From: a virus
Taxonomy: Duplodnaviria > Caudoviricetes
Length of the DNA: 64,000 nucleotides
IMG/VR virus record: IMGVR_UViG_3300014205_000172
Coordinates: 128,001-192,000 of that record
Reading direction: 5' to 3' (one strand)
Under the pieces are notes generated by a model. The model made no database searches. It was not told the origin of the DNA and saw only the letters and a list, made by a program, of their open reading frames with translations. Below are positions 1 to 64,000 of this stretch, in pieces. How positions within the stretch are numbered: position 1 is the first letter of the stretch; every line of letters starts with the position of its first letter. A program made the translations under genes and the position numbers.

Positions 1-1
1 T

Positions 2-2950
2 TTACTCGCCGGAAGTGTGGCGCTTGAAGTTAACCTCAATGCCGTCAATTACAGCGTAGGTACCGTCTGCCTGGAACGTCATTGACTTAGCCAGACACAG
101 TCGTGCAGTTTCATCCAGCAGTGTGACGATGCTGAAGTTGTTCTCAGCGCCGCCCAGGCCACTCAAGTTAGCGCTAATCAGATCATTACCCAGTGCGTTG
201 CGCACTGCTGTTTCCAAACCATCACGCGCTACAGACACTTCCTCCAGACCTTTTACGATCTGAGCAATAGCCGATGTCTGCATAGCTGCCCGAAGGTCAT
301 TGTCAGCGTAGACTATTTTGCTGACGTACAGATCAAGCGTCAGGAACTGAGCTGTATGCAGAGTAATGCGTTTGCTATCGTTAGCCAAACACTCTACAAA
401 CTTGAGCGTATTGCGGGGCTGGAAGAACAGATCGGTTTCGTCCAATGTGGCTTTACGTACAGGTCCTAATGTATCGTTGATCCATTCAACCAGGATCTGA
501 GGAACGTCACGTTTATATTGCACGTCGTTAACGTCAGTCGCAAACCGATAGACGCCATCAAATAAGACGAGGTCCCACCAACGAATGATGTTACGGTCAG
601 ATTCCATGATTGGGTTGTTGAACTCATCGAGTATGGCAGTGCCCTTCTCATGAAGGATTACCTGACTGCCATCGGCATTGAGTTTGATATCGCCTTTTGC
701 ATGCTCGATCACCAAACTCTTATTACCTTGAGCATCCGTCTCAAGCACAGGGTATTTCCCAGAAGCATCCCGCTTGTAATAGTTAGCCTCCCACTTTGCG
801 ACCACATCGGCTTCGTATTTAAGGAACTTACGCAACCCAATCATGCTCCGGCTCATCGCCCACAGACCAGTCAGCTCATCCCCCAAGTGAAGGCGAAGCG
901 TTTCGTGGTAGACGCCAACCGCACCATCGGGCAATAAGAACTTGCCCAACTTCTGGTCAACTTCCGTGTTGCTAAGCCCATCTACTGCGTAATCTGACAC
1001 TGCCCACAGAATTGAGAAATCATTCAGCAACGGCGTCGGGTACGATCGTTCGATAGGTTCAAACATATTGAAGTTGGTGGTGATCAGCCGGTGATCATTG
1101 ACGTTGACTACATCGATGTCCCAGTTGGACTTAATGATGAACTCAAAAACACGCTCACCGCTTACCAGGATTTGTTTACCGTTGATGTAGGCCAAGTCCT
1201 TTTCGCCAGGCGGCATGAATGCCATCTGCACATGAACCTGGTCGTCACGCAGTGCTTTCCACACGTCGTTAGAAATCGACTGAATGTGGATTACGTAACC
1301 TTCTTCAGTGCGGGTGATAGACCGCGTAGTGCTTGCACTGATGGTGAGGCCGAGCGTATCGTTACTGGCGACGTAAGATCCCAATGTGATCTCAGGCGCC
1401 GATAAGAAATACGGCCGGGCTTTAAAGGTATTGCCTGCGGTATCCAATACGTAATGCAAAGGCGTGTACAGGTACGTCCCATCACTCACAGCGTTAACCA
1501 GAGCGTCACCAGAGAGCGCTAACAGTTTAGCCAAGTCAGCATCAGAGACTATGGTCAAAACGCCGTCAATGTAACGATAGAGCGTCTTAGGTGTAACTGT
1601 GAGCCGCTCACCGTTGTCGACCACAGTAGCATGGCTTAGCAAGTCAGTAATGCTCGACTTATAAGTCACGACGGCCGTGTCGATCCCAGTGGTCACTTGA
1701 CCTTTGGTGTTGTCTGGCATAGCGCGAGATGCCAGATACGTCCTGTGGCTGATATCGTCGATGTTCATCGACGCTTCAAATCCAAGGTGGGCCAGCGTTG
1801 TCCCTACTTGGGCATTGCTGATTGGAACGACCTGCGCGCCAGTGGCGTTGGTTTGAATGCGCTGACGACGTACCGCAAAGGTAGGCGCCGCCGCGCCGCC
1901 AGAAACGGTGTCGGTACTCATTACGGTGATGGTGCTCATTTGTGACAATGGAGCACTGTAGATGCTGTTGTCGTCTTGGTCTAGATCCCGCCAGTTTGCA
2001 ACGAACGAATTATCAGTCATTCCGTTCAAAGTAACGTTCAAAGGACCTTTAGTGGTGTAGACGTCCACACGGATATCATGCGTCACCAAACCCGTCGCGT
2101 AATACACGTAGGGTAATTCAATGGTAAGCTGACCATTCAGTACCGTCAGCAGCACGGTCGGGTCAGTGGCGTCAAACACTTGCTGGCTATGAGTGGTCTT
2201 AATGGCTTTCCATTGATTCTGACTGTCGTTCACAAACGCGCGAGCGTAGTAAAACGAATCAGTCAGCGGTACTGTAGTCAGCAGCACCTTAGACCCAACC
2301 AGGCTATACTTGTACGTAGTCAGCAACATCTGCTTAACAAAGGTACGGATACGAATCATCCGCACAGGACCTTTGTTGTTTTCAGTGATATTGACAGTCA
2401 CCAGTTCCCAGTCGACCTTGTTCCCTCCAAGTGCCTGAAGAGGAGAAGGTTGACTACCGTCGTATACCACATCGATCGCACCATGAGGTTTGACGATAAA
2501 GGTGATCGGGTACTGGAATGTAAACACCATGTTGTTGACGGTGATCTGTGTATACCGAGGCATAACCAAACGACGCGTTGCAGTATCACCCACCTGCACA
2601 GCGTACTTGATGATCTCAGCCTCATCCACGTAGATGTCGAACCATACGCCCGCAGGGCTGCTGAAGTTACCTTCATAATCCACATCGGAAGCATGCATGT
2701 AGACGTCTTGTTCAGTCTGCGCCGTCTCCGGATATTGACGCCGGTCAAGGTTCTGGTCTTCGGAGATAGCCGCATAGGCCGTCAGGATTGAGATCTCTTC
2801 CAGATAAGGAAAAGGCATCGAAGGGTCAAGTACCATCTCCTCACCGTCAAACATACGGTTAAGATATCCGTTGACCAACGTCGCCAACCGAGTGGGCTCG
2901 TAACGAATCGCCGCCATGTCGGCTAAAATTTCACTGCTGGTGATCGTCAT
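2..2950 (-). CDS. Large virion structural protein, phiKZ gp87-like (probable baseplate component)
   Basis: 982-aa complete ORF; size, beta-rich content and position (divergent pair before the inner-body genes) fit recalled phiKZ-like synteny. Confidence 0.65.
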   Translation of the reverse strand: MTITSSEILADMAAIRYEPTRLATLVNGYLNRMFDGEEMVLDPSMPFPYLEEISILTAYAAISEDQNLDRRQYPETAQTEQDVYMHASDVDYEGNFSSPAGVWFDIYVDEAEIIKYAVQVGDTATRRLVMPRYTQITVNNMVFTFQYPITFIVKPHGAIDVVYDGSQPSPLQALGGNKVDWELVTVNITENNKGPVRMIRIRTFVKQMLLTTYKYSLVGSKVLLTTVPLTDSFYYARAFVNDSQNQWKAIKTTHSQQVFDATDPTVLLTVLNGQLTIELPYVYYATGLVTHDIRVDVYTTKGPLNVTLNGMTDNSFVANWRDLDQDDNSIYSAPLSQMSTITVMSTDTVSGGAAAPTFAVRRQRIQTNATGAQVVPISNAQVGTTLAHLGFEASMNIDDISHRTYLASRAMPDNTKGQVTTGIDTAVVTYKSSITDLLSHATVVDNGERLTVTPKTLYRYIDGVLTIVSDADLAKLLALSGDALVNAVSDGTYLYTPLHYVLDTAGNTFKARPYFLSAPEITLGSYVASNDTLGLTISASTTRSITRTEEGYVIHIQSISNDVWKALRDDQVHVQMAFMPPGEKDLAYINGKQILVSGERVFEFIIKSNWDIDVVNVNDHRLITTNFNMFEPIERSYPTPLLNDFSILWAVSDYAVDGLSNTEVDQKLGKFLLPDGAVGVYHETLRLHLGDELTGLWAMSRSMIGLRKFLKYEADVVAKWEANYYKRDASGKYPVLETDAQGNKSLVIEHAKGDIKLNADGSQVILHEKGTAILDEFNNPIMESDRNIIRWWDLVLFDGVYRFATDVNDVQYKRDVPQILVEWINDTLGPVRKATLDETDLFFQPRNTLKFVECLANDSKRITLHTAQFLTLDLYVSKIVYADNDLRAAMQTSAIAQIVKGLEEVSVARDGLETAVRNALGNDLISANLSGLGGAENNFSIVTLLDETARLCLAKSMTFQADGTYAVIDGIEVNFKRHTSGE

Positions 2951-2953
2951 TTA

Positions 2954-4048
2954 TCAGAGCCCTTTAATCAGTTTTGCGTAATCGTCGTTAGCCACCCACC
3001 ATTCAAACTCCATGGTTTGTAGATTGATCCACGGGTAGCCATGATAGTTAGTGGCCGCAATGTACTGACGGTCCACTTTGGTGTAGACTTGTTTGCGTTT
3101 ATCGTCGGCCATGTTTGGATTGGCACGGGAGATACGCAGGTTGAATTCGTACAGCTGGATAGGGTCGTTATAACAAGCCCCTACGCAGGCAAACTGAACA
3201 GAGTAAGATTTGTTTTCAAACTCATACCCCTCTTCGCGGTTGTACGCCATCCCTGCACCTAGTGAAAGGTTGGTTGGAAATGAGGCGCCGGTGTGGAACC
3301 ATTGCTCAATCTTACGCCCCGTGATGTCGAACTTATATCGCTCGATACGGGTGAAGTAATCCATCTTGTCCTGACGACGACTCTCAGGGTGGGGGATGAT
3401 TGGCCCAGTCCGCAGATAACCAATGTAGTTAATCCAGGAGTGGAGCGCTAACCCCATGACGTTACCTTTAATGTTGTTAAAGGTGCAGGTCAAATCGAAG
3501 TAGCCATTATATTGTGAAATGCTGTCGTTCATCAACCAGACTTCTTTTGCCATACCCTCAGGTGAGCGGTAGGCGTTAAGTTGGATGTCCGGTGGTGAAC
3601 TCATGGTCTGAATCAAGTTTGTGAATAGATTCAGATAAGGCATCTGCGGATCAACCAAAGGAGACTTAGCTGGTCGCTTATCGCCCCCTGTTGGCGTCCC
3701 TCCGTAGGTGGTCGTATCGAGCATCATCCGAACCGCATATTGGTAGCTAGTCGGGTCTTGCACGAATAACGCTGCCAGATTCCGCACTGTGGCAATGTTA
3801 TCGTATGATAAATTGAGATTGGGCCTTGTAAACAATACAAGGCCCTGATCCTCACGATGCAGTGGCAGTGGCGCTAAGTTAGATAAGCGGTTAATGCCGT
3901 AGAACACATCTGCATAACGGCCGTACTCACTACCCCCACCCATGCTGCGGGAGATGTTATCCATGACCGCATATTGATCGGACAGGCCTTGTTGGTCTGC
4001 CACGTACTGCATTAGCTTCGAGTAATAAAAATCAGTTTCAGCGCCCAT
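2954..4048 (-). CDS. Virion structural protein, phiKZ gp88-like
   Basis: 364-aa ORF with FTRPNLNLS and DYFTRIERY segments typical of this family; SD GAGG upstream; synteny. Confidence 0.65.
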   Translation of the reverse strand: MGAETDFYYSKLMQYVADQQGLSDQYAVMDNISRSMGGGSEYGRYADVFYGINRLSNLAPLPLHREDQGLVLFTRPNLNLSYDNIATVRNLAALFVQDPTSYQYAVRMMLDTTTYGGTPTGGDKRPAKSPLVDPQMPYLNLFTNLIQTMSSPPDIQLNAYRSPEGMAKEVWLMNDSISQYNGYFDLTCTFNNIKGNVMGLALHSWINYIGYLRTGPIIPHPESRRQDKMDYFTRIERYKFDITGRKIEQWFHTGASFPTNLSLGAGMAYNREEGYEFENKSYSVQFACVGACYNDPIQLYEFNLRISRANPNMADDKRKQVYTKVDRQYIAATNYHGYPWINLQTMEFEWWVANDDYAKLIKGL

Positions 4049-4110
4049 AAACCAGCCTCACTAAATTACGCGTTTGTTTTGAACACAAATTGGGGTTAGA
4101 GGAGACATCG

Positions 4111-5409
4111 ATGAGTATCTCTAGTATTCTTTCAGCAGCAGGTTCTGTTGCCAAAATCGGCGGTATCGCACTGGGCGGTCACTTAGCATATCGGGCAAGT
4201 GAAAAGCTTGCAGACAAATTGGTTGACACATCTGTCAGCAAAGCCATTGACGCAATCATCAATGCGTGGAGCCGCGGTGCCGGTCAGAGTCTGGCCAGCT
4301 ATGGTTCATCTCTGCGTGTCGAACCCTACACCCTGATCGACAGTCGGCTGCTCCGTTTGCCTTACACGAAAGATGTACTCAACATCGCTCAGCGTCATTT
4401 CAGCTGCCTGTACCTGATGGCCCAGGCTAGCGACAACACCATCGACGGTATCAAAGTTTCTTCCCGTATCGACAAGTTCTCACCGGACCGTAACCTGCAA
4501 GCAGCGACTGCCGACTTCCTGCAAGGCCGCGGCGGTAAGAACTGGCTTTCAACTGAGTCATATCAATTCGGCTTGCCGTTTCCGAACGAGCGCGATGGTC
4601 TGGAACGCTTCGCAACCTACAGCAGCGAAGCCGCTATGCCAGGCAACCCTGCTGGTACTAAAGACCCTAAGGCCAAGGAAGATAAGGCTAAGGAAGATAA
4701 GGCCAAGGAAGAGGAAGTCAAAAAGCAGTCAGTGGCATTTGCTACCAATACCGCTAAGGCCATCCAGGATGTATCCGATCTGTCGATCGGCCAGGTGATT
4801 GACGTCAACGTCACCAATGGTAAGCAAAGCATGGTGCTGCCAATTCAGATCCGTCTGAAAACCATCGGGATGGAACCTGTGTCTCTGGCGGAACTGCTGG
4901 CGCTCGGCGGTGAAGATAACAGCCTGGATGCTCGCTGGATGCGGATGCGTGTGGGCGACTTGACTGGCTGGCGTAATCTGGTCTTCCAAACAGATCGTGT
5001 TGATCGCTATCGCCGCGCTGCCGTCGCTGACAAGTCGGGTTATCTGCGTAAAGCTGTGGCGCGTGATAACAAAGCACTGATGGCTACCGCACTGACTGGC
5101 GAACCATCGGTAGGTGCCGCTTCTTCTATTGCCGTGATTTCCAAAGAAACCGCGCGTGAAGCCGAAGAGTTGATGAACGGCCGCTTGTCCGATTTCGCTA
5201 CTCGTCAATCCATCTTCGATCAGGGTCTGATGCTCCTGCTCTTTGTGGTAGATGCCGACCACGAAACTGTGACTATCTACACCCGCGATATCGACAACAG
5301 TGCGACTTACGCCATCCGCGATGTGAAATCGTCGAGCAGTGATTCGAAATCTGACCTCACTGACATCATGCGTTCGTATCTGGAAGGTCGTATTCCAGGT
5401 CGTCTGTAA
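4111..5409 (+). CDS. Inner-body/head protein, phiKZ gp89-like
   Basis: GAGGAG SD before ATG 4111; RVEPYTLID motif; internal STES/SSEA processing-type sites; synteny. Confidence 0.7.
   Translation: MSISSILSAAGSVAKIGGIALGGHLAYRASEKLADKLVDTSVSKAIDAIINAWSRGAGQSLASYGSSLRVEPYTLIDSRLLRLPYTKDVLNIAQRHFSCLYLMAQASDNTIDGIKVSSRIDKFSPDRNLQAATADFLQGRGGKNWLSTESYQFGLPFPNERDGLERFATYSSEAAMPGNPAGTKDPKAKEDKAKEDKAKEEEVKKQSVAFATNTAKAIQDVSDLSIGQVIDVNVTNGKQSMVLPIQIRLKTIGMEPVSLAELLALGGEDNSLDARWMRMRVGDLTGWRNLVFQTDRVDRYRRAAVADKSGYLRKAVARDNKALMATALTGEPSVGAASSIAVISKETAREAEELMNGRLSDFATRQSIFDQGLMLLLFVVDADHETVTIYTRDIDNSATYAIRDVKSSSSDSKSDLTDIMRSYLEGRIPGRL
4669..4713 (+). repeat. Three tandem 15-bp repeats encoding KAKED
   Basis: AAGGCYAAGGAAGAK x3, in frame within the gp89-like gene. 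Confidence 0.9.
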
Positions 5410-5435
5410 TCCATCTTTAAAGAGACTCCGCATCT

Positions 5436-6338
5436 ATGGACATCTTAGCGTTTCTGAAAAACATCCTCCCCTCGTTCACTAAAAAGGACCTGCGGGAAAA
5501 GTTGCGTACAATCTCCAGTAAGTTTTCGGAGATCCTTCGCCCTACCGCTGAAACTGTCTTTGAAGATATTGATGAGCGTAAAGCTAAATCGACCTTCTTC
5601 AAGACGTTCGTCCGGGAACTGTTGTCCGAATCAACGGCGGCTGTACGCAATGCGGCTGGTCCTTACAAGCTGGTCTTCATGACGGCAGCTGGTAACGGTC
5701 AGAAGCTGCTGGAGCTCATCGAGCAGTATGTCGATAAGAACGTACCTTCGACGATCCATATTGAAGGTGTGACCTATCAGACGGGCTCCGTACTGAGGCT
5801 GGTTGAGCTTCTCGACTTCTTCGCCGATTACAGCATGCGTAACTTCAACTTCATTGCAGCATCTGAAAGTGAGATTGAGGCATTCGACAAGCCCGACATC
5901 AATCCTTCGACGCCTTCTGAACTAAAGTACCTGCAACGCCACCGTGCTGATTATTTCAAGGTGATGTCGCTGTTGGCAAAAGATGGTAAGGTCATCATGG
6001 CTATGTTGGATGACCTGCCTGAGATCACCCTGGGGGATGTCGACGGTAGCAACTCTCCGACGTTGGCAGGCGCTCAGGGTGATCCATTGCAACTGGGCAT
6101 CATCCCGGTCGTGTCGAGCATCTTCCACCGCATCGGTATCACGCTGGTCAACTATGAGCTCGATCGTTATGACCGAGCTCTGAAAGACAAACGCGTCATC
6201 GAAATGCGTCTGGAGGCTTTGCGTAACCGTCGCAACGGTAACCCGGACGCCGCAATTGAAGCGGTCATCGACGGTTACGATCGTGAGCTGTTTGTACTGC
6301 GTCAGAAGATCTCTGACTACGAGGAGCGTGCCAGATGA
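5436..6338 (+). CDS. Inner-body/head protein, phiKZ gp90-like
   Basis: 300-aa helical ORF starting MDILAFLKNILPSF with C-terminal coiled coil; synteny. Confidence 0.65.
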   Translation: MDILAFLKNILPSFTKKDLREKLRTISSKFSEILRPTAETVFEDIDERKAKSTFFKTFVRELLSESTAAVRNAAGPYKLVFMTAAGNGQKLLELIEQYVDKNVPSTIHIEGVTYQTGSVLRLVELLDFFADYSMRNFNFIAASESEIEAFDKPDINPSTPSELKYLQRHRADYFKVMSLLAKDGKVIMAMLDDLPEITLGDVDGSNSPTLAGAQGDPLQLGIIPVVSSIFHRIGITLVNYELDRYDRALKDKRVIEMRLEALRNRRNGNPDAAIEAVIDGYDRELFVLRQKISDYEERAR

Positions 6339-6850
6339 CAGTCGTCTACACGCACCGTGGATTCCCGGTGTCGCTGGCGATCTCCGGGCAAATTGATTCG
6401 GTTTACGAATCTCCAGAAGTCAGCGATATTTACAGAGCACGTATCGCACCTATCCGTCCGAACTTCGCAGTTGAGTTGGATCAGGTAGCTAGTATGACCA
6501 GGGAATGGTCGATCACCCGTGGCTTCTTCGTTGCCGCACTGGACCCGGCTACCCGCATTGGCGGGTCTGTCCAGTCCTTCATCGCGGAGACCGCGATGTA
6601 CCTGACGGGTCGCATCACACGGCGGCGTGTGTCGTTTCAAGATCGTGGATTGCTGATCAAAGAAGACGCTGCCGCCACAGCCCGTGTTCCATCTTTCACC
6701 CAGTCTGAATTGATGGCCATTACCGAACTGGCTAACATTGAGCCAGAGGCATTGATTCAGCTTTGGATCACCCGTGTAGGTGTCGATGACCTGTCCAGTA
6801 CCCTACAGTTATATGTAGGCGACCGTTCTCGGGCCTCAGCTCTGCAATAA
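6335..6850 (+). CDS. Virion-associated protein, phiKZ gp91-like
   Basis: 171-aa ORF with ATGA overlap; synteny. Confidence 0.55.
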   Translation: MTVVYTHRGFPVSLAISGQIDSVYESPEVSDIYRARIAPIRPNFAVELDQVASMTREWSITRGFFVAALDPATRIGGSVQSFIAETAMYLTGRITRRRVSFQDRGLLIKEDAAATARVPSFTQSELMAITELANIEPEALIQLWITRVGVDDLSSTLQLYVGDRSRASALQ

Positions 6851-6904
6851 GCGTATACGCAGTCGGTATGCAACCGACACTTAATGTCTAATGGAGTCAA
6901 CAAC

Positions 6905-8221
6905 ATGTCCACAGCTTTCACGCAAGCGATGATGAGTATCTCGATCGAATCCGGCGAGATTCCGAAGCCGGAAGAAGACTACGATCACAGCGGTGTCGGC
7001 GCCGAAGAATTCGTCGTTGTGACCGACGAAACCCAAACCGAGCTGGAAGAAGCCGTTGCTGACACCGCTGAAAAAGTTGAGCGGATGCTGGAAAACGACA
7101 CCGCTGCTGAAAAGATCGTCGAAGCCGTTGATTGCCTGGAAGCTATCCAGGTTCAACTGAGCACCGAAGCAGCCGCTGGCCGCCCTCTGGCCGGTTTCGC
7201 AGTACCCCTGCTGAACCAGCTGATCGCCTCCTCGATGGAAGCCCGCCAAATCCCGGCCGGTATCTACGAAAGCGCCGTGATGGAAATCCAACAGTCCTTC
7301 GAAAGCAACCGCTTCGAAGACTACACCACCGAAGCTGAAGAAAAGACCGAAGGTCTGATCAGCAAGCTGATGAACATGCTGAAGGCTGCGGCCAAAGCGG
7401 TGTGGACCTACATCACCGAATTCTTCACCACCATCGGCCGTTCCGGCACCGCCATCAAAAACGGCGGCACCCAGATCAAGCGCATGGCGGCCAAGCTGAC
7501 TGGCGAGCTGAAGAAAGAAGAACTGAAAGCGTCGGGTTACAACCTGCTGAACAGCGGCGGTTCTTTCAGTCCCGCTGCTGCCGTTAACGCCGTGACTGCT
7601 GGTTACAGCACCATCGCTCTGGCAGCCTTCGGCGAAATCACCGGCCTGATCAAGCCTTGGGTTAACAGCGTCTCGCTGACCCCAACCGTGAAGACCGTCA
7701 ACCTGCAAGCCATGAATGGCTCGGTCAAATCGACCGAACACGATCTGCCAGGCGGTTACAAGGCTGCTCTGAAACCAGGCGCTGGCGAAGGCGTTGCTGC
7801 TGTATCGGGCGCCAAGTTCACCATCACCGGTCCTGAAAAGAAAGCCGGTCCTGAAAAAACCGCTCCGCTGACCAAAGGCGAGCTGGAAGCACTGGGTTCG
7901 GCTCTGGAATCCCTGGGCAGCCGCCTGCTGGAATCCAAGAAGTCGGGTACCGTGGTTCTCCAGGCTCAGAAAACCCTGCTGGACGAAGTCGACGGCAAGC
8001 TGAAAGCGATCAAGGGCGACGACAAAGAAGGTGCGAAGAAAGCTCGCGCCATCGTTGCCGAAGTGAGCAAAGCGCTGAACGCCGGCAAGACCATCATCCC
8101 TACCTACCTCGACTTCGCGTCGAAAGTCGGTAAGCAAGGTTACAACTTCGGCAAGGCGTCCCTGGGCGCCTACGGCAAGAAAGTCGAAGAGAAAAAGCCT
8201 GAAGAAAAAGCTGCCGTATAA
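6905..8221 (+). CDS. Internal head protein (phiKZ_IP / gp93-type family)
   Basis: GGAG SD before ATG 6905; acidic propeptide with SIE, SME, SFE sites, then YTTEAEEK and amphipathic helix; strong high-expression codon bias. Confidence 0.8.
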   Translation: MSTAFTQAMMSISIESGEIPKPEEDYDHSGVGAEEFVVVTDETQTELEEAVADTAEKVERMLENDTAAEKIVEAVDCLEAIQVQLSTEAAAGRPLAGFAVPLLNQLIASSMEARQIPAGIYESAVMEIQQSFESNRFEDYTTEAEEKTEGLISKLMNMLKAAAKAVWTYITEFFTTIGRSGTAIKNGGTQIKRMAAKLTGELKKEELKASGYNLLNSGGSFSPAAAVNAVTAGYSTIALAAFGEITGLIKPWVNSVSLTPTVKTVNLQAMNGSVKSTEHDLPGGYKAALKPGAGEGVAAVSGAKFTITGPEKKAGPEKTAPLTKGELEALGSALESLGSRLLESKKSGTVVLQAQKTLLDEVDGKLKAIKGDDKEGAKKARAIVAEVSKALNAGKTIIPTYLDFASKVGKQGYNFGKASLGAYGKKVEEKKPEEKAAV

Positions 8222-8250
8222 GCCATAGCGGCACGGCTTATAGTGACTAA

Positions 8251-8280
8251 CATAAAGCGGGGCTTCGGCTCCGCTTTATG
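8251..8280. terminator. CATA-hairpin-TATG element (UUCG loop)
   Basis: CATAAAGCGGGGC-TTCG-GCTCCGCTTTATG. Confidence 0.75.
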
Positions 8281-8319
8281 CTGTACTCTATGGTATAACC
8301 CACCAATAGGACACCAACC

Positions 8320-9486
8320 ATGGTGATCAATTTTGCAAGTCAAGGGGATGAAAGTCCACTACTTGATTTAATGGAATGCGACCGCGCACTTCAGAGTTCT
8401 TTTGAAGCCATGCAACGCTCAATCCAGTCGGCTGATGCGTTAGGTCAACTTCAGGAACTTTCCCCTGAGAACTTCAGGGCTGCTGTAGGTCCTGTCATGT
8501 CCGCTTTGACTGCCGGCACCACGGTGGACCTTGAAGGATTCACTTACAGCCAAGAAGCCATGAGTGTCAGTGCGATGGGTGTGCTTAAAGCCATTGGTCG
8601 CGCTATTGCTGAGTTCTTTAAAGCCGTGCTTGATTTCCTTACCTCTTTAGATCTGGCTGCAATCTGGCTGGGCCGTAAGGTATCGGTATTGGCTAAAACG
8701 GTTCCGACCACCAGCGGGATGCAGGCAACCGTCCCCACGATCACAATGGGTCGGCAGGCTAAGTTCCTACGAGTTGGCGCTAAGTACATCCGCGAAGCCA
8801 ATCGGTTAGAGCAGGAACTTAAGTACCTGGATAAAGCCATTGATGTAATCTCGGGTACTTACACACACTCCCTGCTTGAAACAGCCACCGACATGCCTGG
8901 TGCTGTCCGTGGTAAGTCAGGGGATATGCTAGAGTTGGCGATGGTTGAACTGATCGAAAAGATCAAGTTCGATAAAGTGGCTCAAGATCTTGAAATGCAA
9001 GCTGCGCCTCAGGAACGTTTTAATCGCGCGAATGTTCAGGTAAGTAAGCCGCTGCTTGGCGGACACAGCATTTTTTATCTTCAGTCTGACCTACTTAAGA
9101 AAGGTGTGTCAGGTTTTACTTTTCACGGCCTGATGTATGAGAAGACTACAAGTAGTGAACTCAAGATCGACAGCCATGTTGATTTCGATGTCCTGCGTCC
9201 TAATCAAATTGGCCACATTCCAGAAATCCTTAAATCGGTGCTGGGTAGTCTTTCGTCGGCATCTAACCTGCCTGTTCGCACTGCTATCAACCACGCTAAG
9301 TCGTCGCTCAATAACCTGACTAACAACATGGAAGGTACTGAGCATGATATCAGCCTAGTACGTCGTACCGTTTCAGCATTAACGTATTGGATGGGTAACC
9401 CTTCCCGTATGCTGTATTCCAACTCAATGTCCGTAGTCAGGGCTAGTATTGCTTACTGCGAAGATTCCATCAAAACTTACAAATAG
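8320..9486 (+). CDS. Internal head protein paralogue
   Basis: SFE and SQE sites, then amphipathic LKAIGRAIAEFFKAVLDFL helix. Confidence 0.7.
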   Translation: MVINFASQGDESPLLDLMECDRALQSSFEAMQRSIQSADALGQLQELSPENFRAAVGPVMSALTAGTTVDLEGFTYSQEAMSVSAMGVLKAIGRAIAEFFKAVLDFLTSLDLAAIWLGRKVSVLAKTVPTTSGMQATVPTITMGRQAKFLRVGAKYIREANRLEQELKYLDKAIDVISGTYTHSLLETATDMPGAVRGKSGDMLELAMVELIEKIKFDKVAQDLEMQAAPQERFNRANVQVSKPLLGGHSIFYLQSDLLKKGVSGFTFHGLMYEKTTSSELKIDSHVDFDVLRPNQIGHIPEILKSVLGSLSSASNLPVRTAINHAKSSLNNLTNNMEGTEHDISLVRRTVSALTYWMGNPSRMLYSNSMSVVRASIAYCEDSIKTYK

Positions 9487-9494
9487 GTGATAGT

Positions 9495-10793
9495 GTGACT
9501 CGATTTATCAGTGACTTCAAACGCAGTCTTAGCGGAGCCAGCCTTGAATCGGCAGAAGTACCTGCAGTGCCAACGGAACCTATTCACGAAGGTGCTGTAA
9601 CTCAAGAAGATATCGACAGCGTGCGTGAACACCGTGCTGCGGTGATTGATGTGGTCCAAGATCTGAAAGCGCTCAATGTTGACTCGGAAACGATCAGCGA
9701 TGTCACCAGCGCGATCCGTACGGTATCCACACCGCTTGAGAACGCCGACAAGCTAACGCCGGGTAACGCCCAAACTTACATCGGTCTGTCCAACATCGGC
9801 GCGGATCAAGCAGAGAAGGTGCTCGACACCACCATTCCTCGCCTGCAAGAAGCTGGTAATGGCATCACGGGCGAATCGATGGAAGGTGTGGCGGGTTGGG
9901 TAGCCTCGGCTACTAAAAGCCTGTGGAATGCCGCTGGTAAGTTCTTTGAACGCATTGCCACAGGCTTTGCTCGGATGAACACCACTTCTCAAGGTTTCCA
10001 CAACCGTATTGCTCGTATCCAGGGTAAGATGAGAAGCCGTAAGGGCGATGGCGGCAAACCTCTGTCGATGGCGGCTCGCACACGCGCTCTGTTGATCGAA
10101 GGCAATGGTTTCGTCTCGGCGCACAATGGCGGTGAAGAACTGAAGAAGTTTTCTACTGTGGCACTCGGCATTGTCAATGAGCTTGAGAAATACATGCTCG
10201 AAGTCGACAGCGCTGCGAAGAATGAACTGATGGGCGCTCTGATCAATAACTTTGATCGGGGCGAGACCGTCATTGACAGTTCTGAATACGCGACGAAGAT
10301 TGCTTCACTGCTGAGTGCGCAAGGCGGTCAGATGCTGGGCAATGCCAAGTACGAGATCCGTGAAGAACGTGGTCGTTCACGCATCCTCAACTGCGTGTTG
10401 GTCAATTCGGTACCTTCGGCTTCGGACATGGTGAAACACTTGGATGCTCCGGTATCCTTGCCCCCTGCCGATGTCGTTCATCTGCTGAGTCAGATTTCTG
10501 ACGTGGTTACGCACCAAACCACGCAACTTCAGCACATCATCAAATCCACCGAAAGTTCGTTCAAACAGCTGCGCGGTGTGATTGACTCGATGACAGAGCA
10601 GAAGTTCGATGAGAAAGGTGAAGCGATGGTGCATGGCCACGACGCCAACATCCATCGCCTGATCCGTCTTGAGAACACTCTGGTGGATGAGCTTAGCGAT
10701 ATTGCTAAGGCGATGACACGCCACCAGAGTGATCTGATCGTTCGTATCGACGCAGTACTGACCCTTGCGGAAGAGTCAGTGTTCCAGGACTAA
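9495..10793 (+). CDS. Internal head protein paralogue
   Basis: GTG start with AGGT SD; SLES and SMEG sites, then WVASATKSLWNAAGKFF helix. Confidence 0.7.
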   Translation: MTRFISDFKRSLSGASLESAEVPAVPTEPIHEGAVTQEDIDSVREHRAAVIDVVQDLKALNVDSETISDVTSAIRTVSTPLENADKLTPGNAQTYIGLSNIGADQAEKVLDTTIPRLQEAGNGITGESMEGVAGWVASATKSLWNAAGKFFERIATGFARMNTTSQGFHNRIARIQGKMRSRKGDGGKPLSMAARTRALLIEGNGFVSAHNGGEELKKFSTVALGIVNELEKYMLEVDSAAKNELMGALINNFDRGETVIDSSEYATKIASLLSAQGGQMLGNAKYEIREERGRSRILNCVLVNSVPSASDMVKHLDAPVSLPPADVVHLLSQISDVVTHQTTQLQHIIKSTESSFKQLRGVIDSMTEQKFDEKGEAMVHGHDANIHRLIRLENTLVDELSDIAKAMTRHQSDLIVRIDAVLTLAEESVFQD

Positions 10794-10801
10794 CCACTGA
10801 C

Positions 10802-10835
10802 CATAGAGGGAGGGTCAGCTGACCCTCCCTCTATG
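10802..10835. repeat. Perfect 34-bp palindrome of the CATA...TATG class
   Basis: CATAGAGGGAGGGTCAG|CTGACCCTCCCTCTATG with no spacer. Confidence 0.9.
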
Positions 10836-10851
10836 ACGTTTAGGAGTACGT

Positions 10852-12591
10852 ATGCCTCGCATCACAACACCACTTGCTGTCAATTATCAAAACATCCAAC
10901 TACCCGTCGCTACGCAAATCGCTCGTGATGTCATGAAGGTGTGCGGCATTAACGAAAACACGCCATTGTACATGATGGACGAATTCGATAGCATCAAGCA
11001 ACGCGGTAGCGGACCTAATGCTGAAACAGAGATTAGCTTCAACAGTTCGTCTCAGTTGATCGTTACGGCTAAGGATACCCTACAGAACGAATCTATCACT
11101 AACCAGACTGTCCGCACTAACGATCAACCACCTTATTTGGAAGATCGTCGGCTTGGGTTTAGTGTCCGTCCTGTCATGCTAGTATCGAACCTTCAGCTGA
11201 CCTTCAAGTACCGCGCTTCCTCTCGACGTGAAGCGCAAGCGTGGCGTGACGAACAGGCCGTTCGTAAGGCTGAATACCGCCAAGCGATGCACCACGAGAT
11301 CAATTACAACGTACCCATCCATGATGGTGTATTGGCTCTGGTAGCGGAGATCCATTCGCTAAGAGAAAAGATTGCAGGCTACGGTGAGTCATTCCCGGAG
11401 TATTTTAACTCGATCGCCAAAATGGAATTCTCGGCCGATGGCGCGCCAGACGGCGACATTGAAAAGCTCACAACGGTGGTGCCGTTTAAGCAGGATGAGA
11501 TCTCAGGTTGGTTTGAGTTTGATGAGATTCCTCAAGAGACGAAGAAAGACAAGTCGTCGGCCTGGGAGATCGAGTTCACGTACAACATCCGTTACAACCG
11601 ATGCACCCACCTGTATCTTGCGTATCCGCTCATGGTCCATCAGTCTCTTATCTCTAACCAGTATTTCTCAAAGGAAAGAAAGTTCGGATTAGAAGACATG
11701 GAAATGAATGGCAGCATTGGCCTAGCGGCCCTGCACCAAGTGTTAAAGCGTAATGAAATGCCACCGCTCGAAGCTACTACAGGTATGCGCTTCCCACATT
11801 GGGACGAATGGATGCCTGGATATCGAAGCGTGGTATCGCGCACTGTTCCTGCGGCAACCTGGATGATTACATTGGACCCTAAGGACACTCAGGATATCAT
11901 CAACCTTGAGCAGATCCCTAATGTTCGGTTTACGTTAGAGCAGCTGACGTACATGAAATCGACCTTTGCAACCTTGGGACGTAAAGGCGGCGCGAGCTTA
12001 CTTTTTACACTGTACTCAGATACCGTCCCCATGAGTGAGCGGTTACTCACCATCGACAAAGATCTGAATGTGCGGACTACTGTCCCATTGGACTTACGCA
12101 AGCAGTATCACCTGCGTTTGAACTTCCCAACCCTCTACTCCGATTTTACACCAGAGGCGCTGATCGGAATATCGGAACATCCTGAAGCCACGCTGCAAAT
12201 CTTCCAGTCTATGGTTTATGCATTGGACGTAGAGAAGGCTAGAGCAAAGTACGTGTCTGAAGGCTGGCTATCCCGCGATTACGTTAAATGGTTCTATGGG
12301 TATTTGTACGACCATGGTCGCGGTAGCGATGGCAATCCAGCAAACGATGGGACGGGTGGTTCAAATACCACACGGCCAGGTCCTGGTAATGACAACCTTC
12401 CTGGTGGTTCAATCCCTGGAACAGGTGGGATCGGTGGTAATGGGGGTAGTGGTGGTGATGGTTCGTTCCCAGGCGGTGGTGTGCCAGGCAGTGGCCCTGG
12501 TGGCGGTGGCGGGACGTATCACTGGGTTGGTGGTCGTTGGGTTCAGTGGTTGGCGGTGATGACTAAACGCGAAACTAAGGCAGAGGATTAA
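10852..12591 (+). CDS. Virion structural protein, phiKZ gp98-like, with Gly-rich C-terminal insertion
   Basis: 579-aa ORF; AGGAG SD; YPLMVHQ and KQYHLRL segments; synteny. Confidence 0.6.
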   Translation: MPRITTPLAVNYQNIQLPVATQIARDVMKVCGINENTPLYMMDEFDSIKQRGSGPNAETEISFNSSSQLIVTAKDTLQNESITNQTVRTNDQPPYLEDRRLGFSVRPVMLVSNLQLTFKYRASSRREAQAWRDEQAVRKAEYRQAMHHEINYNVPIHDGVLALVAEIHSLREKIAGYGESFPEYFNSIAKMEFSADGAPDGDIEKLTTVVPFKQDEISGWFEFDEIPQETKKDKSSAWEIEFTYNIRYNRCTHLYLAYPLMVHQSLISNQYFSKERKFGLEDMEMNGSIGLAALHQVLKRNEMPPLEATTGMRFPHWDEWMPGYRSVVSRTVPAATWMITLDPKDTQDIINLEQIPNVRFTLEQLTYMKSTFATLGRKGGASLLFTLYSDTVPMSERLLTIDKDLNVRTTVPLDLRKQYHLRLNFPTLYSDFTPEALIGISEHPEATLQIFQSMVYALDVEKARAKYVSEGWLSRDYVKWFYGYLYDHGRGSDGNPANDGTGGSNTTRPGPGNDNLPGGSIPGTGGIGGNGGSGGDGSFPGGGVPGSGPGGGGGTYHWVGGRWVQWLAVMTKRETKAED

Positions 12592-12593
12592 GC

Positions 12594-13946
12594 ATGCCGT
12601 ATATTGATGATGAAAACGAAGTCGCCAAAGAAGTGCCTTCGTTAACGATCGCCAAAGAAGATTTCAAAGGCCCGGTGGTTGATACACGCAAGCAGCAATA
12701 CAGCACACTCTCCACGTTCTATCAAGGTGAAAAGTGGGCCGTTGATCTGCTGCTGGAAACCACAGGTCGTGATTCCACTGTAGGTTCGTTCAGCGCAGAC
12801 ACTTTGGCCACTTACGGCAACTACAAGTTGGTGAAAGGGTTTGAACTGGTTGTTGATTCGACCATTACCAACACTCAAGTTGTAGGTGAGGCTAACGGAT
12901 TCGATTCAACGGGCGGCGGTATTGTCTATCCGTGTGTCGTACCCAACAACGGTACGCTGTTCATTGCTGACATGGGTAATGGGCGTAACGTATTGTTCGC
13001 CATGTACAATCCTGTAAAGCTCGGTATCTACGAAGAGTCTCCGCACAAGGTTGAGTGGAAGGCGATTAAGTTCCTTGATGCCGAGACCATGGCAGCCTTG
13101 GAGGAGCGTACAGTTGAAACGGTCTACTTTGACCGTGAGAACATGCGTAACAACTTAAAGCCTCTACTGACCCGTGCTGAAGTTAACAGCATCAAGCGGC
13201 TGAATAATTCATATCGCCGTTTGATCAACCTGTACTTCAAGAGCTTCTTCAATCCTCGGTTTTCCACCTTTACAGTGCCGATGAATGACGATTCGACGTA
13301 CGACCCTAACTTGGTTCGGTTCTTGCGTCGCTCAATCAGCACCGACATGCACAAAGACATGCATCGGGTGATTGAGCTCGATTGCAGCGCAGATGTAACA
13401 AGTGATCAACTGTCTCTCTACGACATGATCGCTAAACGCGACTACGAGCTCCTGTACAGCTGCTCACGGCATTTTAACCTGCGATCTGTTGACATGTACC
13501 GCACACTCCCTAAACTGCACTCTGTGTTCTACTCAGGGATTCGTAAAGTCATGTCGGCGTCTGACATTAGCTTTTCGGTTAGCCACCCGATCGGTATCGT
13601 CGGTGCAGTAATTCCATTACTTAAAGCTGGCGTTGAGAATCCGCATATGCGGGCTATTCTTCCGCAGTTGTTAAAAGGCGGTACTGAGCCAGCGCCTACC
13701 TATGGCAAGTATATCAAGCGGATTCTGTGCGATGACTATTACGTCTTCTCTAAAGAGTTCTACGAGGGGGATGGTGAAGTCTCCATGCTTGAGCGTATGG
13801 TTCAGCATCGAATGAAAGGTGAGGCCATTGACCTAACCGATTTGGCTGACCTTGCTGAATATTCAACCCGGTTCGATAACCTGGAGCGTTTCTATTACAC
13901 TCCGATTATCCTGACATTGATTAAATTGGCGCCTGGAGTGCTGTAA
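12594..13946 (+). CDS. Virion structural protein, phiKZ gp99-like
   Basis: 450-aa ORF; PNNGTLFIADMGNG and LERFYYTPI segments; synteny. Confidence 0.65.
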   Translation: MPYIDDENEVAKEVPSLTIAKEDFKGPVVDTRKQQYSTLSTFYQGEKWAVDLLLETTGRDSTVGSFSADTLATYGNYKLVKGFELVVDSTITNTQVVGEANGFDSTGGGIVYPCVVPNNGTLFIADMGNGRNVLFAMYNPVKLGIYEESPHKVEWKAIKFLDAETMAALEERTVETVYFDRENMRNNLKPLLTRAEVNSIKRLNNSYRRLINLYFKSFFNPRFSTFTVPMNDDSTYDPNLVRFLRRSISTDMHKDMHRVIELDCSADVTSDQLSLYDMIAKRDYELLYSCSRHFNLRSVDMYRTLPKLHSVFYSGIRKVMSASDISFSVSHPIGIVGAVIPLLKAGVENPHMRAILPQLLKGGTEPAPTYGKYIKRILCDDYYVFSKEFYEGDGEVSMLERMVQHRMKGEAIDLTDLADLAEYSTRFDNLERFYYTPIILTLIKLAPGVL

Positions 13947-13947
13947 C

Positions 13948-14571
13948 ATGAGAACAATGACGCTTGAAGGATTGGGGAATGGGTTCAGACGTCTGGAAAA
14001 CAGACACGTTCCAAAAACAACGGCGTATTACATCTTTGACAAAGCTGAAGTACATCTGTACTCTTTGGATGGCGCTCATTTTCGGGCGATGAATAATCGG
14101 ATGGGTGATTCGGTTATTGGTGCTTCTAACGCTCAGGACGTCGAAGCCGCGGCGGCGGAGATGATCTCCACAGGTGGTACCATCTGGAAGATCATCACGC
14201 AGTTTATCGAAGGGGCTGAAATCACGTTCCCCGATCCTCAGATTCCAGTAAGGATCTATAAACGCATCCTGGCGCATTTGGAAAACCACCTGGCTGAGAT
14301 GCGTACCAACCTGCGCTATGACGCTCCAGAGTTGGAAGACTTCAGACATATGGCGGAGTTCGCCACCCGAATCCGTAGTACTGCCATGGCATACGACCCT
14401 GACCTTGAGAAGAAAACTCCAGGTAACAATCTGGGCAATTGGTTTACTTCACGTCCCGTGTTCAGGCTCAGTGACGGTCATCCGACGGCTGAGAAGAAAA
14501 CGGTGATTCCTAAATCGGTGGCTACGTTGGATGCTATCGAACGGTTCATGGAGCTCACTAATGGCAACTGA
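13948..14571 (+). CDS. Conserved hypothetical protein, phiKZ gp100-like
   Basis: 207-aa ORF between the gp99-like and gp101-like genes. Confidence 0.55.
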   Translation: MRTMTLEGLGNGFRRLENRHVPKTTAYYIFDKAEVHLYSLDGAHFRAMNNRMGDSVIGASNAQDVEAAAAEMISTGGTIWKIITQFIEGAEITFPDPQIPVRIYKRILAHLENHLAEMRTNLRYDAPELEDFRHMAEFATRIRSTAMAYDPDLEKKTPGNNLGNWFTSRPVFRLSDGHPTAEKKTVIPKSVATLDAIERFMELTNGN

Positions 14572-15970
14572 ACTGCAATCATCCGCGTTGATGCAAGATG
14601 TCGGTCCGATACTTGCAGCTGATGGCAGCCCTTATTACGTCATCAGTGTGGTGGTTCATGCAGGTGGTAAGGAATACATCCCTCACCAAATCATCAGGAT
14701 AGATGTAGCCCGTGACTATCGGGGGGCTTACATGGACGACCACTCTATTGTCTTGACGTTTGGTGCGGGTACGATGATGAACAACATCGTACCTTTTGAT
14801 GATGATCTTCGGATCACTATCAGCAAAGCCCCAGCCAGAGAAGATGGCGTAATGATCAGTTCGATGCCTGTTTCGGTAAGGACCTATAAGGCGTACATGG
14901 GGGACAACACCGACAGCACTGCTGAGTCTGGTTCCAATGCCGCCATGCAGGACACCGATACGGCTGACCGGTTCTCCATCATCCACACTCAGTTCGTGTT
15001 GGAAGAAGTAGCGGTTCAGCAACTGCGCAGTCAGAGCGTCGGTTTTATCGGCCGGGCTAGACCACCTTGGACGGTGTTAGAAGGGTTTGTATCCAGTGCG
15101 ATCAAGACATTAAAACTTGGGTTAGAGGAAACCATTAATCAGTTTGATCTGGTTTCGGCTAACAACAACAACCCAAGGGATCATGTTGTCATCCCTGACA
15201 ATACCCCTGTTCTTGAACTGGCCGACTATATCCAGAACAAGGCAGGGGGTATTTACTCAACAGGGCTTGGCTTCTATATCCAAGGTCGCTGTATTTATGC
15301 CTGGCCGATGTACGACACTTCAAGAACTCAGACGGCAAAGAAATTGCTGACGGTGATCTTGGCACCTAGTCGTCATTCGATGATGATTGACAGAACTTGG
15401 CTGGTAAAAGGTCGTAAGCTGATGATCTTGTCAGCGGGTATTTCAAAAGTCATCGATGACACGGCAGGTAAACTCAATATCCAGGGTAACGGCGTTCGTT
15501 TTATGGATGCTAGTAAGATCATTGGCGACAATGGTACTGTAAAGGATAACAAGTTCACCATGTCCCGTAGTCAGAACGTGAATGAATTCATTACCACTGT
15601 GGTTGGTAATGGTCAGAACACGGCTAGGGGGTCAAGTCCAACCACTAACGTTTATCTGGAAGCGAGTAAGCTTGCGGCCAGATCGGTGGTCTACGTGCTA
15701 GTGCCTTGGATCAGGAGCAATCCGGATGCTATTGTTCCAGGCATGCCTACTGAGATTATATTCGAGTATGCAGGCGATATCCAAACAATGAATGGCGTAT
15801 TGCTAGAGGCGTATCACAGCTACGAGCTAGAAGGTCGAGGTATGATTGCGTCAAGGCATCGTGCTAAGTCTTCACTGCTACTCGCGGTTGATCGCCTTGA
15901 CCCTGCTTATTTACGGTACTTGAAAAATGGGGGTACGTTATCCCCAGCACCAGAGATGGGCGCAATCTGA
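14561..15970 (+). CDS. Baseplate hub/tail-tip-like virion protein, phiKZ gp101-like
   Basis: GGAG SD before ATG 14561; GGIYSTGLGFYIQ and PDAIVPGMP segments; synteny. Confidence 0.6.
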   Translation: MATELQSSALMQDVGPILAADGSPYYVISVVVHAGGKEYIPHQIIRIDVARDYRGAYMDDHSIVLTFGAGTMMNNIVPFDDDLRITISKAPAREDGVMISSMPVSVRTYKAYMGDNTDSTAESGSNAAMQDTDTADRFSIIHTQFVLEEVAVQQLRSQSVGFIGRARPPWTVLEGFVSSAIKTLKLGLEETINQFDLVSANNNNPRDHVVIPDNTPVLELADYIQNKAGGIYSTGLGFYIQGRCIYAWPMYDTSRTQTAKKLLTVILAPSRHSMMIDRTWLVKGRKLMILSAGISKVIDDTAGKLNIQGNGVRFMDASKIIGDNGTVKDNKFTMSRSQNVNEFITTVVGNGQNTARGSSPTTNVYLEASKLAARSVVYVLVPWIRSNPDAIVPGMPTEIIFEYAGDIQTMNGVLLEAYHSYELEGRGMIASRHRAKSSLLLAVDRLDPAYLRYLKNGGTLSPAPEMGAI

Positions 15971-15977
15971 TCACTGG

Positions 15978-16009
15978 TGGCATACCTGGCTCTTTAGCCA
16001 GGTATGCCA
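15978..16009. terminator. CATA-hairpin-TATG element ending the structural operon
   Basis: TGGCATACCTGGCT-CTTT-AGCCAGGTATGCCA, 14-bp stem. Confidence 0.75.
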
Positions 16010-16028
16010 TTATGCTATCGAAATTATT

Positions 16029-16044
16029 CTTAGCAACACATTAC
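16029..16044 (+). promoter_or_regulatory. Putative phage early promoter
   Basis: CTTAGCAA-CACATTAC; matches motif recurring at 8 intergenic sites. Confidence 0.45.
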
Positions 16045-16123
16045 GATACTGTAAAACCACTATAACCTGTTCGGTCCATCAGGGAACAGCCGATGATAAT
16101 GTTTCACCGCAAAAGGCAACACT

Positions 16124-16780
16124 ATGATGAACAAAGCGCTATCTCCAGCAAACCGTCCGGTTAAGCCCGGTGCGTTGATCAACCTGATTGTCTATGGCGC
16201 CGAAGGAGGATTACGCCGAAGGCAATTTTTAGTACTCAAGGAGTTCGACCACCAACAAATCTTGGGTAGTATTCGAAACGAAGGTATCGTTAAGTCCGAA
16301 GAGGTGCTTATAAAGCTCTCTGAGATACTTTTAAACCGCGGTATCGTTAAACCCGTTGATACGTACACCTTAGACCTTGGGGATCTTGGACGTCCTTCTA
16401 CGGCCTTACAGAGTTATTACAAGCATTCACTGAATGCTGATTCCTCCACACTGCTTGCAATGATCGAGCAGATCGACAAAAGCTATTACACGTTCATGTC
16501 CGAGGAGGGTGAATTACAACTGCTGAAATTGGAAACCGGTGAAACGCTTGCACATGTGCAGATAATTCTGGAATTTCCACATGAGCTAATCTCTTACACA
16601 ACGCTTGATCTTACAGGACCGCCTGACGCGGATTATCCAGATACATTGGCTGAAGAAATTCAGTTAGCCGTCATGGAAGATCTTGTACTTAAATGGCCTG
16701 AGGCGGAAGTCACAGTAACTGTCAGAATAAGAAAGTCAGAGTTAGCCAGCGCCAAAGAAGCATTGCTAATACGCCAATAA
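16124..16780 (+). CDS. Hypothetical protein
   Basis: 218-aa ORF with AAGG SD. Confidence 0.7.
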   Translation: MMNKALSPANRPVKPGALINLIVYGAEGGLRRRQFLVLKEFDHQQILGSIRNEGIVKSEEVLIKLSEILLNRGIVKPVDTYTLDLGDLGRPSTALQSYYKHSLNADSSTLLAMIEQIDKSYYTFMSEEGELQLLKLETGETLAHVQIILEFPHELISYTTLDLTGPPDADYPDTLAEEIQLAVMEDLVLKWPEAEVTVTVRIRKSELASAKEALLIRQ

Positions 16781-16822
16781 CACAACTGGGGATTCAAACT
16801 ACTCGAAAAGAGGCACGGCAAC

Positions 16823-17275
16823 ATGCAAACTCGTGAAAGACTCGATGTAACAACCACACTAGCGATTTGTGCATTACTGACACAGGACACCCGTTCTGTG
16901 CAAGCATGCGCTGAGACGCTTATGGACAGCAGTAGCTTGGCCGTACAGAAATCTCTACTGGCGCCATTAGCGCAGTCTGAGTCAGCACTTGACATCGTGC
17001 TGAATGAACACGCATTTACTCAAACAGAGTTTCGACTTGGATTTGTCTGGCGCGGCAAATACGAGTACGAGATCATTGGTAGTTGCGATGAGAAGCCTGA
17101 TTACGATGTACGTGACGTCGTATCAACTGTAGCCGAAACTTTCGTTGGGTGGGGAATCCATGAAGGTAAGGTGAAAATGCGAGTGCTGCATCCGAACGAT
17201 GGGTCGTTTGGGTACCACTACGCAGACCTTGGCAGATCAGCGAATCTGTCCTACGCATCTAAACATGCGGCATAA
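16823..17275 (+). CDS. Hypothetical protein
   Basis: 150-aa ORF with GAGG SD. Confidence 0.7.
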   Translation: MQTRERLDVTTTLAICALLTQDTRSVQACAETLMDSSSLAVQKSLLAPLAQSESALDIVLNEHAFTQTEFRLGFVWRGKYEYEIIGSCDEKPDYDVRDVVSTVAETFVGWGIHEGKVKMRVLHPNDGSFGYHYADLGRSANLSYASKHAA

Positions 17276-17281
17276 TTACGA

Positions 17282-17326
17282 CATACATCCGCTCCCATCG
17301 GGAGCGGATGTATGCTGTCTTTTTTT
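17282..17326. terminator. Bidirectional terminator / CATA-hairpin-TATG element between convergent genes
   Basis: CATACATCCGCTCCC-ATC-GGGAGCGGATGTATG followed by T-run. Confidence 0.85.
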
Positions 17327-17327
17327 G

Positions 17328-18569
17328 TTACTTCGAAGCGCTGTACTGGGACAACGATGCACTCACATGCTTCGCAGCGTCCACACAGCAACCGCCCAAC
17401 AGTGGCAGGATCTTGCGAGGACCTTCCATCATGCCATCCATCAGGGAGCCGGCCATCGACACCACTTTGGAGTTGATTGGTTTTTCACCATTCTTGATGG
17501 CAGATTCCATCATCGCTTTCACTTTACCGATCTCAGCCTTACCAGCCTGGAATCGTGCTACTTCGTGAGCGATGTACTTTGCAGTAGCGGCGATCTCACT
17601 GGCGACGTGTTCCATCTGCTCAAGCGTCAAGACGGGCACTTGTTCCAGGCTGTGCTTACCCGACTTCACGGTCAAGTTGAACTTGTTGATGTGTTCGGCG
17701 TCACGCTTGACCGTTACGACGTGACCGCACGGCCAGTCACCATTGAAGGTGTTCAGCTTAGGGTCGAGCAAGCGCTTGAGTTCTGCGTTCAGATCAGCAC
17801 TGTCCATGGCGCCCAGCGAAACGAAGTTACTGGCCGCCATTTCCTTCACGGCGCTGAGATAGCTGTCGTACCACTCTTCGGTGAAGGCGATCGATTTTGC
17901 AGTCATGGCGTGGATAGCCTTGACTGGGTCAGCGCGAACTGCCACACCACCCCCGTCAATACCTTCAGTCAAGTACACCGCCCAAGCACCAGGCTTCATG
18001 GTGGTTTCTTTGGCAGACAGTTTCTCAGCACGGGCTTTAGTAACACGCGCTTTGATGTTTTCGGCCAGCTTGGTCAGCTTGCCCGAAGACACACCCAGGA
18101 ACGCAATGAAGTTCTGGATGCCGTCCCACAGGCGGGTGATCATCTCAAGGAAGGTGGTCCACAGACGCTTGATCACGCTCTCAGACTTAGCCTTGGTTTC
18201 GGAACGGTTCTCTTCGTTGGTTTGAGTTACGCCCGCGGCTTCGAAAGAAGCACTGTAAACACCGGCCGGGACTGACACGCCACAGGTACGCAGGATGGCT
18301 TCCATACCGACCTGGTATTGATGGGCCAGACGCGGAGTCCAGCTTTCGGCACTGACCTGATCCAGGAAGCGGGTGGTGTAGTTCTCGACCGAAGAGGCGA
18401 CGTTACTCATCTCCTCAACATTACGGCTGATTTCACCAACTTGGTCAGCGGCTTGCTGAATGGCTGTAGTCGAGTCGGCAATATCGTCCATGACCACTTC
18501 GGTAGGGCTGTCTTCCAGGACCGCTTGCGCCGCCGCAATCTCCAGGGCGTTTTGATGAACGATGCTCAT
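17328..18569 (-). CDS. Internal head protein paralogue (phiKZ gp162/163-type)
   Basis: Acidic propeptide; ALE, SVE, SFE sites; IKRLWTTFLEMITRLWD helix. Confidence 0.75.
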   Translation of the reverse strand: MSIVHQNALEIAAAQAVLEDSPTEVVMDDIADSTTAIQQAADQVGEISRNVEEMSNVASSVENYTTRFLDQVSAESWTPRLAHQYQVGMEAILRTCGVSVPAGVYSASFEAAGVTQTNEENRSETKAKSESVIKRLWTTFLEMITRLWDGIQNFIAFLGVSSGKLTKLAENIKARVTKARAEKLSAKETTMKPGAWAVYLTEGIDGGGVAVRADPVKAIHAMTAKSIAFTEEWYDSYLSAVKEMAASNFVSLGAMDSADLNAELKRLLDPKLNTFNGDWPCGHVVTVKRDAEHINKFNLTVKSGKHSLEQVPVLTLEQMEHVASEIAATAKYIAHEVARFQAGKAEIGKVKAMMESAIKNGEKPINSKVVSMAGSLMDGMMEGPRKILPLLGGCCVDAAKHVSASLSQYSASK

Positions 18570-19747
18570 GATGGGGTTTTATCCTGTGCTGATGTAGCGT
18601 AGCGACGTGTGCAGATGGCGACATATTCAACACACGCCCGAATGGTTTTCAAGTAAAACGGACTCACATGCGTCAGACCGTTACTGCAGAGCTGAAAGGC
18701 CTTTACCAGATCCCGCGAACGCTTGCTGAAGGCACGTCCGGCTTCACTGTCAGTGTAGTGGTCGGCTTGGGCACTAGCTTCCTTAGCGGAGCTTTTAGAC
18801 AGCGCGTCAAGGCGGTTAATTTCCTGATCCAGTTTAGTGAACGAGGTCAACGCATCTTTAGCTGCGCTGATACCGTGTCCCATGTCGGTCAATGAAAGGA
18901 GAGGACCTTCAGACTTAGCGGCTTTCAGCGTCTTGACGACATTGACTTTGGCACCAGTGAGATTACCCGCACCAGTACCCGGCTTCACTTCAAGCGCCTG
19001 TCCTACTGCAAAATCGATTTTGATTGATTTAAGAGGAGGGAGGTTTTTAAGAATGTGGGTTTCTTTATCAAACAGACCGTACCATTCTTGAAGGAAGTCA
19101 GAGAACAATGAGTCGGACTCTGCAAGCTGTTTATCGGGTTTTGCAATGGCGCCATGGCGGTCTGTGAGGTAGTTGGCGGAAGCCCCTAACTTAACAGGGT
19201 CGGTATTAGTCGCCTCACCCTTTAAGGATTTAACCTTAGCCGATACTTTATCGACATACGTCCGCACAGCCGTAACGGAGCCTGTCAGCTGACCCCACCA
19301 CTGTTTGATCATGTCCATGACCTTACGCAGCGCATCGACTAACCACTTACCGATGCCAGCTGCTACGGTTCTACGCGTATCCTTGAGCTCAGCGCTATAC
19401 TGGTCCGCCGATTCAAATGAAGGTGTCCATTTACGAATGCCTACATTGATACCAGCAGCCCTAAGGTAAGACTCAACCGAGACAGCTAGTTGTTGCGCAG
19501 AAGCTTCCGTAACATCCGTGTTGGCGTGATTGTCAGCAAACTGCTGCATAATGTTGTCGAGACCATCCTGACCTTCGATAACGTCTACAATCCCATCGGC
19601 TTCTACGCACGAACTTAACGACAGTTCGCTTAAACAATTAAGCTGCGCATCGCAGTAATCAGCGGCATCAACGATGTCACTTTCCAGGCTCTGTTCACTG
19701 CAACGAACGACACCGCGAATTGCTAACCTTTGCAATACGCTATCCAT
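18566..19747 (-). CDS. Internal head protein paralogue
   Basis: SLES, SVES, SFES, YSAE sites; WLVDALRKVMDMIKQWW helix. Confidence 0.75.
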   Translation of the reverse strand: MDSVLQRLAIRGVVRCSEQSLESDIVDAADYCDAQLNCLSELSLSSCVEADGIVDVIEGQDGLDNIMQQFADNHANTDVTEASAQQLAVSVESYLRAAGINVGIRKWTPSFESADQYSAELKDTRRTVAAGIGKWLVDALRKVMDMIKQWWGQLTGSVTAVRTYVDKVSAKVKSLKGEATNTDPVKLGASANYLTDRHGAIAKPDKQLAESDSLFSDFLQEWYGLFDKETHILKNLPPLKSIKIDFAVGQALEVKPGTGAGNLTGAKVNVVKTLKAAKSEGPLLSLTDMGHGISAAKDALTSFTKLDQEINRLDALSKSSAKEASAQADHYTDSEAGRAFSKRSRDLVKAFQLCSNGLTHVSPFYLKTIRACVEYVAICTRRYATSAQDKTPS

Positions 19748-19749
19748 GA

Positions 19750-21087
19750 TTATTCCCCGGTTTTTTCAGCTGGTTTCTCAGCTGGCTTTTCTTCAGGTTT
19801 CTCAGCTGGTTTCTCAGCCGCCGCTGTTTTACCATAGCCGCTGGCAGACTTCGCCACATAAACCAGGTTGGCGCGGAGCACTTTCATGACAGGTCCGGAA
19901 GTATTGCTGAAACCGTCCAATGCCACACGGCTACCACCCGACAAGGCCTGGCTGGCTTTACGCAGAGTCGCTGCTTCACCCTCACCTTGAGTTTTCAGCT
20001 TCTCACTGACGGCGCCGGCGACGTTACCCATCCGGCCGAGGTTACGCATTTTACTCAGCGTATCGTTCCACTTGGAAACGTCTTTCTCCACAGTGGTCAG
20101 ATCGAGCAGAACCGCATCAACCGAATCAAGCGTCTGCTTCATCTGTTCGATGGAGAGATAGTTGAACGAGGTATCTTTGGCAGCGGCTTCATTGGAAACC
20201 ACTTTGGCTTTAGCGCCAGCCAGTGCGTTTTCAGCATCTGCCCCAGGAGTGATCTCCAGTGTGTGAAATGGGGTAACTGGCCATTTCAACGAGCTTGGAA
20301 GTTTGGCAGTGTTGCCGGTAATCAGCGGTTTGAGACGTTCAGACCCACCCGAGGCCAATGCGTCGACGTTAGCCTGGGAGATCAGACTGTTCCAATGATC
20401 CGCCCAATCCGCAACGAACTTCTTATAGTCCGTGTGGGTAGTATTCACGATCTGAGAAGCTTCGCCCGACTTAGTCAGGTTACCATCACCACCCAGTTTT
20501 ACGTTACCCGACGGAGTCGCGCCTTGAGTAGCTTCAACACGTTCACGCACACGTTTGCTGTACGCTTGGACCGCGTTGATGTTGTTACGCAGCTTCGCCA
20601 GCATGTTGGTGATAAACTCACCAAAACCGGCAAATGCTTTTTTGATCATTTCCCAGATGCGGGCGATGATGCCTTCTTTCTTTTCTTCGGCTTCAGTCGA
20701 ATACTGGGAGCGGGATTTACCTTCCATGGAAGGTAGTACTGTGCTAGCAGGAATTTTCATCCCCATCGAGCGCAATACGCACTCAACCGAAACCTCCAAC
20801 ACGCCGACAGCGTCTTCTGGAATACCTGCCTCTCCGTAGATAGCGACAGTGTTATCGATCAGGCCGGATAGCCCTTCAGCACCATTGGTGCTTTTAACGA
20901 TGTCATCAGAAGCGGTAGAAACATTACCGACTGCTTCATCATGCTCGGCGATCTGTGCGTCGAGGTCGTTGCCCAGCTCTACCATATCGCTTTCGAAACT
21001 GGCTTCTCGCTGAGCGGCAGCGCGTTGGATTTGGATGCCGTAGTTGTCGATAGTCCGACGACCCAGCATTGCAGAAACAGTAGTCAT
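19750..21087 (-). CDS. Internal head protein paralogue with C-terminal (P-A/E-E-K)n tail
   Basis: SFES and SMEG sites; YSTEAEEKK-IIARIWE; close paralogue of 21137-22432. Confidence 0.8.
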   Translation of the reverse strand: MTTVSAMLGRRTIDNYGIQIQRAAAQREASFESDMVELGNDLDAQIAEHDEAVGNVSTASDDIVKSTNGAEGLSGLIDNTVAIYGEAGIPEDAVGVLEVSVECVLRSMGMKIPASTVLPSMEGKSRSQYSTEAEEKKEGIIARIWEMIKKAFAGFGEFITNMLAKLRNNINAVQAYSKRVRERVEATQGATPSGNVKLGGDGNLTKSGEASQIVNTTHTDYKKFVADWADHWNSLISQANVDALASGGSERLKPLITGNTAKLPSSLKWPVTPFHTLEITPGADAENALAGAKAKVVSNEAAAKDTSFNYLSIEQMKQTLDSVDAVLLDLTTVEKDVSKWNDTLSKMRNLGRMGNVAGAVSEKLKTQGEGEAATLRKASQALSGGSRVALDGFSNTSGPVMKVLRANLVYVAKSASGYGKTAAAEKPAEKPEEKPAEKPAEKTGE

Positions 21088-21104
21088 GTGAATACCTCAA
21101 AGAG

Positions 21105-21128
21105 GCAGGAGGTCCGAAGACCCCCTGC
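21105..21128 (-). terminator. UUCG hairpin between tandem head-protein genes (attenuator or stabiliser)
   Basis: Minus strand GCAGGGGGTC-TTCG-GACCTCCTGC. Confidence 0.65.
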
Positions 21129-21136
21129 GGCTGTAA

Positions 21137-22432
21137 TTAGGCGGTTGCTTTTTCAGCAGGTTTGGCTTTACCGTGTGCAGCTGCCGACTTGTTGACGTAG
21201 GTCAGGTTGGCGCGGATGATATCCAACACGGCAGGGACTGACTGCCCCAGGCCGTCGATGCCGATGCGCGCGAGGCTTTGGAAGACCTGACCCGTAACGC
21301 CCATCTTCTTCGCCATCTGGCGTACCAGCGGGCCATTGTTGGGATTGATCCCGACAGCAGCGCTATTAACACGCGTTAAGAGCCCGGTGCTCTTAAGGTG
21401 ACCCAGATTAGTTTTGTATTTGTCGAAGTCTTTCGCAGTTGCGGCTACTTCCTCCAGCAATGCAGCGGTGGCATTCAGCACCTCCAGCATTTTTGCTTTA
21501 GTCAGAGCGGGGCATTTGCTTTGCTTGTTTTCACCATCGATCTTGACGGAAGCTTTCGCCCCGATCAGTGGATTTTCGGCATTCGAACCCGGTGTGATTT
21601 CCAAAGAATGGAAAGAAGTAACTTTAACGTTTTTCCACTCAGGAAGTTTTTTAGCTTCCGCTTCCATCATGGCGGTGAAAGTAGCACCGGCGGTCGCGGG
21701 GTCCTTCAGTGATTTTTTAGACAATTCGTTGGTAAACAGGGTGCCGAAGTAGCCTTCCCATTTGGTGACAAATGCCTTGAAGCTAGTGCCGGTACCGGTG
21801 AGGGTTTCGCTAGCCGAGGTTGGGCTGCAGAACTTACCGTAGCCGCCGAGGGAAACATCACCCGTGGCTTCTTCGCCTTCCAGAGCCGATACTTTTTCTT
21901 TCAGCTTGGCGGTAAGCTTGGACAGCGATTCGGTGGAGTTGCGCATCTTATCGACCAGACCGCTAACGAAATCAACCAACTGACCGAAGATCTTTTGAAT
22001 CCATTCCCAGATACGGCTAACCACGCCGTTCTTTTTCTCTTCGGCTTCAGTCGAATACTGAGTCGGAGTGGCGCAGGCTTCCATAGATGGGAGGATAGTG
22101 GAGAAACCACCAGGGTGGCCCATCACGCGCAGGATGGCTTCAACCGATACCTCCAATTGTTTAGCGGCATCTTCCGGAATGCCGGTTTCGCCGTAGATAT
22201 CTACGGTGTTATCGACCAAGTCCGACAGGCTACCGACACCTGTGGTGCTGCTGACGATGTCATCGGAGGCGGTAGTGATCTGGGTGGATACCTCGGACAC
22301 TTCGTCAATAGCGGTGTTGCTTTCATCAACCAGATCGACGATGTCACTTTCCAGGCTGAGCAACGATGCGGCAGCCGCAGCTTTGTTGTGGTTAGCTGAA
22401 CGGCGGCCAAGTTGGGCGGTAAGAGTGGTCAT
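21137..22432 (-). CDS. Internal head protein paralogue
   Basis: SLES and SMEA sites; YSTEAEEKK-VVSRIWE; MTT..LGRR start shared with the downstream paralogue. Confidence 0.8.
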   Translation of the reverse strand: MTTLTAQLGRRSANHNKAAAAASLLSLESDIVDLVDESNTAIDEVSEVSTQITTASDDIVSSTTGVGSLSDLVDNTVDIYGETGIPEDAAKQLEVSVEAILRVMGHPGGFSTILPSMEACATPTQYSTEAEEKKNGVVSRIWEWIQKIFGQLVDFVSGLVDKMRNSTESLSKLTAKLKEKVSALEGEEATGDVSLGGYGKFCSPTSASETLTGTGTSFKAFVTKWEGYFGTLFTNELSKKSLKDPATAGATFTAMMEAEAKKLPEWKNVKVTSFHSLEITPGSNAENPLIGAKASVKIDGENKQSKCPALTKAKMLEVLNATAALLEEVAATAKDFDKYKTNLGHLKSTGLLTRVNSAAVGINPNNGPLVRQMAKKMGVTGQVFQSLARIGIDGLGQSVPAVLDIIRANLTYVNKSAAAHGKAKPAEKATA

Positions 22433-22553
22433 GCTTGTTCCCCTAGAGCGGTTGAGATATGTTCGGTCGTTATTCGTTTAATAGTACGTAGTCATTAATC
22501 ACCAAGACAACTAGCTGTATGACCACCACATAAGATCGAAGGATACAGTCACC

Positions 22554-22946
22554 ATGTCAGATGCATCGCTTGCTAATTTGGTGTACGACATTCCTTTAAG
22601 TAATCTATCGTCTGAACCAGATAGCTACATTCTAGATGATATTGGCTTTGCTGTAACGGAGTATGGGAACCTCCAACCCCTATGTATCCTTTATAGTGAA
22701 TCGAACGATCCGGACCCCTCCCGCGTCATTTACCTTGCTAATACAGATGTGTTGTTTAAAAAGAACCTGTTGCTGGGAGATGTAGTCGACAATGACTTAA
22801 ACCTTATTTATAGACCCACCAATGTGTCGCCTGTGATCATTCCAACGCTGTGCCCGCAATGCGGTGAACCATTGGACATTAACCACAGTCGTAAGTTACT
22901 GATCAAATGTGTTCCCTGTAGCGTATCCAAATACCACCAGCCGTAA
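22554..22946 (+). CDS. Protein with C-terminal C4 zinc finger
   Basis: CPQC-x15-CVPC; AAGGA SD. Confidence 0.65.
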   Translation: MSDASLANLVYDIPLSNLSSEPDSYILDDIGFAVTEYGNLQPLCILYSESNDPDPSRVIYLANTDVLFKKNLLLGDVVDNDLNLIYRPTNVSPVIIPTLCPQCGEPLDINHSRKLLIKCVPCSVSKYHQP

Positions 22947-22959
22947 TGGCTGGTGTTAT
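22931..22959 (+). terminator. Hairpin ending in TATG
   Basis: CACCAGCC-GTAAT-GGCTGGTG then TTATG. Confidence 0.55.
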
Positions 22960-22985
22960 GCCGTTAGTATTCGATTTAAAAAATC

Positions 22986-23001
22986 TACAGTCACACATGA
23001 C
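22986..23001 (+). promoter_or_regulatory. Putative phage early promoter
   Basis: TACAGTCA-CACATGAC. Confidence 0.5.
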
Positions 23002-23043
23002 TGAATCGAACACCACCACTAATGTCCTAAGGAGGACTGTAAC

Positions 23044-23424
23044 ATGATCACTATCACTAACCTGAAAACCATGCTGGCCGAAACCATGACTAAAGGCGCT
23101 GACGACATTGTCGTTCATGTCGACACCTTGAAGCAAATCAAGGCCATGCGCGATAAGCTCGTGGAGATGTCTGGCTACGATGAGAATAACCTCACCGAGG
23201 CTGACTTGATTCTCATGCACGACATCCTGCAGTTCTTCAAACCTGAGTACATGACCCAGGGCACCACGATCGAAGACTGGCACCTGATGCCAGCGCCGCA
23301 AGAGACCTTCGATGCCTGTCTGGAAGATATGGAAAGTAAACGCGGCATCATTAGCGATAATATCTTCTTTCCGGCGATCTTGATCTCTAACTACGTCCTG
23401 GAAAAAGAAACTTTCGCAATTTAA
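23044..23424 (+). CDS. Hypothetical acidic protein
   Basis: Strong TAAGGAGG SD; high-expression codon bias. Confidence 0.85.
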   Translation: MITITNLKTMLAETMTKGADDIVVHVDTLKQIKAMRDKLVEMSGYDENNLTEADLILMHDILQFFKPEYMTQGTTIEDWHLMPAPQETFDACLEDMESKRGIISDNIFFPAILISNYVLEKETFAI

Positions 23425-23450
23425 CGATATATCCGTAGGAGGATAACACC

Positions 23451-23573
23451 ATGAGGAACTTAATGTTTCTTGCACTCGGGCTGTGTCTGGGCGTATACAT
23501 CAGCCGCCTCAAGTCTGCACAGATTGACGCACTTCGTGCGGCGCAACAAGCTTCTAAGTCACCGCTTGACTGA
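23451..23573 (+). CDS. 40-aa membrane micropeptide (not in ORF track)
   Basis: AGGAGG SD; MRNLMFLALGLCLGVYISRLKSAQIDALRAAQQASKSPLD. Confidence 0.75.
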   Translation: MRNLMFLALGLCLGVYISRLKSAQIDALRAAQQASKSPLD

Positions 23574-23623
23574 CCAATAACAACGAGGGGCATTAGCCCC
23601 TCACATCCACAGGGAGTATCGAC

Positions 23624-24106
23624 ATGTTTACAGTTAACCCGAAGTACGTTGCTAAGCTTAAGGCTGAGTTTACAAAGCTGGACCCAGCGCTTTTCGACAA
23701 AGGCATGTGGCAACTGTGCAGAGCCATCAATTCCATTCCGGATGTGGCTACTTCGTATTGCTGTGCAGGGCATGTCGATACTACCGAGTCCGGTAAAGAC
23801 TTGATGTATCTGTCTGTCCACGCCGGCACAGAAGCTGCTGAACGCATCATTGCCAGTGTTTACGACTGGTGGTGCAAGTTCCTGGGTACCCAAGTTCTAA
23901 CGAACGAAGGGATGCAGGCTATACACCAGACGACTTGCTTGACGATCACTCGTCAAGAAAACAAGTACGAGGAAGGTGAGGTGGTTTACACCTACATCCT
24001 TGAAGCACAAGTTGACAGCGAAGTCAACACATCCGAACGCAACATCAACGCACTGGCCAAATCGCTTGAGCGCCTTGGTTTTCTTAACAGCCGTAAAATG
24101 GCATAA
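23624..24106 (+). CDS. Hypothetical protein with TSYCCAGH motif
   Basis: GGGAG SD; 160 aa. Confidence 0.75.
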   Translation: MFTVNPKYVAKLKAEFTKLDPALFDKGMWQLCRAINSIPDVATSYCCAGHVDTTESGKDLMYLSVHAGTEAAERIIASVYDWWCKFLGTQVLTNEGMQAIHQTTCLTITRQENKYEEGEVVYTYILEAQVDSEVNTSERNINALAKSLERLGFLNSRKMA

Positions 24107-24117
24107 AGGAGATACAC

Positions 24118-24246
24118 ATGAAACAATTCAAAATGCTGGCACTCGGTTTGGTAATGGGCGTTGTTGGCGCAGTCGGTATCGGCAGCGGTGTGTTTGACGA
24201 AGCAGGTCAGGCACAAGCCGCACACGCGGCATTCGCTCAGCAGTAA
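24118..24246 (+). CDS. 42-aa membrane micropeptide (not in ORF track)
   Basis: AAGGAG SD; MKQFKMLALGLVMGVVGAVGIGSGVFDEAGQAQAAHAAFAQQ. Confidence 0.75.
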   Translation: MKQFKMLALGLVMGVVGAVGIGSGVFDEAGQAQAAHAAFAQQ

Positions 24247-24266
24247 GAAATTCGATTGAAATAAGT

Positions 24267-24282
24267 TTCACTGATACATTAC
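24267..24282 (+). promoter_or_regulatory. Putative phage early promoter
   Basis: TTCACTGA-TACATTAC. Confidence 0.6.
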
Positions 24283-24327
24283 GAACGTAGATGTGATCCA
24301 TCTTTTGGTTTACCTAGGAGCATTATC

Positions 24328-24450
24328 ATGTTGAATGTAATTGGCCGTATCGCAGTATCCGTCACCGTACTCGTTGTAACCTTCGTCATCCTCGATCAGG
24401 TTCGTGAACGCGACTTGGTTAACAAAGCTATCGATAAGCTGAACAAGTAA
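24328..24450 (+). CDS. 40-aa membrane micropeptide (not in ORF track)
   Basis: TAGGAG SD; MLNVIGRIAVSVTVLVVTFVILDQVRERDLVNKAIDKLNK. Confidence 0.75.
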   Translation: MLNVIGRIAVSVTVLVVTFVILDQVRERDLVNKAIDKLNK

Positions 24451-24510
24451 TACCCGGTAATACCCAAACCCTTTCGATTTAATGTATACACGTCCTTAGG
24501 AGGACACTCC

Positions 24511-24867
24511 ATGTTTGACACTATCCTGTTCACACTCACCCTCGTTATGCTTCTGATCATCCTGGTATCCGGCTGGGCTATGTTCAAGTTCGGCACTCGG
24601 CCAGCTCAAGTAATTCAAGACGTCTGCAGTTTGATGACGTACAGCCTCGGCAGCAACAACAAACAAACTCTGGCCTGTAACGTCGCCCTCGCCGTAACGT
24701 TGGTAGCCTTCAACTTTGCCTGGCCTGTGCCAATGTACACCACGCTGATTGTATCGACCTGGGCAGTCTGCTGGGTCGTTCAACTGATCGTTCGTATGAC
24801 CACTGGCGAAGAGTTCGGTAACATGAACGAGTTCGGCTTCAAGATGGTAAAGGTCATCTGGAAGTAA
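24511..24867 (+). CDS. Multi-pass membrane protein
   Basis: AGGAGG SD; about 3 hydrophobic segments. Confidence 0.8.
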   Translation: MFDTILFTLTLVMLLIILVSGWAMFKFGTRPAQVIQDVCSLMTYSLGSNNKQTLACNVALAVTLVAFNFAWPVPMYTTLIVSTWAVCWVVQLIVRMTTGEEFGNMNEFGFKMVKVIWK

Positions 24868-24868
24868 A

Positions 24869-24913
24869 ATGTATGGGGTCTTCGGACCCCTACATCCCCT
24901 CTTCTTTTTTTTT
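24869..24913 (+). terminator. Intrinsic terminator
   Basis: GGGGTC-TTCG-GACCCC followed by long T tract. Confidence 0.8.
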
Positions 24914-24929
24914 GTTTAAGGACAGCGAT

Positions 24930-25925
24930 ATGCCCAGTTCCAGCATTAAGCAATATAAGCTCATGATGTTTGCCGCTATGAATGCGGACTTTGCAAAGAA
25001 GAAGGGGATCGATCAGAAGGTCGCTAAAGAATGGCACGAAGCTGACGAGAAAAAGAAGAAGGAAGATCCACAGTGGTTTTACCACCTGCCTGATAAATTT
25101 GAAAAGAAGAAGAAAGAACATACTGAATCTATGGAAAGCTTGAGTTCCTTCTTCGGTAAGTTCTTTGGGTCCGGTGCGTCAATCAAAGGCACGCCCCAGC
25201 AAGTCGAACTCAACTACGTCAAGAAGCTGTTTAAGGATGCACACCTTCTGGATGAGATCGTATTAAAGGAAGGTAAGATCGATACCCCGAACATTAACCA
25301 CCATTTGCTGCTGCGTCATTTTAATGAACGCACTTGGTTGAGCGATCTTGAAAACGGTGTTTCGCAAATCACCAACTACGCGCAGCAGTTCTTTAAAGCA
25401 CGCGCGAGTTACGCGGGTGAAATGCACACGATCTACAAGAAATGCGAAACACTGGAGCCAAAGGCCGCGCTCGATTACGCCGTCAAAGCTACGGCCACGG
25501 CTAAGCGTAAACTGGATGCAATCTCGCCGCCTAAATTCATCTTGGCTATCGACACAACCAAACTCGAACATGGGTATAGGTTTGTAGTCGGTGACTTGGG
25601 TCAGAGCCCGCATTACATGAATGCACTCACTAAAGGCCAAGTTAAAAAAGTCCTTTCTTTACTCCCCCATCTGTTTCGTGTGGATAGCGATACTTTTACA
25701 GATGATGAAGATGACGATTTGTTGTGGACGTTAGACGACACGGATGAAACCAAATGGTGGTCGAACAAATACCCGGATGATGATCACGTCTGGGGAGAAA
25801 TGCTGAACCTCTTCCCATGTGCTGGTGATTTCTACGAGTACGAATACGAAGATGAGCTCAACGGCATCGTGGCCAAGATCCGTAATGGCTGCGAAGAACT
25901 GATTAACAAATCGGTAAAGATGTAG
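24930..25925 (+). CDS. Probable capsid-internal (protease-processed) protein
   Basis: AAGGA SD before ATG 24930; basic N-domain (MPSSSIKQ..FAKKKGI), then ESMES site and LSSFFGKFFG helix. Confidence 0.65.
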   Translation: MPSSSIKQYKLMMFAAMNADFAKKKGIDQKVAKEWHEADEKKKKEDPQWFYHLPDKFEKKKKEHTESMESLSSFFGKFFGSGASIKGTPQQVELNYVKKLFKDAHLLDEIVLKEGKIDTPNINHHLLLRHFNERTWLSDLENGVSQITNYAQQFFKARASYAGEMHTIYKKCETLEPKAALDYAVKATATAKRKLDAISPPKFILAIDTTKLEHGYRFVVGDLGQSPHYMNALTKGQVKKVLSLLPHLFRVDSDTFTDDEDDDLLWTLDDTDETKWWSNKYPDDDHVWGEMLNLFPCAGDFYEYEYEDELNGIVAKIRNGCEELINKSVKM

Positions 25926-26023
25926 GGTCCTACGCTAAGGAAAGTAAAGGACCCTACAAAGAAGGAAACGATAGTACGTTCAACCACCAAGGAAAGGTTT
26001 ATAGAGTTGATGATTTACTCTAC

Positions 26024-26281
26024 ATGACAGCCAGAGCTAAAGCGCACCCATTTGAATTATCAAAACTCAAATGGATGCTAACAGGTGAAAAGATAGATCA
26101 GGCGCGTGTCGACCGAGCTGATAAGTCTATTCCTGTTATTGTCACAGAGTACGAACCAGGTAAGTTTGTCACGATGGATGGTTTTCATAGGGTGGTGAAG
26201 GCGATTCAGGCTGGGGATAAAACCATACCTGCTGTCGTTGTGTCTAAAGCGATGGTCTCGCAGCTACCCGAAGTCAAATAA
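26024..26281 (+). CDS. ParB/Srx N-terminal-like domain (frame open from 25907; possibly a frameshift extension of the upstream gene)
   Basis: PVIV...MDGFHRVVKA motif; no clear SD at 26024. Confidence 0.65.
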   Translation: MTARAKAHPFELSKLKWMLTGEKIDQARVDRADKSIPVIVTEYEPGKFVTMDGFHRVVKAIQAGDKTIPAVVVSKAMVSQLPEVK

Positions 26282-26284
26282 ACA

Positions 26285-26319
26285 CATAGAGCCAGCTCCG
26301 CAATGGAGCTGGCTCTATG
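26285..26319. terminator. CATA-hairpin-TATG element
   Basis: CATAGAGCCAGCTCC-GCAAT-GGAGCTGGCTCTATG. Confidence 0.8.
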
Positions 26320-26332
26320 CTGTCAAGTGTTG

Positions 26333-26348
26333 TACAGTAATACATTAT
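26333..26348 (+). promoter_or_regulatory. Putative phage early promoter
   Basis: TACAGTAA-TACATTAT. Confidence 0.6.
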
Positions 26349-26384
26349 CCAACTGACTTATATCCCACTACAAGGAACTCTGCA

Positions 26385-26792
26385 ATGCGTCCAAATCACA
26401 AAGCTATCTATTCTTCCCGCACTGCTGACAAGTTTGTACTGCGCCTCCCTGATGGCATGCGCGAAGTAGTTGCCGAAGCCGCCCGTGCGAATCATCGGAG
26501 CATGAACTCTGAATTGATTTCTCGGATTGAAACAAGCCTCATGGAAGATGAGAAGAAAAACAACCCGGCCATTCACATTGATACAGGTTCCGGCGTGACC
26601 ATGCCTGTAGTCGATGCCTGGACTCCGCGCATTGGCATGCTGATCTGCTTTCGCCTGGACATTAAGAAGGTAGGTAACATCCTGGACTTTGAGACGGCCG
26701 ATGACGGCACCATCTGGGCTGACTTGGATCTGCTTGACGGTAATCAAGTAAGCGCTCCGATCAGTCATCTCCAACCTTTCGTTTGCACGTAA
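26385..26792 (+). CDS. amrZ: Arc-family ribbon-helix-helix regulator, AmrZ (AlgZ) homologue with a different C-terminal domain
   Basis: MRP..YSSRTADKFVLRLPDGMRE..A..AR..HRSMNSE closely matches the Pseudomonas AmrZ N-domain; AAGGA SD. Confidence 0.88.
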   Translation: MRPNHKAIYSSRTADKFVLRLPDGMREVVAEAARANHRSMNSELISRIETSLMEDEKKNNPAIHIDTGSGVTMPVVDAWTPRIGMLICFRLDIKKVGNILDFETADDGTIWADLDLLDGNQVSAPISHLQPFVCT

Positions 26793-26854
26793 TTGTAACT
26801 TGTTAATAACACTGCCGATCGTATAACCAAAATCTATCGGCAGGGGCAAGAAGC

Positions 26855-27523
26855 ATGCATAAAGGTCTGTTTGTAGCATTCGAGGGTATTGACGGTACCG
26901 GTAAAACTACTCAGCGGAACATGACCGCCGATCGCTATGAGAAGGGGACTATTGAGGTTACTCGCACACTTGAGCCAGGCGGTACTCAGCTGGCCATGCA
27001 GCTACGTGACATTATAAAGTACTACAAAGATGAAACCATCTCTACGGTGGCTGAGGCCATGTTGTTCTACACCGCCCGAGAACTTCATCTGACAAACGTT
27101 ATCCGCCCCCATTTGGCTGAGAATAAAATTGTTCTCTGTGACCGTTTTGCTGACTCCACAGAAGCTTATCAGATGGCCGGTGGTAAGCTGGATCAAGCGT
27201 TTCTTCAAGTACTTCGTAAAACTGTGGTTGGTGATACCGAGCCTGATTTGACGTTTGTGTTTGTGATGGACATCGATAAGGCGTTTGCCCGGGCTGGTGA
27301 ACGTGGTGAAAGCTGTCGGATGGAAGGAAAGGGCCGTGATTACTACATTGCCGCTCAGCAACACTTCGTGAAACTGGCACATCAACCTAACTCTCCGACC
27401 ACTTACGTCATCATCGATGCCGATCAGTCAATCGATGTCATCAATGAAAAGATCTGCGAAGAAGTGGCAAGAGCATGGGATCGTAAACATGGACCTTTGA
27501 TCAAACCACTGGTTCTCAATTAA
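26855..27523 (+). CDS. tmk: Thymidylate (dTMP) kinase
   Basis: FEGIDGTGKTT P-loop, EPGGT, LCDRFADSTEAYQ, PDLTF motifs. Confidence 0.95.
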   Translation: MHKGLFVAFEGIDGTGKTTQRNMTADRYEKGTIEVTRTLEPGGTQLAMQLRDIIKYYKDETISTVAEAMLFYTARELHLTNVIRPHLAENKIVLCDRFADSTEAYQMAGGKLDQAFLQVLRKTVVGDTEPDLTFVFVMDIDKAFARAGERGESCRMEGKGRDYYIAAQQHFVKLAHQPNSPTTYVIIDADQSIDVINEKICEEVARAWDRKHGPLIKPLVLN

Positions 27524-27557
27524 CTAACTTACTTAATAGACATTCTGGAGTCTTTTA

Positions 27558-28248
27558 ATGGCAAAGCCTGAAGTTACAATCGCAATCGACAAAGCCGAAG
27601 TGTTCTACCGCCTCCCGGCCAACGCCGAAGGTCTGATTGAAATGGATGTACGTCGGTTTCTTAAAGACGTATCTCGGTTTGGTTCGGTTCAGGAACGCGA
27701 GTTGCTGGAAAACGATCGTACCAAGCTGCACCCAATCAATTACAACGCGGTTGTTCGCGTAACACACATCGACGAAGAAGCCCAGCGTTTTGAGTTCCTC
27801 GTTTATCAGCGACCTAAAAAAGGGTAATGGCGAGTCCCGCCTGTCTGAAAACCATTCCATCGGTATCGGCGGACACCCAGATCGCGCTGATGTGGTTTAC
27901 AACAGCAATGACTCACTGAACCTATTCGCGACTGCTGTCGCTGGCGCTAAACGCGAGAATAGTGAAGAAGTAACTCTTTCTGAAACACCTTCGCAACTTC
28001 GTTTTCTCGGGTTGATTTATGATCCAAGTAACGATGTAGGCCGTTACCATCTTGGCCTGTTCGGCATCTTGTTCGTTAGTGCCGAATGCACAGCCACATC
28101 GAACGAAAATCAAATCCTCAATCCTCATTGGGTTGATGTCGATGCCATCTCTGACGCTGGTTATAACTTCGAAAGCTGGTCGGCCATCATCCTGGCCGGG
28201 TTGAAAGCGTCTGACCTTCGGAGTGGCGCTATCTCCGCACAAGTTTAA
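27558..28248 (+). pseudogene. Nudix-fold phosphoesterase (YmaB/COG4112-like) split by a +1 frameshift at 27816-27827
   Basis: N-half ends YQRPKKG*; C-half continues NGESRL..SIGIGGH..RE..EE..VGRYHLG..FESWS. Confidence 0.75.
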
Positions 28249-28253
28249 CAATA

Positions 28254-28280
28254 AAGCACGGGCTTCGGCTCGTGCTTTTT
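28254..28280 (+). terminator. Intrinsic terminator
   Basis: AAAGCACGGGC-TTCG-GCTCGTGCTTTTT. Confidence 0.85.
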
Positions 28281-28298
28281 GCCCTTTAAAGGATAGAC

Positions 28299-28544
28299 AT
28301 GCAACAGACTAAAGTTGCGTCATTAATAGAAACGGTGTTTGGCACGGCAGCTGGTCTGATCGTTGGCGTCCTTACACAGCTCGTGATATTTCCTTGGTAC
28401 GGCATCAACGTCCAGTTTCACGATAACCTTTCCATGGTAGTGATCTTTGCCGCCGTTGGCATGGTTCGGACATACGGCGTACGCCGACTCTTCAACGCAG
28501 CCCCTTGGCGCAAATTTAAGGAACGTAGAAATGCGAGCAATTGA
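28299..28544 (+). CDS. Small two-TM phage membrane protein
   Basis: SLIE..LVIFP.YG..RTYGVRRLFN pattern common in phages; AAGGA SD. Confidence 0.75.
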   Translation: MQQTKVASLIETVFGTAAGLIVGVLTQLVIFPWYGINVQFHDNLSMVVIFAAVGMVRTYGVRRLFNAAPWRKFKERRNASN

Positions 28545-30765
28545 TAGTCAGTACAAAGACATTTATCGCTTCATTAATCAACACGGCCTGGACAAAGGCG
28601 ACCGCACTGGCGTGGGTACTCTTTCTGCGCTGGCTGGTTGGATGCGTCATGACCTGCGTGATAACCGTCTGCCGATTACCTCTCTGCGCGTTATCCGACC
28701 AGAGAAGTTCATCCACGAAATGCTCTGGTTCGTGTCGGGCAGCTCCAGCATCAAGTACCTGAAAGACAACAACGTCGGCATCTGGGACAGCTGGTTCATC
28801 CCTGGTACTGACAAGTATGAAGAGCCCGTACCTTACACAGTTGACGAACTGGCCAACATGTACGTCGACGTACATGGCGTCATGCCGTTCACGATTCTGT
28901 TTCAGGCAGTTCCGGCTAAGCCTTCTTTTGAAGAGCTGCAGTCGGCGCTCATCCTTTCGGGCATTCCAAAACGTTACTGGCAGACAATGATCGAAGATGA
29001 GTTCTCCGGTAAGGAATATCCGGTCGATCCTCAAGATCTTGAGATTAATGTCAGGAACGGTGCTTTGAAGGTCACCATGACTCGTTTCCAGGGCGTTCTG
29101 CTCTGCTGCTCGATCATGAAGGATTTGGGTTGCGGCTACATCAATCCAAAAGCCGGCGGTCCAAACCGTCCTATGTACGATGTAATGGTTGATGTCCTCA
29201 ACAAGTTTGCAACACAGCCTGGGTATGTCAGTAACGGTCAAGAAATAGCCGCTAAAACAAAGATCGATCTTTTTAATGATCTGGTTTTCTGTATGGGGGT
29301 TGATCAAGGCACCGACATAGAGGAAGAGCAGTATGCCAGAAGCGTCCTGGCTAAACTGAGTCCCGAAGAAGAAACTACTTATCGCGAACTGGCGGCCAAA
29401 GCGGGCGTTTCGACTACCGTAGTGCCCACGCCAACGGTACTTGGCTTCCGCGAGCGTATCAAGAAAGCCCATGCTCAAGGTCTGGAACAAAAGCTGTACG
29501 AGTTCTGCGATTATAAAGAAGGTCTGGTTCGGGATACAACCAGTAACATGTACGCCGAGTTGAACGTCGAACTCTGTCCGTCGATCACTGGTCCGTGGGA
29601 CTTGTTCCAGTCCGAAGTTGACCAAATCAATGACTGGCTGACAAAGCACAACGTTCCTTCTGAAATCACACACCCTGCTGTGAAGCCTGTATCCCTCCAG
29701 ACTCGCCTCAATCGTGTCTCCAAGAACGATAAAGAAAAGTGGGACAAGATCAACGCAGTGATCGACGAACCGTGGGAGAACCTTGCAGAGAGCACCACAG
29801 GTAAGTCCATCCTGGAAGCGGGTGAACTTGTTAAGATTGAGATCTTCAAAGACGGTAAGTTCCAGAAGGTCGAAATCCGCAACATCGTGGCGGCTTGCTT
29901 GCACATCACTCTTACTGAACTGGGTATCAATCAGTACAAGCTGATTGACGCCGACATTGGTAAGGGCGCTTACGGCCCGCAATGGCGTCACTATCAAGAT
30001 ACACAGATTGTGGACGTATCCGAGATGGCTGCGTTTAAAGAGAAGGGTTACGGTTATATCACCGAAGTTACCGAGGGTGATAATGGAGACGGTTTCTACG
30101 GAAAGGCCGTCATGCATCGAGAAATCGATCAGCTGCAGAATGCTATCGATCTGCTCAAGAAGGACCCGGACAGTCGGCGCATCTACGTGACTTCCTGCAA
30201 CCCAGGTACTAACTGGCAAGCAGCGCTGGAACCATGCCATCTGTACTTCCAGTTCGTCAGCTACGAGAAAGACCTGCGTGACTTCGAAGAAGACTTTGCC
30301 AAGCTTGACCTGACTGGCGAATACATCGATGCGTTCTCGGCCAGTGACTTGTCTCATAGCGATGAAGATCGTGATGAAGATGAGTTCCTTAAGCTAGCGA
30401 AGGAGTTTGCCGCCAGCAAAGGCGTCCCTACTCGCTGGCTCAGTATCGCAGTAGTACTACGTAGTTGGGACGTCCCAGCCGGCGGGGTCTTTAACACACC
30501 TCAATACGCGGTGCTGACCCGCATGGTTGCTGAGGTGGTCGGCATGGAAGCCCGTGAGATGTTTATCATGGGTGTAGATAGCCACATTTATGAAAACCAA
30601 AAGGAGCTCGTTGACGAAGTCATCTACACTGACTATCAAAACGATAATCCTCAACTGCACATCACGCGCAAGGTTACCAACATCAGCGATTTCAAAATCG
30701 ATGACTTCGTAATCACCGGGTACGATCCAGTGCCAAACACGAAGGTGATGCCGATCGCGCGTTAA
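28531..30765 (+). CDS. thyA: Thymidylate synthase (ThyA) with very large insertions, 744 aa
   Basis: DRTGVGT, EMLWF, IWDSW, YGPQWR, IDQL, PDSRR, LEPCH (catalytic Cys), RSWD, FN, DSHIYENQ motifs. Confidence 0.93.
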   Translation: MRAIDSQYKDIYRFINQHGLDKGDRTGVGTLSALAGWMRHDLRDNRLPITSLRVIRPEKFIHEMLWFVSGSSSIKYLKDNNVGIWDSWFIPGTDKYEEPVPYTVDELANMYVDVHGVMPFTILFQAVPAKPSFEELQSALILSGIPKRYWQTMIEDEFSGKEYPVDPQDLEINVRNGALKVTMTRFQGVLLCCSIMKDLGCGYINPKAGGPNRPMYDVMVDVLNKFATQPGYVSNGQEIAAKTKIDLFNDLVFCMGVDQGTDIEEEQYARSVLAKLSPEEETTYRELAAKAGVSTTVVPTPTVLGFRERIKKAHAQGLEQKLYEFCDYKEGLVRDTTSNMYAELNVELCPSITGPWDLFQSEVDQINDWLTKHNVPSEITHPAVKPVSLQTRLNRVSKNDKEKWDKINAVIDEPWENLAESTTGKSILEAGELVKIEIFKDGKFQKVEIRNIVAACLHITLTELGINQYKLIDADIGKGAYGPQWRHYQDTQIVDVSEMAAFKEKGYGYITEVTEGDNGDGFYGKAVMHREIDQLQNAIDLLKKDPDSRRIYVTSCNPGTNWQAALEPCHLYFQFVSYEKDLRDFEEDFAKLDLTGEYIDAFSASDLSHSDEDRDEDEFLKLAKEFAASKGVPTRWLSIAVVLRSWDVPAGGVFNTPQYAVLTRMVAEVVGMEAREMFIMGVDSHIYENQKELVDEVIYTDYQNDNPQLHITRKVTNISDFKIDDFVITGYDPVPNTKVMPIAR

Positions 30766-30809
30766 CGATCAGTGCCTCAAGGACGAGGCCCCTATTAAGG
30801 AAAATATTC

Positions 30810-31145
30810 ATGAACGATTTGAGCAGAGCTTTAGTTGCGACATTCCTCGAATATCTGTCTATAAAGTTACACAAGACTATTCGTGGCCCATATGTCTGGA
30901 ATGAGAACAACTGTGCTCATCCAGGACCACCTGTAGAAGTGTGGGGGATGTTTGTCGAAGATGGTGTTGAGTCCATTAAGCTCAGTAATGGTGATCACAT
31001 CGTTGAGATCACATACCCGATAAGAAACCCCCAATGCTTTACGATCAATCATGAACATCAGGACGATGGAACCCACCCCATGACGGATATGACCGTGATC
31101 AGAGCCCTAGTCAACGCAGTGAACCTCATTGAATTCGGAGCGTGA
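30810..31145 (+). CDS. Hypothetical protein
   Basis: TAAGGA SD; 111 aa. Confidence 0.7.
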   Translation: MNDLSRALVATFLEYLSIKLHKTIRGPYVWNENNCAHPGPPVEVWGMFVEDGVESIKLSNGDHIVEITYPIRNPQCFTINHEHQDDGTHPMTDMTVIRALVNAVNLIEFGA

Positions 31146-31567
31146 CCATGAAGCGTTTTCTACTCGATCCTCGCGTTAAAGGTGATCCATTCGATCGTCC
31201 GGTTGAAGAGATTGTTTCAAAGTTGCGCGCTACTGGCTGGGTGGGTATCTATGCGTTTGTTGCCGAACAGGAACACTCGATGGAAACCCATCCTGAACTT
31301 GTCGGCACGATCCTGAACTACGGCATCCTTCAAGAAGAAGGCGTTAAGCAGATCTTTATCGATGTGGAGTGTGCGAAACCTAAGCTATTCGAGGGTTCGA
31401 TGACAGCCCGCATTAACACAGCCACCAAGATGTCCCGTAACAAGGCTACAGGCAAAGTGAACATCAGTCGCGATAGCTGTTATTTCGTAACCATCGAGAC
31501 GCATTGTTTGGACCACATCGGCCGTGGCACGCTGCATTGCCTAGACCCTGAAATGATTGAGGAGTAA
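31142..31567 (+). CDS. Hypothetical protein
   Basis: Coupled ORF, 141 aa. Confidence 0.7.
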   Translation: MTMKRFLLDPRVKGDPFDRPVEEIVSKLRATGWVGIYAFVAEQEHSMETHPELVGTILNYGILQEEGVKQIFIDVECAKPKLFEGSMTARINTATKMSRNKATGKVNISRDSCYFVTIETHCLDHIGRGTLHCLDPEMIEE

Positions 31568-31569
31568 AC

Positions 31570-31967
31570 ATGGATACTGCCGTTTCGATTAGGGTACTTG
31601 AAGAATAAGTACTTTGAAGTAGCCGGTTACATGCCCAAAGCCAGTATGTCCAATACCAACCGTCGTAAGAAGGGACTTGACCTTGGAAGTAAAGTTTCGG
31701 CACCTCGAACGCCGCATGTATCTGGTGGCAAACGAAGCAAGTTTTAAAGCTGCGGCGCAGCAAGCGTTTACGAACAACGGCTGCATCAATAGATTGGATG
31801 AGGAAGACTGGCAAGGTATCGATGGCGGAGCTAAGCGCATCTATCCAGCCGTCGTTACCTTCTACGGTGCTATTGGCACCACCCACGAACCTTCATCCTC
31901 GTGGATAACTTTAGCGCAGTACGTTAAAGAACTGACCGCTAAGGTTGACGCGATTTCTAATTTCTAG
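31570..31967 (+). pseudogene. Hypothetical gene, probably interrupted by two single-base insertions
   Basis: Strong GAGGAG SD at ATG 31570 gives only 12 codons; protein-like reading continues in +1 and then +2 frames into ORF 31677-31967. Confidence 0.45.
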
Positions 31968-31972
31968 GAGGC

Positions 31973-32410
31973 ATGATGCCGTCTGTAACGTATATCCCTC
32001 GTCTGTTTGTTGGTCGGCTCACTGGTGAGTATTCATTGCTCAGCATTGGCGATCCCAATCAAGAAGACGAGTTTGCAAAAAGCCACCCCGGTCGACACCG
32101 CTTGGAGATTGACGATGTCGAAGAGTTGATCGATAACTCTTACGTCATGTTCGATTACCTGAAGGCGCTGAAGGTTCTTGTGTGGCTCGAAGATCAAGGT
32201 GATAAGGATATCGTCATTCACTGCGAAGCGGGTATCAGCCGTTCTGCAGCAGTGGCAAAGTTCATGGTTGAGCATCTGGGGTATACGCTTAAACCCCATG
32301 GTGATCTCAAGACTGACATGGTCGGTTATAACGTGCTGGTCTTCCGTCAATTGCTCATCGCCCAGCTAGACCGAGTAAAGACAAAACTGGTTCAAGTAAA
32401 GGAGAAGTAA
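31973..32410 (+). CDS. Cys-based protein tyrosine / dual-specificity phosphatase
   Basis: IVIHCEAGISRSAAVA (HCx5R) signature; AGGAGG SD. Confidence 0.88.
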   Translation: MMPSVTYIPRLFVGRLTGEYSLLSIGDPNQEDEFAKSHPGRHRLEIDDVEELIDNSYVMFDYLKALKVLVWLEDQGDKDIVIHCEAGISRSAAVAKFMVEHLGYTLKPHGDLKTDMVGYNVLVFRQLLIAQLDRVKTKLVQVKEK

Positions 32411-32634
32411 TGTCAGCTCGCGCATGGGGATCGGTTATCCTACTCATCCTCTTTGTTGTATTCGTAACGTTAGTGATGCCCCACTGGATTCATCAGCGGG
32501 AAGTCGGCAATACGGTTGTGGCTAGCATGGACAAGTGCGTTGAGTTTGAACGCGTCAAAGGTCACGGTCAAGACCACCTCGATTCCACCTACCGCCTTTG
32601 TTGGATGCGTGCTAAGTCAGACGCCTCTAAATAA
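32410..32634 (+). CDS. Single-pass membrane protein
   Basis: N-terminal TM helix; Cys pair. Confidence 0.7.
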   Translation: MSARAWGSVILLILFVVFVTLVMPHWIHQREVGNTVVASMDKCVEFERVKGHGQDHLDSTYRLCWMRAKSDASK

Positions 32635-32655
32635 CCCACGCCCTGGAGAGTCATT

Positions 32656-33030
32656 ATGCGCAAAAGTGATACAGCTATGTTTGAAAAAGCCCAAGCCGAA
32701 CTGGTAAACAAGGATTACGCTGCGGCCATCCTCGCCTTGTATACCTGGTTCTTCAGCAAGGAAGAAACCGTTGCGGGCCGTCTACCTCTGGCTGAAAAGA
32801 TTTCCATGCTTGAACACCGCGGTATCGGTCTCAAGCTTCTTGCTGTCTTCAGCAAGAAGCGTAAATACCTGAAGACAGATCTGATGATCTATTTCGCAGA
32901 TCGCCGCGAGCCTGGCATTCTGGCTTCTCGTATCTCGCAAACCCTGCAAGATCACCTCACTAAAGATATTGGTGTCGGTATCCGCGACACAGTGGTTAAA
33001 GAGGACGATGAAGAGGACGCTGCGGCATGA
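32656..33030 (+). CDS. Hypothetical protein
   Basis: GGAG SD; 124 aa. Confidence 0.75.
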   Translation: MRKSDTAMFEKAQAELVNKDYAAAILALYTWFFSKEETVAGRLPLAEKISMLEHRGIGLKLLAVFSKKRKYLKTDLMIYFADRREPGILASRISQTLQDHLTKDIGVGIRDTVVKEDDEEDAAA

Positions 33031-33506
33031 ACGAGAATAAGGACCACCACCAGGTCGTAATGTCGACTGAGCATTACGAATCGCTGATCAATGCTGCACG
33101 CGGTAAGTTGCACGCACTTCCAGCCAAAGAGGTTGCGAAGATTGACCGGCATGTGCGTAAGTTTAACTACTGGCGGCGCATGCAACGTCAGCAGGAGCTT
33201 CTGACTGAAACCGTTGATGTAAAAGAAGCTAAGCAGGCTGTACAAACGTTCCTACAGGAATGGGAAGGTAAACGAGTAGTCTTCGTTATCCGAAACCTTT
33301 ACGAAATCACAAAGGCCTATGTGGTATTGGTCGTCGGTCCATCCCGGCAAGTCAAACGCGGTATCTGTGCACGGATAATCCAGGGTGCGGGTCATCGATG
33401 CGTCCACGCCATCCCAAGTTGTTTCATGTCGATTGGTGACTTCAACGAATACAATCGTAAGAAGTTTGAAAAAGAAGAAGCCGAACGACGGAAGGTACCG
33501 CAATGA
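33027..33506 (+). CDS. Hypothetical protein
   Basis: ATGA overlap; 159 aa. Confidence 0.75.
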   Translation: MNENKDHHQVVMSTEHYESLINAARGKLHALPAKEVAKIDRHVRKFNYWRRMQRQQELLTETVDVKEAKQAVQTFLQEWEGKRVVFVIRNLYEITKAYVVLVVGPSRQVKRGICARIIQGAGHRCVHAIPSCFMSIGDFNEYNRKKFEKEEAERRKVPQ

Positions 33507-33802
33507 TCAACTTCCGCCAGACTGATCTGCCTTTGCATTACGAACCGGTCATTGTCGACCACCGCACCATCGATACCGGCTCCGGTAACACCCCCATCCC
33601 AGCCTTAAAAGTAAAGACTCGCTTCGATGAAGCGATGGCCCACAACGACTACTTGATCTATGGTGTAAGTCACATCTCGCCAGATCACATTCAAGTGGTT
33701 TATCTTAGCCGCGTTAATCACGATAAGGCTAGGGAAGATTTCCTCAGGTCCAACCGCAGTTCTCTCGGTACGATTAACATAGACGCCAGTCGTCGCGATT
33801 AA
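33503..33802 (+). CDS. Hypothetical protein
   Basis: ATGA overlap; 99 aa. Confidence 0.7.
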   Translation: MINFRQTDLPLHYEPVIVDHRTIDTGSGNTPIPALKVKTRFDEAMAHNDYLIYGVSHISPDHIQVVYLSRVNHDKAREDFLRSNRSSLGTINIDASRRD

Positions 33803-33818
33803 TAAAAGGAATAGATCC

Positions 33819-34172
33819 ATGAGCCGTAATAAAGTTCGTAAACAACAAGCCGTTGAACGCCATAACGCACAGTACGTAATGCATCGCCAACTGGAAGAAT
33901 TGAACGCCAGAAGTGGTTTGCTTTTCGACCCTCAGGTTGGCCGCACTCCAGGTAAGTCCAAACCGGTATCGGAGATGCTGGCCGCTCAGACCGCTGAAGA
34001 CCCAGGTCTGGGACGTGGTCAAACTCGGCACATACTGACCGCCGAAGATATGGGCGGTATCGGACCAGATGACGGTGGCTTACGCCGCGGTGAGTTTGCT
34101 GTTGTATCGGCACTCACCCCTGCCGATAAGGCGGTACCGGCCGAAGTATTTGTAGCCACTCAGCCTGAATAA
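33819..34172 (+). CDS. Hypothetical protein with DnaB-like GGLRRGE segment
   Basis: AAGGA SD; 117 aa. Confidence 0.7.
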   Translation: MSRNKVRKQQAVERHNAQYVMHRQLEELNARSGLLFDPQVGRTPGKSKPVSEMLAAQTAEDPGLGRGQTRHILTAEDMGGIGPDDGGLRRGEFAVVSALTPADKAVPAEVFVATQPE

Positions 34173-34184
34173 CCACAGGTAATC

Positions 34185-34230
34185 AATAAAGCATAGGTCA
34201 GCCTTTGGGCTGGCTTTATGCTTTATTTTT
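34185..34230 (+). terminator. CATA-hairpin-TATG terminator
   Basis: AATAAAGCATAGGTCAGCC-TTTG-GGCTGGCTTTATGCTTTATT plus T-run. Confidence 0.8.
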
Positions 34231-34272
34231 TATTTTGTGTTAATGACATGAGCCTTCCAGAGGTATTGTGGG

Positions 34273-34533
34273 ATGGAAACCATACGGGTCAATCGACATC
34301 GTCTATTAGTTGGGGATAGGTTTGTAATACCCAACGACAACGACCGGTTACTCTACGAGGTGCAGGGTAGCCATCCCGATTCTGGACTGCTAATTAGACG
34401 TATTAAACATGGTTGGTACGGCTACATGCACCTGGAATCTGGAGTGGTCATTGGTAGCGAGAAGGACAGTCCTTTAAAGGAGCTTACGACGATACCCTTA
34501 GTGGTCTTGATGAATGAAATGGACCTTGCGTAA
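34273..34533 (+). CDS. Hypothetical protein
   Basis: GAGG SD; 86 aa. Confidence 0.65.
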   Translation: METIRVNRHRLLVGDRFVIPNDNDRLLYEVQGSHPDSGLLIRRIKHGWYGYMHLESGVVIGSEKDSPLKELTTIPLVVLMNEMDLA

Positions 34534-34534
34534 A

Positions 34535-34568
34535 GCATACAGGCAGGGCATGTGCCCTGCCTGTATGC
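34535..34568. repeat. Palindrome, left boundary copy of direct repeat
   Basis: GCATACAGGCAGGGCA-TG-TGCCCTGCCTGTATGC; arms essentially identical to 37981-38015. Confidence 0.9.
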
Positions 34569-34595
34569 CGTATGCGTTAGATCGCTGTAAAAGTC

Positions 34596-34611
34596 TACAG
34601 CAATACATCAT
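34596..34611 (+). promoter_or_regulatory. Putative phage early promoter driving the microprotein array
   Basis: TACAGCAA-TACATCAT. Confidence 0.6.
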
Positions 34612-34639
34612 GGTAATAGAGAATACCCTGGAGGTATCT

Positions 34640-34885
34640 ATGGACAGGTCAAATATAGACAGAAAGAAAGAGTGGGCATCCAGCTTTTATTTGGATATAG
34701 AGTTAGGGCGTGAAACTGTTGATGATCATAGTAACTTCATGGGCGACTATAATTTTTCTGACGTGAAAGATGGTTACATCGTCGACGGCGTATATACCGA
34801 TAAGCCCGATTTTGATCTAATTCGTAAGGAGGACGCTGAGTTTGTAAACGAGTGCCACACTTTATTGAATTACACTCGGGAATAG
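34640..34885 (+). CDS. RKK microprotein 1 (81 aa)
   Basis: GGAGG SD; MDRSNIDRKK...C.TLLNYTRE. Confidence 0.8.
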   Translation: MDRSNIDRKKEWASSFYLDIELGRETVDDHSNFMGDYNFSDVKDGYIVDGVYTDKPDFDLIRKEDAEFVNECHTLLNYTRE

Positions 34886-34890
34886 TATCA

Positions 34891-35133
34891 ATGAATACAA
34901 GCATGGATAGAAAGAAATGGACGGCTATTGCCGGGACATACGAAGATGAAACGGGTAGACAAACCCACTCCTCAGAAAGTAACCTAATGGGGGATTATTC
35001 GTTAGTTACCGGCGCCCAGTGGTACTACGTAGGTGGGATTTATACAACCAAACCAGATAATGACGACAGGCGAAGAGAAGACATCGTGTACGTGAAATCC
35101 AATTGTCAACTAAACGACTACACTCGGGAGTAA
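34891..35133 (+). CDS. RKK microprotein 2 (80 aa)
   Basis: MNTSMDRKK...SNLMGDY...CQLNDYTRE; clear paralogue of protein 1. Confidence 0.8.
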   Translation: MNTSMDRKKWTAIAGTYEDETGRQTHSSESNLMGDYSLVTGAQWYYVGGIYTTKPDNDDRRREDIVYVKSNCQLNDYTRE

Positions 35134-35138
35134 TTCCC

Positions 35139-35366
35139 ATGGCGTACGATAACCATAGAAAGAAAGCCATGCCTGGGGATTGGGCACCTCAATTAAGTGA
35201 CGGCGGGATGAGCGTCGACACAATAAGGGACAGTTATTACAATGACGGTAATCGCATAGAAGGCAATGGTCAGCTTGATCCGGATGTCCTAACCGAACCT
35301 AGAGAAATGGACCACATGAGACCATGCGGTACAGAACCGTTTAAGAGGGCTCATCATGGCAGCTGA
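35139..35366 (+). CDS. RKK microprotein 3 (75 aa)
   Basis: GGGAG SD; MAYDNHRKKAM...DPD...C..PFKR. Confidence 0.8.
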   Translation: MAYDNHRKKAMPGDWAPQLSDGGMSVDTIRDSYYNDGNRIEGNGQLDPDVLTEPREMDHMRPCGTEPFKRAHHGS

Positions 35367-35583
35367 CGTATACCGTAAAAAGAACTGCCCAGACACAAAT
35401 AGTTGGTTAGGTAATGACCAAGGCGGTGTTAAAAATATACGCATAACGGTTTGTCATATGGACGATGGTAACAGCCGATTAAGTTGTTTCGGCCGCGATC
35501 CGGAAACAATTAGAGTGCCGTATGATAGAAAATCATGCAGATCTATGCATGACTACCCGGTAGATAAAGAACATGTCGATTGA
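35356..35583 (+). CDS. RKK microprotein 4 (75 aa)
   Basis: GAGG SD; MAADVYRKK...DPE...C.SMHDY. Confidence 0.8.
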   Translation: MAADVYRKKNCPDTNSWLGNDQGGVKNIRITVCHMDDGNSRLSCFGRDPETIRVPYDRKSCRSMHDYPVDKEHVD

Positions 35584-35821
35584 TCAGCATCGTAAGAAAG
35601 CCATGCGGGGACGGAAGCCTGATGATGAGGGTGGTTATGGCACAATACCTGACGGCATTGGATATAATGACCAATGGTCGTTATCGACAGGCCATCCGGC
35701 TGATCGAACAGACCCAGATTTATTTAAGACCTCCTGGATCTTCGATGCTGAAATCGACAGGAAGGTCCAGGCTGGCAGAGCTCCGGGACATGGTGATTGT
35801 TGTGATTACACCCGGCCTTAA
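35573..35821 (+). CDS. RKK microprotein 5 (82 aa)
   Basis: MSIDQHRKKAM...DPD...CCDYTRP. Confidence 0.8.
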   Translation: MSIDQHRKKAMRGRKPDDEGGYGTIPDGIGYNDQWSLSTGHPADRTDPDLFKTSWIFDAEIDRKVQAGRAPGHGDCCDYTRP

Positions 35822-35832
35822 TGGAGTTGAAA

Positions 35833-36039
35833 ATGTTGGACATAACCCGTAAGAAATTTGCCGATCCGCGGGTTTCGTCACCAGACGGCGGCAGCGGCGC
35901 GATCGACAACGATAATGCCGTGTGTCCGTCGCGACCATTCCGGACAGAAGGTCACTTCGTCGATGGTGATCAATGTAGGTTTCATAAGGCCATGCTTGCC
36001 GTACACATAGGCGGCTACAAAGATTTTACAAAGTCGTAA
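35833..36039 (+). CDS. RKK microprotein 6 (68 aa)
   Basis: GGAG SD; MLDITRKK...KDFTKS. Confidence 0.75.
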   Translation: MLDITRKKFADPRVSSPDGGSGAIDNDNAVCPSRPFRTEGHFVDGDQCRFHKAMLAVHIGGYKDFTKS

Positions 36040-36086
36040 TACCTAACCTTATTTATCGAATTTAAACAAACCCTGTTGGAGTTAAC

Positions 36087-37193
36087 ATGAGTCTCAATTT
36101 CATTCCAGAACCTGTAAGTCAAACCCTGCTCGACAACATCAAGCGTTGGAACGATCAACTTCCATTGCTGCGAGGCGATAACATCTACGATATTTCACGC
36201 CTGTTCTTCTCCAGCAAAGGCTGGGATGCTCAACAGGCGCACCTCACCGCTGACATCGCTCACGGCAAGACTGGTGGTGAGAACGATCGGCATATCCACA
36301 AAGTCGTTCTGGACGGCATCCTCAAACCTCAAGGTCTGCGTTTCATGCGTACCCTGATGGGTCGGCTCATCATCAACGAGGATGAAATCATCGGTGCCTT
36401 CGTCAATCCAAGCACCAGCGCCACTCAGGCCAAGTACGACGTCATCGGCACCGACGCGTTTGTCAACTATTTCCGCAATACTTTCAAAGAGCTGATCGAT
36501 ACAGGCGTTACGCCGCATCTGCGCCGTCTGACGCTGAGCGACAAAGCTATTACGACGACGATCGAAACGATCCCACCTATCGGCGTGATCAAAAACCAAA
36601 CTCTGTTCTACCCGTACTTTGGCCGTACGCCAGCAGAAGTCTGGGCAGCTTTCGCGAAGTCCAGGGCTAACGTCCTCGTTCTGATTGGCCCTCCGGGTAC
36701 CGGTAAGTCTAACTTCATCTTGCAGATGATGGATGCACGCGGCTGGGATGACAAGATCAGCATGATTGACCGTCAGGATGTTCTGCTGAACCCAGGGCTG
36801 TCCGATTACATCCGCAGCTGTCCGGCAGGATCTGTTGTAATCTGTGAAGATGCCGACCGCCTGCTGATGTCCCGCGATCTGGGTAACGACAACATGTCGG
36901 CCGTGCTTAACGCCGCTGAAGGCATTGTAAGTCGTGATGTGAAGATTATCTTCTCCACTAACCTGGAGTCGCTCTCCGGTACCGACGACGCACTTACACG
37001 CCCAGGTCGTTGCTTCGACGTGCTTCGTTTCGAACTTCTGTCGAAAGAACAGGCTTATGCTGTACGTGACATGATGGAGCTGGAGTCTGTGGACATGGAT
37101 GACAAAACCATGACCCTGGCGAAAGCTTTGAACTATCACGAAATGCACCAAGACCGTATCGTCAAGCGTTCGGGTGTCGGCTTCTCTCAGTAA
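36087..37193 (+). CDS. AAA+ ATPase
   Basis: Walker A GPPGTGKS, Walker B VICEDAD, STN sensor, ALTRPGR arginine finger. Confidence 0.92.
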   Translation: MSLNFIPEPVSQTLLDNIKRWNDQLPLLRGDNIYDISRLFFSSKGWDAQQAHLTADIAHGKTGGENDRHIHKVVLDGILKPQGLRFMRTLMGRLIINEDEIIGAFVNPSTSATQAKYDVIGTDAFVNYFRNTFKELIDTGVTPHLRRLTLSDKAITTTIETIPPIGVIKNQTLFYPYFGRTPAEVWAAFAKSRANVLVLIGPPGTGKSNFILQMMDARGWDDKISMIDRQDVLLNPGLSDYIRSCPAGSVVICEDADRLLMSRDLGNDNMSAVLNAAEGIVSRDVKIIFSTNLESLSGTDDALTRPGRCFDVLRFELLSKEQAYAVRDMMELESVDMDDKTMTLAKALNYHEMHQDRIVKRSGVGFSQ

Positions 37194-37198
37194 CGATA

Positions 37199-37232
37199 CA
37201 TACAGGGCGGGTGTAATCCCGCCCTATTATTT
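37199..37232 (+). terminator. Hairpin (CATA-type variant)
   Basis: CATACAGGGCGGG-TGTAAT-CCCGCCCTATTATTT. Confidence 0.65.
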
Positions 37233-37241
37233 GAGGTGTTT

Positions 37242-37502
37242 ATGACAACTCCAGAACTGGAAACGCTTCGTAAATTACTGACTGGTTTGCTTGAAGCCAA
37301 GTGTGTACAGATTGGGGCTGCAAGCGACACACTTGGCCAGGTGTCTAAACTGAGCGGTATTGCACTTACTCAAATCTCAATCCTCTACCTGGGTGACATG
37401 AATAAGCTGTCTATGTCAACCATTGTCGAGATCGGTCGTTTTACAAACACACGGTTGCGCTATACGGTTGTGGCCGAAGCGGAATCACAAGGGCAGAACT
37501 AA
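37242..37502 (+). CDS. XRE/HTH_37-like helix-turn-helix protein
   Basis: TLGQVSKLSGIALTQISIL..G..KLSMSTI pattern; GAGG SD. Confidence 0.6.
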   Translation: MTTPELETLRKLLTGLLEAKCVQIGAASDTLGQVSKLSGIALTQISILYLGDMNKLSMSTIVEIGRFTNTRLRYTVVAEAESQGQN

Positions 37503-37972
37503 TGTCATTTATCAATAACCAAACTGGCGCGCCTATCCAAGAGACATCAATCTTGCTGGAGGTCGGCGTGCCTACTGGCATCACCGGTCGGACTTACTTG
37601 CTCAACGATAGTCTGCGTAAGGCTATCAGAGCACTCCAGGGTAAGAAGGTGTATATGGAGATGGGCGTTCCAAAGAACGGCGGCCTATCGCGCCCTGACT
37701 GGGCCAGTACTGTAAACAACGAACGCGTCTGTGGCGAGGCAAGCAACATCCGCTTGATCGAAAGTCGCCAATCACCAGGGTTGGCTGTAATCATCGGCGA
37801 TATCAAACCCCACGGCCCGTTCGGCGTAGTAATGCGCGACACCATCACCGGCGCTGATCAGGCGCATAACCACTTCAGCATTCGCGCTGCATGTCAATTA
37901 CCCGATCCGGAGAACGCTGACATTTTGTCGATCAGGCATCTTTATACTTTCGATTTGATTGCCCGTAAGTAA
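37502..37972 (+). CDS. Degenerate prohead-protease (T4 gp21 / phiKZ gp175-like) paralogue
   Basis: GRTY, MEMGVP, ERVC, IKPHGPFG, FSIR, TFDLI follow the protease motif order; the His motifs are substituted. Confidence 0.6.
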   Translation: MSFINNQTGAPIQETSILLEVGVPTGITGRTYLLNDSLRKAIRALQGKKVYMEMGVPKNGGLSRPDWASTVNNERVCGEASNIRLIESRQSPGLAVIIGDIKPHGPFGVVMRDTITGADQAHNHFSIRAACQLPDPENADILSIRHLYTFDLIARK

Positions 37973-37980
37973 CATTTCTA

Positions 37981-38015
37981 GCATACAGGCAGGGCGTAAA
38001 TGCCCTGCCTGTATG
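37981..38015. repeat. Palindrome, right boundary copy of direct repeat
   Basis: GCATACAGGCAGGGCG-TAAA-TGCCCTGCCTGTATG. Confidence 0.9.
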
Positions 38016-38072
38016 TCGTAATAGTGACTTGATACCAAAACCCTATCAAGTATGTTTACCGCCTTGGGGGTT

Positions 38073-38717
38073 ATGATGAATAACGTATTTGAATTCCGTA
38101 AACCATTAAGCTCTGAGCCGGATGAAAATAAATACATCGTAGTTGAGGGTTATGGGACTTCATCAGAAGATTTTCTTTTGATGGACCACGCGATGCAAAT
38201 AGACCGGTTAAAGACGAAGTGTTGGCACCAGCGCGGTGCCGGAGAGCCATCTGGTATTCTGATTTACCGCTTGGTTAGTATTCTTGAACGTGTATTGATG
38301 GGTGTGATTCTTAGGCTCGATGAAACTGTCGGTCTTACGGTGGACACTAACGAGGTCGACAAAGATTGCTTCCGAGTCGGCGCTACCATCATGCGGTTGG
38401 ACGATATGCGCGCCGCCACCAAAACGGGTGACGCTTCGAGCGTTAAGGCGTGTGAAATCATCGTGTACTATCTGAACCTATCGGAAGAATCCCAAGATAC
38501 GAAATGGCGGTCAGAAATAACGGGTGTCGATGATCTACCGGCATCCTTTTTCAAGTCTAACAAACTACCTTACCCGAAGGTAGAGACTTTGATCAACAAC
38601 ATCAACCAACTGGTCAGTGAAAATGATGGTTTCGCTAAACTGGCCGGCACCCATTACGTAGCGGCGCTTCCTTTTAGCGGCGCGCGTTGCATAATGATCA
38701 CCTTAGAAGTCAACTAA
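38073..38717 (+). CDS. Hypothetical protein
   Basis: GGGGG SD; ~214 aa. Confidence 0.7.
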   Translation: MMNNVFEFRKPLSSEPDENKYIVVEGYGTSSEDFLLMDHAMQIDRLKTKCWHQRGAGEPSGILIYRLVSILERVLMGVILRLDETVGLTVDTNEVDKDCFRVGATIMRLDDMRAATKTGDASSVKACEIIVYYLNLSEESQDTKWRSEITGVDDLPASFFKSNKLPYPKVETLINNINQLVSENDGFAKLAGTHYVAALPFSGARCIMITLEVN

Positions 38718-38730
38718 CCGGAGTATTGTA

Positions 38731-39864
38731 ATGCCCCTGATTATTACCGATAATGACACCAACTACTTGGTGCAGGATATCAACCTCGCTCGTAAGGTTG
38801 AGGCCCTGCCACCCGCTGTTTATAACCTGGTGATGTCCGAAGAAGGCCCTCGGTTGTTTAAAGGCCGTACCAAGTTCGATATTCCAAAAGACCCGCTGGG
38901 TGATCACAACACCATTCGCGATCTGATCATCAGCGACTACAACAGCACAACCTCGCCTGTCGGCGTGATCTTGGTCGGTCTGAAAGGTTCTGGTAAAACC
39001 ATGCTGTCAGAAGATCTCTGCAATCTGGTCATCGACTCCGGCCGCTGCATCCTCAATATCACTACGCCGCTGTCAGGCAGTCTGATCTCCACCATCATCA
39101 ATCTGCTAGGCCCATGCGCCGTAATGTTCGACGAGTTCGGTAAAGTGTATTCCGAAAGCGAAGAACGTAACAGCGTACTGACGTTGTTCAGCGACAGTGA
39201 AAAGCGTAACATCCTGTTCATCGTCACAGCCAACAGCGAACGTGAATTTGTTGACGCCATGCTGAACCGCCCAGGTCGTTTCAAATACCGTATCAACTAC
39301 GACGGTATCAAAGAAGCCACCATCATCGAAGCGTTGGCCAACCCGAAGCACAGCCCTGAACTGGTGGAATACCTTCGCATGTATTCGCAGTACCACGCCA
39401 TCAGCTTCGACATGCTGCTTCTGATGAAGAAGCTGTTGGCCAAGTGCGTAACGCCCGCGGACTTCGTCAACAAGATCGAATTCTACAACCTGCCGGCCAA
39501 AGTCAATGTCCGTTACACCGTTAAGGACGTGACGTACAACAACAGCACCACTGATTATCGCGGATGGTTGGATCAGAGCGAAGAAGGTCTGCTGACCCTG
39601 GAACTGACCGAAAACAAAACTGGTGCCGTGGTCTACAGCCAACCGCTGGTGTGGGCGACGGTTGATAAAGTCAAGCGTGGCATTGTCTGGCAGCTGAAAA
39701 TTGACGAGGGTCTGAAGATCAGCGTCGAACGTGATGTTACTGAGCATGTATTTAAAGTACGTGCTCGCGATGCCACCGGCGGGAACAAACATCACTTCAG
39801 CCATCCGGATGAAGATATCGAGTATAAGAACCCCGGGTATCCGCAATCAGTCAAGCAGTTCTAA
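38731..39864 (+). CDS. AAA+ ATPase
   Basis: GLKGSGKT, VMFDEF, TAN, NRPGRF motifs. Confidence 0.9.
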   Translation: MPLIITDNDTNYLVQDINLARKVEALPPAVYNLVMSEEGPRLFKGRTKFDIPKDPLGDHNTIRDLIISDYNSTTSPVGVILVGLKGSGKTMLSEDLCNLVIDSGRCILNITTPLSGSLISTIINLLGPCAVMFDEFGKVYSESEERNSVLTLFSDSEKRNILFIVTANSEREFVDAMLNRPGRFKYRINYDGIKEATIIEALANPKHSPELVEYLRMYSQYHAISFDMLLLMKKLLAKCVTPADFVNKIEFYNLPAKVNVRYTVKDVTYNNSTTDYRGWLDQSEEGLLTLELTENKTGAVVYSQPLVWATVDKVKRGIVWQLKIDEGLKISVERDVTEHVFKVRARDATGGNKHHFSHPDEDIEYKNPGYPQSVKQF

Positions 39865-39874
39865 TCAAAAAAGA

Positions 39875-39890
39875 AGCAGTAATACATCAT
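39875..39890 (+). promoter_or_regulatory. Putative phage early promoter
   Basis: AGCAGTAA-TACATCAT. Confidence 0.6.
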
Positions 39891-39927
39891 TGCTTCGATA
39901 ACCACCCCGTCCTACTTTGGAGTTACC

Positions 39928-40236
39928 ATGACGACTGTTACCATCCAGAAACCTACCGATCTCCTGCAATTCGTCGACAGCATCAAACACGACTTCTTCA
40001 ACGAAGGTCTGCAAACCGGCCTGAAAACCCGCGTAACCTTCTTCGTCGAGGAAGGTCCGGAGTCCGTGATCACCACCATGCTCAACAAGCCGGTCACCGA
40101 CCACGTTCATCACATGAACGCCAACGTAGTTATGGCGCTTGACGAAGCCATCGTCCGCATCCGTGAACAAGACGGCATGCAGTTCGAAGACACCGTCATC
40201 GTCCTGTCCGAAGAGCTGCAAGCTCAAGACGACTAA
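39928..40236 (+). CDS. Acidic hypothetical protein, likely highly expressed early
   Basis: GGAG SD; strong codon bias; own promoter and terminator. Confidence 0.85.
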   Translation: MTTVTIQKPTDLLQFVDSIKHDFFNEGLQTGLKTRVTFFVEEGPESVITTMLNKPVTDHVHHMNANVVMALDEAIVRIREQDGMQFEDTVIVLSEELQAQDD

Positions 40237-40243
40237 CTGTAGT

Positions 40244-40277
40244 GCGGCCAGCGGGTTTTTACTCGCTGGCCGTATGC
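40244..40277 (+). terminator. Hairpin ending in TATG
   Basis: GCGGCCAGCGGGT-TTTT-ACTCGCTGGCCGTATGC. Confidence 0.7.
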
Positions 40278-40308
40278 CGCTTCATTCACTCATTGGGAGA
40301 ACCACCCT

Positions 40309-40671
40309 ATGTCCTTTTATCGCTTCGTCGCTAATGTAGGTGCCGCTACTGCCATCTACGCGGTCGGTTACTACATGGGCAAGGTTGCCGCTAAGTCTGA
40401 AGAACCTATCGCTTCAGCGGTGGCGTTTCACCATCTGCAGACTGAAAGCTATCGTGAGCTGCACGATCAGTTCGAAGAACTGCTGAATGAGCCGGAAACT
40501 ATCCTGGGTCAAGTCCAGGAAGAGATCGGTAAAATGAAAGAACTGTTCAAAGCGTATTTGGATGGTATCGATCCGGTTGCCGGTTCGCGCGAACAGCGTG
40601 AAGCTGTCGTTAAAGAACTCAAGAAGTTCACCGCCCAAGTCAATAAGCTGAAGAAGGCTGCCGGAAAATGA
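40309..40671 (+). CDS. Membrane-anchored helical protein
   Basis: N-terminal hydrophobic segment, then coiled coil. Confidence 0.75.
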   Translation: MSFYRFVANVGAATAIYAVGYYMGKVAAKSEEPIASAVAFHHLQTESYRELHDQFEELLNEPETILGQVQEEIGKMKELFKAYLDGIDPVAGSREQREAVVKELKKFTAQVNKLKKAAGK

Positions 40672-41000
40672 AACCAGTGCTGTTTATTTTAATGATGCTT
40701 GTGTCAGTTATGTCGCAAGCATCGTTGCCTTCTAACATGCACACTGTCACTGAAGATGATTGTGTGAAAAGTGAGGAGGTTATCCAGGGGGCTATCAACG
40801 CCCGTGGCGAAATTGATTACGAAACTGTAATCGTGGTGTTAGGCAGACCTGAATACAAAAAGATGGATGGCCTTACCGACATGCTCCCCATGACTAAGGA
40901 CTATCTGAAAAAGGTATTCTTTGAGAACATGTCTAATACGGACGAGTTCTGGCGCAGCTGCATGCAGAAAGTAGGTACTCAAATACCTCGCCAACTTTGA
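40668..41000 (+). CDS. Secreted/periplasmic protein
   Basis: Signal peptide MKPVLFILMMLVSVMSQA; Cys pair. Confidence 0.75.
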   Translation: MKPVLFILMMLVSVMSQASLPSNMHTVTEDDCVKSEEVIQGAINARGEIDYETVIVVLGRPEYKKMDGLTDMLPMTKDYLKKVFFENMSNTDEFWRSCMQKVGTQIPRQL

Positions 41001-41005
41001 CCCAT

Positions 41006-41050
41006 CCGCGGGGGCTTCGGCCTTCGCGGGTCTTTTCTAATTCTTTTTTT
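41006..41050 (+). terminator. Intrinsic terminator
   Basis: CCGCGGGGGC-TTCG-GCCTTCGCGG plus T-rich tail. Confidence 0.8.
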
Positions 41051-41063
41051 AGGAGTGATTTAA

Positions 41064-41567
41064 ATGACACAGTTTAAAGTAGCACTCGTTGAGCAATCTC
41101 TTGGTGTTCCTTATCTGTACACCTGCATCAAGTTTGATTCGTCCACCGATCTGTTTTGTTTGGTTGAGGGCGATACGTTCACAGACGCCTTGAACCGCGA
41201 TCTGGAGTTCCGTCCATTCTATCCACCGATCGAACTGGGTCTACGATCTGGAAGCGTCAGTGAGAAAACAAGTAGCATCATGAGCATCAATCCATTTGAT
41301 CGCCCTAACCTCCTGGGGTTCAAACTAACCCAAGAGCAGATCTGTGAGATGATCGTATTACCTGTTCCTGCATTGGGCGACGATCACTTCATTGTGTTCT
41401 GCAGCAACATGAAGCTGATCTACAAGAACCTGTACGGTGGCCTCACACAGCTGCCTATCAACCTCGCTCAGGCGTGTGATGTCTCTATCAACCCTACGCG
41501 TAGCCTGATGGCGATGTCGGGCTTCGGTGAGATCATAGGCGTCTTGGCTGACGCTGAACTGCTCTAA
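41064..41567 (+). CDS. Hypothetical protein
   Basis: AGGAG SD; 167 aa. Confidence 0.75.
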   Translation: MTQFKVALVEQSLGVPYLYTCIKFDSSTDLFCLVEGDTFTDALNRDLEFRPFYPPIELGLRSGSVSEKTSSIMSINPFDRPNLLGFKLTQEQICEMIVLPVPALGDDHFIVFCSNMKLIYKNLYGGLTQLPINLAQACDVSINPTRSLMAMSGFGEIIGVLADAELL

Positions 41568-41577
41568 GGAGAAGATC

Positions 41578-42042
41578 ATGACTTTTGTAAAACACCAAGG
41601 TATCGACCCACGAATTGATTATTGGGTGGACGTTGATCGCGATGCCCTGACTGTGGTTGTGAACGCTAGCGATGTAGAAGTGGCGATCATGTTTTATTCA
41701 GATCCTGACACCGTTCCAAAGGAACAGATCCTGAAAGAAATGCAGGACCTTTATGCTGACCGCCCAGTCAGTTTCTCTAAGGACACTGACAAGTATCAGG
41801 CAGCTCTCAGGAAAATGGGTTATGGCGTGATTCCACACGAGGAAAGGGTCCGTCAGAAAGAAATCATCCTAGTGGGTGCCGCTAACTATAACCTTTACGC
41901 TAACCATTTCCTTACAGGTGGCGAACCTACTCAGTTCCGAACAGTTCTGAAAGTACGCCCCCTCGAACCGCGCCGACCACCGCCGGTAAGCCCAACTGGC
42001 GTTAACCGTCAGGGTAAACCTGCCAAACACTGGCAACGTTAA
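41578..42042 (+). CDS. Hypothetical protein with basic GKP.K.WQR tail
   Basis: AAGGAG SD; 154 aa. Confidence 0.75.
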   Translation: MTFVKHQGIDPRIDYWVDVDRDALTVVVNASDVEVAIMFYSDPDTVPKEQILKEMQDLYADRPVSFSKDTDKYQAALRKMGYGVIPHEERVRQKEIILVGAANYNLYANHFLTGGEPTQFRTVLKVRPLEPRRPPPVSPTGVNRQGKPAKHWQR

Positions 42043-42185
42043 TGACGGGCCTCAAACGACACCTGGCCTTCTTAGCGTTATCTCTGTCGATCGCTGCCAT
42101 CAAATACGAGAGCACATCTAAGAAGCGCCCCAAGTTCGGGGACAAAGGACGCACCGGTAAACCGCTGAAAGGTTGGCAGAAGTAA
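42042..42185 (+). CDS. 47-aa peptide with GKP.K.WQK tail (not in ORF track)
   Basis: TAATG coupling; MTGLKRHLAFLALSLSIAAIKYESTSKKRPKFGDKGRTGKPLKGWQK. Confidence 0.65.
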   Translation: MTGLKRHLAFLALSLSIAAIKYESTSKKRPKFGDKGRTGKPLKGWQK

Positions 42186-42191
42186 ACCTCT

Positions 42192-42207
42192 GTGAGTCCT
42201 ACATTAC
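42192..42207 (+). promoter_or_regulatory. Putative phage early promoter
   Basis: GTGAGTCC-TACATTAC. Confidence 0.5.
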
Positions 42208-42241
42208 TTACTAGACATATGCTCATTAAGGGAGGTGTGAA

Positions 42242-42832
42242 ATGTTAAGTCTTGAATCACGACGGTACATTAAAGATGCATCCGCGCGTTTTGATGTTAT
42301 CGTCAATGTGATTAAACAACAGCTGGTGGAAAAGCCGTCAGAGTTTTGGGAGGCTGTTGCTTACGCCCTGGAAGATTATCGTAACCATGTCCATGGCGCA
42401 TGGCTGACCAATACGGTTCTTGAAATCGGGGATGGTACAACTGAGGTTTGTTGTTCGGTCTGCAGCATCCTGGTTACCTGTGACGACCCAAAGAAAGTAG
42501 TTGAGTATCGGTATTCCAGTCTGGCTGTGCCTCACCTTATACAGCCGTTTACGGAAGCCGCCATCAGAAAGGTTGATGAAGAAGTCGCCGCACAGTCTTT
42601 TATTAACAGGCAGCCGATGGGGCGGATCTGGTGGACGGGTGTCAAGCGGTTGCTTGGAAAAGGTTGGGTTGCCTCCGTTTATAATTTCGACCCAGAAAGT
42701 CGCAAGCTGACCACTCAGCTCTTGAGCCCCTGCAAGTTGAAGCTTATTACAGTTGTCCTCGACTATGCGGTAATCGCTGAAGAAAGTGAGTGGCTTCACG
42801 AAGCAGTAACAAAAAAGGATACCGAACAATGA
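42242..42832 (+). CDS. Hypothetical protein
   Basis: GGAGG SD; 196 aa. Confidence 0.8.
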   Translation: MLSLESRRYIKDASARFDVIVNVIKQQLVEKPSEFWEAVAYALEDYRNHVHGAWLTNTVLEIGDGTTEVCCSVCSILVTCDDPKKVVEYRYSSLAVPHLIQPFTEAAIRKVDEEVAAQSFINRQPMGRIWWTGVKRLLGKGWVASVYNFDPESRKLTTQLLSPCKLKLITVVLDYAVIAEESEWLHEAVTKKDTEQ

Positions 42833-43356
42833 TCACAGTAACTCAAAATCGCAACAAAGGCGGTGGGGACGTTTACAACAGCGAGCAGTCGTGGACGTTA
42901 AGTAAGTCGCTTAACGTACTCATTAGCTGCGAGCTGGGCTTCGGCGGGCAGTTGATGGAAGTCACGCCAACGCGTGTTGTTGTACAGACTGATGTCATGG
43001 GCTGTATTGACATCACGATCTTCGAAGGTACTGAAGAAGCAATGGTCATGCTCGTTAAGACGGCGCACATTGCTAACCACGTCCGTCATCTTTCCATGTC
43101 GACTGATAACATTAACCACATTGCTAAAAACCTTGTGGACTTCTCCGAAGGTAGTCCTGCTGTTATTGCAATGGCCGCCGGTATGTTCATCGGCGCGGGT
43201 ATTGTTAAAGGTACTATCATCGCGTTACTTGCGGGTGACGATGAGTCTGTACTACCGCAGCTCAGTGCTTTCAGTAAAGACATGTTGCTGACCCTGCTGG
43301 AACTGCATATCGAAAGCAACGTGTCTTGCCGAGAGTTAATCGAGCTGGCTTCTTAG
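42829..43356 (+). CDS. Hypothetical protein
   Basis: ATGA overlap; AAGGA SD. Confidence 0.75.
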   Translation: MITVTQNRNKGGGDVYNSEQSWTLSKSLNVLISCELGFGGQLMEVTPTRVVVQTDVMGCIDITIFEGTEEAMVMLVKTAHIANHVRHLSMSTDNINHIAKNLVDFSEGSPAVIAMAAGMFIGAGIVKGTIIALLAGDDESVLPQLSAFSKDMLLTLLELHIESNVSCRELIELAS

Positions 43357-43368
43357 AAGGAATGAAGC

Positions 43369-43695
43369 ATGACCATTCGCAACGTAACGGTCACTAAACG
43401 TGAGCCGGTAGAAGCGCTTGAAATCGAGATCGAACTGCGTGGCACCAACCGAGCCGGTAAGACCCTGATCGCAGCCATGATTCAAGAAGCCCTCGAACAT
43501 GCTGGCTTTAAAGACGTAACAATTATTTCCGCTGACGGTGATGCTGAAAAGACCCGTCGTCGTTTACCTCGTGTTGATCTTCGTGATCAGCGTTGCTGCA
43601 ATACCACCATCCGCATCCTGGATGAGAACAAACCAATCACTATCAAGAAAACGCTTCTTGAGAAGTTGGTAACCAGCTTATCCTCTAGTCGTTAA
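43369..43695 (+). CDS. Small protein with P-loop-like GTNRAGKT
   Basis: beta-strand/GxxxxGKT/helix pattern; only 108 aa. Confidence 0.65.
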   Translation: MTIRNVTVTKREPVEALEIEIELRGTNRAGKTLIAAMIQEALEHAGFKDVTIISADGDAEKTRRRLPRVDLRDQRCCNTTIRILDENKPITIKKTLLEKLVTSLSSSR

Positions 43696-43800
43696 GCTCG
43701 AACAATACCCTTTTAAACATTCCTGCTGATTCGTATACCTTCATCATCAACAAGAAGGCTGCGGCTATTTCTCACGCGGCTTTATGTAAGTGAGGTTATC

Positions 43801-44136
43801 ATGGCTACTCTTTCTGTTACCGTCGCCAATGGCGAAGAGTTGGTAAGAAAGGCTTTAGAAAACTTCCGTCAGAACGACTACCTGACGCGTGCTCATGTGG
43901 CAGAGTTCATCGAAAAGATGGGCGAGAACAAAAGCGATGTGATTCAACTCCATCACGGCACCGTGCAGCATCCAGGTGATCTGTTCCGTGATGAGGTGGT
44001 CCTCATGAATGAAGGTGTGGTCTTGCACAGGGTCCCTATCGGCGACTATTATCGCAAGCAAGAACGTCCTGTAACCAATAAACCAGAATGGTCTAAAGAG
44101 ATCAACTGGGATCGTAAATTTAAGGATGGTAAATGA
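43801..44136 (+). CDS. Hypothetical protein
   Basis: GAGG SD; 111 aa. Confidence 0.75.
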   Translation: MATLSVTVANGEELVRKALENFRQNDYLTRAHVAEFIEKMGENKSDVIQLHHGTVQHPGDLFRDEVVLMNEGVVLHRVPIGDYYRKQERPVTNKPEWSKEINWDRKFKDGK

Positions 44137-44435
44137 TGTCCCTGAGCAAACAATTGAAGATCTTCAACAAAGCCATGATGTCTAAACACATCGCGTTGAA
44201 GAAGGCGGGCGTCAACGTCCTGACCATCAGTGAAGAAGAGCTGCTTAACCGCATCGCTGACCTGTTGATGAACGTCGAGAACGAACCTGACTGGATGGTG
44301 ACTCTCGCGCTGTACGCCTTCGCCTCCAGCAAGTCTGAGTTTGCACCGGCTCAGCTGATCGCTCAACACATGGCCAGCGCGGCCAGCGATGTGGACGACG
44401 CCATTGCACTGCCTGATGATGAGGTCCTTAAATGA
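44133..44435 (+). CDS. Hypothetical protein
   Basis: Coupled ORF; 100 aa. Confidence 0.75.
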   Translation: MMSLSKQLKIFNKAMMSKHIALKKAGVNVLTISEEELLNRIADLLMNVENEPDWMVTLALYAFASSKSEFAPAQLIAQHMASAASDVDDAIALPDDEVLK

Positions 44436-44722
44436 CGGAAGTTACACCAGGGGCTGAAACGGTTCGTTCCGGTCGCGGTTTAAAATTTCTTCATGGATTA
44501 CTTGAAGATTTGACCAACGAGGGAACCGAACAAAGTACATCGGTCGTTGGCTGGTTGTCAGTAGTCCTCTACCCATCCGATCCGGATGAGGAAAACCCTC
44601 GGGATCTGACTTACCTGTTGATGAAGTCAACATCTCCAGATGGTCGGTGGCGGTACGTATTGGACATCACCTTCCCTGATTCTGATGAAACCATCACCAT
44701 CAAATCAATCCGCAGTAAATAG
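44432..44722 (+). CDS. Hypothetical protein
   Basis: Coupled ORF; 96 aa. Confidence 0.7.
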   Translation: MTEVTPGAETVRSGRGLKFLHGLLEDLTNEGTEQSTSVVGWLSVVLYPSDPDEENPRDLTYLLMKSTSPDGRWRYVLDITFPDSDETITIKSIRSK

Positions 44723-44733
44723 AGGCTACTTCC

Positions 44734-45021
44734 ATGTCAGTTAAAGTTTCGTTTGACCGCGAAGTCATCATGACCGTAGTGGGCGAATTGGGCTGTGCTC
44801 AACTCAACCTCTATCTGTTGGAAAACCCAACCGCTGCGCACGAGTATCTTCAGGACGGTCTGGAGTTGCTGCTGATCGCTGACCAGAGCGGTGAGACGTT
44901 GAAGAACTGTGAGGCTTTGCTTGTAAAGGAAACCTACCCAGATAGCACTTACCGCATGGCGGTGCTTGTCAACATCGAGGGTGGTTCCAGCATCGGCATC
45001 TACGCCCCATTCGAGAAGTAA
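44734..45021 (+). CDS. Hypothetical acidic protein
   Basis: GAGG SD; 95 aa. Confidence 0.7.
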   Translation: MSVKVSFDREVIMTVVGELGCAQLNLYLLENPTAAHEYLQDGLELLLIADQSGETLKNCEALLVKETYPDSTYRMAVLVNIEGGSSIGIYAPFEK

Positions 45022-45028
45022 CAACATA

Positions 45029-45070
45029 GCGCCCACGGACAAGCCGTGAGCGTTTACCTTTTGTATTTTT
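45029..45070 (+). terminator. Intrinsic terminator
   Basis: GCGCCCACGG-ACAAG-CCGTGAGCGT plus T-rich tail. Confidence 0.6.
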
Positions 45071-45082
45071 GAGTAAGTCACG

Positions 45083-45661
45083 ATGTATAATGCCTCTACC
45101 GCAATGGAGCGCTTAGCGCTAATTTTTGCATTCCACTCTGACCGTAAAGAACTCAAGAAGATCATTACACGGTTCCGTAAGTACTGCTGCAATCAGGTCC
45201 GTGACGATATCATCAAACCCATTCTGGATGCCGAAGACTACAGCGAGCATTTCGAATACCTCGAATCCCTCTACGCTCAGTTTAAAGTCCTGGGCGAGAA
45301 GTTTGCAGAAGAAGGTCATCCCGCTATGGTTGTGGTCGGCGATGATGCATATCCCGTCCAGATCACGCTGATGAACTCAAAACAGCGGATGTTGATGTAC
45401 GAAGGCCTCACCACCGAGAAGGCTAGTGAAGAAATTAAGCAAGATCGGTTCTGGGCGCTCAACAACGAATATGAACTGCAGTTGTCTGCAGGTCATTCGG
45501 TAATGAACGTTCTCGGCCTCGATCTGCTGTACTTCAAAGTACAGTTGTTTGAAAGCAAAGGCTTCTCTGGCACTATTGCCGATCTGGGCGTGCAGCGCGT
45601 TGAAGGCGCCGCTATTCACAAACCTGGACAATCATCCTACATTCAAGGGGATCGGGTATGA
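45083..45661 (+). CDS. Hypothetical protein
   Basis: 192-aa ORF. Confidence 0.75.
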   Translation: MYNASTAMERLALIFAFHSDRKELKKIITRFRKYCCNQVRDDIIKPILDAEDYSEHFEYLESLYAQFKVLGEKFAEEGHPAMVVVGDDAYPVQITLMNSKQRMLMYEGLTTEKASEEIKQDRFWALNNEYELQLSAGHSVMNVLGLDLLYFKVQLFESKGFSGTIADLGVQRVEGAAIHKPGQSSYIQGDRV

Positions 45662-46068
45662 GCAACGAAGCTGAAGAATCATTGTCTCTGACTCTGGAAC
45701 AGGAGCTGAAACTCATCAGCCATGCCTACGCCGGCACTAGCGATATCGAAGCCAAAGAAGAACTGGAAGAGATGCGCGACTTGATCAAGCACTCCCCTCC
45801 CGATGATCCTGCGCGTAAACGTGCAGAACGTAACCTTCCGAAGCTGGAAGAGTACATCGATCTCTACAACCGGCGTGCGGTTTACGGCGTAGCTCAGGTG
45901 ATCGACTTACCTAAGCTTCAAACCATCAGTCGCGCCGAGCGGGGTTCTTTGACAGACCGAAAACCACACATCACTGTCATCAATGAAGTGCATTTCCATG
46001 ACCTTGCACCGGGTAGTAAAGAGCCAGTCAGCGATGTCTTCAAAGCATTCTTTGAGGGTAAGAAATGA
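45658..46068 (+). CDS. Hypothetical protein
   Basis: ATGA overlap; 136 aa. Confidence 0.75.
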   Translation: MSNEAEESLSLTLEQELKLISHAYAGTSDIEAKEELEEMRDLIKHSPPDDPARKRAERNLPKLEEYIDLYNRRAVYGVAQVIDLPKLQTISRAERGSLTDRKPHITVINEVHFHDLAPGSKEPVSDVFKAFFEGKK

Positions 46069-46742
46069 GTATCATCCACAAAGATAAACCTTATTGCGTG
46101 GTAGTGTTGACCCACCGCGCTACGGGTCTGTTTCATCTGGTGCTCACCACACTGACCCCGTCCGCGTATGACGTGTCGTCCATGATTGCGTATATGAACG
46201 ACTTCGCCAAGCGTACTCACCGCATCAACAACTACGCCCTGCGTGAGTTTCTCAACACCTATGCGCCTGTAAGTGCCGGTGACTTCGATCAGCGGTTTCT
46301 GTGCCATGACGTGACGCATGAGGTGGCCAAAGCAATAGCGATCACTACAGCGCACGCTATGGGCGCTGGTAAGCTGTTGACTGCTCACACGGTAAAGCCT
46401 GCGGCATGGGAGCTGAATCTCATGGCCAAGATGCGGATGCAGAAAGATCTTCCAAGTCCTTATACGAAGCCTGTAACGAACCAGCCCGTATATAGTCCAA
46501 CGTTGACATCCGCTGAAACATCGCCCATCACCAAGGCTCAGTACGACTACATGTGCCAGCATGTCTGCAACGGTATAAAGCCTCTGCAGTTGGATGAAGA
46601 ACTCAAGCTTCATCAGAGCACCGTTGATACCTGTGATCCTCAGTTGCCGGCGTGGGCATGGGCGAAGAACCGTATTGATGAAATCCGCGAGTACGGTTCT
46701 TTGTACCTTGCGTATGTGACGTACGGTAAATATCTTTTTTAA
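46065..46742 (+). CDS. Hypothetical protein, paralogue of the C-terminal domain of 63235-63933 (degenerate GIY-YIG-like)
   Basis: Shared Y.V..LTH..T..F / N..F..P / A..G..LLTA..V pattern. Confidence 0.6.
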   Translation: MSIIHKDKPYCVVVLTHRATGLFHLVLTTLTPSAYDVSSMIAYMNDFAKRTHRINNYALREFLNTYAPVSAGDFDQRFLCHDVTHEVAKAIAITTAHAMGAGKLLTAHTVKPAAWELNLMAKMRMQKDLPSPYTKPVTNQPVYSPTLTSAETSPITKAQYDYMCQHVCNGIKPLQLDEELKLHQSTVDTCDPQLPAWAWAKNRIDEIREYGSLYLAYVTYGKYLF

Positions 46743-46759
46743 TTAGGGGTAATTATTAG

Positions 46760-47278
46760 ATGAAATATCCTGATGGCGATCCAAATCTGGATTTGACTGA
46801 TCTTCGTATCGACGACCCGTTGTTGACCGGCGTGGTGTTGGATTGGGCGCTTGCAAAAGCAACGGAAGGCTTACCGATCTTTAACATGCACGATGGTACC
46901 TATCCCGGCAATAATGCAAAGCTGATTTACTGCTCGGAACAGCGTGCCGTCATTGTCGATCTGGAATGGAAACTCTGGCACGAGGGTCCTGACTCAAGGA
47001 TTAATGGCCGCTGGGAACCTACCCGAAACTGGGCACAGCTTGGCCCGTATCTCAACAAATACAAAATCTCCACAAGCTACGGGAGCGCTGCAGGGTCATT
47101 AAACATGGCCTCCATTAAGGGTCTTTCACCAACGAAAGGCTGTGAACGGATGGAGGACGCAATAGCTCTGACAGTTGTTTATCACGCCTTCGGTAAAGAA
47201 ATCCGCGTACCAACAAAACTTCTGGAGATCCAAAAGATGCTCACAGAAGACAATATAAAATACATCCTGACATCGTAA
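46760..47278 (+). CDS. NinX/DUF2591-like phage protein
   Basis: LTGVVLDWALAKA, EPTRNWAQLGP, FGKEIRVP motifs. Confidence 0.7.
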   Translation: MKYPDGDPNLDLTDLRIDDPLLTGVVLDWALAKATEGLPIFNMHDGTYPGNNAKLIYCSEQRAVIVDLEWKLWHEGPDSRINGRWEPTRNWAQLGPYLNKYKISTSYGSAAGSLNMASIKGLSPTKGCERMEDAIALTVVYHAFGKEIRVPTKLLEIQKMLTEDNIKYILTS

Positions 47279-47289
47279 GGGGTTTAACC

Positions 47290-48027
47290 ATGCTCGAACA
47301 AATCTGCATTTATAAGTGGGAAGATCTGCTGGCTTGGATCACTTCGGTCGAACACAATTTCTGCAGCCAGGTCACCGGCAAGTTTACCACAACTGTGAAA
47401 GTCGGCGCCATGTGGCAGCACCATACCGTCGAACTGCAAGTCACCGATGATCTCCAGGCCGTCATGGACAACATGACCAAGATCGTCACCAAAATAATGC
47501 ATGCGAAGATGGTGATCGGCAGTTTGTTCATCTCACTACCGGAACAAGGCAAGGTCCTGGTAATCGCTAACCCTGAACAGATGGCTGAAGAAGAAGCCCG
47601 CGTGAACAGCACGACGTTCCGTTTTGTTAAACACCTTCCTGCATATGTTGAGGCTGATTGCCAAAACGTTACAGCCACCTCGAAAGAGGCTTTGCTTGAC
47701 TTCGGTTTTGTTCGCCGTTTCTCCGAACGCCCTGGGTTCCACCAGTTTGCGGCCAGCGGGTTTGAAACAGATCCGAAGACCGGTAAGTTATACATTACCC
47801 TGGTGGCTGAGCTTGATGAAGGCTACGAGTGGTTCGTGGTGGGTTACGTCTACGCTGACCTTGAAATGCTGACCAGTCTTGATTTCCCGCTGTGGGTACC
47901 CAAGTACCGTGAAGCAGAAGCTCGTCAGAACGAAACCATGAACTACAAGCAACCTGTGCCATTGAGCGCTCTGATTGCTAGTGGTGTGGTCAGCGTTACC
48001 CAGGGTCCCAAAGTGGCGGACGATTAA
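47290..48027 (+). CDS. Hypothetical protein
   Basis: AAGGGG SD; 245 aa. Confidence 0.8.
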   Translation: MLEQICIYKWEDLLAWITSVEHNFCSQVTGKFTTTVKVGAMWQHHTVELQVTDDLQAVMDNMTKIVTKIMHAKMVIGSLFISLPEQGKVLVIANPEQMAEEEARVNSTTFRFVKHLPAYVEADCQNVTATSKEALLDFGFVRRFSERPGFHQFAASGFETDPKTGKLYITLVAELDEGYEWFVVGYVYADLEMLTSLDFPLWVPKYREAEARQNETMNYKQPVPLSALIASGVVSVTQGPKVADD

Positions 48028-48396
48028 ATGACTGAAGTTCTGATCAACGGCGTGCGGTTCGTACCGGCGCCGATTGTTTGCGAGAATCCAGAGCTGCTCG
48101 ATTTCGAATGGGACTTCCGCGATGTAGGCAAGGCGCGCATCCGCGATTTCCTTTGTCAGCTTCTGCTGACTCTTTGGGAAAAGGGCGAAAGGTTCGACGG
48201 CAAATGGCCATGGGGTAATAGCGGCTGGCAGTGGGATTTCTACGAAGCCCTTGTTGCCGCTAAAGCTGTCGAGGGCGACATTGACGTCAACGCATTTGGC
48301 TGGGAAAAGGGCGATGGTAATCGCGAGAAGGCTTTCGATATCACGATGGGCCTGATCACCGCCATGTGTTCAACTCCTGCTGACGGTAAGTCCTAG
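48028..48396 (+). CDS. Hypothetical protein, tandem paralogue A
   Basis: IRDFL..LL..LW..F.GK.PWGNSGW motif. Confidence 0.8.
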   Translation: MTEVLINGVRFVPAPIVCENPELLDFEWDFRDVGKARIRDFLCQLLLTLWEKGERFDGKWPWGNSGWQWDFYEALVAAKAVEGDIDVNAFGWEKGDGNREKAFDITMGLITAMCSTPADGKS

Positions 48397-48404
48397 GGGT
48401 CGCT

Positions 48405-48731
48405 ATGGCAACTGAGCTAACTCACGACGAACTGCTTGATCTTGAATGGCAGTTCGAAAAAGGCGGTCCTAAATCGTCCATCCGCAATTACCTTCAAAGC
48501 TTGTTGATTCATCTTTGGCAAGCTAAGTCAAACTTTGACAGCAAACGCCCATTTGGTAAATCCTCTTGGGAGTTTCAACTGTACGCTGCACTGATTGGCG
48601 CGAAGGCGATCGCTGGGACTGTTGATAGCGACGGGCTTGTTGAAACGATATTTACTGAGGACTTAGCTAAGGCTGATGAGTTGATCGAACAGCTTATCAT
48701 CACCATGTGTAAATCCTCTGGTAACCAATAG
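48405..48731 (+). CDS. Hypothetical protein, tandem paralogue B
   Basis: IRNYL..LL..LW..F.SKRPFGKSSW motif. Confidence 0.8.
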   Translation: MATELTHDELLDLEWQFEKGGPKSSIRNYLQSLLIHLWQAKSNFDSKRPFGKSSWEFQLYAALIGAKAIAGTVDSDGLVETIFTEDLAKADELIEQLIITMCKSSGNQ

Positions 48732-48740
48732 GGGCTACTA

Positions 48741-49193
48741 ATGGGCGGTCGTGATCCAAATAAAAAACCAACGTCGAAAGACTTCTTGGGTGATCCAACC
48801 CGGATGATGGAAGCTGACTTTCGATGTGGCTACAGGGGTAAGGTCCGACGGGAATACGAGATGTTCCTTGATACAGACGGTTCGCGCAGTAAGTTTGTTG
48901 CGTATCGGGCTGTCCATGGCGGCATGATCGTGTGTCACACAATTCACCACCTGCGTCACCCAGATACAAACATTCGAATGATCGTGTGGTATTTACGCCG
49001 CGCTAAGTCCACGCCTGTACCACTCGTGGTTTGGGCGGGTAATGCGAAGGTCGAATTTCCAGAAGGTTCTCGCGATCCCGCCATGATCGAGATGACACCT
49101 AACCTCATGCAACGTCGCTACATGACAACGGGCGTGTGGCAGAAACCTCGCATCAAGCGCCCCTTCAGTTTCCCGCAGCCAATCGATCGCTAG
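48741..49193 (+). CDS. Basic hypothetical protein
   Basis: AGGGG SD; 150 aa. Confidence 0.7.
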   Translation: MGGRDPNKKPTSKDFLGDPTRMMEADFRCGYRGKVRREYEMFLDTDGSRSKFVAYRAVHGGMIVCHTIHHLRHPDTNIRMIVWYLRRAKSTPVPLVVWAGNAKVEFPEGSRDPAMIEMTPNLMQRRYMTTGVWQKPRIKRPFSFPQPIDR

Positions 49194-49201
49194 GAGGGTT
49201 T

Positions 49202-49432
49202 ATGACCATCGGTTCCCATCTCGACACAATGGAGCTTTGGAAACGAAAGCGTGCTCAAACGGCTGGCGTTACTTTACTTAAACCTGAGTCCGTTCCCAAC
49301 TACTCCGCCTACAACGCTGCAGTGGTTGAGTTAGACGCTCGTATTGAAGCAATGCGTCAGCTGCCGGAACCGCCAACTTCATTGTTGGAAGGTCTCCTGC
49401 TGCTTGGCGTTCCCGTAACCATTAAACAATAA
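49202..49432 (+). CDS. Hypothetical protein
   Basis: GGAGG SD before ATG 49202. Confidence 0.7.
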   Translation: MTIGSHLDTMELWKRKRAQTAGVTLLKPESVPNYSAYNAAVVELDARIEAMRQLPEPPTSLLEGLLLLGVPVTIKQ

Positions 49433-49460
49433 CCCGCAATACCCACTAGGAAGTAAGACG

Positions 49461-50357
49461 ATGAAGAAAATGTTCTACGCTGTCCTGGCCTTGATGGCCA
49501 TCTCGTTCGGGGTACTTGCCTCTGAACCAAAAGAGCTGAAGTTCTGCACCGGCGCTGCTGAAGGTTACTACAGCCAAATCGGCCAGGTTGTTGGTACCGA
49601 GATCCAGTCCAACTCCAAAGGTCTGGTGGTGGTCAAGTTCGTCAACACCAAAGGTTCCGTCGATTCCGCCACTCGCCTGAAGTCCGGCGAGTGCGATATT
49701 GCGATCCTGCAAAACGATGCGGTAACCTCGCGTCCGATGCCGACTGACATCTCCACTACCGATGCTCACCAGGAAGCGATCTATTGGATTCATGGCAAGA
49801 ACAGCAAGGTCAAAGACTTTGCCGACCTGTCTGATAGCGACTACAAGAACATGGGCGTTGCCATTGTTGACGGCTCCGGCGCTGAAGTCACCCTGCGTAA
49901 CTTCGGCAATATCGACAAAGATTACAAAGATCTGAACATCGTCGGGTTCAAGAACTGGCGCTGGGCCGTCAAGGCTACTGCTGAAGGCAAGATCCGTAAG
50001 GGTGGTATTGACATCCCTATCGCTGGTCTGATCTACGTTGGCCGTCAAGGCAAGATCTCTGGCGAAATTACCGGTGAATTCAAAGAAGACCTGCGCATCG
50101 GCGAGATCGATGTCAGTGCTTTCAAGAAGGTTAAGGACTCGAACAGCAATCCGCTGTACGAGACCTGCGAGGTTCTCTCGACCAACGGTATCGAAACCTC
50201 TACCACACTGAGGCCGGACACCTATTGCCTGCGCGCTCAGTTCGTGTATAACAACGCGTTCTTCGAAGGCATGGACGAAAACGATGCTGAGCTTCTTCAG
50301 ACCGTCGTCGACAAGGCCATCGTGCGTAACGTGCGTCAGGCACAAGCGGTTAAGTAA
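49461..50357 (+). CDS. TAXI-family (TRAP) solute-binding-protein homologue, secreted
   Basis: Signal peptide; CTG...G.Y, TKGSVD, GECDIAILQND, DGSGAEVT motifs. Confidence 0.8.
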   Translation: MKKMFYAVLALMAISFGVLASEPKELKFCTGAAEGYYSQIGQVVGTEIQSNSKGLVVVKFVNTKGSVDSATRLKSGECDIAILQNDAVTSRPMPTDISTTDAHQEAIYWIHGKNSKVKDFADLSDSDYKNMGVAIVDGSGAEVTLRNFGNIDKDYKDLNIVGFKNWRWAVKATAEGKIRKGGIDIPIAGLIYVGRQGKISGEITGEFKEDLRIGEIDVSAFKKVKDSNSNPLYETCEVLSTNGIETSTTLRPDTYCLRAQFVYNNAFFEGMDENDAELLQTVVDKAIVRNVRQAQAVK

Positions 50358-50561
50358 GTGAGCGTCACCGAAATACTCCAGACCTATCGCCGGTTGGTTA
50401 AACCTACCATGCTTGAGTATGCATCCTTGTCGAAACTGGCCAGGGATGTTTACAGCGAGGGTGGTGTCGTACAACTGACTCATGATAGCGCCGGTGGTGT
50501 GAAGTTGGAAATCATTGCGCCTAAAAGACGCAGGGTATCTAAAGCTACGTCCGCCGAGTAA
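50358..50561 (+). CDS. Hypothetical protein
   Basis: GTG start immediately after previous stop. Confidence 0.5.
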   Translation: MSVTEILQTYRRLVKPTMLEYASLSKLARDVYSEGGVVQLTHDSAGGVKLEIIAPKRRRVSKATSAE

Positions 50562-50569
50562 CTGTACGA

Positions 50570-50611
50570 CATATAGCCGGGGCATTGCCCCGGCTATATG
50601 CTTTCTTTTTT
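50570..50611 (+). terminator. CATA-hairpin-TATG terminator
   Basis: CATATAGCCGGGGC-ATT-GCCCCGGCTATATG plus T-run. Confidence 0.85.
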
Positions 50612-50629
50612 ACACAACTAGGTTTATTT

Positions 50630-51031
50630 ATGAACAACTTCAATGCAAACGAGATTGCCCTGATTGAGCGCTTTCGCAAACAACTGAACGACCTTAACAC
50701 TACCAGTGAAGCGCAACATGTCCTGATTAAAGAAAAGAAAGAGGATGCGGGTACTTCCATCAACCTTATGGTCCCTGTAAAAGTACCGGATCATTTCCTT
50801 AAGGAAGACGCGGATGCCGCGTTCCCGGACATTTACTTGTCTTACGATGAGGGTATTCATGAAATGTCTGAAATGTTACCGATCGGCTATTCGTTGAGAA
50901 CGCTTTCTGAACTGATGAAGATGATTGAAGATGTGGCTGGAGTAAAGCCACTGTTTATCAGACCGTCGTCGTCACCCACATCTCTGTTTATCTCAACTCC
51001 TCAAGTTCTTCTATTAATGGTGCTCGAATGA
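50630..51031 (+). CDS. Hypothetical protein
   Basis: AGGT SD; ~133 aa. Confidence 0.7.
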   Translation: MNNFNANEIALIERFRKQLNDLNTTSEAQHVLIKEKKEDAGTSINLMVPVKVPDHFLKEDADAAFPDIYLSYDEGIHEMSEMLPIGYSLRTLSELMKMIEDVAGVKPLFIRPSSSPTSLFISTPQVLLLMVLE

Positions 51032-51378
51032 ACAAAGAATTTGATCTGCACAGTAACCGTGGAGAATCATGGAATGGTTTTCCCACGTTGGAAATCCACA
51101 GCCACTCAAAAGGCCCACTTGCGGTTCTTGTCGATGGTAACGAACCCCACTTGATGATGAGCATTGTTAGCGTAGTTGACCACATCACAGAACCTCGTGA
51201 TGTAGACGATTATTCGGTTGAGTCAACAGGTGATCTGAATAGTCAGATCAACCCTGTGTGGGATCTAGTTTGGACCCTCAGATCAGGTGAAAAAATTACA
51301 CTAGGTCAGGTAACCACAGAAGTTGGCGCTAACAACCTTCTGACCTATTTGAAGGAAGTGGCTAGCAATGAGAACTAA
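51028..51378 (+). CDS. Hypothetical protein
   Basis: ATGA overlap. Confidence 0.7.
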   Translation: MNKEFDLHSNRGESWNGFPTLEIHSHSKGPLAVLVDGNEPHLMMSIVSVVDHITEPRDVDDYSVESTGDLNSQINPVWDLVWTLRSGEKITLGQVTTEVGANNLLTYLKEVASNEN

Positions 51379-51673
51379 GATCAACTGGCCGGATACAACC
51401 TACGCGATGTCTGGCATGGATACGTTTTGCGGCGGACCTTCCCATGAGGATCGCACTGCCAACAGCTACTATCGTGAAGTCAAACCGATGGTGGAACGTA
51501 TTGTCCACAACCTCGAACAGGAGATCGATCTCCTCAACGCTGAGCTCAATCGTTTAAAGGAAGAGCTAAAATCTACAAAACCACGCGTTAAGTATAATCA
51601 AGGTTCTGGCGTGTGGGAATTAGTCCAAGCCCAATGTGGTTGGAAACCCGACATGACTAAAGAAGAGGTTTAG
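51368..51673 (+). CDS. Hypothetical coiled-coil protein
   Basis: AAGGA SD; 101 aa. Confidence 0.7.
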   Translation: MRTKINWPDTTYAMSGMDTFCGGPSHEDRTANSYYREVKPMVERIVHNLEQEIDLLNAELNRLKEELKSTKPRVKYNQGSGVWELVQAQCGWKPDMTKEEV

Positions 51674-52396
51674 ATGACAGGTCAGATTAAAGTAGGTGTC
51701 GCTATTCTCATCCGCCGCGAATCCTGCGCCGACGATACTATCCTGGCAGGTATACGTCAAGGCAGTCATGGCGCTAACACATGGTGCCCTCCAGGTGGTG
51801 GGTTGGAATACGGTGAAAGCGTAGAAGCTTGCGCGCGGCGCGAAGTGCTCGAAGAAACAGGGATGACTCTATTATCAGTTTCTCTACCATTTGCGGCTAC
51901 TGACGACATCGTTGATGGTACCCAGTGGATTACGCTATGGGTCAAGGCTACTGTTGCCGATGATGCAATGCCTAAGCTGATGGAGCCAGACAAATGCAGT
52001 GTGTGGGATTGGCATTGTTTGTTCCAAGTTCCAACACCTCACTTCAGACCGTTTACACTCCTGTTGAAACAAATCATGGCAGGCGATAATTACGCTCACC
52101 AAATTATCACAATTCCGGCAGTGACTGACGATATAAAGCCAGGCGAATACGTATTTGCTAGTCGTTATAGCGATGCGGACCCTGGCGATCCTTGGTGTGT
52201 TGGATACGTTACAGACGTACGCGTTAAAGCAGGGTACCTTATAATCGGCGAGTATAGCACACGCGGCTGGCGACACGCTCGGAGGATCACAGCTGAACAA
52301 GGTCAGCGGATTCTTGAACGGTACCCAGCTATGGAAAATGGCCCCTCCCTCCCTTATCACAACATCGCCAAAGTCTTTGGTATCGAAGGAATTTAA
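51674..52396 (+). CDS. Nudix hydrolase (MutT/NUDT15-like) with extra C-terminal domain
   Basis: Nudix box GGGLEYGESVEACARREVLEETG; EPDKC..W.W motif. Confidence 0.9.
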   Translation: MTGQIKVGVAILIRRESCADDTILAGIRQGSHGANTWCPPGGGLEYGESVEACARREVLEETGMTLLSVSLPFAATDDIVDGTQWITLWVKATVADDAMPKLMEPDKCSVWDWHCLFQVPTPHFRPFTLLLKQIMAGDNYAHQIITIPAVTDDIKPGEYVFASRYSDADPGDPWCVGYVTDVRVKAGYLIIGEYSTRGWRHARRITAEQGQRILERYPAMENGPSLPYHNIAKVFGIEGI

Positions 52397-52398
52397 CC

Positions 52399-52959
52399 AT
52401 GCGTAAGAAAAAGATCTACCTCGGTCAAGTCACAGCACCTACCAGCTATCTTGTAAAGGGTTTTCTGGCCGGTAACTTGTTGTCTATCGAAAAGACCCTT
52501 TACAAAAAACTTGGGCGTGAAAACGTTCCACTGGTCAGTAACCTATTTGACGTATTGTCAAATTATTTTATCCCGCGAAATCCCGCGCTTGGTTTTAATG
52601 AAATTGACCCGAAGCTACTCCTTGACCTGGTCAATGATACTGCCATGACGAACTTCTCTTTATCCGAGGTGGAGATTTCATCGGCTACGATCAACGGATC
52701 TGGTTACCTTCTCATCAAGTCAAGCAAAACCTCGACCTTTCGCGGCGTTTCAATTTTGACGTTCGACGCGGAGACCGATTTGCTAAAATTGAAAGATCAT
52801 CAGTACACCACCCCTGAGTCTGAAGAGTGGGCATATTACGAGGGTGGCAAGGCCGAGCGTAAAACAAAGAGTCGCGTTAAAGAACGTGCTCGTGAACGTG
52901 AGGTCATGTACCTGCGTTGGAAATCAAGCTCGCACTTTCTCTCCGCGCTTACACACTAA
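52399..52959 (+). CDS. Hypothetical protein
   Basis: AAGGA SD; 186 aa. Confidence 0.75.
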   Translation: MRKKKIYLGQVTAPTSYLVKGFLAGNLLSIEKTLYKKLGRENVPLVSNLFDVLSNYFIPRNPALGFNEIDPKLLLDLVNDTAMTNFSLSEVEISSATINGSGYLLIKSSKTSTFRGVSILTFDAETDLLKLKDHQYTTPESEEWAYYEGGKAERKTKSRVKERAREREVMYLRWKSSSHFLSALTH

Positions 52960-52970
52960 GGAGTTTAACA

Positions 52971-53093
52971 ATGACCTCTTGCACTGTGGCCATCCACGCA
53001 CCTAAGGAACGCAACAAGCTGGATTATTCCCTGGCGGACCGGGGTTCCAAGGTCACCCACTTGATCCAGGCCAATACGCCATGGTACGATTAA
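52971..53093 (+). CDS. 40-aa peptide (not in ORF track)
   Basis: TAAGGAG SD; MTSCTVAIHAPKERNKLDYSLADRGSKVTHLIQANTPWYD. Confidence 0.55.
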   Translation: MTSCTVAIHAPKERNKLDYSLADRGSKVTHLIQANTPWYD

Positions 53094-53110
53094 ACTCTTA
53101 AGGACGGCAC

Positions 53111-53383
53111 ATGCCGAAATACCAGCCTGATGATGTCGTGTACGCCGTCCGGAAGATTGATGAGCCTGCAAGTGGGGATAGTCCGGGCGGAAGGCTTTGT
53201 AAGTTTGCGGATAAGTTAATCGTCCGCAGAGAGTCGATGCTTGACGGTAAACACGCTTATTCCGTGAGTCATGAAGGTAGAACAGACGGCAAGACGTTCG
53301 CTGTACATCCTCACGAAATTAGCTACATGAAACCCTTCATTCATAATGACCCCGATCATTACGTCTATACCTGGAAGAGATAA
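53111..53383 (+). CDS. Hypothetical small beta-barrel protein
   Basis: TAAGGA SD; 90 aa. Confidence 0.7.
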   Translation: MPKYQPDDVVYAVRKIDEPASGDSPGGRLCKFADKLIVRRESMLDGKHAYSVSHEGRTDGKTFAVHPHEISYMKPFIHNDPDHYVYTWKR

Positions 53384-53385
53384 AC

Positions 53386-53805
53386 ATGCCAATCAATAAA
53401 GATGAACAACTCCAAGTGCTCGCTGATCTATGCGGCGTTGACCTGAGTAAGACTAGTGTTATCCCAGTCACTAATCATGAAGAATGGCAACAAGGTTACG
53501 ATGCCGTTTTCAAGACCGAAGATGGCAGCATTTACAAACCTTATCGGATGGTCAGCCTACCGGCCTTGTTTCGGAACATCTCACCCATCGTTGAAGTCAA
53601 AGGTCAGTTCGACACAAAGGCGGCGCTAGCCGAGTTGGAGCGCATGTACGGCGTGAAGTTCACCACGAATGACGTAACCATTCAATTCATTGAAGGGCGG
53701 CGTATCGAGCCTGGCCACAGCTATGATGCACACATCCTGAGCAAGGTGAGTTCGCAAGTCTACAAAGGCTGTGCGACGCTTCGACTCTACAACCCAAAGG
53801 CGTAA
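53386..53805 (+). CDS. Hypothetical protein resembling a domain common in phiKZ-like virion accessory proteins
   Basis: LAELERMYGVKFTTND...SQVYKG pattern. Confidence 0.6.
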   Translation: MPINKDEQLQVLADLCGVDLSKTSVIPVTNHEEWQQGYDAVFKTEDGSIYKPYRMVSLPALFRNISPIVEVKGQFDTKAALAELERMYGVKFTTNDVTIQFIEGRRIEPGHSYDAHILSKVSSQVYKGCATLRLYNPKA

Positions 53806-53808
53806 ACC

Positions 53809-54333
53809 ATGGAACTCACCTGGTCTGATTTAGAAGGGCGTCTGGACGAGTTTCAATACCGTACAGACATCGTTGAGAAAGGCGAGGACATGCCAAGTGA
53901 TGTTTCCGTGGACTACGTGTGCGGCCATCACCTGGTTCCTCTGATCAACGTCTGCTCCAATCGTGAAGCCTACCTCATGAACTGCTACGGCCTGGATATG
54001 CGGAGCAATAAAAAGCCTTTTCCTGAAATCGTCAATAAGGTGGATCGTTACAAGAAGATCGCTGAAACGATGTCAATTAACGATCTTTCTGAAGCGGCCG
54101 ATGACGTGATGGTTTACGGTGAAGCAGATGATCATCTGTTTGCCTTCTGGATGCACCGCTCTGATCGTTGTCAAGTGATCAAGATGACAAAGGTCGTACC
54201 TCTGGCCAAGTTCATCGAGCTGCACCTCCAGCACATCAAGGAAGCCTTCGAACACTGGAACTATACAGACACTGACAAAGAGCCCATCATCACTCGTATA
54301 TCCGGCGAGATGGGTGTCGTTAACTGGGTTTAA
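53809..54333 (+). CDS. Hypothetical protein
   Basis: 174 aa. Confidence 0.75.
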   Translation: MELTWSDLEGRLDEFQYRTDIVEKGEDMPSDVSVDYVCGHHLVPLINVCSNREAYLMNCYGLDMRSNKKPFPEIVNKVDRYKKIAETMSINDLSEAADDVMVYGEADDHLFAFWMHRSDRCQVIKMTKVVPLAKFIELHLQHIKEAFEHWNYTDTDKEPIITRISGEMGVVNWV

Positions 54334-54406
54334 CGTACCAGTAACAAAATACCTGCAATATCCCTAATATGCAAAACCCACACTTGACCTACAGTAAGGA
54401 AACTGC

Positions 54407-54706
54407 ATGGAGATTTTTCTCTGGTGGATTATCCCTCTGCTGGTCTGTTCATTAACCCTGTGGTCATGGATCATTCGGGGTAGTTTGCCGGGCGCCTTTG
54501 TGCCGTCTGCCATTTACTTCCGTGTGAAACAAGTGGTTATCTCCACGGCAGGCTTCTGGGGCCTGCACGGGATGATTTCCATCTTACTGAACACCTGGAA
54601 TAGACCTTCGGAAATCAAGCTCGGTCGCGTTACCGTACGGGCACTGCATTGGGCAGTGTATCCATCACGGTCGCTAAAACATATCGCAATGCCTGAGTCG
54701 GGATAA
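54407..54706 (+). CDS. Membrane protein
   Basis: TAAGGA SD; two hydrophobic segments. Confidence 0.7.
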   Translation: MEIFLWWIIPLLVCSLTLWSWIIRGSLPGAFVPSAIYFRVKQVVISTAGFWGLHGMISILLNTWNRPSEIKLGRVTVRALHWAVYPSRSLKHIAMPESG

Positions 54707-54721
54707 CCGCTCACCAGAAAG

Positions 54722-54885
54722 GCGCTGATCAATATCAGCGCATACTGCTTCGTGCGCATACACGTCGTAGGTTCTACCCTCCCCGATGTAAATTCCATTG
54801 ACCAGTTGTGTTCCAGCGGCCTTGACGGGTTAGCTGAGTTCCGTACTGCAGGTAATGGACAGGGGAGGTATTTCTTCTTATTTAT
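54722..54885 (+). ncRNA. Putative structured non-coding RNA (rod-like hairpin)
   Basis: Nested arms TACC/GGTA, TCCCC/GGGGA, TCCATT/AATGGA, ACC/GGT, CAGC/GCTG in a ~220-nt intergenic gap; 5' hairpin GCGCTGAT/ATCAGCGC. Confidence 0.4.
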
Positions 54886-54926
54886 GCTGTATATTTTCTT
54901 ATTTGACACTGTAGAAGGATTGCCTC

Positions 54927-55799
54927 ATGGACTTGTTTCGTAACTTCGCAAAGTTTGCAACCTACGATCCTAGAGATAAGGATCAGAATAGAGCGTTTGG
55001 TGAAATCGCTAAACGAGACTTTCAAAATGCTGAAAGGTTCGTACTTCCGTTGAATGGACGCATCCTCGATAACGGCGGTGATAGCCTTGGTCAAGAGATG
55101 CGTCTTCCGTACCCTTCTATCACACTTGAGTTTGAATCTGAGTACAATCCAGATATTGGTTGGGATGATCTTGGTGCGCAGATGGAGAAGATGTCGTTCG
55201 CTAACAACATTTTTAGTCACCAGATTGTATTTGCTGAACAAGCATTGGATGGAACGATTACGGTACAACTTGCATCTAAGTTTCGCCCCGGCGGTCAGAA
55301 TGCTGGTCGTTGGACACTGTGGCCGTTCAAGATGAGTTTCTCTAACAAGCTTGGTGCTGACCTAGACGTAGTAGCAAACATCACACCTACGCGCATGTCA
55401 GGAATGGCTGCTTATAAAGACCATACCGAAGAAGAAAACAAAGCGCTTGCTCCGGCCGTTGGTCTCACTATTCTTAAGCCTGCATTTAAAGCAGTTGCTG
55501 AGTTGTTAGAGGCATTGGGCTGTTCTAATGTAAAGGCAGAAAAGAAACCCAACAAGAAACGTTTAGCTGGCCGACGTTCAGGTGAACTACCTTACGACGA
55601 TTATCACGAACTAATTGTCTACACGTCCCGTGGGGCAAACGAGCGAAGTGAAAGTATTTCGGGTGGTGCTAAACGTCGTGAGCATTTACGTCGTGGTCAC
55701 ATTCGCCGTTACCAGTCTGGTTTGAAAATCTGGGTTCAGGCACACGTCGTCAATGCTGGAGCTGCCGGTAAAGTCACCAAACACTATAAGGTTAAATAA
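54927..55799 (+). CDS. Phage protein with C-terminal REHxRRGH motif
   Basis: LRLPYPSITLEF; RREHLRRGHIRR..IWV..VN.G..GKV.K.Y. Confidence 0.8.
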   Translation: MDLFRNFAKFATYDPRDKDQNRAFGEIAKRDFQNAERFVLPLNGRILDNGGDSLGQEMRLPYPSITLEFESEYNPDIGWDDLGAQMEKMSFANNIFSHQIVFAEQALDGTITVQLASKFRPGGQNAGRWTLWPFKMSFSNKLGADLDVVANITPTRMSGMAAYKDHTEEENKALAPAVGLTILKPAFKAVAELLEALGCSNVKAEKKPNKKRLAGRRSGELPYDDYHELIVYTSRGANERSESISGGAKRREHLRRGHIRRYQSGLKIWVQAHVVNAGAAGKVTKHYKVK

Positions 55800-55805
55800 A
55801 CCACT

Positions 55806-56168
55806 ATGAAAATTGTATCTCGTGAAGAGTTTCTCGCCATTAAAGGTGAGGTCGTTTTTGGAATCGTTGAAGAACACGGGCAGGATATCGGGCTCAACAC
55901 TCTTTATATCAAAGCTGGCAATGTCGGACCTAACGACTATTGTTACGACACGCTTGACGCCGGTGCTTTGGAGGTAGGGGCGTCAGTAAATGCCGAGTAT
56001 TGGGACCAGATAGAGAAACTGAAGAAGGGTGAAGAAGTACCTTTAGATTTTTCATGTGCGTCAAGAGCGGCTTTAGATATTCGAGATAACCAAAAATACG
56101 CCATCCTTGATACCGCCGATGTAACCCGTTTGCGTGATCGTTTGAATCAGGTGCTTAACGCTAGCTAA
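55806..56168 (+). CDS. Conserved phage hypothetical protein
   Basis: MKIVSREEFL..G.VF pattern. Confidence 0.75.
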   Translation: MKIVSREEFLAIKGEVVFGIVEEHGQDIGLNTLYIKAGNVGPNDYCYDTLDAGALEVGASVNAEYWDQIEKLKKGEEVPLDFSCASRAALDIRDNQKYAILDTADVTRLRDRLNQVLNAS

Positions 56169-56170
56169 CA

Positions 56171-56220
56171 GCATACAGCCAGGGGTAATTCCCTGGCTGG
56201 TTTCTTATGTTCTTTTTTGT
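56171..56220 (+). terminator. Intrinsic terminator (CATA-type)
   Basis: CAGCCAGGG-GTAATT-CCCTGGCTG plus T tracts. Confidence 0.8.
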
Positions 56221-56234
56221 TTAGGTAACGGTTC

Positions 56235-56250
56235 CTTGGTCGTACATTAC
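56235..56250 (+). promoter_or_regulatory. Putative phage early promoter
   Basis: CTTGGTCG-TACATTAC directly after a terminator. Confidence 0.55.
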
Positions 56251-56282
56251 CGACTCGAACAACTTACTTAAGGAGTCCTACT

Positions 56283-57356
56283 GTGGACAATCGCACACCT
56301 GTTCCAAAGCACGTCCCTCTCATGACTAGCGCTAAGTACTCCCTTACAGGCGATACTTCATTAGAAACCGTCGAGTACATGGGTCGTAAGATGGCTCTGG
56401 CTATGGCGCACGAACACCCTGAAGAAGTAGATCGCCTGCGCCGAGAAGCGTATAACCGTAACGCTTTGAAGAACCTTCGTGACCGGATGTTAATCAAAGA
56501 CAATCAGCTCGATCAAATGATGCTCGGCCGTGGCAGTATGGATAACACCATGGATGTTCTAATGAAGCCAGAGGTTCAGCACTCGGCTATCATGCAAGGC
56601 GTGATGGAATACATCAACGATCTTGAGCTCACTGCGTCTTCAGAGATGCTGAATGAATACGTTGCGTCTGCTGAGGCCAGTCGGTTTGTGTTTGGCGATA
56701 ATGCTAACTACAAGTTTGATCAAAACGCAATGACCACTCCACTTGAAATGCCATTCCAGAACTGCGTGTTCGAGTTTGACAATAAGGGCGCTAAGGCTCT
56801 GGTTCGTGTTAAACAGCACCGCGTCCAGAACAAGATGCATAACAACGGTAAGCCAGTGCTTCTGGTCACCATGTTCTACAAGGTGAGTGACGAAAGTCAG
56901 TGGGTCTACCGTAACATCATTCAGCGCGTCCAGCATGATTCTACTGGGAAGCTACAAGTAATGTACGTAGATCCTAAAGGTGTCTTGGACGCATTGGGTA
57001 AGGATGAGTACAAAGAAGTAAAAACCCAGTTCAAGAAATACCTGAACGCCATCCTCGCATTGCTGCACGGACTTGATAACAAGAAAATTATCATCGTCCG
57101 ACCTTCCGGCAACTTGCACACAGCAGGTGAGATGAAGACGGAGGATGGTGTCAGCGTTGTTTGGATGTCTGGCGTTATCAAACGTCCAACCGAACACTTG
57201 GGTGGTACTCACGCCTCGCCTCGTGAACACGAACGTGCCGGTCATTGGCGCACTCTGCAAAGCGGTAAGCGGATTCGTATCAAAGCCCTGACTGTCAATA
57301 AAGGCACTAAGGGTAAGATTGATAAAACCTACCGCATTAATAAGGATAGCTTTTAA
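56283..57356 (+). CDS. Phage protein with C-terminal SPREHxRxGHWR motif (paralogue of 54927-55799)
   Basis: TAAGGAG SD, GTG start; LEMPFQNCVFEF; HASPREHERAGHWR. Confidence 0.8.
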   Translation: MDNRTPVPKHVPLMTSAKYSLTGDTSLETVEYMGRKMALAMAHEHPEEVDRLRREAYNRNALKNLRDRMLIKDNQLDQMMLGRGSMDNTMDVLMKPEVQHSAIMQGVMEYINDLELTASSEMLNEYVASAEASRFVFGDNANYKFDQNAMTTPLEMPFQNCVFEFDNKGAKALVRVKQHRVQNKMHNNGKPVLLVTMFYKVSDESQWVYRNIIQRVQHDSTGKLQVMYVDPKGVLDALGKDEYKEVKTQFKKYLNAILALLHGLDNKKIIIVRPSGNLHTAGEMKTEDGVSVVWMSGVIKRPTEHLGGTHASPREHERAGHWRTLQSGKRIRIKALTVNKGTKGKIDKTYRINKDSF

Positions 57357-57685
57357 TGACAAATGTATTTGATATAGCTGCTGCTGATTTCGATCTTTCA
57401 GCTCTGCGGATGGCCCGTATTTTAACTGGGTCGCGGGCTGCGGCAATATCCATGCTGGACAGTTATCAACCAAGGGTCTATCGGAACTCTGATAAAATGC
57501 CTCGGCATCCACGGTCTGCAACAGCACATGAGTTCCTGAAGGACCATCCGCACTTTTCAGGATACCTAGAAGTTGTTCACGATCACCCGATTGATTACGT
57601 AGGTAATGTCGGTCACGTCTTTCTGGACGCTTTACCAAAGTCTGGATTTTGTGGATCGGTAACAATGACATTCATTGCCGACTAG
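57356..57685 (+). CDS. Hypothetical protein
   Basis: TAATG coupling. Confidence 0.65.
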   Translation: MTNVFDIAAADFDLSALRMARILTGSRAAAISMLDSYQPRVYRNSDKMPRHPRSATAHEFLKDHPHFSGYLEVVHDHPIDYVGNVGHVFLDALPKSGFCGSVTMTFIAD

Positions 57686-57695
57686 GAGTTTGAAA

Positions 57696-57941
57696 ATGAC
57701 CGCTCCAAATAACAAACCAGTTTCTGGCGAAGATCTGATTCGCTTCGCTAACTATCTGAGCAAGAATCCAGCGTGGGGTTCTTTACACATTGTCCTTGCT
57801 GATGACAATATCAAGGACTGTCATGTGCAGTGGTGTATCGACCACGCTCGTGAGATTGGCGATACGGAAGGTGAATATCTGGCCAAAGTTCTTCTCACTC
57901 TCAGCAAGTCTCAGCGTTACAACCTGCCTCGAAGACTCTAG
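57696..57941 (+). CDS. Conserved phage hypothetical protein (GSLHIVLADDN motif)
   Basis: AGGAG SD. Confidence 0.75.
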   Translation: MTAPNNKPVSGEDLIRFANYLSKNPAWGSLHIVLADDNIKDCHVQWCIDHAREIGDTEGEYLAKVLLTLSKSQRYNLPRRL

Positions 57942-57951
57942 GTGACTAACG

Positions 57952-58155
57952 ATGACCAAGCTGCCATTACCGCGCGGTGCGTTCGCCTACACCGACACAG
58001 AAGGTAAAGAGAGGACGGGTTACGTCACCTCTAATCCTGACCGCCGTACGACCACTTGGCGACGTATGAAGAAACATATCGCCGAACAAGCCGCCCTGAA
58101 GTTAAAGAAGGAACAAGAAGATGTCCAAGCTCTCCAACCTACATGCCCGCGTTAA
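57952..58155 (+). CDS. Basic hypothetical protein
   Basis: AGGT SD; 67 aa. Confidence 0.6.
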   Translation: MTKLPLPRGAFAYTDTEGKERTGYVTSNPDRRTTTWRRMKKHIAEQAALKLKKEQEDVQALQPTCPR

Positions 58156-58621
58156 AGCACTCGAAGCTGAACTCGCCGGCAAGTACACTCAGCAAGAACT
58201 GTTCGATAAAAAGATCACAGAGCTTGAGCAACAAAATACTTATCTGCGTAATGAGTTGAGTAGTTCGCAAGGCTACAGTGTTACGCTTGAAGGCCGCTTG
58301 ATGAAGTGGGAAGGCACGCCAGCTTCCCGCCATGAGCTGAAGGGTGAAAAAGACCCATTCGTCAACTACCTCGATAAAGAGCGTGCTGATTTGGCGTTGG
58401 GTGACATGACTGACGATGCCCTCGCCACTGCCATCTTCATGAACTACGACGTGTTCCCACCGGTTCAAGATCTGCTTTCAGGCGCAGGTAAAATGCCCAT
58501 CGCCTACATGACCGGTGGTAAAGAACGCATTCGCTGGCTGTCACGTCAAGTGATCCGCCTCAGTGACGAACTGGAAACGTACAAAGCCGCAGGTAACCCT
58601 AAAGGCACTCTGGAGGTTTAA
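58121..58621 (+). CDS. Hypothetical protein (coiled coil plus KERIRWLSRQ domain)
   Basis: AAGGA SD; 166 aa. Confidence 0.75.
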   Translation: MSKLSNLHARVKALEAELAGKYTQQELFDKKITELEQQNTYLRNELSSSQGYSVTLEGRLMKWEGTPASRHELKGEKDPFVNYLDKERADLALGDMTDDALATAIFMNYDVFPPVQDLLSGAGKMPIAYMTGGKERIRWLSRQVIRLSDELETYKAAGNPKGTLEV

Positions 58622-58891
58622 ATGTCGAACAAGTTGAAGTTGGTGAACCTCACCATTCGTGCCGAAGTCTTTGGCGAAGGCGTTCTCGACGTCAAAGAAT
58701 GTCTGGTTTCTATGGGCATTGCTGTAACGCCTGTTTCTGAAACCGACCCAGGTTTCGCTGTCAATCGTAAGCGTTTGTTTGAAGACAATTACGAGTTTGA
58801 CTTCACCGAAGAAAATGGGATCATCAATTACTCACCGGCGGACGAACCAAAGAACGGGACCATCGACATCATTATTGAAGTGTCCGACTAA
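58622..58891 (+). CDS. Hypothetical acidic protein
   Basis: GGAGG SD. Confidence 0.75.
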   Translation: MSNKLKLVNLTIRAEVFGEGVLDVKECLVSMGIAVTPVSETDPGFAVNRKRLFEDNYEFDFTEENGIINYSPADEPKNGTIDIIIEVSD

Positions 58892-59148
58892 TGCCCAGTG
58901 TTAAGGTTACGGAGCGTTACGGTGAAACTTTAGTGCTGACTACAGGTTGTGCTGAAGAGATCGTAACGTTGACAGTTCTTGCTCCAGACGATGTGATTCA
59001 ACGCATCGTGGACAAGCATCAAAAAACCTGTGAAAGTGCTTACAACATTGCTCAGTGGCTGGTAGCCAAAAACTGGGCAGTGCTTACTGAAATTAAAACC
59101 GTAACGCTTATTCAGTCGTTACAAATAGAAGCCAGGAGAGAACCATGA
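58891..59148 (+). CDS. Hypothetical protein
   Basis: TAATG coupling. Confidence 0.65.
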   Translation: MPSVKVTERYGETLVLTTGCAEEIVTLTVLAPDDVIQRIVDKHQKTCESAYNIAQWLVAKNWAVLTEIKTVTLIQSLQIEARREP

Positions 59149-59384
59149 ATGTTGCAGATATGTTGAAACTCACGCCGCCTAAAGACGCTACCCACTTTGT
59201 GCTGGACGACGATGGGTTCAGCGCCGCCTGGTACATGTACGATGGCGCTACGCTGTATGGTCAGCCTATGGCAAGCGTTGGTCCGGATCAGGACTGGACT
59301 GAAGTCAAGGGCGGCGTACGCGCAGTACGTTCTATCAAGAACGACGCCGAAGCTATCTTCGAACGCTCTAAGCAAGGACTGTAG
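59145..59384 (+). CDS. Hypothetical protein (PKDATHF motif)
   Basis: AGGAG SD; ATGA overlap. Confidence 0.7.
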   Translation: MNVADMLKLTPPKDATHFVLDDDGFSAAWYMYDGATLYGQPMASVGPDQDWTEVKGGVRAVRSIKNDAEAIFERSKQGL

Positions 59385-59386
59385 CC

Positions 59387-59851
59387 ATGCTTGAACCACT
59401 AATCACACACGCCACTGATTTTAGTGGATCGTATTTGGATAACCTTGGTCGGGGGTTGTTCTTCGGTGGGTTGTTGTTCATGACCTATACTTTCATCTGG
59501 CTGGGTGCCGTGCTCTGGAACATCACCTGGTCGTGGATCGATGAGCAACCACGTCAGTGCCATAACTGCTTCAGCATATTCATCGCCAAGCTTACCGGGT
59601 ATGAACACATCGGAAGCCTGTATGCCTGGCGGTCTGAAAGCATGGGAAGTACTGACTTCATTCACCTACTCCCCATGCTTACCGTGTTTGCAGGACCTGC
59701 GGTCCTTATAACGCTTCTGACGTTCTACAGCCTTACGCTAACTGTAGTCGTAGCGTTTGCTCTGGCGCATCTGACGCGGTATATCCGCCGGATGAAGAAA
59801 GCCTTTGACAAGCACGTCACGGATAAAGACGCGCACAAAGGGGACGTCTGA
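59387..59851 (+). CDS. Membrane protein
   Basis: Several TM segments; C-terminal HVTDKDAH. Confidence 0.8.
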   Translation: MLEPLITHATDFSGSYLDNLGRGLFFGGLLFMTYTFIWLGAVLWNITWSWIDEQPRQCHNCFSIFIAKLTGYEHIGSLYAWRSESMGSTDFIHLLPMLTVFAGPAVLITLLTFYSLTLTVVVAFALAHLTRYIRRMKKAFDKHVTDKDAHKGDV

Positions 59852-59852
59852 C

Positions 59853-60476
59853 ATGGATACTCCAGAAGTCCTGTTTGATAAAACAGCTATAGAAATGCAC
59901 GATAAGGTGATCAACGAACTCCTTAGCGAACTCCCCATGTCTGCTAAGATGATCGCCTTGGAAGTGCTGGCTAAGCATCATCAGAAGTACACCATCACTG
60001 AGCCAACCGCGCCGCCTGTAGCCGATATGCTTAGTGTATGGGGAAAAGTGGCAGTGGCCGGTGAACGTGCATCTATGGCGTTCACAAATGCTCGGCGCAA
60101 ATTGATCCGCAGCCTGTTCAAGGTGTACGGGTTCAAGGTGAAGGAAGGTGAATCGGATTTGAAGGAATACGTCTTCAAGGCCGGTGAAGCGCTGATGGAT
60201 AAGATGGACCAGTACTACCGCGAAGTCGGCGTGGTGGCCATTGCCAACATGGGCGAGTTCTCCGAGAAAACCATTGAGCACTACGAAGCAATGGAAGATC
60301 GGTCGAAGTGGGGGCCGGGTAAGTGGTACGAACACCTCGGTGCTGTACTCGACGACCAGGGTCGTGTTGTCTTTGGCAGCGTATACGCTGTTGAGAAAAT
60401 GATGGAACTGCGTCTGACGGAATATGTCCGAGGTATTGTTCTGGCCGCCGCTATCCAAAATAAGCAAGGGGAATGA
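59853..60476 (+). CDS. Hypothetical protein
   Basis: AGGGG SD before ATG 59853. Confidence 0.75.
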   Translation: MDTPEVLFDKTAIEMHDKVINELLSELPMSAKMIALEVLAKHHQKYTITEPTAPPVADMLSVWGKVAVAGERASMAFTNARRKLIRSLFKVYGFKVKEGESDLKEYVFKAGEALMDKMDQYYREVGVVAIANMGEFSEKTIEHYEAMEDRSKWGPGKWYEHLGAVLDDQGRVVFGSVYAVEKMMELRLTEYVRGIVLAAAIQNKQGE

Positions 60477-60477
60477 C

Positions 60478-61131
60478 GTGGAGTTAGAATTCAAATATTT
60501 TGTCCGTGATGGTTGGTGTCTCACGATCCCTGGGGATATTAACGAATACCCGGTACAGGCAAAGCGTGAATGGGTTGGTGAGGGTGTTGAAATTGTCAGC
60601 GACATGCTTCTGCCGATTGGCGGTGAGTCTGTCATCGGGGAACTTCGCCTGCAGCCGGTGCTGCATGGGTCGGTCGACCCTACGCGTCTTGCGTGGATCG
60701 TTTGTACAGAAAACCGCAAGTTTTCCATGACGGTTGTACAGTTCAAGGTTGATGACAAGTATTTCAACCCCGGTGCTCCTCTTGACGATGTGCTTTCGTT
60801 CAAACTTCCGGCGTCGTTTATCAACACCGCTGAGATACTCAGCGAGGTCGAACTAACGTATCGTCAGCTTTCCATCTTCCGCCAGTTCTTCAAAACGAAC
60901 AAAGCAATTGGTTCATTGCGCCGGGCAGAAGGAGTCGTGATTTTCGATAAGTTGGCCGATAAGCATTACCTCCTCACGAACCACAACCGCACGCCTCTGG
61001 AAGCTATCTGGCAGAGCGAGATCCCTGAGGCGTTGTCGGAAGATGAAGAAGGCGCGTTGTATCTGTACGAGCCCATGGTACGTAAAGACCAGATCATGGT
61101 AAATGCGTCGGCGTTCTTCTTCCCGCAATAA
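60478..61131 (+). CDS. Hypothetical protein
   Basis: AAGGGG SD before GTG 60478. Confidence 0.7.
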   Translation: MELEFKYFVRDGWCLTIPGDINEYPVQAKREWVGEGVEIVSDMLLPIGGESVIGELRLQPVLHGSVDPTRLAWIVCTENRKFSMTVVQFKVDDKYFNPGAPLDDVLSFKLPASFINTAEILSEVELTYRQLSIFRQFFKTNKAIGSLRRAEGVVIFDKLADKHYLLTNHNRTPLEAIWQSEIPEALSEDEEGALYLYEPMVRKDQIMVNASAFFFPQ

Positions 61132-61136
61132 GTCGT

Positions 61137-61168
61137 CATACACCACGGCTAAAAAAAAGCCGTGGTGT
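61137..61168. terminator. Hairpin with A8 loop
   Basis: CATACACCACGGCT-AAAAAAA-AGCCGTGGTGT. Confidence 0.65.
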
Positions 61169-61184
61169 CTTCGAGGTAAGCCTT

Positions 61185-61703
61185 ATGTCAAAATTATACA
61201 TCTTCGGTGAGGATCATTCTAAGCTTAAGGAGATTACCAAGATCGATGCAAAGATCGCTAAGATCAAACCGGATTACCTTTTGCACGAATTGCTGTATGC
61301 CGATGTGGCTCTGACAAAAGAAGTCATTGAGCAAAGACTCCATCATTGTAAAGAGGGAGGTCTCTGCGACCCTCGGTTGAATAAAGACATTTATGAATTA
61401 GGGCTTGCTCATGACATTAAGTTAGTGGGCATTGATCTGGATATAGACGGACTGACCCACCTACCGCTCGCTGAGCAATTTAAACGTCGTGAACGACACA
61501 TGGTGAAGATGATCGAACGTTATCGTCTGAAGGGCACTGTGTGCGTTGTTGTTGGCGATGCACATCTGCGCACTGAGCGGTCTGCTGAGTTAGGTGACCC
61601 ATCGCCTATCCCTGCTCTCTTCGGACATATGGCGGTCATTGAACGCAGTGAGTCCGGTCGTTATTCCCCAGAATCAAAACAGCTTTCTTGGCTCGGCTGG
61701 TAA
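61185..61703 (+). CDS. EreA/ChaN/TraB-like metallohydrolase-fold protein with C-terminal S-x-E..W tail
   Basis: FGEDH, LHE, GIDL, RERHM, VVVGDAHL motifs; ends YSPESKQLSWLGW. Confidence 0.6.
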   Translation: MSKLYIFGEDHSKLKEITKIDAKIAKIKPDYLLHELLYADVALTKEVIEQRLHHCKEGGLCDPRLNKDIYELGLAHDIKLVGIDLDIDGLTHLPLAEQFKRRERHMVKMIERYRLKGTVCVVVGDAHLRTERSAELGDPSPIPALFGHMAVIERSESGRYSPESKQLSWLGW

Positions 61704-61719
61704 TAACGAGGGTTTCAAA

Positions 61720-62295
61720 ATGACGTTTGTATCATCGCGAAAGATTCCACTGATCTGTCAAACTGTTGGCGCGCTACCGGTTATCACAATGGAGAACTAT
61801 CCAAAGTGGTACGGACTTGAGGTCATCCATCCAAATGGCACTGTAGAAGATGTCGATCCAGATCTGTTGGATGAGTTGTGTGGCGATAAGCCTTTGATGG
61901 GTGACCATAACTACCATCCAGACCTATTGAAAATGGTAGCTAACAGACTTGGCGGTATTGTCGATCAGGTCTCCCTGTACACAGCCGCTGGCCGCTGGCA
62001 AGTGGAAGTTGTTGATGAGTGTAATGAATATTCATACTCGGCCATCCACCGCAATAGTTCCACTTGGGTTGAAAATACGGTCAGTGAGGAGATTGCGCAA
62101 CTCACTCTGTTTCGAATGAAGTGGCTTAGTGAAAATATGCCAGATTGCATTCAAAGCGTACGTATTCTTTACCGTCCTAATGGTACGCTTGTGCTGAATG
62201 ACGTTACAGCAACCATTTCGGATCTCGACAAGCTAGGTGTTCCTACGTCTATGTTGCAGATGTATGCCAGTAACTACTTACTAAAACCCGTATAG
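61720..62295 (+). CDS. Hypothetical protein
   Basis: GAGG SD before ATG 61720. Confidence 0.75.
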   Translation: MTFVSSRKIPLICQTVGALPVITMENYPKWYGLEVIHPNGTVEDVDPDLLDELCGDKPLMGDHNYHPDLLKMVANRLGGIVDQVSLYTAAGRWQVEVVDECNEYSYSAIHRNSSTWVENTVSEEIAQLTLFRMKWLSENMPDCIQSVRILYRPNGTLVLNDVTATISDLDKLGVPTSMLQMYASNYLLKPV

Positions 62296-62310
62296 GTATG
62301 TAGAGAAACC

Positions 62311-62456
62311 GTAATGCTCGCGACCGGTTGTAAGTGGAAGCTTAGGGCAGCTGGCCAATTGCGATCACTGAAGCCGGTGCGCGAGCGCCTTATTCTAGCT
62401 TTATCCCAGCACGATACCTGCATTAGACATCAGTAGCAGAGAAAGGCTTTTCTCAG
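62311..62456 (+). ncRNA. Putative structured RNA motif, copy A
   Basis: Stem TGCTCGCG-ACCGG / CCGGT-G-CGCGAGCG; four sequence blocks shared with copy B. Confidence 0.55.
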
Positions 62457-62472
62457 ATTACTAGGTGGCAAA

Positions 62473-62898
62473 ATGTTTGATATCGTATCTGTCGCTGACC
62501 GGACTATTCGTGAAATCTATTTGGACGAAAGTCTGAAGGATGAGGAACGAGGTGCTTTAGTCATCGTGTTGGGATCGGGTCATCGATTCGAGATTTATGA
62601 CGGCCATGGTCAAAGCTGTTGTGAACATCGTTACTTGGAAACAAGCGATGATCTTTCTGCATTAGTTGGGGAGCAGTTAGTGTCTGTGGTGTGTGAATAT
62701 CACGACAATGGATCAGAGTGGGGTGACGCTCAAACCGAAGCCGCCTCTATCCATATCCGATCAGATCGCGACTCTGTCGTGGTCGGTTGCTACAACTCGA
62801 ACAACGGCTACTACGGTGGTCTTAGTCCAGTGGTTGATGTAATCGACTCCAATGGTTTTGTGATTGTGAGAGGGGCTGACTTGCAACAACCCGGTTAA
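62473..62898 (+). CDS. Conserved phage protein (SCCE...NNGYYG motif)
   Basis: AGGTGG SD; 141 aa. Confidence 0.8.
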   Translation: MFDIVSVADRTIREIYLDESLKDEERGALVIVLGSGHRFEIYDGHGQSCCEHRYLETSDDLSALVGEQLVSVVCEYHDNGSEWGDAQTEAASIHIRSDRDSVVVGCYNSNNGYYGGLSPVVDVIDSNGFVIVRGADLQQPG

Positions 62899-62905
62899 TG
62901 CGGAC

Positions 62906-62921
62906 CGGCGCTTCGGCGCCG
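62906..62921 (+). terminator. UUCG hairpin
   Basis: CGGCGC-TTCG-GCGCCG. Confidence 0.55.
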
Positions 62922-62933
62922 ACTTATTCAAGT

Positions 62934-63184
62934 GTTATGCCTGCGACCCACTAAGTAATTTCCGCCGTGCCGAAGCCTCGGGCGGGGGTGAATAGGTGAG
63001 TGTCGCGGGCGCCTAATCTGCTGCAGCAGATACTGTACTGGTACCGTATTGTGATTGTCACAGCCCCTCGTAAGGGTGAATAGGCCATATAGACATCAGG
63101 ATGATGGAAAAGACCTCGCAGACGGATGGAACATCAGTGCAGTAGCCTTTCCCATACTGGCCTGCTTCGGCAGGTCTTTATGCT
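62934..63184 (+). ncRNA. Putative structured RNA motif, copy B (longer), ending in a UUCG hairpin
   Basis: Stem TGCCTGCGAC/GTCGCGGGCG with G-U pairs on + strand; several extra hairpins; final GGCCTGC-TTCG-GCAGGTC-TTT. Confidence 0.6.
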
Positions 63185-63234
63185 GTAAGTATCAACTTAG
63201 ACATCTGCTTATATATCCACCAAGGGATCTTATC

Positions 63235-63933
63235 ATGAAATTTGGCTCTTATGACTTTAAACAAGTCTGTCGCAATGAAGTAGAGTCACTGCCAGAAAGT
63301 AGCGGGTTGGTACTTATCCGTGATCGGTCCGATCATCGCTTTGACGTACTCTGCGCCAATAGCTTACGGCGTCGTCTGTATCAGGCAGTTAATGGAGAAG
63401 TGGGTTCGCTTATTAAAGCACGTTATCCCATCTCTCCTGAAGATCACGTTGAGTTCTTCTACTGCTCGCTTGGGTATGTCGCTAACCTGAATGTCCACAA
63501 GTACCGGCTGCGTATGCTCCTTAAAGGCAAGCTTGTTACTCAGAACACTCATGGTACTGACGGTCGTGGTTACAAGATCAACTTGTTTACCTACCCTGAA
63601 ACGAGTGAGTACTTCATCTCGATCCAAACCATGGCGTCCAGGGAAGATCCATTGATGCGTCTGTACCGGATGCTCAATGGGAAGATTAAACAGACGCACG
63701 TAACAGGCAATCCTATTGTAATGAACTTCTCGCGAAAGCGCGGTCCCTTCAATGAGACCAACTCTTTCATTCATGAACTCCGCAAGGCTGACATCCCAAC
63801 TCTTAACGAAGCAAAACAAGCTGCACGAGAATTAGCACTAGAACTTGGCACTCAATATTTGCTCACAGCCAATGTGGTTGATCGGGCACAGTGGAAACAT
63901 CCCGGATGGGATAAGGTCGCAAAACATGCTTGA
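63235..63933 (+). CDS. Protein with degenerate GIY-YIG-like domain(s)
   Basis: LPESSGLVLIRD..A.SLRRRL resembles the UvrC-type GIY-YIG N-terminus without the tyrosines; AAGGGA SD. Confidence 0.55.
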   Translation: MKFGSYDFKQVCRNEVESLPESSGLVLIRDRSDHRFDVLCANSLRRRLYQAVNGEVGSLIKARYPISPEDHVEFFYCSLGYVANLNVHKYRLRMLLKGKLVTQNTHGTDGRGYKINLFTYPETSEYFISIQTMASREDPLMRLYRMLNGKIKQTHVTGNPIVMNFSRKRGPFNETNSFIHELRKADIPTLNEAKQAARELALELGTQYLLTANVVDRAQWKHPGWDKVAKHA

Positions 63934-64000
63934 CTATATCGATTACATTTGCGTTGCAATATGGCTCATTGGCGTCATTGCTTTGTTTGCTCACGAGATC
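63926..64000 (+). CDS. Partial membrane protein running off the window end
   Basis: TAAGG SD; MLDYIDYICVAIWLIGVIALFAHEI... Confidence 0.55.
   Translation, partial: MLDYIDYICVAIWLIGVIALFAHEI

Follow-up and report, generated by a model that had tools for sequence, protein, structure and literature searches.

A likely -1 programmed frameshift joining a ParB/Srx-fold domain to a head-protein-like carrier in giant phages

A conserved -1 programmed frameshift is likely to append a ParB/Srx-fold domain to a 331-aa protein of a giant phage, the domain then not being an independent gene. The DNA analysed (the window) is a stretch of 64,000 nt from IMG/VR record IMGVR_UViG_3300014205_000172, positions 128,001-192,000 (Duplodnaviria, Caudoviricetes). 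The initial annotation had proposed such a frameshift, and the proposal is supported by homology of the start-less stretch to the amino terminus of the domain family, by purifying selection on that stretch and by the same layout in 13 of 13 junctions. The features of the region are the following.

24930-25925, + strand: carrier gene, 331 aa, with the carboxyl-terminal end ...INKSVKM followed by TAG
25128-25136, + strand: S-M-E, candidate prohead-protease site at carrier residues 67-69, end of the amino-terminal leader (alignment, model)
25913-25919, + strand: shift site G_GTA_AAG, whose conserved element is the tetranucleotide A_AAG (25916-25919), found in 13/13 distinct start-less junctions
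25916-26281, + strand: -1 frame after the shift, 121 codons and TAA, coding the linker K-D-V-G-S-Y-A-K-E-S-K and then the ParB/Srx-fold domain (frame analysis, homology, model)
25921-25958, + strand: hairpin of 11 bp with a 16-nt loop, probable frameshift stimulator (folding and conservation)
25923-25925, + strand: zero-frame TAG of the carrier gene, one codon past the shift site and inside the 5' hairpin arm (sequence)
25934-25942, + strand: A-K-E in the linker, candidate protease site for release of the domain (motif)
25955-26278, + strand: ParB/Srx-fold domain (PHROG 17560), from the invariant Tyr to the carboxyl terminus, with DGFHR near the carboxyl-terminal half (profile and fold searches)
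26024-26026, + strand: first ATG of the -1 frame, without SD, corresponding to model residue 37; Met is not conserved there in relatives
26284-26320, no strand assigned: palindromic hairpin of 16 bp that closes the unit (comparison with domain-less carrier homologues)

Reading frames and signals at the junction

The 3' end of the carrier gene reads TCG GTA AAG ATG TAG. The downstream frame is -1 relative to it and opens at 25907, directly after TAA 25904-25906. No ATG, GTG or TTG occurs in its 39 codons from there to 26024, and the 20 nt preceding the ATG at 26024 hold no Shine-Dalgarno-like sequence. The initial annotation had described this open frame devoid of a start as well as a GTA_AAG at 25914-25919 within the overlap, and both are confirmed by the sequence, the latter as G_GTA_AAG at 25913-25919.

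Of the 12 residues invariant in the domain family, four (Y6, E8, T13 and Y21 in alignment A2) are encoded by the 39 start-less codons, all of them before the first ATG, and beta1-beta2-alpha1 of the domain AF2 model likewise precede the Met encoded at 26024. The open frame aligns with PHROG 17560 from its residue 14 onwards, jumbo-phage matches in tblastn start at query residues 2-23, and the best 150 of 658 family clusters (E <= 1e-10) all begin within the first six of 108 profile positions. The lineage of the window consists of two sequences only, the window and L006, an independent metagenomic contig with 94% identity to it that served as reference for dN/dS and conservation. Between them, dN/dS over 25916-26023 is 0.09 in the -1 frame versus 1.76 and 1.18 in the other two frames. 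Judged from this sequence comparison, the start-less stretch is under purifying selection in the -1 frame, hence coding.

A minimal -1 shift site has the form Z_ZZN, and sites of the type NNA_AAG were studied in E. coli (PMC5009743). An incidental -1 shift takes place at A_CGA_AAG of B. subtilis cdd, productive use of G_CGA_AAG is made by IS1222, and G_GGA_AAG and C_CCA_AAG are highly shift-prone (PMC5009743). G_GTA_AAG satisfies only the minimal form and is not a canonical heptamer, re-pairing of the P-site tRNA-Val on GGU being poor; the efficiency of the shift in the window may be only a few percent. In this genome A_AAG accounts in frame for 0.42% of codons and is the last or penultimate codon of only 4 of 217 ORFs of at least 150 aa, while only 16.6% of codons have A in the third position. 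The phage encodes no tRNA genes.

Downstream of the site, TGTAGGGTCCT (25921-25931) pairs perfectly with AGGACCCTACA (25948-25958). The hairpin has a minimum free energy of -23 kcal/mol (z = -4.87), and none of 200 dinucleotide shuffles folds as well. The initial annotation was thus right about a perfect 11-bp stem that buries the stop codon, although its spacing falls short of the ideal: only 1 nt separates the slippery AAG from the full stem, and the usual distance of about 5 nt between site and stem is matched only by the GC-rich 7-bp core, which begins at 25925, 5 nt downstream. The 78 nt of 25890-25967 are free of substitutions between the window and L006, against 47 in the other 323 nt of the ORF; conservation of 25914-25958 is significant (Fisher p = 0.003, range 0.003-0.004), with flanks that differ by about 10%. 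Visual inspection for a pseudoknot with the hairpin loop revealed none.

Junctions in relatives and alternative explanations

Thirteen distinct start-less junctions were examined, one of the window and L006 and 12 more, from the isolates D6, Psa21 and RVTF4 and from metagenomic contigs. In every one the domain lies in the -1 frame of the upstream ORF and overlaps its end, and the upstream gene ends in NNA_AAG and a stop codon, or in NNA_AAG, one further codon and a stop codon. The penultimate codon can be GTA, GGA, GAA, CCA, GCA, TCA or AAA, so that the amino acid varies and the third-position A is constant. Canonical heptamers (G_GGA_AAG, C_CCA_AAG or A_AAA_AAG) are found in six of the 13; G_GGA_AAG is used by D6, L143 and L142. 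Two members of the same clade whose domain gene has its own SD and ATG (L046 and L139) lack A_AAG. Carrier homologues without the downstream ORF end in GTG AAG TGA, ATC AAG TAA or GTC AAA TAA and GTG AAG is not slippery; the slippery A is thus present only where the -1 ORF exists. These comparisons indicate that the shift signals are conserved beyond what coding constraint requires.

The slippery site and the stem, for which the initial annotation had suggested a comparison of homologues, fared differently: -1 overlap and A_AAG recur at all start-less junctions, whereas a conserved stem is absent from the D6/Psa21/RVTF4 group. There the stop codon directly follows A_AAG, and a conserved RNA structure 3' of the shift site was sought and not found, so the hairpin at 25921-25958 is specific to the lineage of the window. 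One -1-frame peptide predicted from the sequence before the first ATG is VTTSNEAYSEGPDSTFTHMGK in D6 and DVGSYAK in the window. The domain is annotated in D6, Psa21 and RVTF4 as a "hypothetical protein" of 93-96 aa starting at a non-conserved internal Met.

Such a short product, started in the window at ATG 26024 (85 aa) behind an untranslated stretch and an unrelated RNA hairpin, would be an ordinary small gene. This is a very unlikely reading, even if the frame offers no other canonical start and equivalent short ORFs are predicted by gene callers in the three isolates. This ATG is not preceded by an SD, it is not positionally conserved (the Met of the D6 group aligns with Gln in the window and L016), and the 85-aa product would lack four invariant residues and three secondary-structure elements (beta1, beta2 and alpha1), in addition to the dN/dS of 0.09 measured upstream of that codon. 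Somewhat more weight, still small, is due to a separate protein started at a non-AUG codon of the linker or by reinitiation coupled to upstream termination. In its favour, the open frame closely overlaps the upstream stop, like in translationally coupled genes, and members of the clade (L046, L139) encode the domain free-standing from an ATG of its own, so that a separate protein is functional. However, the start-less junctions have no ATG, GTG or TTG and no conserved ATT, ATC, ATA or CTG from the opening of the frame to the invariant Tyr, with the sole exception of an ATG coding the x of S-M-E in L141. Neither the retention of A_AAG behind seven different penultimate codons nor the constant -1 frame would be explained in this way.

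That the domain gene, once inserted behind the carrier, lost its start and decays unexpressed has slightly less to recommend it than the small gene. In the lineage of the window the module does resemble an insertion between the carrier stop and a terminator-like hairpin, an equivalent of which directly follows the carrier stop in homologues without the domain. Against decay, none of the 13 junction types has a disrupted ORF, dN/dS amounts to 0.03-0.09 and every family-invariant residue is kept, DG.HR included. A base missed in sequencing or assembly, the true gene being a simple in-frame fusion as known in PA5oct and Ralstonia phage FLC4-3B, is the least probable of these explanations: the junction is identical in L006, the zero-frame stop is conserved, at least nine metagenomic contigs and three sequenced isolates share the -1 layout, and no homopolymer longer than AAAA is present at the site except for A7 in L016. 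Transcriptional slippage was also considered and rejected, the A runs being of four or fewer at every junction other than that of L016. The programmed frameshift remains the preferred explanation.

Carrier, domain and candidate protease sites

The start of the carrier gene was placed at 24930 because the PHROG match begins at residue 20 of a longer ORF. The protein is composed of a helical amino-terminal module of about 45 aa, a Lys-rich disordered linker and a folded carboxyl-terminal body. Eight homologues were found (29-78% identity); the one with 78% identity (P0003) ends in ...SVA and another with 64% (P0004) in ...SVKM, as in the window. No paralogue of the carrier was found in its own genome, and its sequence resembles neither the D6 carrier nor the amino-terminal half of the PA5oct protein. 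Its PHROG matches are of weak similarity and cover the amino-terminal motif only (16759/22033/25121, E ~1e-6). Small contigs sharing this motif were considered as microviruses, an assignment rejected since the one inspected (L100) showed no such sign. The AF2 model of the carrier (pLDDT 76.6) is disordered at residues 58-88, a segment that includes S-M-E, and its BFVD fold matches are "virion structural" and "internal head" proteins of jumbo phages with weak TM values of 0.3-0.5. S-x-E at the leader boundary is kept in nine of nine aligned homologues as SME, STE or SFE.

The carriers of the D6 group match the internal-head-protein PHROGs 8282 and 6807 with E down to 6.5e-11, and their capsid-internal location is well supported by sequence. 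For the window carrier the amino-terminal motif, the S-x-E after the disordered linker and the fold matches to phiKZ-type virion proteins argue moderately for the same location. The label "capsid-internal" given in the initial annotation is thus well supported for the D6 group and moderately so for the window carrier. The neighbours of the window carrier are early and nucleotide-metabolism genes, with no head-gene cluster around it, and in Xoo-sp14 a free-standing homologue of the domain lies between dTMP kinase and ThyA, a setting much like that of the window. This neighbourhood would also suit a non-virion role.

The linker of the window reads K-D-V-G-S-Y-A-K-E-S-K-G-P-Y-K-E-G. In SPN3US the prohead-protease motif is A-X-E; S-x-E is also cited, for example SLE-13 of phiKZ gp93 (PMC5694885). 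The initial annotation had matched the A-K-E of the linker to an S/A/G-x-E site; it is present at 25934-25942, and [S/A]-x-E precedes the invariant Tyr in 13 of 13 frameshift-type linkers. The idea of a protease site gains support because the motif is found in all of these and in no self-starting form inspected.

The domain matches PHROG 17560 with E = 2.5e-21 and PHROG 1033 marginally (E = 0.002-0.0045). Its profile retrieves SbnI from the PDB (E = 4.5e-5) with the DG.HR motif aligned, and the top PDB matches of its AF2 model (pLDDT 84) in Foldseek (Srx, SbnI, Noc, KorB, ParB, PadC and SerK) all have the ParB/Srx fold, with probabilities near 1.0. The "ParB/Srx-like" label assigned from the letters alone is borne out by these searches. 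D88, G89, H91 and R92 of the DG.HR-type nucleotide-binding motif are invariant in 33 sequences, and the activity of the domain is presumably nucleotide-dependent. No Pfam match to the domain was obtained at E <= 1, ParBc included; a ParB partition protein (ParBc and HTH) was rejected on this ground and on that of a single domain of about 105 aa. Pfam and NCBIfam searches gave no significant family for either carrier or domain, and blastn of the junction region against phage records gave no match. A scan of metagenome contigs with a single protein as query was likewise negative.

The domain occurs free-standing, fused in frame (one partner being an RNA-polymerase beta'-like protein) or in the recoding layout. 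The PA5oct homologue is a 249-aa in-frame fusion annotated "structural protein, ESI-MS/MS", and FLC4-3B also has the domain as an in-frame fusion. A second PHROG 17560 paralogue in the genome of the window has an in-frame ...LAIAMES leader common to the neighbouring gene. A possible third type of carrier, beside the family of the window and the unrelated internal head proteins of PHROG 8282/6807, is seen in L135/L136: a gene of PHROG 3841 that contains C_CCT_TTG as its site.

Proposed mechanism and known systems

A fraction of the ribosomes would slip one base back on A_AAG (25916-25919), tRNA-Lys re-pairing from AAG to the overlapping AAA, after which GAU would be read and a carboxyl-terminally extended carrier made. 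In the window the hairpin would stimulate the slip, a role assigned to it from the position of its GC-rich core, 5 nt downstream of the site; in D6, Psa21 and RVTF4 the slowly decoded stop codon is the probable stimulator in its place. The amino-terminal part of the carrier would take the fusion into the prohead, where the head protease might cut the linker at S/A-x-E (A-K-E in the window) and free the domain inside the capsid, to be ejected together with the DNA. Such a Gag-Pol-like device of jumbo phages, in which the A_AAG shift sets how much of a nucleotide-binding ParB/Srx enzyme is attached to an internal head protein, the enzyme later entering with the genome and acting at the first moments of infection, can be put forward tentatively, with a little less than even confidence. 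It would use at least two unrelated carriers, possibly a third, and alternate with free and in-frame forms of the domain.

Literature and annotation searches for this frameshift arrangement found no description of it. If correct, it would be a new class of phage programmed frameshift, beside the tail-chaperone and capsid-variant cases, with a different purpose: setting the fraction of an enzyme-like cargo loaded into the head. Annotations would be corrected in D6, Psa21 and RVTF4 at least, all three sequenced isolates, and, these phages being cultured, the prediction is directly accessible to virion proteomics. The ParB/Srx-fold family (658 clusters at 50% identity, E <= 1e-10) would be flagged as a virion-associated module that recurs among giant phages, and its natural A_AAG sites, stop-adjacent or hairpin-assisted, are offered for the study of minimal -1 shift sites.

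The bacterial NNA_AAG shifts (cdd, IS1222 and dnaX A_AAA_AAG) share with the phage junctions the minimal A_AAG, re-pairing of tRNA-Lys on AAA, a site near the zero-frame stop and, in the lineage of the window, a 3' hairpin. They differ in that no SD-like stimulator is seen upstream of the phage junctions, where the adjacent stop is the only candidate stimulator in most relatives, and in the combination of a head-protein-like phage carrier with a ParB/Srx domain. The lambda G/GT-type tail assembly chaperone also relies on a conserved -1 shift near the end of a gene of the structural module to yield a minor, carboxyl-terminally extended product, and its heptamer G_GGA_AAG is the one that recurs in D6, L143 and L142. 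Here, in contrast, no tail genes are involved. The added part has an enzyme-like fold, is autonomous and also occurs in free-standing form, and its proposed task is to be loaded as cargo, not to chaperone tail assembly.

Retroviral and totiviral Gag-Pol proteins similarly arise by a -1 shift at the end of a structural gene, so that some copies of the structural protein also carry an enzyme domain; these fusions are brought into the capsid by their structural part and have a viral protease site at the junction, as would be the case here. Lineage and proteins are nevertheless unrelated, and packaging and cleavage in the dsDNA phage are proposals. Closer in setting are the internal head (ejection) proteins of phiKZ and SPN3US and the T4 proteins with a capsid-targeting sequence: D6-group carriers belong to internal-head-protein PHROGs, S/A-x-E stands at leader and linker positions, and release of the cargo inside the head is proposed. 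Known cargo is in frame with its targeting leader, whereas here the two would be joined by recoding. Within the ParB/Srx superfamily (sulfiredoxin, SbnI/SerK, and the amino-terminal domains of ParB, Noc and KorB) the phage domain shares the fold and the DG.HR motif. It is distinguished by being a single domain of about 105 aa without HTH, dimerisation domain or the catalytic-Cys context of Srx, and by a family-specific amino-terminal hairpin, Y-x-E-G...S-T-F-x-H.

A reading frame without a start codon

The carrier gene at 24930-25925 (+ strand, 331 aa) ends with TCG GTA AAG ATG TAG. As the initial annotation described, the -1 frame is open from 25907, its first ATG/GTG/TTG comes after 39 codons, at 26024, and no Shine-Dalgarno (SD) sequence precedes this ATG. 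The start-less stretch is coding, judging by sequence conservation and predicted structure. PHROG 17560 (119-position profile) aligns to the open frame from residue 14 (E = 2.5e-21), while its match to the ORF started at ATG 26024 begins only at profile position 47. Many tblastn alignments to 41 jumbo-phage records begin at query residues 2-23. Four of the 12 invariant residues of a ten-sequence alignment are encoded upstream of the first ATG, within the motif Y-x-E-G-x-x-S-T-F-x-H-x-G-K-x-Y, just ahead of which lies the start of the free-standing homologues in Xoo-sp14, EL and Parshik. An AlphaFold model (33 sequences, pLDDT 84) has the first 11 post-shift residues disordered and places two strands and one helix (residues 21-37) before the Met encoded at 26024. 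The domain family comprises 658 clusters at E <= 1e-10 among 1.84 billion representatives, and all of the best 150 of these 658 begin in the first six positions of a 108-position profile. Comparison with L006, a metagenomic contig of 94% amino-acid identity, gives a dN/dS for 25916-26023 of 0.09 in the -1 frame, versus 1.76 and 1.18 in the two alternative frames.

Probable shift sites and the hairpin at the junction

The domain profile was used to scan phage records and IMG/VR (90 loci) and afterwards metagenomes (11 loci), each locus being scored for a start codon ahead of the N-terminal motif. Thirteen distinct junctions are start-less: the window with L006, the isolates D6, Psa21 and RVTF4, and nine metagenomic contigs. 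In all of them the domain ORF is in frame -1 relative to an upstream ORF, and this upstream ORF terminates with NNA_AAG and a TAA or TAG directly after it, with one extra codon in between in the window and in locus L142. The penultimate codon is GTA, GGA, GAA, CCA, GCA, TCA or AAA; the amino acid varies and the third-position A, the rarest base at that position in the window's genome (16.6%), is constant. Two loci that belong to this clade and start from an SD and ATG of their own (L046 and L139) lack A_AAG.

The minimal -1 site is Z_ZZN, NNA_AAG was studied in E. coli, and G_GGA_AAG and C_CCA_AAG are highly prone to shifting; the -1 shift is incidental in cdd (A_CGA_AAG) and put to productive use in IS1222 (G_CGA_AAG) (PMC5009743). 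At six of the 13 junctions the heptamer is canonical (G_GGA_AAG, C_CCA_AAG or A_AAA_AAG), whereas G_GTA_AAG of the window is non-canonical. The junctions of the D6 group, the start-less relatives that include the three isolates, show no conserved RNA structure, and the stop codon adjoining their shift site is likely the stimulator. The window has the hairpin reported initially:

25921-25931 / 25948-25958, + strand: hairpin stem, a perfect 11-bp helix with the TAG stop inside

It folds with -23 kcal/mol (z = -4.87), a value equalled in 0 of 200 dinucleotide shuffles. Its spacing is imperfect: the full stem begins 1 nt past AAG and a 7-bp GC-rich core begins at 25925. With GTA in the P site, we infer that the AU-rich first four pairs are already within the mRNA channel and that the core would be at the channel entrance. 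The 3' arm encodes K-G-P-Y, including the invariant Tyr, and the 5' arm sits in the linker; therefore it is evidently the 5' arm that was shaped to pair. The window and L006, the only two sequences of this lineage, are identical over 25890-25967 and differ at 47 of 323 positions in the remainder of the domain ORF (Fisher p = 0.003 for the deficit of substitutions at 25914-25958). The phage genome is a single contig of 237,171 bp (49.6% G+C) in which no tRNA genes were found.

A -1 frameshift, as initially proposed, is probably the correct explanation of this arrangement, far ahead of its rivals. Initiation at ATG 26024, the first such codon of the frame, fails on several independent observations, and so do non-AUG initiation within the open stretch, decay of the domain ORF to a pseudogene, and a sequencing error. 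No description of such an arrangement was found in the literature or in the annotations of D6, Psa21 and RVTF4. The mechanism itself is of a known kind; what would be new is its use, with recoding joining an autonomous enzyme-like cargo to a head protein, and its recurrence on carriers unrelated to one another.

Loci L135 (1317-1430) and L136 (2380-2500) code the ParB/Srx ORFs nearest to that of the window (55-58% identity), with their own ATG. Their frame also stays open through 33-36 codons before this ATG, in -1 overlap with a gene of PHROG 3841, around whose stop a 36-nt block has a single substitution between diverged flanks. The block reads C_CCT_TTG, one codon, then TAA, and the -1 linker again contains S-N-E. 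The PHROG 3841 gene is possibly a third carrier with a third type of shift site. At L141 (2489-2494), uniquely among frameshift-type junctions, Met (ATG) fills the x position of the linker S-x-E, immediately ahead of the domain; this locus could be an evolutionary intermediate toward a self-starting gene.

The ParB/Srx-fold domain and its insertion

A profile search of PDB sequences matched SbnI (E = 4.5e-5) across the DG.HR motif, and the top Foldseek matches in the PDB are sulfiredoxin, SbnI, Noc, KorB, ParB, PadC and free serine kinase. The domain is therefore a ParB/Srx-fold module, and its first label holds. A ParB partition protein is ruled out, the domain having neither an HTH nor a Pfam ParBc match. 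In Ralstonia phage FLC4-3B (L008:809-2824) a 671-aa protein annotated 'putative RNA polymerase beta prime subunit' carries this domain as its C-terminal ~110 residues, and its gene immediately precedes a beta-subunit gene; at IMG/VR loci L025, L027, L030 and L039 the domain is embedded in proteins of 840-1640 aa. Genes for dTMP kinase and thymidylate synthase lie within ~2 kb of the ParB/Srx-like gene in the window (25907-30765) and in Xoo-sp14 (L007), a common neighbourhood that could reflect a nucleotide-related activity. The window's genome codes a second member outside the window:

G000:C1 209,332-210,117 (L146:333-1118), - strand: PHROG 17560 (ParB/Srx-like) paralogue, 262 aa, E = 2.6e-7

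The N-terminal leader of this in-frame fusion reads ...RKTLLAIAMES, and an A-S-F-E linker comes before its C-terminal region; the adjoining 372-aa gene opens with a nearly identical leader (...KTMLAIAMES).

The carrier has eight homologues (29-78% identity). Seven carrier loci (25-58% identity) lack the ParB/Srx ORF; their gene ends with GTG AAG TGA, ATC AAG TAA or GTC AAA TAA, followed straight away by a terminator-like hairpin whose counterpart in the window lies 3' of the domain. This layout indicates that the domain is an apparent insertion between carrier stop and hairpin. Only the lineage possessing the -1 ORF shows the slippery A (GTG to GTA).

Is the carrier a head protein?

The capsid-internal nature first attributed to the carrier is well supported by homology in the D6 group, whose carriers match internal-head-protein PHROGs 8282 and 6807 and are located among such genes. 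The window's carrier is unrelated to them in sequence, and four features suggest a head protein: the first ~45 residues match the N-terminal ends of PHROGs that carry a virion-structural annotation (e.g. 121Q gp51); a disordered Lys-rich linker follows; S-x-E occupies one alignment position in 9/9 carrier homologues; and in BFVD the predicted fold retrieves proteins of jumbo phages labelled 'virion structural' and 'internal head' (E down to 1.8e-6, TM 0.3-0.5).

The prohead-protease motif of SPN3US is A-X-E, and phiKZ gp93 has an S-x-E site, SLE-13 (PMC5694885). The resemblance of the linker A-K-E to such sites extends to every frameshift-type linker, with S/A-x-E (AKE, SNE, SQE, SVE, STE, SLE, SKE or SME) 2-5 residues ahead of the invariant Tyr; the self-starting forms inspected have none between start and Tyr. 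Further context comes from PA5oct, whose homologue, a 249-aa fusion made in frame, has an annotation as structural protein found by ESI-MS/MS, and from the second PHROG 17560 paralogue with the leader that it shares with its neighbour. Loading into the capsid, cleavage and ejection of the domain would form a coherent scheme, about as likely as not or slightly less. A cytoplasmic role instead is conceivable because the carrier's neighbours are early and nucleotide-metabolism genes and the free-standing Xoo-sp14 homologue lies, like the window's domain, between dTMP kinase and ThyA.

The N-terminal motif of the carrier (residues 1-45, 24930-25070; PHROG 16759) is found at the front of unrelated proteins from many phages, among them 121Q gp51, a small EL ORF, Serratia and Escherichia jumbo phages and a 39-kb Stenotrophomonas phage, and occurs on dozens of IMG/VR contigs of 4-25 kb. 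The motif may serve as a portable module for targeting or for binding DNA. Upstream, the segment 24866-24929 holds a GC-rich terminator-like hairpin (GGGGTC TTCG GACCCC, 24875-24890, + strand reading) with a T9 run, preceded by TGTATG. It ends ~17 nt ahead of the carrier's SD and ATG, and the carrier promoter must therefore be upstream of this element or overlap it.

Follow-up and report, generated by a model that had tools for sequence, protein, structure and literature searches.

What is the role of a row of six small phage genes whose products begin with the same three-residue tag and which stand directly in front of an AAA+ ATPase gene? To our knowledge, most early genes of nucleus-forming phages have no assigned function and offer no handle for study. 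We analysed a 64-kb stretch of DNA, called the window, from a virus record with a 237-kb genome. Chimallin, the nuclear shell protein by which Chimalliviridae are recognised, is encoded in this genome (G000:94026-95981; phrog_4795 E 3e-35; PF25677 27.3 bits with a cut-off of 27), together with a phiKZ-type S80 prohead protease, and because of these two genes the virus is regarded as a nucleus-forming jumbo phage. An Arc-domain gene inside the window and the best matches of the ATPase, which are Pseudomonas-phage proteins, hint at a Pseudomonas-like host. No cultured phage bearing the array was found by tblastn and blastn against cultured phages. The features of the locus are listed below.

34530..34570, strand not assigned: GC-rich hairpin of 15 bp, 3' of the upstream 86-aa gene (fold z = -8.0)
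34596..34610, plus strand: promoter-like motif TACAGCAATACATCA from a genome motif scan, probably of early class
34640..34885, plus strand: g1, RKK microprotein of 81 aa (net charge -10; dN/dS 0.09-0.45)
34891..35133, plus strand: g2, RKK microprotein of 80 aa, a recent paralogue of g1 (42% identical)
35139..35366, plus strand: g3, RKK microprotein of 75 aa, with recombinant alleles in L005/L006
35356..35583, plus strand: g4, RKK microprotein of 75 aa, a deeply divergent allele
35573..35821, plus strand: g5, RKK microprotein of 82 aa
35833..36039, plus strand: g6, RKK microprotein of 68 aa
36087..37193, plus strand: AAA+ ATPase of 368 aa (phrog_14322 E 1e-100), Bcs1/YjoB-like, the constant partner gene of the array
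37204..37225, plus strand: terminator-like hairpin 3' of the ATPase, the likely end of the transcription unit

An earlier sequence-only reading of this DNA had described six consecutive, tightly packed plus-strand ORFs of 68-82 aa, each with an Asp followed by Arg-Lys-Lys near the N-terminus, and both points were confirmed. The ORFs run from 34640 to 36039 with gaps of 5, 5 and 11 nt and two overlaps of 11 nt each; for g6 an alternative ATG at 35821 would give 72 aa, and its orthologues start at 35833. All six proteins contain RKK, with R at position 6-8 and Asp 1-4 residues ahead of it, while a [DN][YF]T[RK]x C-terminus is found in four and [KD]P[DE] in five. Across the 237 kb, just seven ORFs of 55-130 aa have RKK within the first 13 residues, six of which are the array genes, and the frequency of RKK in long ORFs gives a chance expectation of ~9e-4 per gene. 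Because of this rarity, a chance origin of the six-gene run is excluded. No second RKK array was seen in this genome.

To figure out whether the tag belongs to DNA or to protein, we compared orthologues from several related phages. It turned out that dN/dS of the array genes is 0.05-0.46 where measurable, and that of four flanking genes (86-aa gene, ATPase, HTH and protease-like gene) is 0.00-0.13; values above 1, the sign of positive selection, were not found at whole-gene level. All six Arg codons (AGA, CGT, CGC, CGA, CGG, AGG) are used in RKK, and each Lys is AAA or AAG. Since the codons vary synonymously and dN/dS stays below 0.5, the tag is a peptide and not a DNA element: the array genes are protein-coding and under purifying selection, and RKK is held at the amino-acid level. 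A non-coding repeat array (CRISPR/TIGR-like) or an RNA family was rejected for the same reasons. Searches of the array in Rfam and for tRNA gave no match, and its repeats are short and degenerate. In the alignment of the window with L001, one of the related loci, every type of change occurs, with an excess at synonymous sites, and the adenine-specific pattern of a diversity-generating retroelement is not evident.

For 39 representative family members, R of RKK is located at positions 4-11 (mostly 6-9), and Asp stands at -3 from RKK in 21 of them; among 87 background ORFs of this genome, RKK occurs in one. Relative to other small ORFs, Asp is doubled in the family, Arg is 1.8 times as frequent and Leu is down by half. 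Behind the tag, which is held near residue 7 in almost all members, the sequence is specific to each lineage and also rich in Pro. FoldIndex is below 0 (unfolded) in 38 of the 39 members and in 11 of the 87 background ORFs, and the AlphaFold model of g1, built on a shallow alignment of 10 rows, has a mean pLDDT of 50 and a pTM of 0.18. The array proteins are probably intrinsically disordered, and the earlier picture of diversified bodies of low hydrophobicity behind a conserved N-terminal peptide tag is supported. That reading had not recognised the family, and no database did either. The microproteins have no match in Pfam and PHROGs at E 0.1 and no accepted family match in PADLOC and NCBIfam, where one of 28 members reached CdiI at E 0.012, which was taken as chance. 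ESM Atlas features for g1 gave no match, nor did tblastn of g1 and g5 against 50,697 phage records. In the literature searched there is no description of such arrays or of an N-terminal module on gp208-type ATPases, and a microprotein array with a conserved tag is apparently undescribed.

Fixed termini and hypervariable centres had also been proposed for the six proteins, which holds in part. The centres do vary between paralogues, but when positional orthologues of g1-g5 are compared, variation peaks in the 10 residues that follow RKK (identity 0.20-0.50). Their centre retains a gene-specific scaffold (identity 0.44-0.66) with elements such as G-x-x-T, DG/GD, [DK]PD and D-x-x-R. Likewise, a Cys in the last third is present in these six proteins but missing from 12 of 39 close orthologues, and the C-terminal DYT of four window genes is no hallmark, for D/N-[YFW]-T ends just 13 of the 39 representative members. 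The ends of g3 and g4 overlap the start codon of the next gene, and the YTRE codons of g1 and g2 overlap the purine-rich ribosome-binding region of the following gene, so part of the fixed C-terminus is a constraint of gene packing. As to paralogy, g1 and g2 are clearly related beyond RKK (z = 24), and g3, g4 and g5 modestly so (z = 3.3; a held-out HMM reached up to 22 bits, where the shuffle 99th percentile is ~6), but for g6, and for g1/g2 against the rest, it is not demonstrable beyond RKK. Between lineages, homology rests on motif, position and composition, because an HMM of the window clade without RKK hardly detects other lineages, with best scores of 6-9 bits where shuffles reach 8.4.

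How did such divergence arise? Gene content itself varies: g2 is absent from L007, L009 and L013-L017, g6 is absent from L009, L010 and L013-L017, and g5 is lengthened by a frameshift in L009, L013 and L016. The window and L001 have ATPases 98% identical and a dS of 0.19-0.33 in the flanks, g1, g5 and g6, while dS is saturated in g2 and g4. Window g4 shares 46-50% identity with the alleles of L001, L007, L010 and L014. L001 g4 is 79% identical to L014 g4 (ATPases 88%) versus 50% to window g4. DNA identity is 94-100% at the g3/g4 and g4/g5 junctions and 37-65% within g4, and g3 of L005/L006 is a hybrid, half L001-type and half window-type. From the junction identity, the saturated dS of g2 and g4 and the hybrid g3, it follows that old alleles were transferred one gene at a time, through crossovers in the conserved junctions; sequence comparison thus shows whole alleles swapped between related phages, and the high divergence is due to old alleles exchanged by recombination. 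This is the pattern that would be expected for host- or competitor-facing genes, and it marks the array proteins as likely determinants of host range or counter-defence.

An early-promoter-like site ahead of the array, noticed before, is borne out as a motif. TACAG[CT][AC]ATACAT[CT]A has exactly six matches in the genome, all on the plus strand and a few tens of nt before starts, and none in 100 shuffles; a site resembling TACAGCAATACATCA also precedes the arrays of L018, L020 and L022. The motif at 34596 is similar to the promoter cores tabulated for phiKZ and EL, TATATTAC and TACATTATY (PMC7058600), and is probably a phage promoter of early class. With a terminator-like hairpin at 37204, just behind the ATPase, the promoter, the six genes and the ATPase probably make up one transcription unit.

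In the ATPase, an alpha/beta N-domain is followed by one AAA domain at the C-terminus, whose Walker A is GPPGTGKS and whose Walker B is of the ED type. Most of the core is predicted by AlphaFold with pLDDT >90, and the best matches in both sequence and fold are Bcs1 and B. subtilis YjoB (Foldseek E 6e-12 and 6e-10, with a whole-chain TM-score of ~0.3). YjoB is described as a putative substrate-specific chaperone (PMC9565160), and fold similarity suggests that the phage enzyme may act as a chaperone or translocase. It is a clear member of the phrog_14322/gp208 family, 38% identical to phiKZ gp208, but phiKZ has no upstream RKK array. In phiKZ, gp208 sediments in high-molecular-weight fractions with no known partners (PMC10914614), and a viable phage with a transposon in orf208 was isolated (bioRxiv 10.1101/2025.11.23.690004). 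These data fit an accessory, condition-dependent module, and since gp208 is arrayless and tolerates the insertion, the ATPase family exists without RKK proteins.

Copy-number variation and conserved linkage to the ATPase had been suggested as checks, and both were found. RKK arrays of 4-8 modules are located directly upstream of the same ATPase in five lineages, the lowest ATPase identity being 47%. The window clade (L001, L005-L017) has 4-7 array genes, the copy number being 4, 6 or 7. L018 (ATPase 63%) has seven free genes, three with variant tags, and one fused module; L021 (59%) has four RKK genes and one untagged gene; L020/L026 (51%) have seven RKK genes and one fused module; and L031 (47%) has seven RKK genes of 73-116 aa. 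Besides, L022 (52%) contains an acidic array with mere traces of the tag. The five lineages represent four different sets of flanking genes, for L018 shares the neighbourhood of the window and the others differ. Such rows before one ATPase in five distantly related giant phages point to an undescribed tagging system. The array itself is real and belongs with tagged, polymorphic phage accessory arrays; a function for it is proposed below.

In two of the lineages the link is physical. In L018 and its relatives (P0031-33, P0090, P0091) and in L020/L026 (P0038), the final RKK module and the ATPase share one reading frame, with the module at the N-terminus, and these two groups of fusions branch separately in the ATPase tree. 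The old ATPase start codon is retained behind the fused module, and in L018 its ribosome-binding site is retained too. P0091 has a different fused module from P0032, though their ATPases share one 90% cluster. AlphaFold gives the fused RKK module a pLDDT mostly <50.

Most array loci were fetched through ATPase homologues, so arrays without the ATPase are under-sampled. Profile searches with the microproteins returned ATPase-linked members or close relatives plus one repetitive chance match, and a DNA pattern scan for the RKK motif found just the known L018 array and unrelated matches. The search for longer proteins with a fused module, a weak test, returned the query's own ATPase fusions. No array was seen beside phiKZ gp208 or at 21 more distant AAA loci.

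In the Phabio-like clade (L027-L030), the ATPase keeps small Asp/Arg-rich neighbours without RKK. For example, Phabio (PHABIO_302-306) and L028-L030 have genes of 75-100 aa beside the orthologous ATPase which resemble the array in this composition, but carry a bare RK in some cases and an R-[VS]-E-N-like motif in Phabio; they are annotated as hypothetical. On the ATPase tree, which has a midpoint root, long outgroup branches and a key fork with support 91/78, the RKK-positive lineages occupy several branches and the Phabio clade arises from within their range, and this suggests an ancestral array whose tag was lost once. Nineteen ATPase columns separate the RKK-positive lineages from the Phabio clade, including the acidic N-domain residues D23 and D67; these two are not counted as evidence, because they are 2 of 19 diagnostic columns in a single contrast. 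A complex prediction of the ATPase with g1 scored 0.01 against a mark of 0.32 in a run whose controls did not fold, and it carries no weight in either direction.

What reads the tag, then? As the best reading, though at somewhat less than even odds, we propose that RKK is read by the ATPase or its complex and carries disordered, host-facing payloads. The early operon would make disordered proteins of ~70-115 aa together with a Bcs1/YjoB-type AAA+ ATPase, all acting as one module. RKK would be a short linear docking or address motif for one conserved partner, and its reader would most likely be the ATPase ring or a complex containing it, which is favoured because the linkage persists and the fusion is repeated. 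The variable bodies might serve as interchangeable adaptors or effectors on host proteins that differ between hosts, during the first minutes of infection, and the fused RKK-ATPase form would be a permanently tethered adaptor. A mark for destruction by the ATPase seems less likely, because the fused enzyme would mark itself. There are precedents among the VBM/VIM cofactors of p97/Cdc48 and in ClpX-SspB, where many unrelated cofactors, disordered for the most part, bind a common ATPase by means of a short and frequently basic motif. The likeness would be one of analogy, for no homology exists, and the candidates here come from one tandem array with a probable common transcript and are exchanged as alleles. 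Several points count against reading of RKK by the ATPase: co-regulation alone could give both the operon linkage and a stop-loss fusion, the ancestral ATPase start codon is retained behind the fused module, phiKZ gp208 lacks an array and tolerates a transposon insertion, the Phabio-like clade has the ATPase with small Asp/Arg-rich neighbours and no RKK, and the low AlphaFold confidence comes from shallow alignments. The fully specified version, in which a Bcs1-like AAA ring reads the N-terminal RKK on exchangeable disordered adaptors or cargo, is rather unlikely as a whole; the adaptors might be used to remodel, disarm or move host targets, or cargo might be taken through the vesicle of early infection or through the nuclear shell of the phage. 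No system of this kind was found in the literature searched.

The persistence of the ATPase beside the array is also what other readings have to account for. It is equally rather unlikely, in our estimate, that the tag docks on a single conserved surface of the host, be it the ribosome or RNA, a protease or chaperone of the host, or an anionic membrane, with the bodies as independent effectors or decoys and the ATPase as just a co-regulated early neighbour. The promoter motif of probable early class suits such a role, as do the deep allelic lineages, which suggest host-facing selection, and a basic tripeptide on an acidic disordered chain could well bind polyanions; early proteins of phiKZ are known to bind ribosomes (PMC10914614). 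Against it, the neighbourhood has changed four times without separating array and ATPase, the two are fused in two lineages, and no array was found without the ATPase, in a sampling biased by fetching most loci via the ATPase. The constant link is left unexplained if RKK is a capsid-targeting signal and the microproteins, with the fused ATPase, are packaged and injected so that each blocks a different defence, a reading by analogy with phage T4 that we regard as unlikely. The internal-protein (IP) locus of T-even phages is polymorphic and early. Its set is the closest analogue in gene logic: IPI, IPII and IPIII are small, dispensable and divergent proteins with a conserved ~10-aa N-terminal tag; IPI is an inhibitor of GmrSD, and some hosts require IPIII (PMC9958956; bioRxiv 10.1101/2022.04.14.488369). 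The gene-level pattern is the same here, with small divergent accessory proteins behind a common short N-terminal tag (D-x-x-R-K-K with R at 4-11 over 39 members), and the swapping of alleles suits an arms race. However, the motif differs, there is no sequence similarity to IPI/II/III or their CTS, the array proteins are acidic to neutral and predicted to be disordered, and IP genes have no such ATPase linked or fused to them. Within 25 aa after RKK, S/A/G-x-E, the phiKZ-type cleavage motif, which may not be this phage's own, occurs in 13 of 39 members versus 9.7 +/- 2.7 in shuffles and is not enriched, and a search among the other short ORFs of the genome turned up no N-terminal RKK. A protease-like S80 paralogue does stand at 37502, two genes after the ATPase, but its catalytic His is gone, and no such gene was called next to the arrays of L020, L021 or L031; it matches the cryptic prohead-protease paralogues known in giant phages, such as those of SPN3US (PMC5694885).

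Readings that need no common partner fare worse. RKK could act in translation, at initiation or early elongation, for instance by stabilising the ribosome before an acidic run, in which case the genes would be old tandem duplicates that code for disordered proteins under weak constraint and share no binding partner; the fixed distance from the start codon, the A-rich Lys codons with Asp-rich bodies and the Phabio-clade arrays of similar composition without the tag would all agree. We hold this to be quite improbable, as an exact R-K-K with Asp at -3 in 21 of 39 members is far more specific than composition effects need, RKK occurs in one of 87 background ORFs, and the gene bodies keep position-specific scaffolds under purifying selection. 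Ribosomally synthesised peptide precursors with leader, variable core and follower had been another suggestion for the array, and the conserved ends, variable interiors and tandem copies are in its favour. It did not survive: no modifying enzyme and no active protease or peptidase is annotated in the five genomic contexts, where the AAA ATPase is the only constant neighbour, and the C-terminal motif is found in just a third of members, which makes this reading very improbable indeed.

If RKK is read by the ATPase, the array would be a modular adaptor library for host takeover; should RKK instead direct packaging or targeting, it would correspond, in jumbo phages, to the capsid-targeting sequence of T4 and might be usable as a delivery tag. 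In either case, a three-residue tag which stays constant while the remainder changes is a well-defined target for mutation, and the array as constant neighbour offers the gp208 ATPase family, for which no substrate is known, a candidate partner.

Finally, the hairpin at 34530 belongs to an intergenic GCATA...TATGC family, which appears terminator-like and has six further copies elsewhere in the genome. Because the family recurs genome-wide, the idea that the hairpins at 34530 and 37981 are the ends of a mobile element was dropped. A related hairpin precedes the arrays of L001, L007, L010, L014, L018, L020, L021 and L022.

On the Phabio-like side of the comparison, orthologues of the AAA+ gene that directly follows the six-gene array lie beside small-gene arrays without RKK. 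In the cultured phage Phabio (locus L002), a run of five genes (2025-3360; PHABIO_302-306; 82-92 aa) with an R-[VS]-E-N-like motif in common lies ahead of the genes for an RNA ligase and for the ATPase orthologue; further Asp/Arg-rich small genes are located past the ATPase (6155-6894). This run is a possible counterpart of the array, testable in a cultured phage. In the loci L028-L030, Asp/Arg-rich gene arrays (75-120 aa), also without RKK, flank the ATPase on both sides, and some of their small genes retain a bare RK around residue 11.

Within the window clade, an extra RKK gene of 63 aa is the first gene of the array in L001 (3334-3525), L007 (4102-4293) and L010 (4563-4754), while the array of the window is without this seventh gene. 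In L009, L013 and L016, a frameshift lengthens the orthologue of the fifth gene to 99 aa, with its end 1 nt upstream of the ATPase start; this is either a near-fusion that occurs in nature or a variant from assembly.

The surroundings of the array in the window contain the following features:
26385-26792, Arc-domain (AmrZ-like) regulator
28531-30765, thymidylate synthase, 744 aa
31973-32410, small gene resembling dual-specificity phosphatases (PF00782 match at E 2e-6, under the cut-off)
33819-34172, low-complexity ORF, 117 aa, two genes upstream of the array
34536-34570 and 37981-38015, near-identical pair of GC-rich palindromes
37242-37502, gene of 86 aa that weakly matches a Cro/C1-type HTH (E 0.026)
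37502-37972, S80 prohead-protease paralogue (PF20034, E 6.5e-9)
38731-39864, second AAA ATPase (phrog_2376), distinct from the array's neighbour

The palindromes enclose the array, the ATPase, the HTH-like gene and the pseudoprotease. Since this hairpin family recurs at six further intergenic sites, they are probably terminators rather than the ends of an element.

In the protease paralogue the catalytic GHP His is substituted, and the true prohead protease of the genome is encoded at 55559-56152 of the whole virus record. The paralogue in the window corresponds to the cryptic one that has been described for gp117 of SPN3US. The HTH-like gene keeps its position after the ATPase across the window clade, and the second ATPase, 1.5 kb downstream, is syntenic in this clade and in L018, as is the phosphatase-like gene upstream of the array.

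The thymidylate synthase is of unusual and variable length (664, 740, 747 and 541 aa in L007, L009, L010 and L021). The low-complexity ORF varies in length through short internal repeats, with 162 aa in L001 (2378-2866) and 82-151 aa in other loci. Another copy of the promoter motif found before the array, at 154333 of the whole record, precedes the Arc-domain regulator gene.

Follow-up and report, generated by a model that had tools for sequence, protein, structure and literature searches.

Within the 64-kb window analysed here (bases 128001-192000 of the 237-kb IMG/VR virus record IMGVR_UViG_3300014205_000172), the two intergenic gaps on either side of a single gene share four ordered sequence blocks, which raises the question of whether both gaps encode the same RNA and what such an RNA might do. 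A preliminary description read the gaps as two divergent copies, A and B, of an unrecognised structured RNA in which blocks 1 and 2 pair into a stem and TCTR can pair with TAGA to close a second domain. The four block pairs lie where they had been placed, and their joint occurrence is restricted to these two sites in the 237-kb genome. Folding confirmed that blocks 1 and 2 pair into a long stem in both copies, and we refer to the resulting structures as hairpin A and hairpin B (Table 1).

Both fold as one single hairpin of ~72 nt with a long, irregular stem of about 30 bp. The apical hairpin of A is GGC-AGCUG-GCC, and the apical loop of B (AUGCCGAAGNNN) is 12-14 nt long. Single-sequence folding energies are unremarkable (z about -1.5), and the structural case therefore rests on comparison with other sequences. 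We aligned 10 B-type hairpins from phiKZ-like contigs with MAFFT, without fitting the alignment to any structure (alignment A3). At its 16 consensus pairs 96.1% of cells were paired, compared with 35-51% when the 3′ partners were slid by 1-3 columns; double-sided changes were present in 8 of the 16 pairs, one position had taken up five pair types (U-G, G-C, C-G, A-U and G-U), and the covariation score was matched by none of 500 column shuffles. Four A-type sequences (A5) gave 22 pairs, four of them with compensatory double changes, and a joint alignment of A and B (A6) was 97.4% paired with 30 double-change cells. The compensatory stem changes first noticed between the two copies are real, and the homologues extend them strongly. 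They appear even against the closest relatives: hairpin B compared with its counterpart in L048, an IMG/VR contig with about 91% nucleotide identity, shows exchanges of A-U to G-C and of C-G to U-A. The refuting possibility raised at the outset, that the two gaps are just a decayed DNA duplication, is itself refuted by the covariation.

G-U or U-G pairs occupy about 31 of the 193 paired cells, and only about 5 cells are unpaired. The frequency of G-U pairs together with the few unpaired cells indicates that the fold exists on the + strand only, i.e. as RNA, which upholds the strand originally proposed from such pairs and is the strand of the flanking genes. A covariance model built from B sequences with no A sequence included (R1) matched all four A hairpins at 17-22.5 bits, the window's own hairpin A scoring 22.5 bits with E 0.001-0.003. 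Because the model recognised A hairpins without having contained one, A and B are homologous. A MAFFT alignment of the whole of copy A with the whole of copy B was uninformative. We conclude that A and B are two paralogous ~72-nt hairpin RNAs, read from the + strand, that have been kept by compensatory evolution.

Other candidates were rejected. A third, partial model match at 32723-32780 (- strand; 21 bits) falls within an ORF in antisense orientation and was put down to chance. As for coding, the ORF that starts at the block-1 ATG varies in length from 5 to 40 codons among copies, while an antisense 45-aa ORF (62951-63088) has 5 synonymous versus 6-7 non-synonymous codon changes and is impossible in distant relatives that lack the B-tail domain.

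The second half of the proposed two-domain RNA fared less well than the first. The hairpin of blocks 1 and 2 is robust; the likeness of blocks 3 and 4 to the tail of B is marginal, the best local alignment, CAT-TAGACATCAG, reaching p about 0.02 in dinucleotide shuffles. In the relative L261, the sequence that holds blocks 3 and 4 is the leader of a DUF7448 gene and lies about 170 nt away from hairpin A, with a spacer of 75 nt and a tRNA-like gene preceding it. Since L261 separates this leader from hairpin A, the window's "copy A" is a composite made by deletion, with the junction of hairpin and leader between 62399 and 62400. The predicted fold of the leader has CAUCAGUAG in a position to pair with the Shine-Dalgarno region UUACUAGGUG.

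On the B side, the suggested closure of a second domain by TCTR and TAGA competes with a better-supported hairpin, P2, in which the first pair changes from A-U to U-A in L260, L261 and L262. The extra hairpin GTGA/TCAC is broken in four relatives, where it reads GCGA/TTAC; all of them retain UGYGA:UCGCA as an alternative helix. RNAalifold, applied to 5 close relatives, predicted a larger domain downstream of P2, in which the 11-bp long-range helix is invariant and the inner helices, with one double change and one C-G to U-G exchange, are predicted and weakly tested. The domain is missing from L255, L257 and L258. In L257 and L258 only about 12 A/U-rich nt separate hairpin B from the terminator, so the B tail (63018-63145) is specific to the window's sub-clade. 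An origin of the B-tail domain or of blocks 3-4 from a 128-nt RNA found in L048 (the X element) was considered and rejected, as a model of the X element (R3) matched only its own training sequences. The conserved unit is a single ~72-nt hairpin with tRNA-like ends.

Table 1. Features of the hairpin locus, in coordinates of the 64-kb window.
Feature	Position	Strand	Details	Basis
Candidate phiKZ middle-type promoter	62278..62300	+	TTAC 62278-62281, 15-nt spacer, TATG 62297-62300	
Hairpin A	62314..62390	+	A(-2) U(-1) 62314-62315; stem-loop G62316-C62386; 3′ tail G-C-C-U 62387-62390	Fold; B-only model R1; A-type alignment A5
Leader of DUF7448 cassette (blocks 3, 4)	62391..62472	+		L261 comparison; fold
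DUF7448 protein gene	62473..62898	+	141 aa	Pfam PF24240, E 1.4e-13
Terminator-like hairpin, 3′ of DUF7448 gene	62906..62928	+	CGGCGC-UUCG-GCGCCG then ACUUAUU	Read from sequence; among the genome's UUCG-loop hairpins
Hairpin B	62936..63014	+	TATG 62936-62939; A(-2) U(-1) 62937-62938; stem-loop G62939-C63010; tail G-C-C-U 63011-63014	Fold; alignment A3 and covariation; R1 score 86 bits
Small hairpin P2	63016..63031	+	AUCUGC-UGCA-GCAGAU	Pair exchange; present in L255
Predicted sub-clade-specific domain	63032..63143	+	11-bp long-range helix, 63032-63042 with 63133-63143	RNAalifold
Cluster terminator	63159..63181	+	GGCCUGC-UUCG-GCAGGUC plus UUUAU	Terminator scan; conserved in all relatives

We then considered the setting of the hairpins. 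The gene just upstream of the hairpin A locus is a homologue of phiKZ gp212, which identifies the phage as a distant phiKZ-like jumbo phage. Downstream of hairpin B is a gene for a 232-aa protein. Contigs from Logan, ENA and JGI encode homologues, which are 54-58% identical to it when the relative is distant and about 90% identical when it is close. The N-terminal part of this protein has a GIY-YIG-like predicted fold (Foldseek probability 0.99, E 0.06; TM about 0.6, target-normalised) and is without both signature tyrosines; the gene is syntenic in all relatives. In L250, L252, L258, L048, L260 and L261, the gap upstream of the 232-aa gene carries 1-5 tRNA genes plus tRNA-like RNAs, including five tRNA genes in L250 (Tyr, Gln, Asn, Ser and one more), two in L252 and a tRNA-Asn gene in L258; no recognised tRNA is present in this gap in L253 or L255. 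Several tRNA-like and other structured RNAs are also found in the gaps of relatives, each of which ends in the conserved terminator GGYCUGCUYCGGCAGGYC-UUUAUGC, and the B-type hairpin is always the last element before it. Based on these tRNAs, tRNA-like RNAs and terminators, the locus is the tRNA and stable-RNA cluster of the clade.

The contents of the cluster between A and B are exchanged readily. L260 and L262 have a spacer plus an odd tRNA-like gene, L048 has the longer X element plus an odd tRNA-like gene, L261 has a spacer, an odd tRNA-like gene and then the leader, DUF7448 gene and terminator, and the window has the leader, DUF7448 gene and terminator only. The DUF7448 gene, present in L261 and missing at the same position from L048, L260 and L262, is cargo put into the RNA cluster and stands outside the hairpin RNA family; in L255, an HNH gene has been inserted in the cluster. 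The leader position of distant relatives is taken by a different hairpin, ~75 nt long, which covaries as well. ARAGORN detected no tRNA gene in the window and none in the whole 237-kb genome. L261, in which the neighbouring 232-aa protein is 90% identical, still has one tRNA, and the loss of tRNAs from the window phage is therefore recent. The picture of two copies flanking one gene is thus accurate in that the DUF7448 gene lies between them, but A and B are the first and last structured units of a degraded tRNA/stable-RNA cluster, from which the tRNAs have been deleted and into which the DUF7448 gene has been inserted.

In phiKZ, transcription from middle promoters begins about 24 nt after the motif AAanTTACc, and late promoters have TATG, in which the G is the start, although TATG alone is insufficient (PMC4666361). 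Upstream of hairpin A, the C of TTAC and the G of TATG are 19 nt apart. The distant relatives L250, L252, L255 and L258 preserve this spacing, with AAAAAGTTAC followed by TATATG right after the upstream gene. The predicted start is likely G62300, and the cluster would be transcribed from this middle-type promoter, which lies about 16 nt ahead of A. Hairpin B has a TATG of its own in the window's sub-clade, the G of which, G62939, is the base that opens the hairpin. Since a terminator stands on either side of B, B may in addition be made as a separate RNA of about 240 nt that starts at this TATG. A further TATG at 63179-63182 may be the start of the next gene.

All 14 hairpins read A(-2) U(-1)/G(+1)...C(72)-R-C-C-U (the slash stands between positions -1 and +1), while the stem interior varies freely. 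Bacterial RNase P pairs its L15 loop with RCC (73-75) of the substrate, favours U at -1 and makes contact with A(-2) (PMC4919922). We found U(-1) and A(-2) in 14 of 14 hairpins and G(+1):C(72) followed by R73-C74-C75 in 14 of 14 as well; a complete RCCA is lacking, with U at position 76 in all 14. The corresponding base of E. coli 4.5S RNA is C, indicating that a pyrimidine is tolerated there in a known substrate. E. coli ffs reads CAAU/GGGGG...CCCCC-ACCC and the phage hairpins read (U/C)AAU/GC...GC-RCCU, and L250 has a tRNA-Asn gene that shares this leader, UGUAAU/. RNase P cuts pre-4.5S RNA, pre-tmRNA and the C4 RNA of phages P1 and P7.

Because the ends match the RNase P determinants, the design is that of pre-4.5S RNA and the tRNA-Asn gene of L250 shares the leader, we rank first, and hold tentatively, the prediction that A and B are RNase P-processed hairpin RNAs or punctuation marks. 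Host RNase P would cut between U(-1) and G(+1), that is, between U62315 and G62316 in A and between U62938 and G62939 in B, and each cut would release a tRNA-sized hairpin RNA. In the relatives, the same cuts would detach the neighbouring tRNAs from the 5′ leader and the 3′ terminator and so serve as punctuation. The loop sequence UGCCGAAG at 62968-62975 is the same in all 10 B sequences, on a closing stem that covaries, and would be a likely functional or contact site; its only complement nearby is CUUCGGCA in the cluster terminator.

Several points count against cleavage by RNase P. U(-1) could pair with R73, which would shift or weaken cleavage, and the tail ends in U and not in the A of CCA. 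The family is also small, with about 10 distinct sequences from one clade, which limits how far the RNase P reading can be carried. Furthermore, the window phage is without tRNA yet keeps both hairpins, so that tRNA processing by itself cannot fully account for them here. An inhibitor of RNase E of the Dip type was considered as a rationale for dependence on RNase P and was rejected, as the genome has no homologue of phiKZ gp37 (Dip).

A long, nearly perfect stem, which reaches 27 bp in hairpin B of L255, would also suit RNase III. Accordingly, the hairpins could be signals for a double-strand-specific nuclease of the RNase III type, or protective structures at the 5′ and 3′ ends of the cluster, with no discrete hairpin RNA being made. 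The length and irregularity of the stems are consistent with this, as is the location of the hairpins at both ends of a polycistronic stable-RNA unit, and the different covarying hairpin at the leader position of distant relatives suggests that any long hairpin serves. However, the invariant single-stranded AU/G, the RCCU and the 8-nt loop are foreign to RNase III sites, and the stem interior, which is what RNase III would read, is the most variable part of the hairpins. We consider this explanation unlikely, although it is the strongest of the alternatives.

The invariant loop invites another explanation, next in rank and likewise improbable, in which hairpin B, together with its tail as far as the terminator (about 240 nt in this phage), is a trans- or cis-regulatory RNA or a protein decoy that acts through UGCCGAAG. 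The loop could pair with CUUCGGCA and so modulate read-through into the 232-aa gene, or it could bind a protein of the phage or of the host. The terminator sequence CUUCGGCA (63165-63172) is an exact 8-nt complement of the loop within an adjacent, conserved structure, and this terminator is the sole intergenic CTTCGGCA within a hairpin on the + strand of the whole genome. B always precedes the same 232-aa gene, and its own TATG and its position between two terminators make an independent transcript possible. Against this, loop and terminator do not covary, the terminator of L253 reads UCCG and leaves one mismatch to the loop, and a UUCG tetraloop hairpin is a poor pairing partner. In addition, hairpin A is without UGCCGAAG, no set of loop-complementary target sites was found elsewhere in the genome, and TATG alone is, as noted above, insufficient as a phiKZ promoter.

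A variant that joins the ends to the loop is doubtful, and we place it after these two. Here a tRNA-sized RNA would borrow only the ends of a tRNA (AU/G...RCCU), be matured by RNase P, and use UGCCGAAG as a guide or decoy, directed at a host factor that recognises tRNA or 4.5S-like ends, at a tRNA-targeting defence nuclease or at control of the adjacent terminator. If so, the retention of the hairpins in a phage without tRNAs would reflect an independent function and not tRNA processing.

We give little credence to the view that the hairpins are a decaying duplication or what is left of the lost tRNA cluster, and that they no longer have a function in this phage. The genome has no tRNA, copy A has been fused by deletion to a foreign leader, and the close relatives, about 91% identical in nucleotides, have diverged too little to prove selection within this one lineage; on the other hand, compensatory changes separate the window even from its closest relatives, and both hairpins are intact in every genome examined.

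Least probable of all is that the repeats act as DNA, either as boundary or recombination sites of a hypervariable cassette or as targets of the GIY-YIG-like protein: the content between A and B does differ among close relatives, with breakpoints that coincide with the 3′ base of A and with the 5′ flank of B, and an HNH gene in L255, the downstream GIY-YIG-like fold and the T4 GIY-YIG gene segB inside a tRNA cluster fit such a role, but the roughly 31 G-U pairs would turn into A-C mismatches if the opposite strand were folded, the double changes preserve a single-strand fold, there are two copies per genome only, and the GIY-YIG-like protein, with both signature tyrosines missing and its synteny kept throughout the relatives, does not resemble a mobile endonuclease. 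A recombination-anchor role in the evident cassette exchange may nevertheless coexist with an RNA function.

Rfam 15 matched no family at gathering score across the whole 64-kb window, and at E<=10 in the region and in relatives it returned nothing except tRNAs in relatives. At E<=10, neither 62200-63300 nor positions 3250-4010 of L048 matched a ribozyme or a group I/II intron, and the hairpins have no conserved multi-helix core; the suggestion of a ribozyme is therefore not borne out. No match was obtained by blastn of the 941-nt region or of L255 3640-4000 against 50,697 GenBank phages, nor by models R1 and R2 in phiKZ, 201phi2-1 or T4. Taken together, three exact-pattern scans of IMG/VR and the matches listed from one such scan of metagenome contigs yielded two known relatives and otherwise chance matches. 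Pattern and protein-guided scans together recovered only this clade (about ten distinct sequences), and among the matches listed the hairpin family is confined to one small clade of phiKZ-like phages. The proposal of a new structured non-coding RNA family is sustained by the lack of an Rfam 15 match and by the covariation in A3, A5 and A6.

Phage tRNA clusters have been known since T4 to hold stable RNAs of obscure function. To our knowledge, almost none of these RNAs has been catalogued. Here, a covariation-supported hairpin family carries RNase P determinants at both ends, which amount to a maturation signal open to testing, and the related genomes form a natural series that runs from neighbouring tRNAs in place, through exchanged ones, to their complete loss. 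Cleavage by RNase P at these sites, if it occurs, would show how nucleus-forming jumbo phages punctuate non-coding transcripts by means of the host tRNA machinery.

Among known RNAs, E. coli pre-4.5S (ffs) is also a long irregular hairpin with an A-U/G 5′ flank and R-C-C-pyrimidine after the last pair. It differs in length, at 114 nt versus 72 nt, and the phage loop UGCCGAAG is unrelated to the SRP tetraloop region; we found neither domain IV of small SRP RNA (RF00169) with its GNRA-type tetraloop nor any Rfam SRP match at E<=10. The tRNA (RF00005) cloverleaf is similarly absent, with no Rfam tRNA match in 62200-63300 at E<=10. The C4 antisense RNA of P1 and P7 is described as tRNA-sized and RNase P-matured (Hartmann et al. 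1995, as cited in PMC4919922). Like the hairpins, C4 is a phage-encoded stem-loop of roughly 75 nt; its 5′ end is made by RNase P and its loops are active. C4 lies in an immunity region, whereas the hairpins lie in a tRNA cluster, the C4 family of Rfam gave no match, and the only structured complement to the B loop is the adjacent terminator.

T4 species 1 and 2 (rnaC and rnaD) are likewise the last structured units of a phage tRNA cluster that bears an endonuclease gene, which is segB in T4 and HNH or GIY-YIG-like in the phiKZ-like clade. However, rnaC folds with a tRNA T-arm and acceptor, and hairpins A and B have neither; the analogue of the T4 RNAs in the relatives is rather a separate tRNA-shaped "T element", and neither R1 on the T4 tRNA region nor R2 on the whole T4 genome gave a match. 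The early RNase III sites of T7 and the stems of rRNA operons are also repeated, irregular long hairpins that punctuate a polycistronic transcript, but the phage hairpins differ from them in having conserved single-stranded flanks, a conserved loop and a variable stem. The promoter-stem-loop repeats of the T4 type flank ORFs in many copies and are strand-symmetric, whereas the hairpins comprise two copies with strand-asymmetric G-U pairs. In 201phi2-1, a tRNA is made from a middle promoter transcript with a leader-derived sRNA upstream of it, in the 5′ leader and thus at the same position as hairpin A (PMC11512511); R2 gave no match in the whole 201phi2-1 genome. We conclude that the hairpins are akin to the known stable RNAs of phage tRNA clusters and to hairpin substrates of RNase P, and that what is new is this family, which is not in Rfam.

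No tRNA gene was found by ARAGORN in the whole 237-kb genome of this ~95%-complete jumbo phage. The homologous locus of its relatives, where tRNAs and stable RNAs cluster upstream of a gene for a conserved 232-aa protein, holds at least one tRNA gene and up to five or more. Five related contigs share a tRNA-like gene that scores 39-48 bits against the Rfam tRNA model. The anticodon arm takes the form of an extended stem capped with the 5-nt loop UCGCU (GAGGUCGCUCCUC), and a normal anticodon is therefore missing. ARAGORN labeled most copies tRNA-??? and the L252 copy tRNA-Ser, and made no call for that of L250. The window is without this tRNA-like gene as a result of a recent deletion.

Structured RNAs of the locus, neighboring genes and terminator hairpins (L-numbers are contigs of related phiKZ-like phages)
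Feature	Location
tRNA-like gene, conserved	L048 3603-3689; L261 1341-1426; L260 3604-3687
tRNA-like gene, further copies	L250 3333-3416; L252 3453-3538
X element, ~128 nt, unannotated multi-helix structured RNA	L253 2354-2481; L048 3476-3604; L252 and L250 3770-3901
Leader hairpin, ~75 nt, unlike hairpin A	L258 3515-3590; L255 2877-2952
tRNA-shaped RNA, ~135 nt	L255 ~3647-3793; L258 ~3692-3822; L253 ~2062-2200
Long tRNA-like RNA, ~150 nt	L250 ~2873-3026; L253 ~2205-2350
Truncated tRNA-Asn-like gene and HNH endonuclease-like gene	L255 ~2955-3653
Conserved 232-aa protein gene	window 63235-63933
UUCG-loop terminator hairpins directly 5′ of (T)TTATGC	genome 81177, 98208, 191161 (window 63161), 217730

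The X element, which was not found in the window, shows compensatory double changes in 8 of 27 pairs (alignment A8, covariance model R3), and its position varies among phages, lying 5′ of hairpin B, the second of the window's paralogous hairpins, in some and 3′ of it in others. In the distant relatives L258 and L255, a leader hairpin that follows the promoter and precedes the first tRNA shows four compensatory double changes when the two phages are compared (alignment A9), and it is a positional analogue of hairpin A, the first of the pair. Covariance models of the hairpin family also gave a partial, weak match (20-21 bits, E ~0.01) on the minus strand at window 32723-32780, antisense within ORF 32656-33030, which is probably due to chance. 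The recurrent pairing of UUCG terminators with (T)TTATGC suggests putative terminator-plus-TATG promoter units at gene boundaries.

The 232-aa protein gene adjoins the RNA cluster in all relatives, and its product matched neither Pfam nor PHROG. Residues 1-100 (pLDDT ~90 in the AlphaFold model) resemble, as modeled, GIY-YIG nuclease domains such as the UvrC N-terminal domain and I-TevI; the GIY and YIG tyrosines are missing and an RRR motif is invariant. Compared with the intact tRNA-Asn-like gene at L258 3598-3673, that of L255 is reduced to a 5′ half ending past the anticodon stem and is followed 3′ by the HNH endonuclease-like gene (3048-3653), apparently a case of endonuclease gene insertion within the tRNA cluster.

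Two further RNAs of the clusters are built like tRNAs. The ends of the ~150-nt RNA pair (GGAGAAGCG...CGCUUCUCC) and its T arm is GCGAGUUCGAAUCUCGC; neither ARAGORN nor Rfam called it. The ~135-nt RNA, unrecognized by Rfam, combines an acceptor stem and a D-arm-like hairpin with a T arm (GAGAGUUCGAAUCUCUC), and its CCA is encoded. Its anticodon arm is replaced by an ~80-nt insert containing GGC-ACAGCUG-GCC, similar to the apex of hairpin A. This tRNA-shaped RNA is reminiscent of rnaC, a stable RNA of the T4 tRNA cluster.
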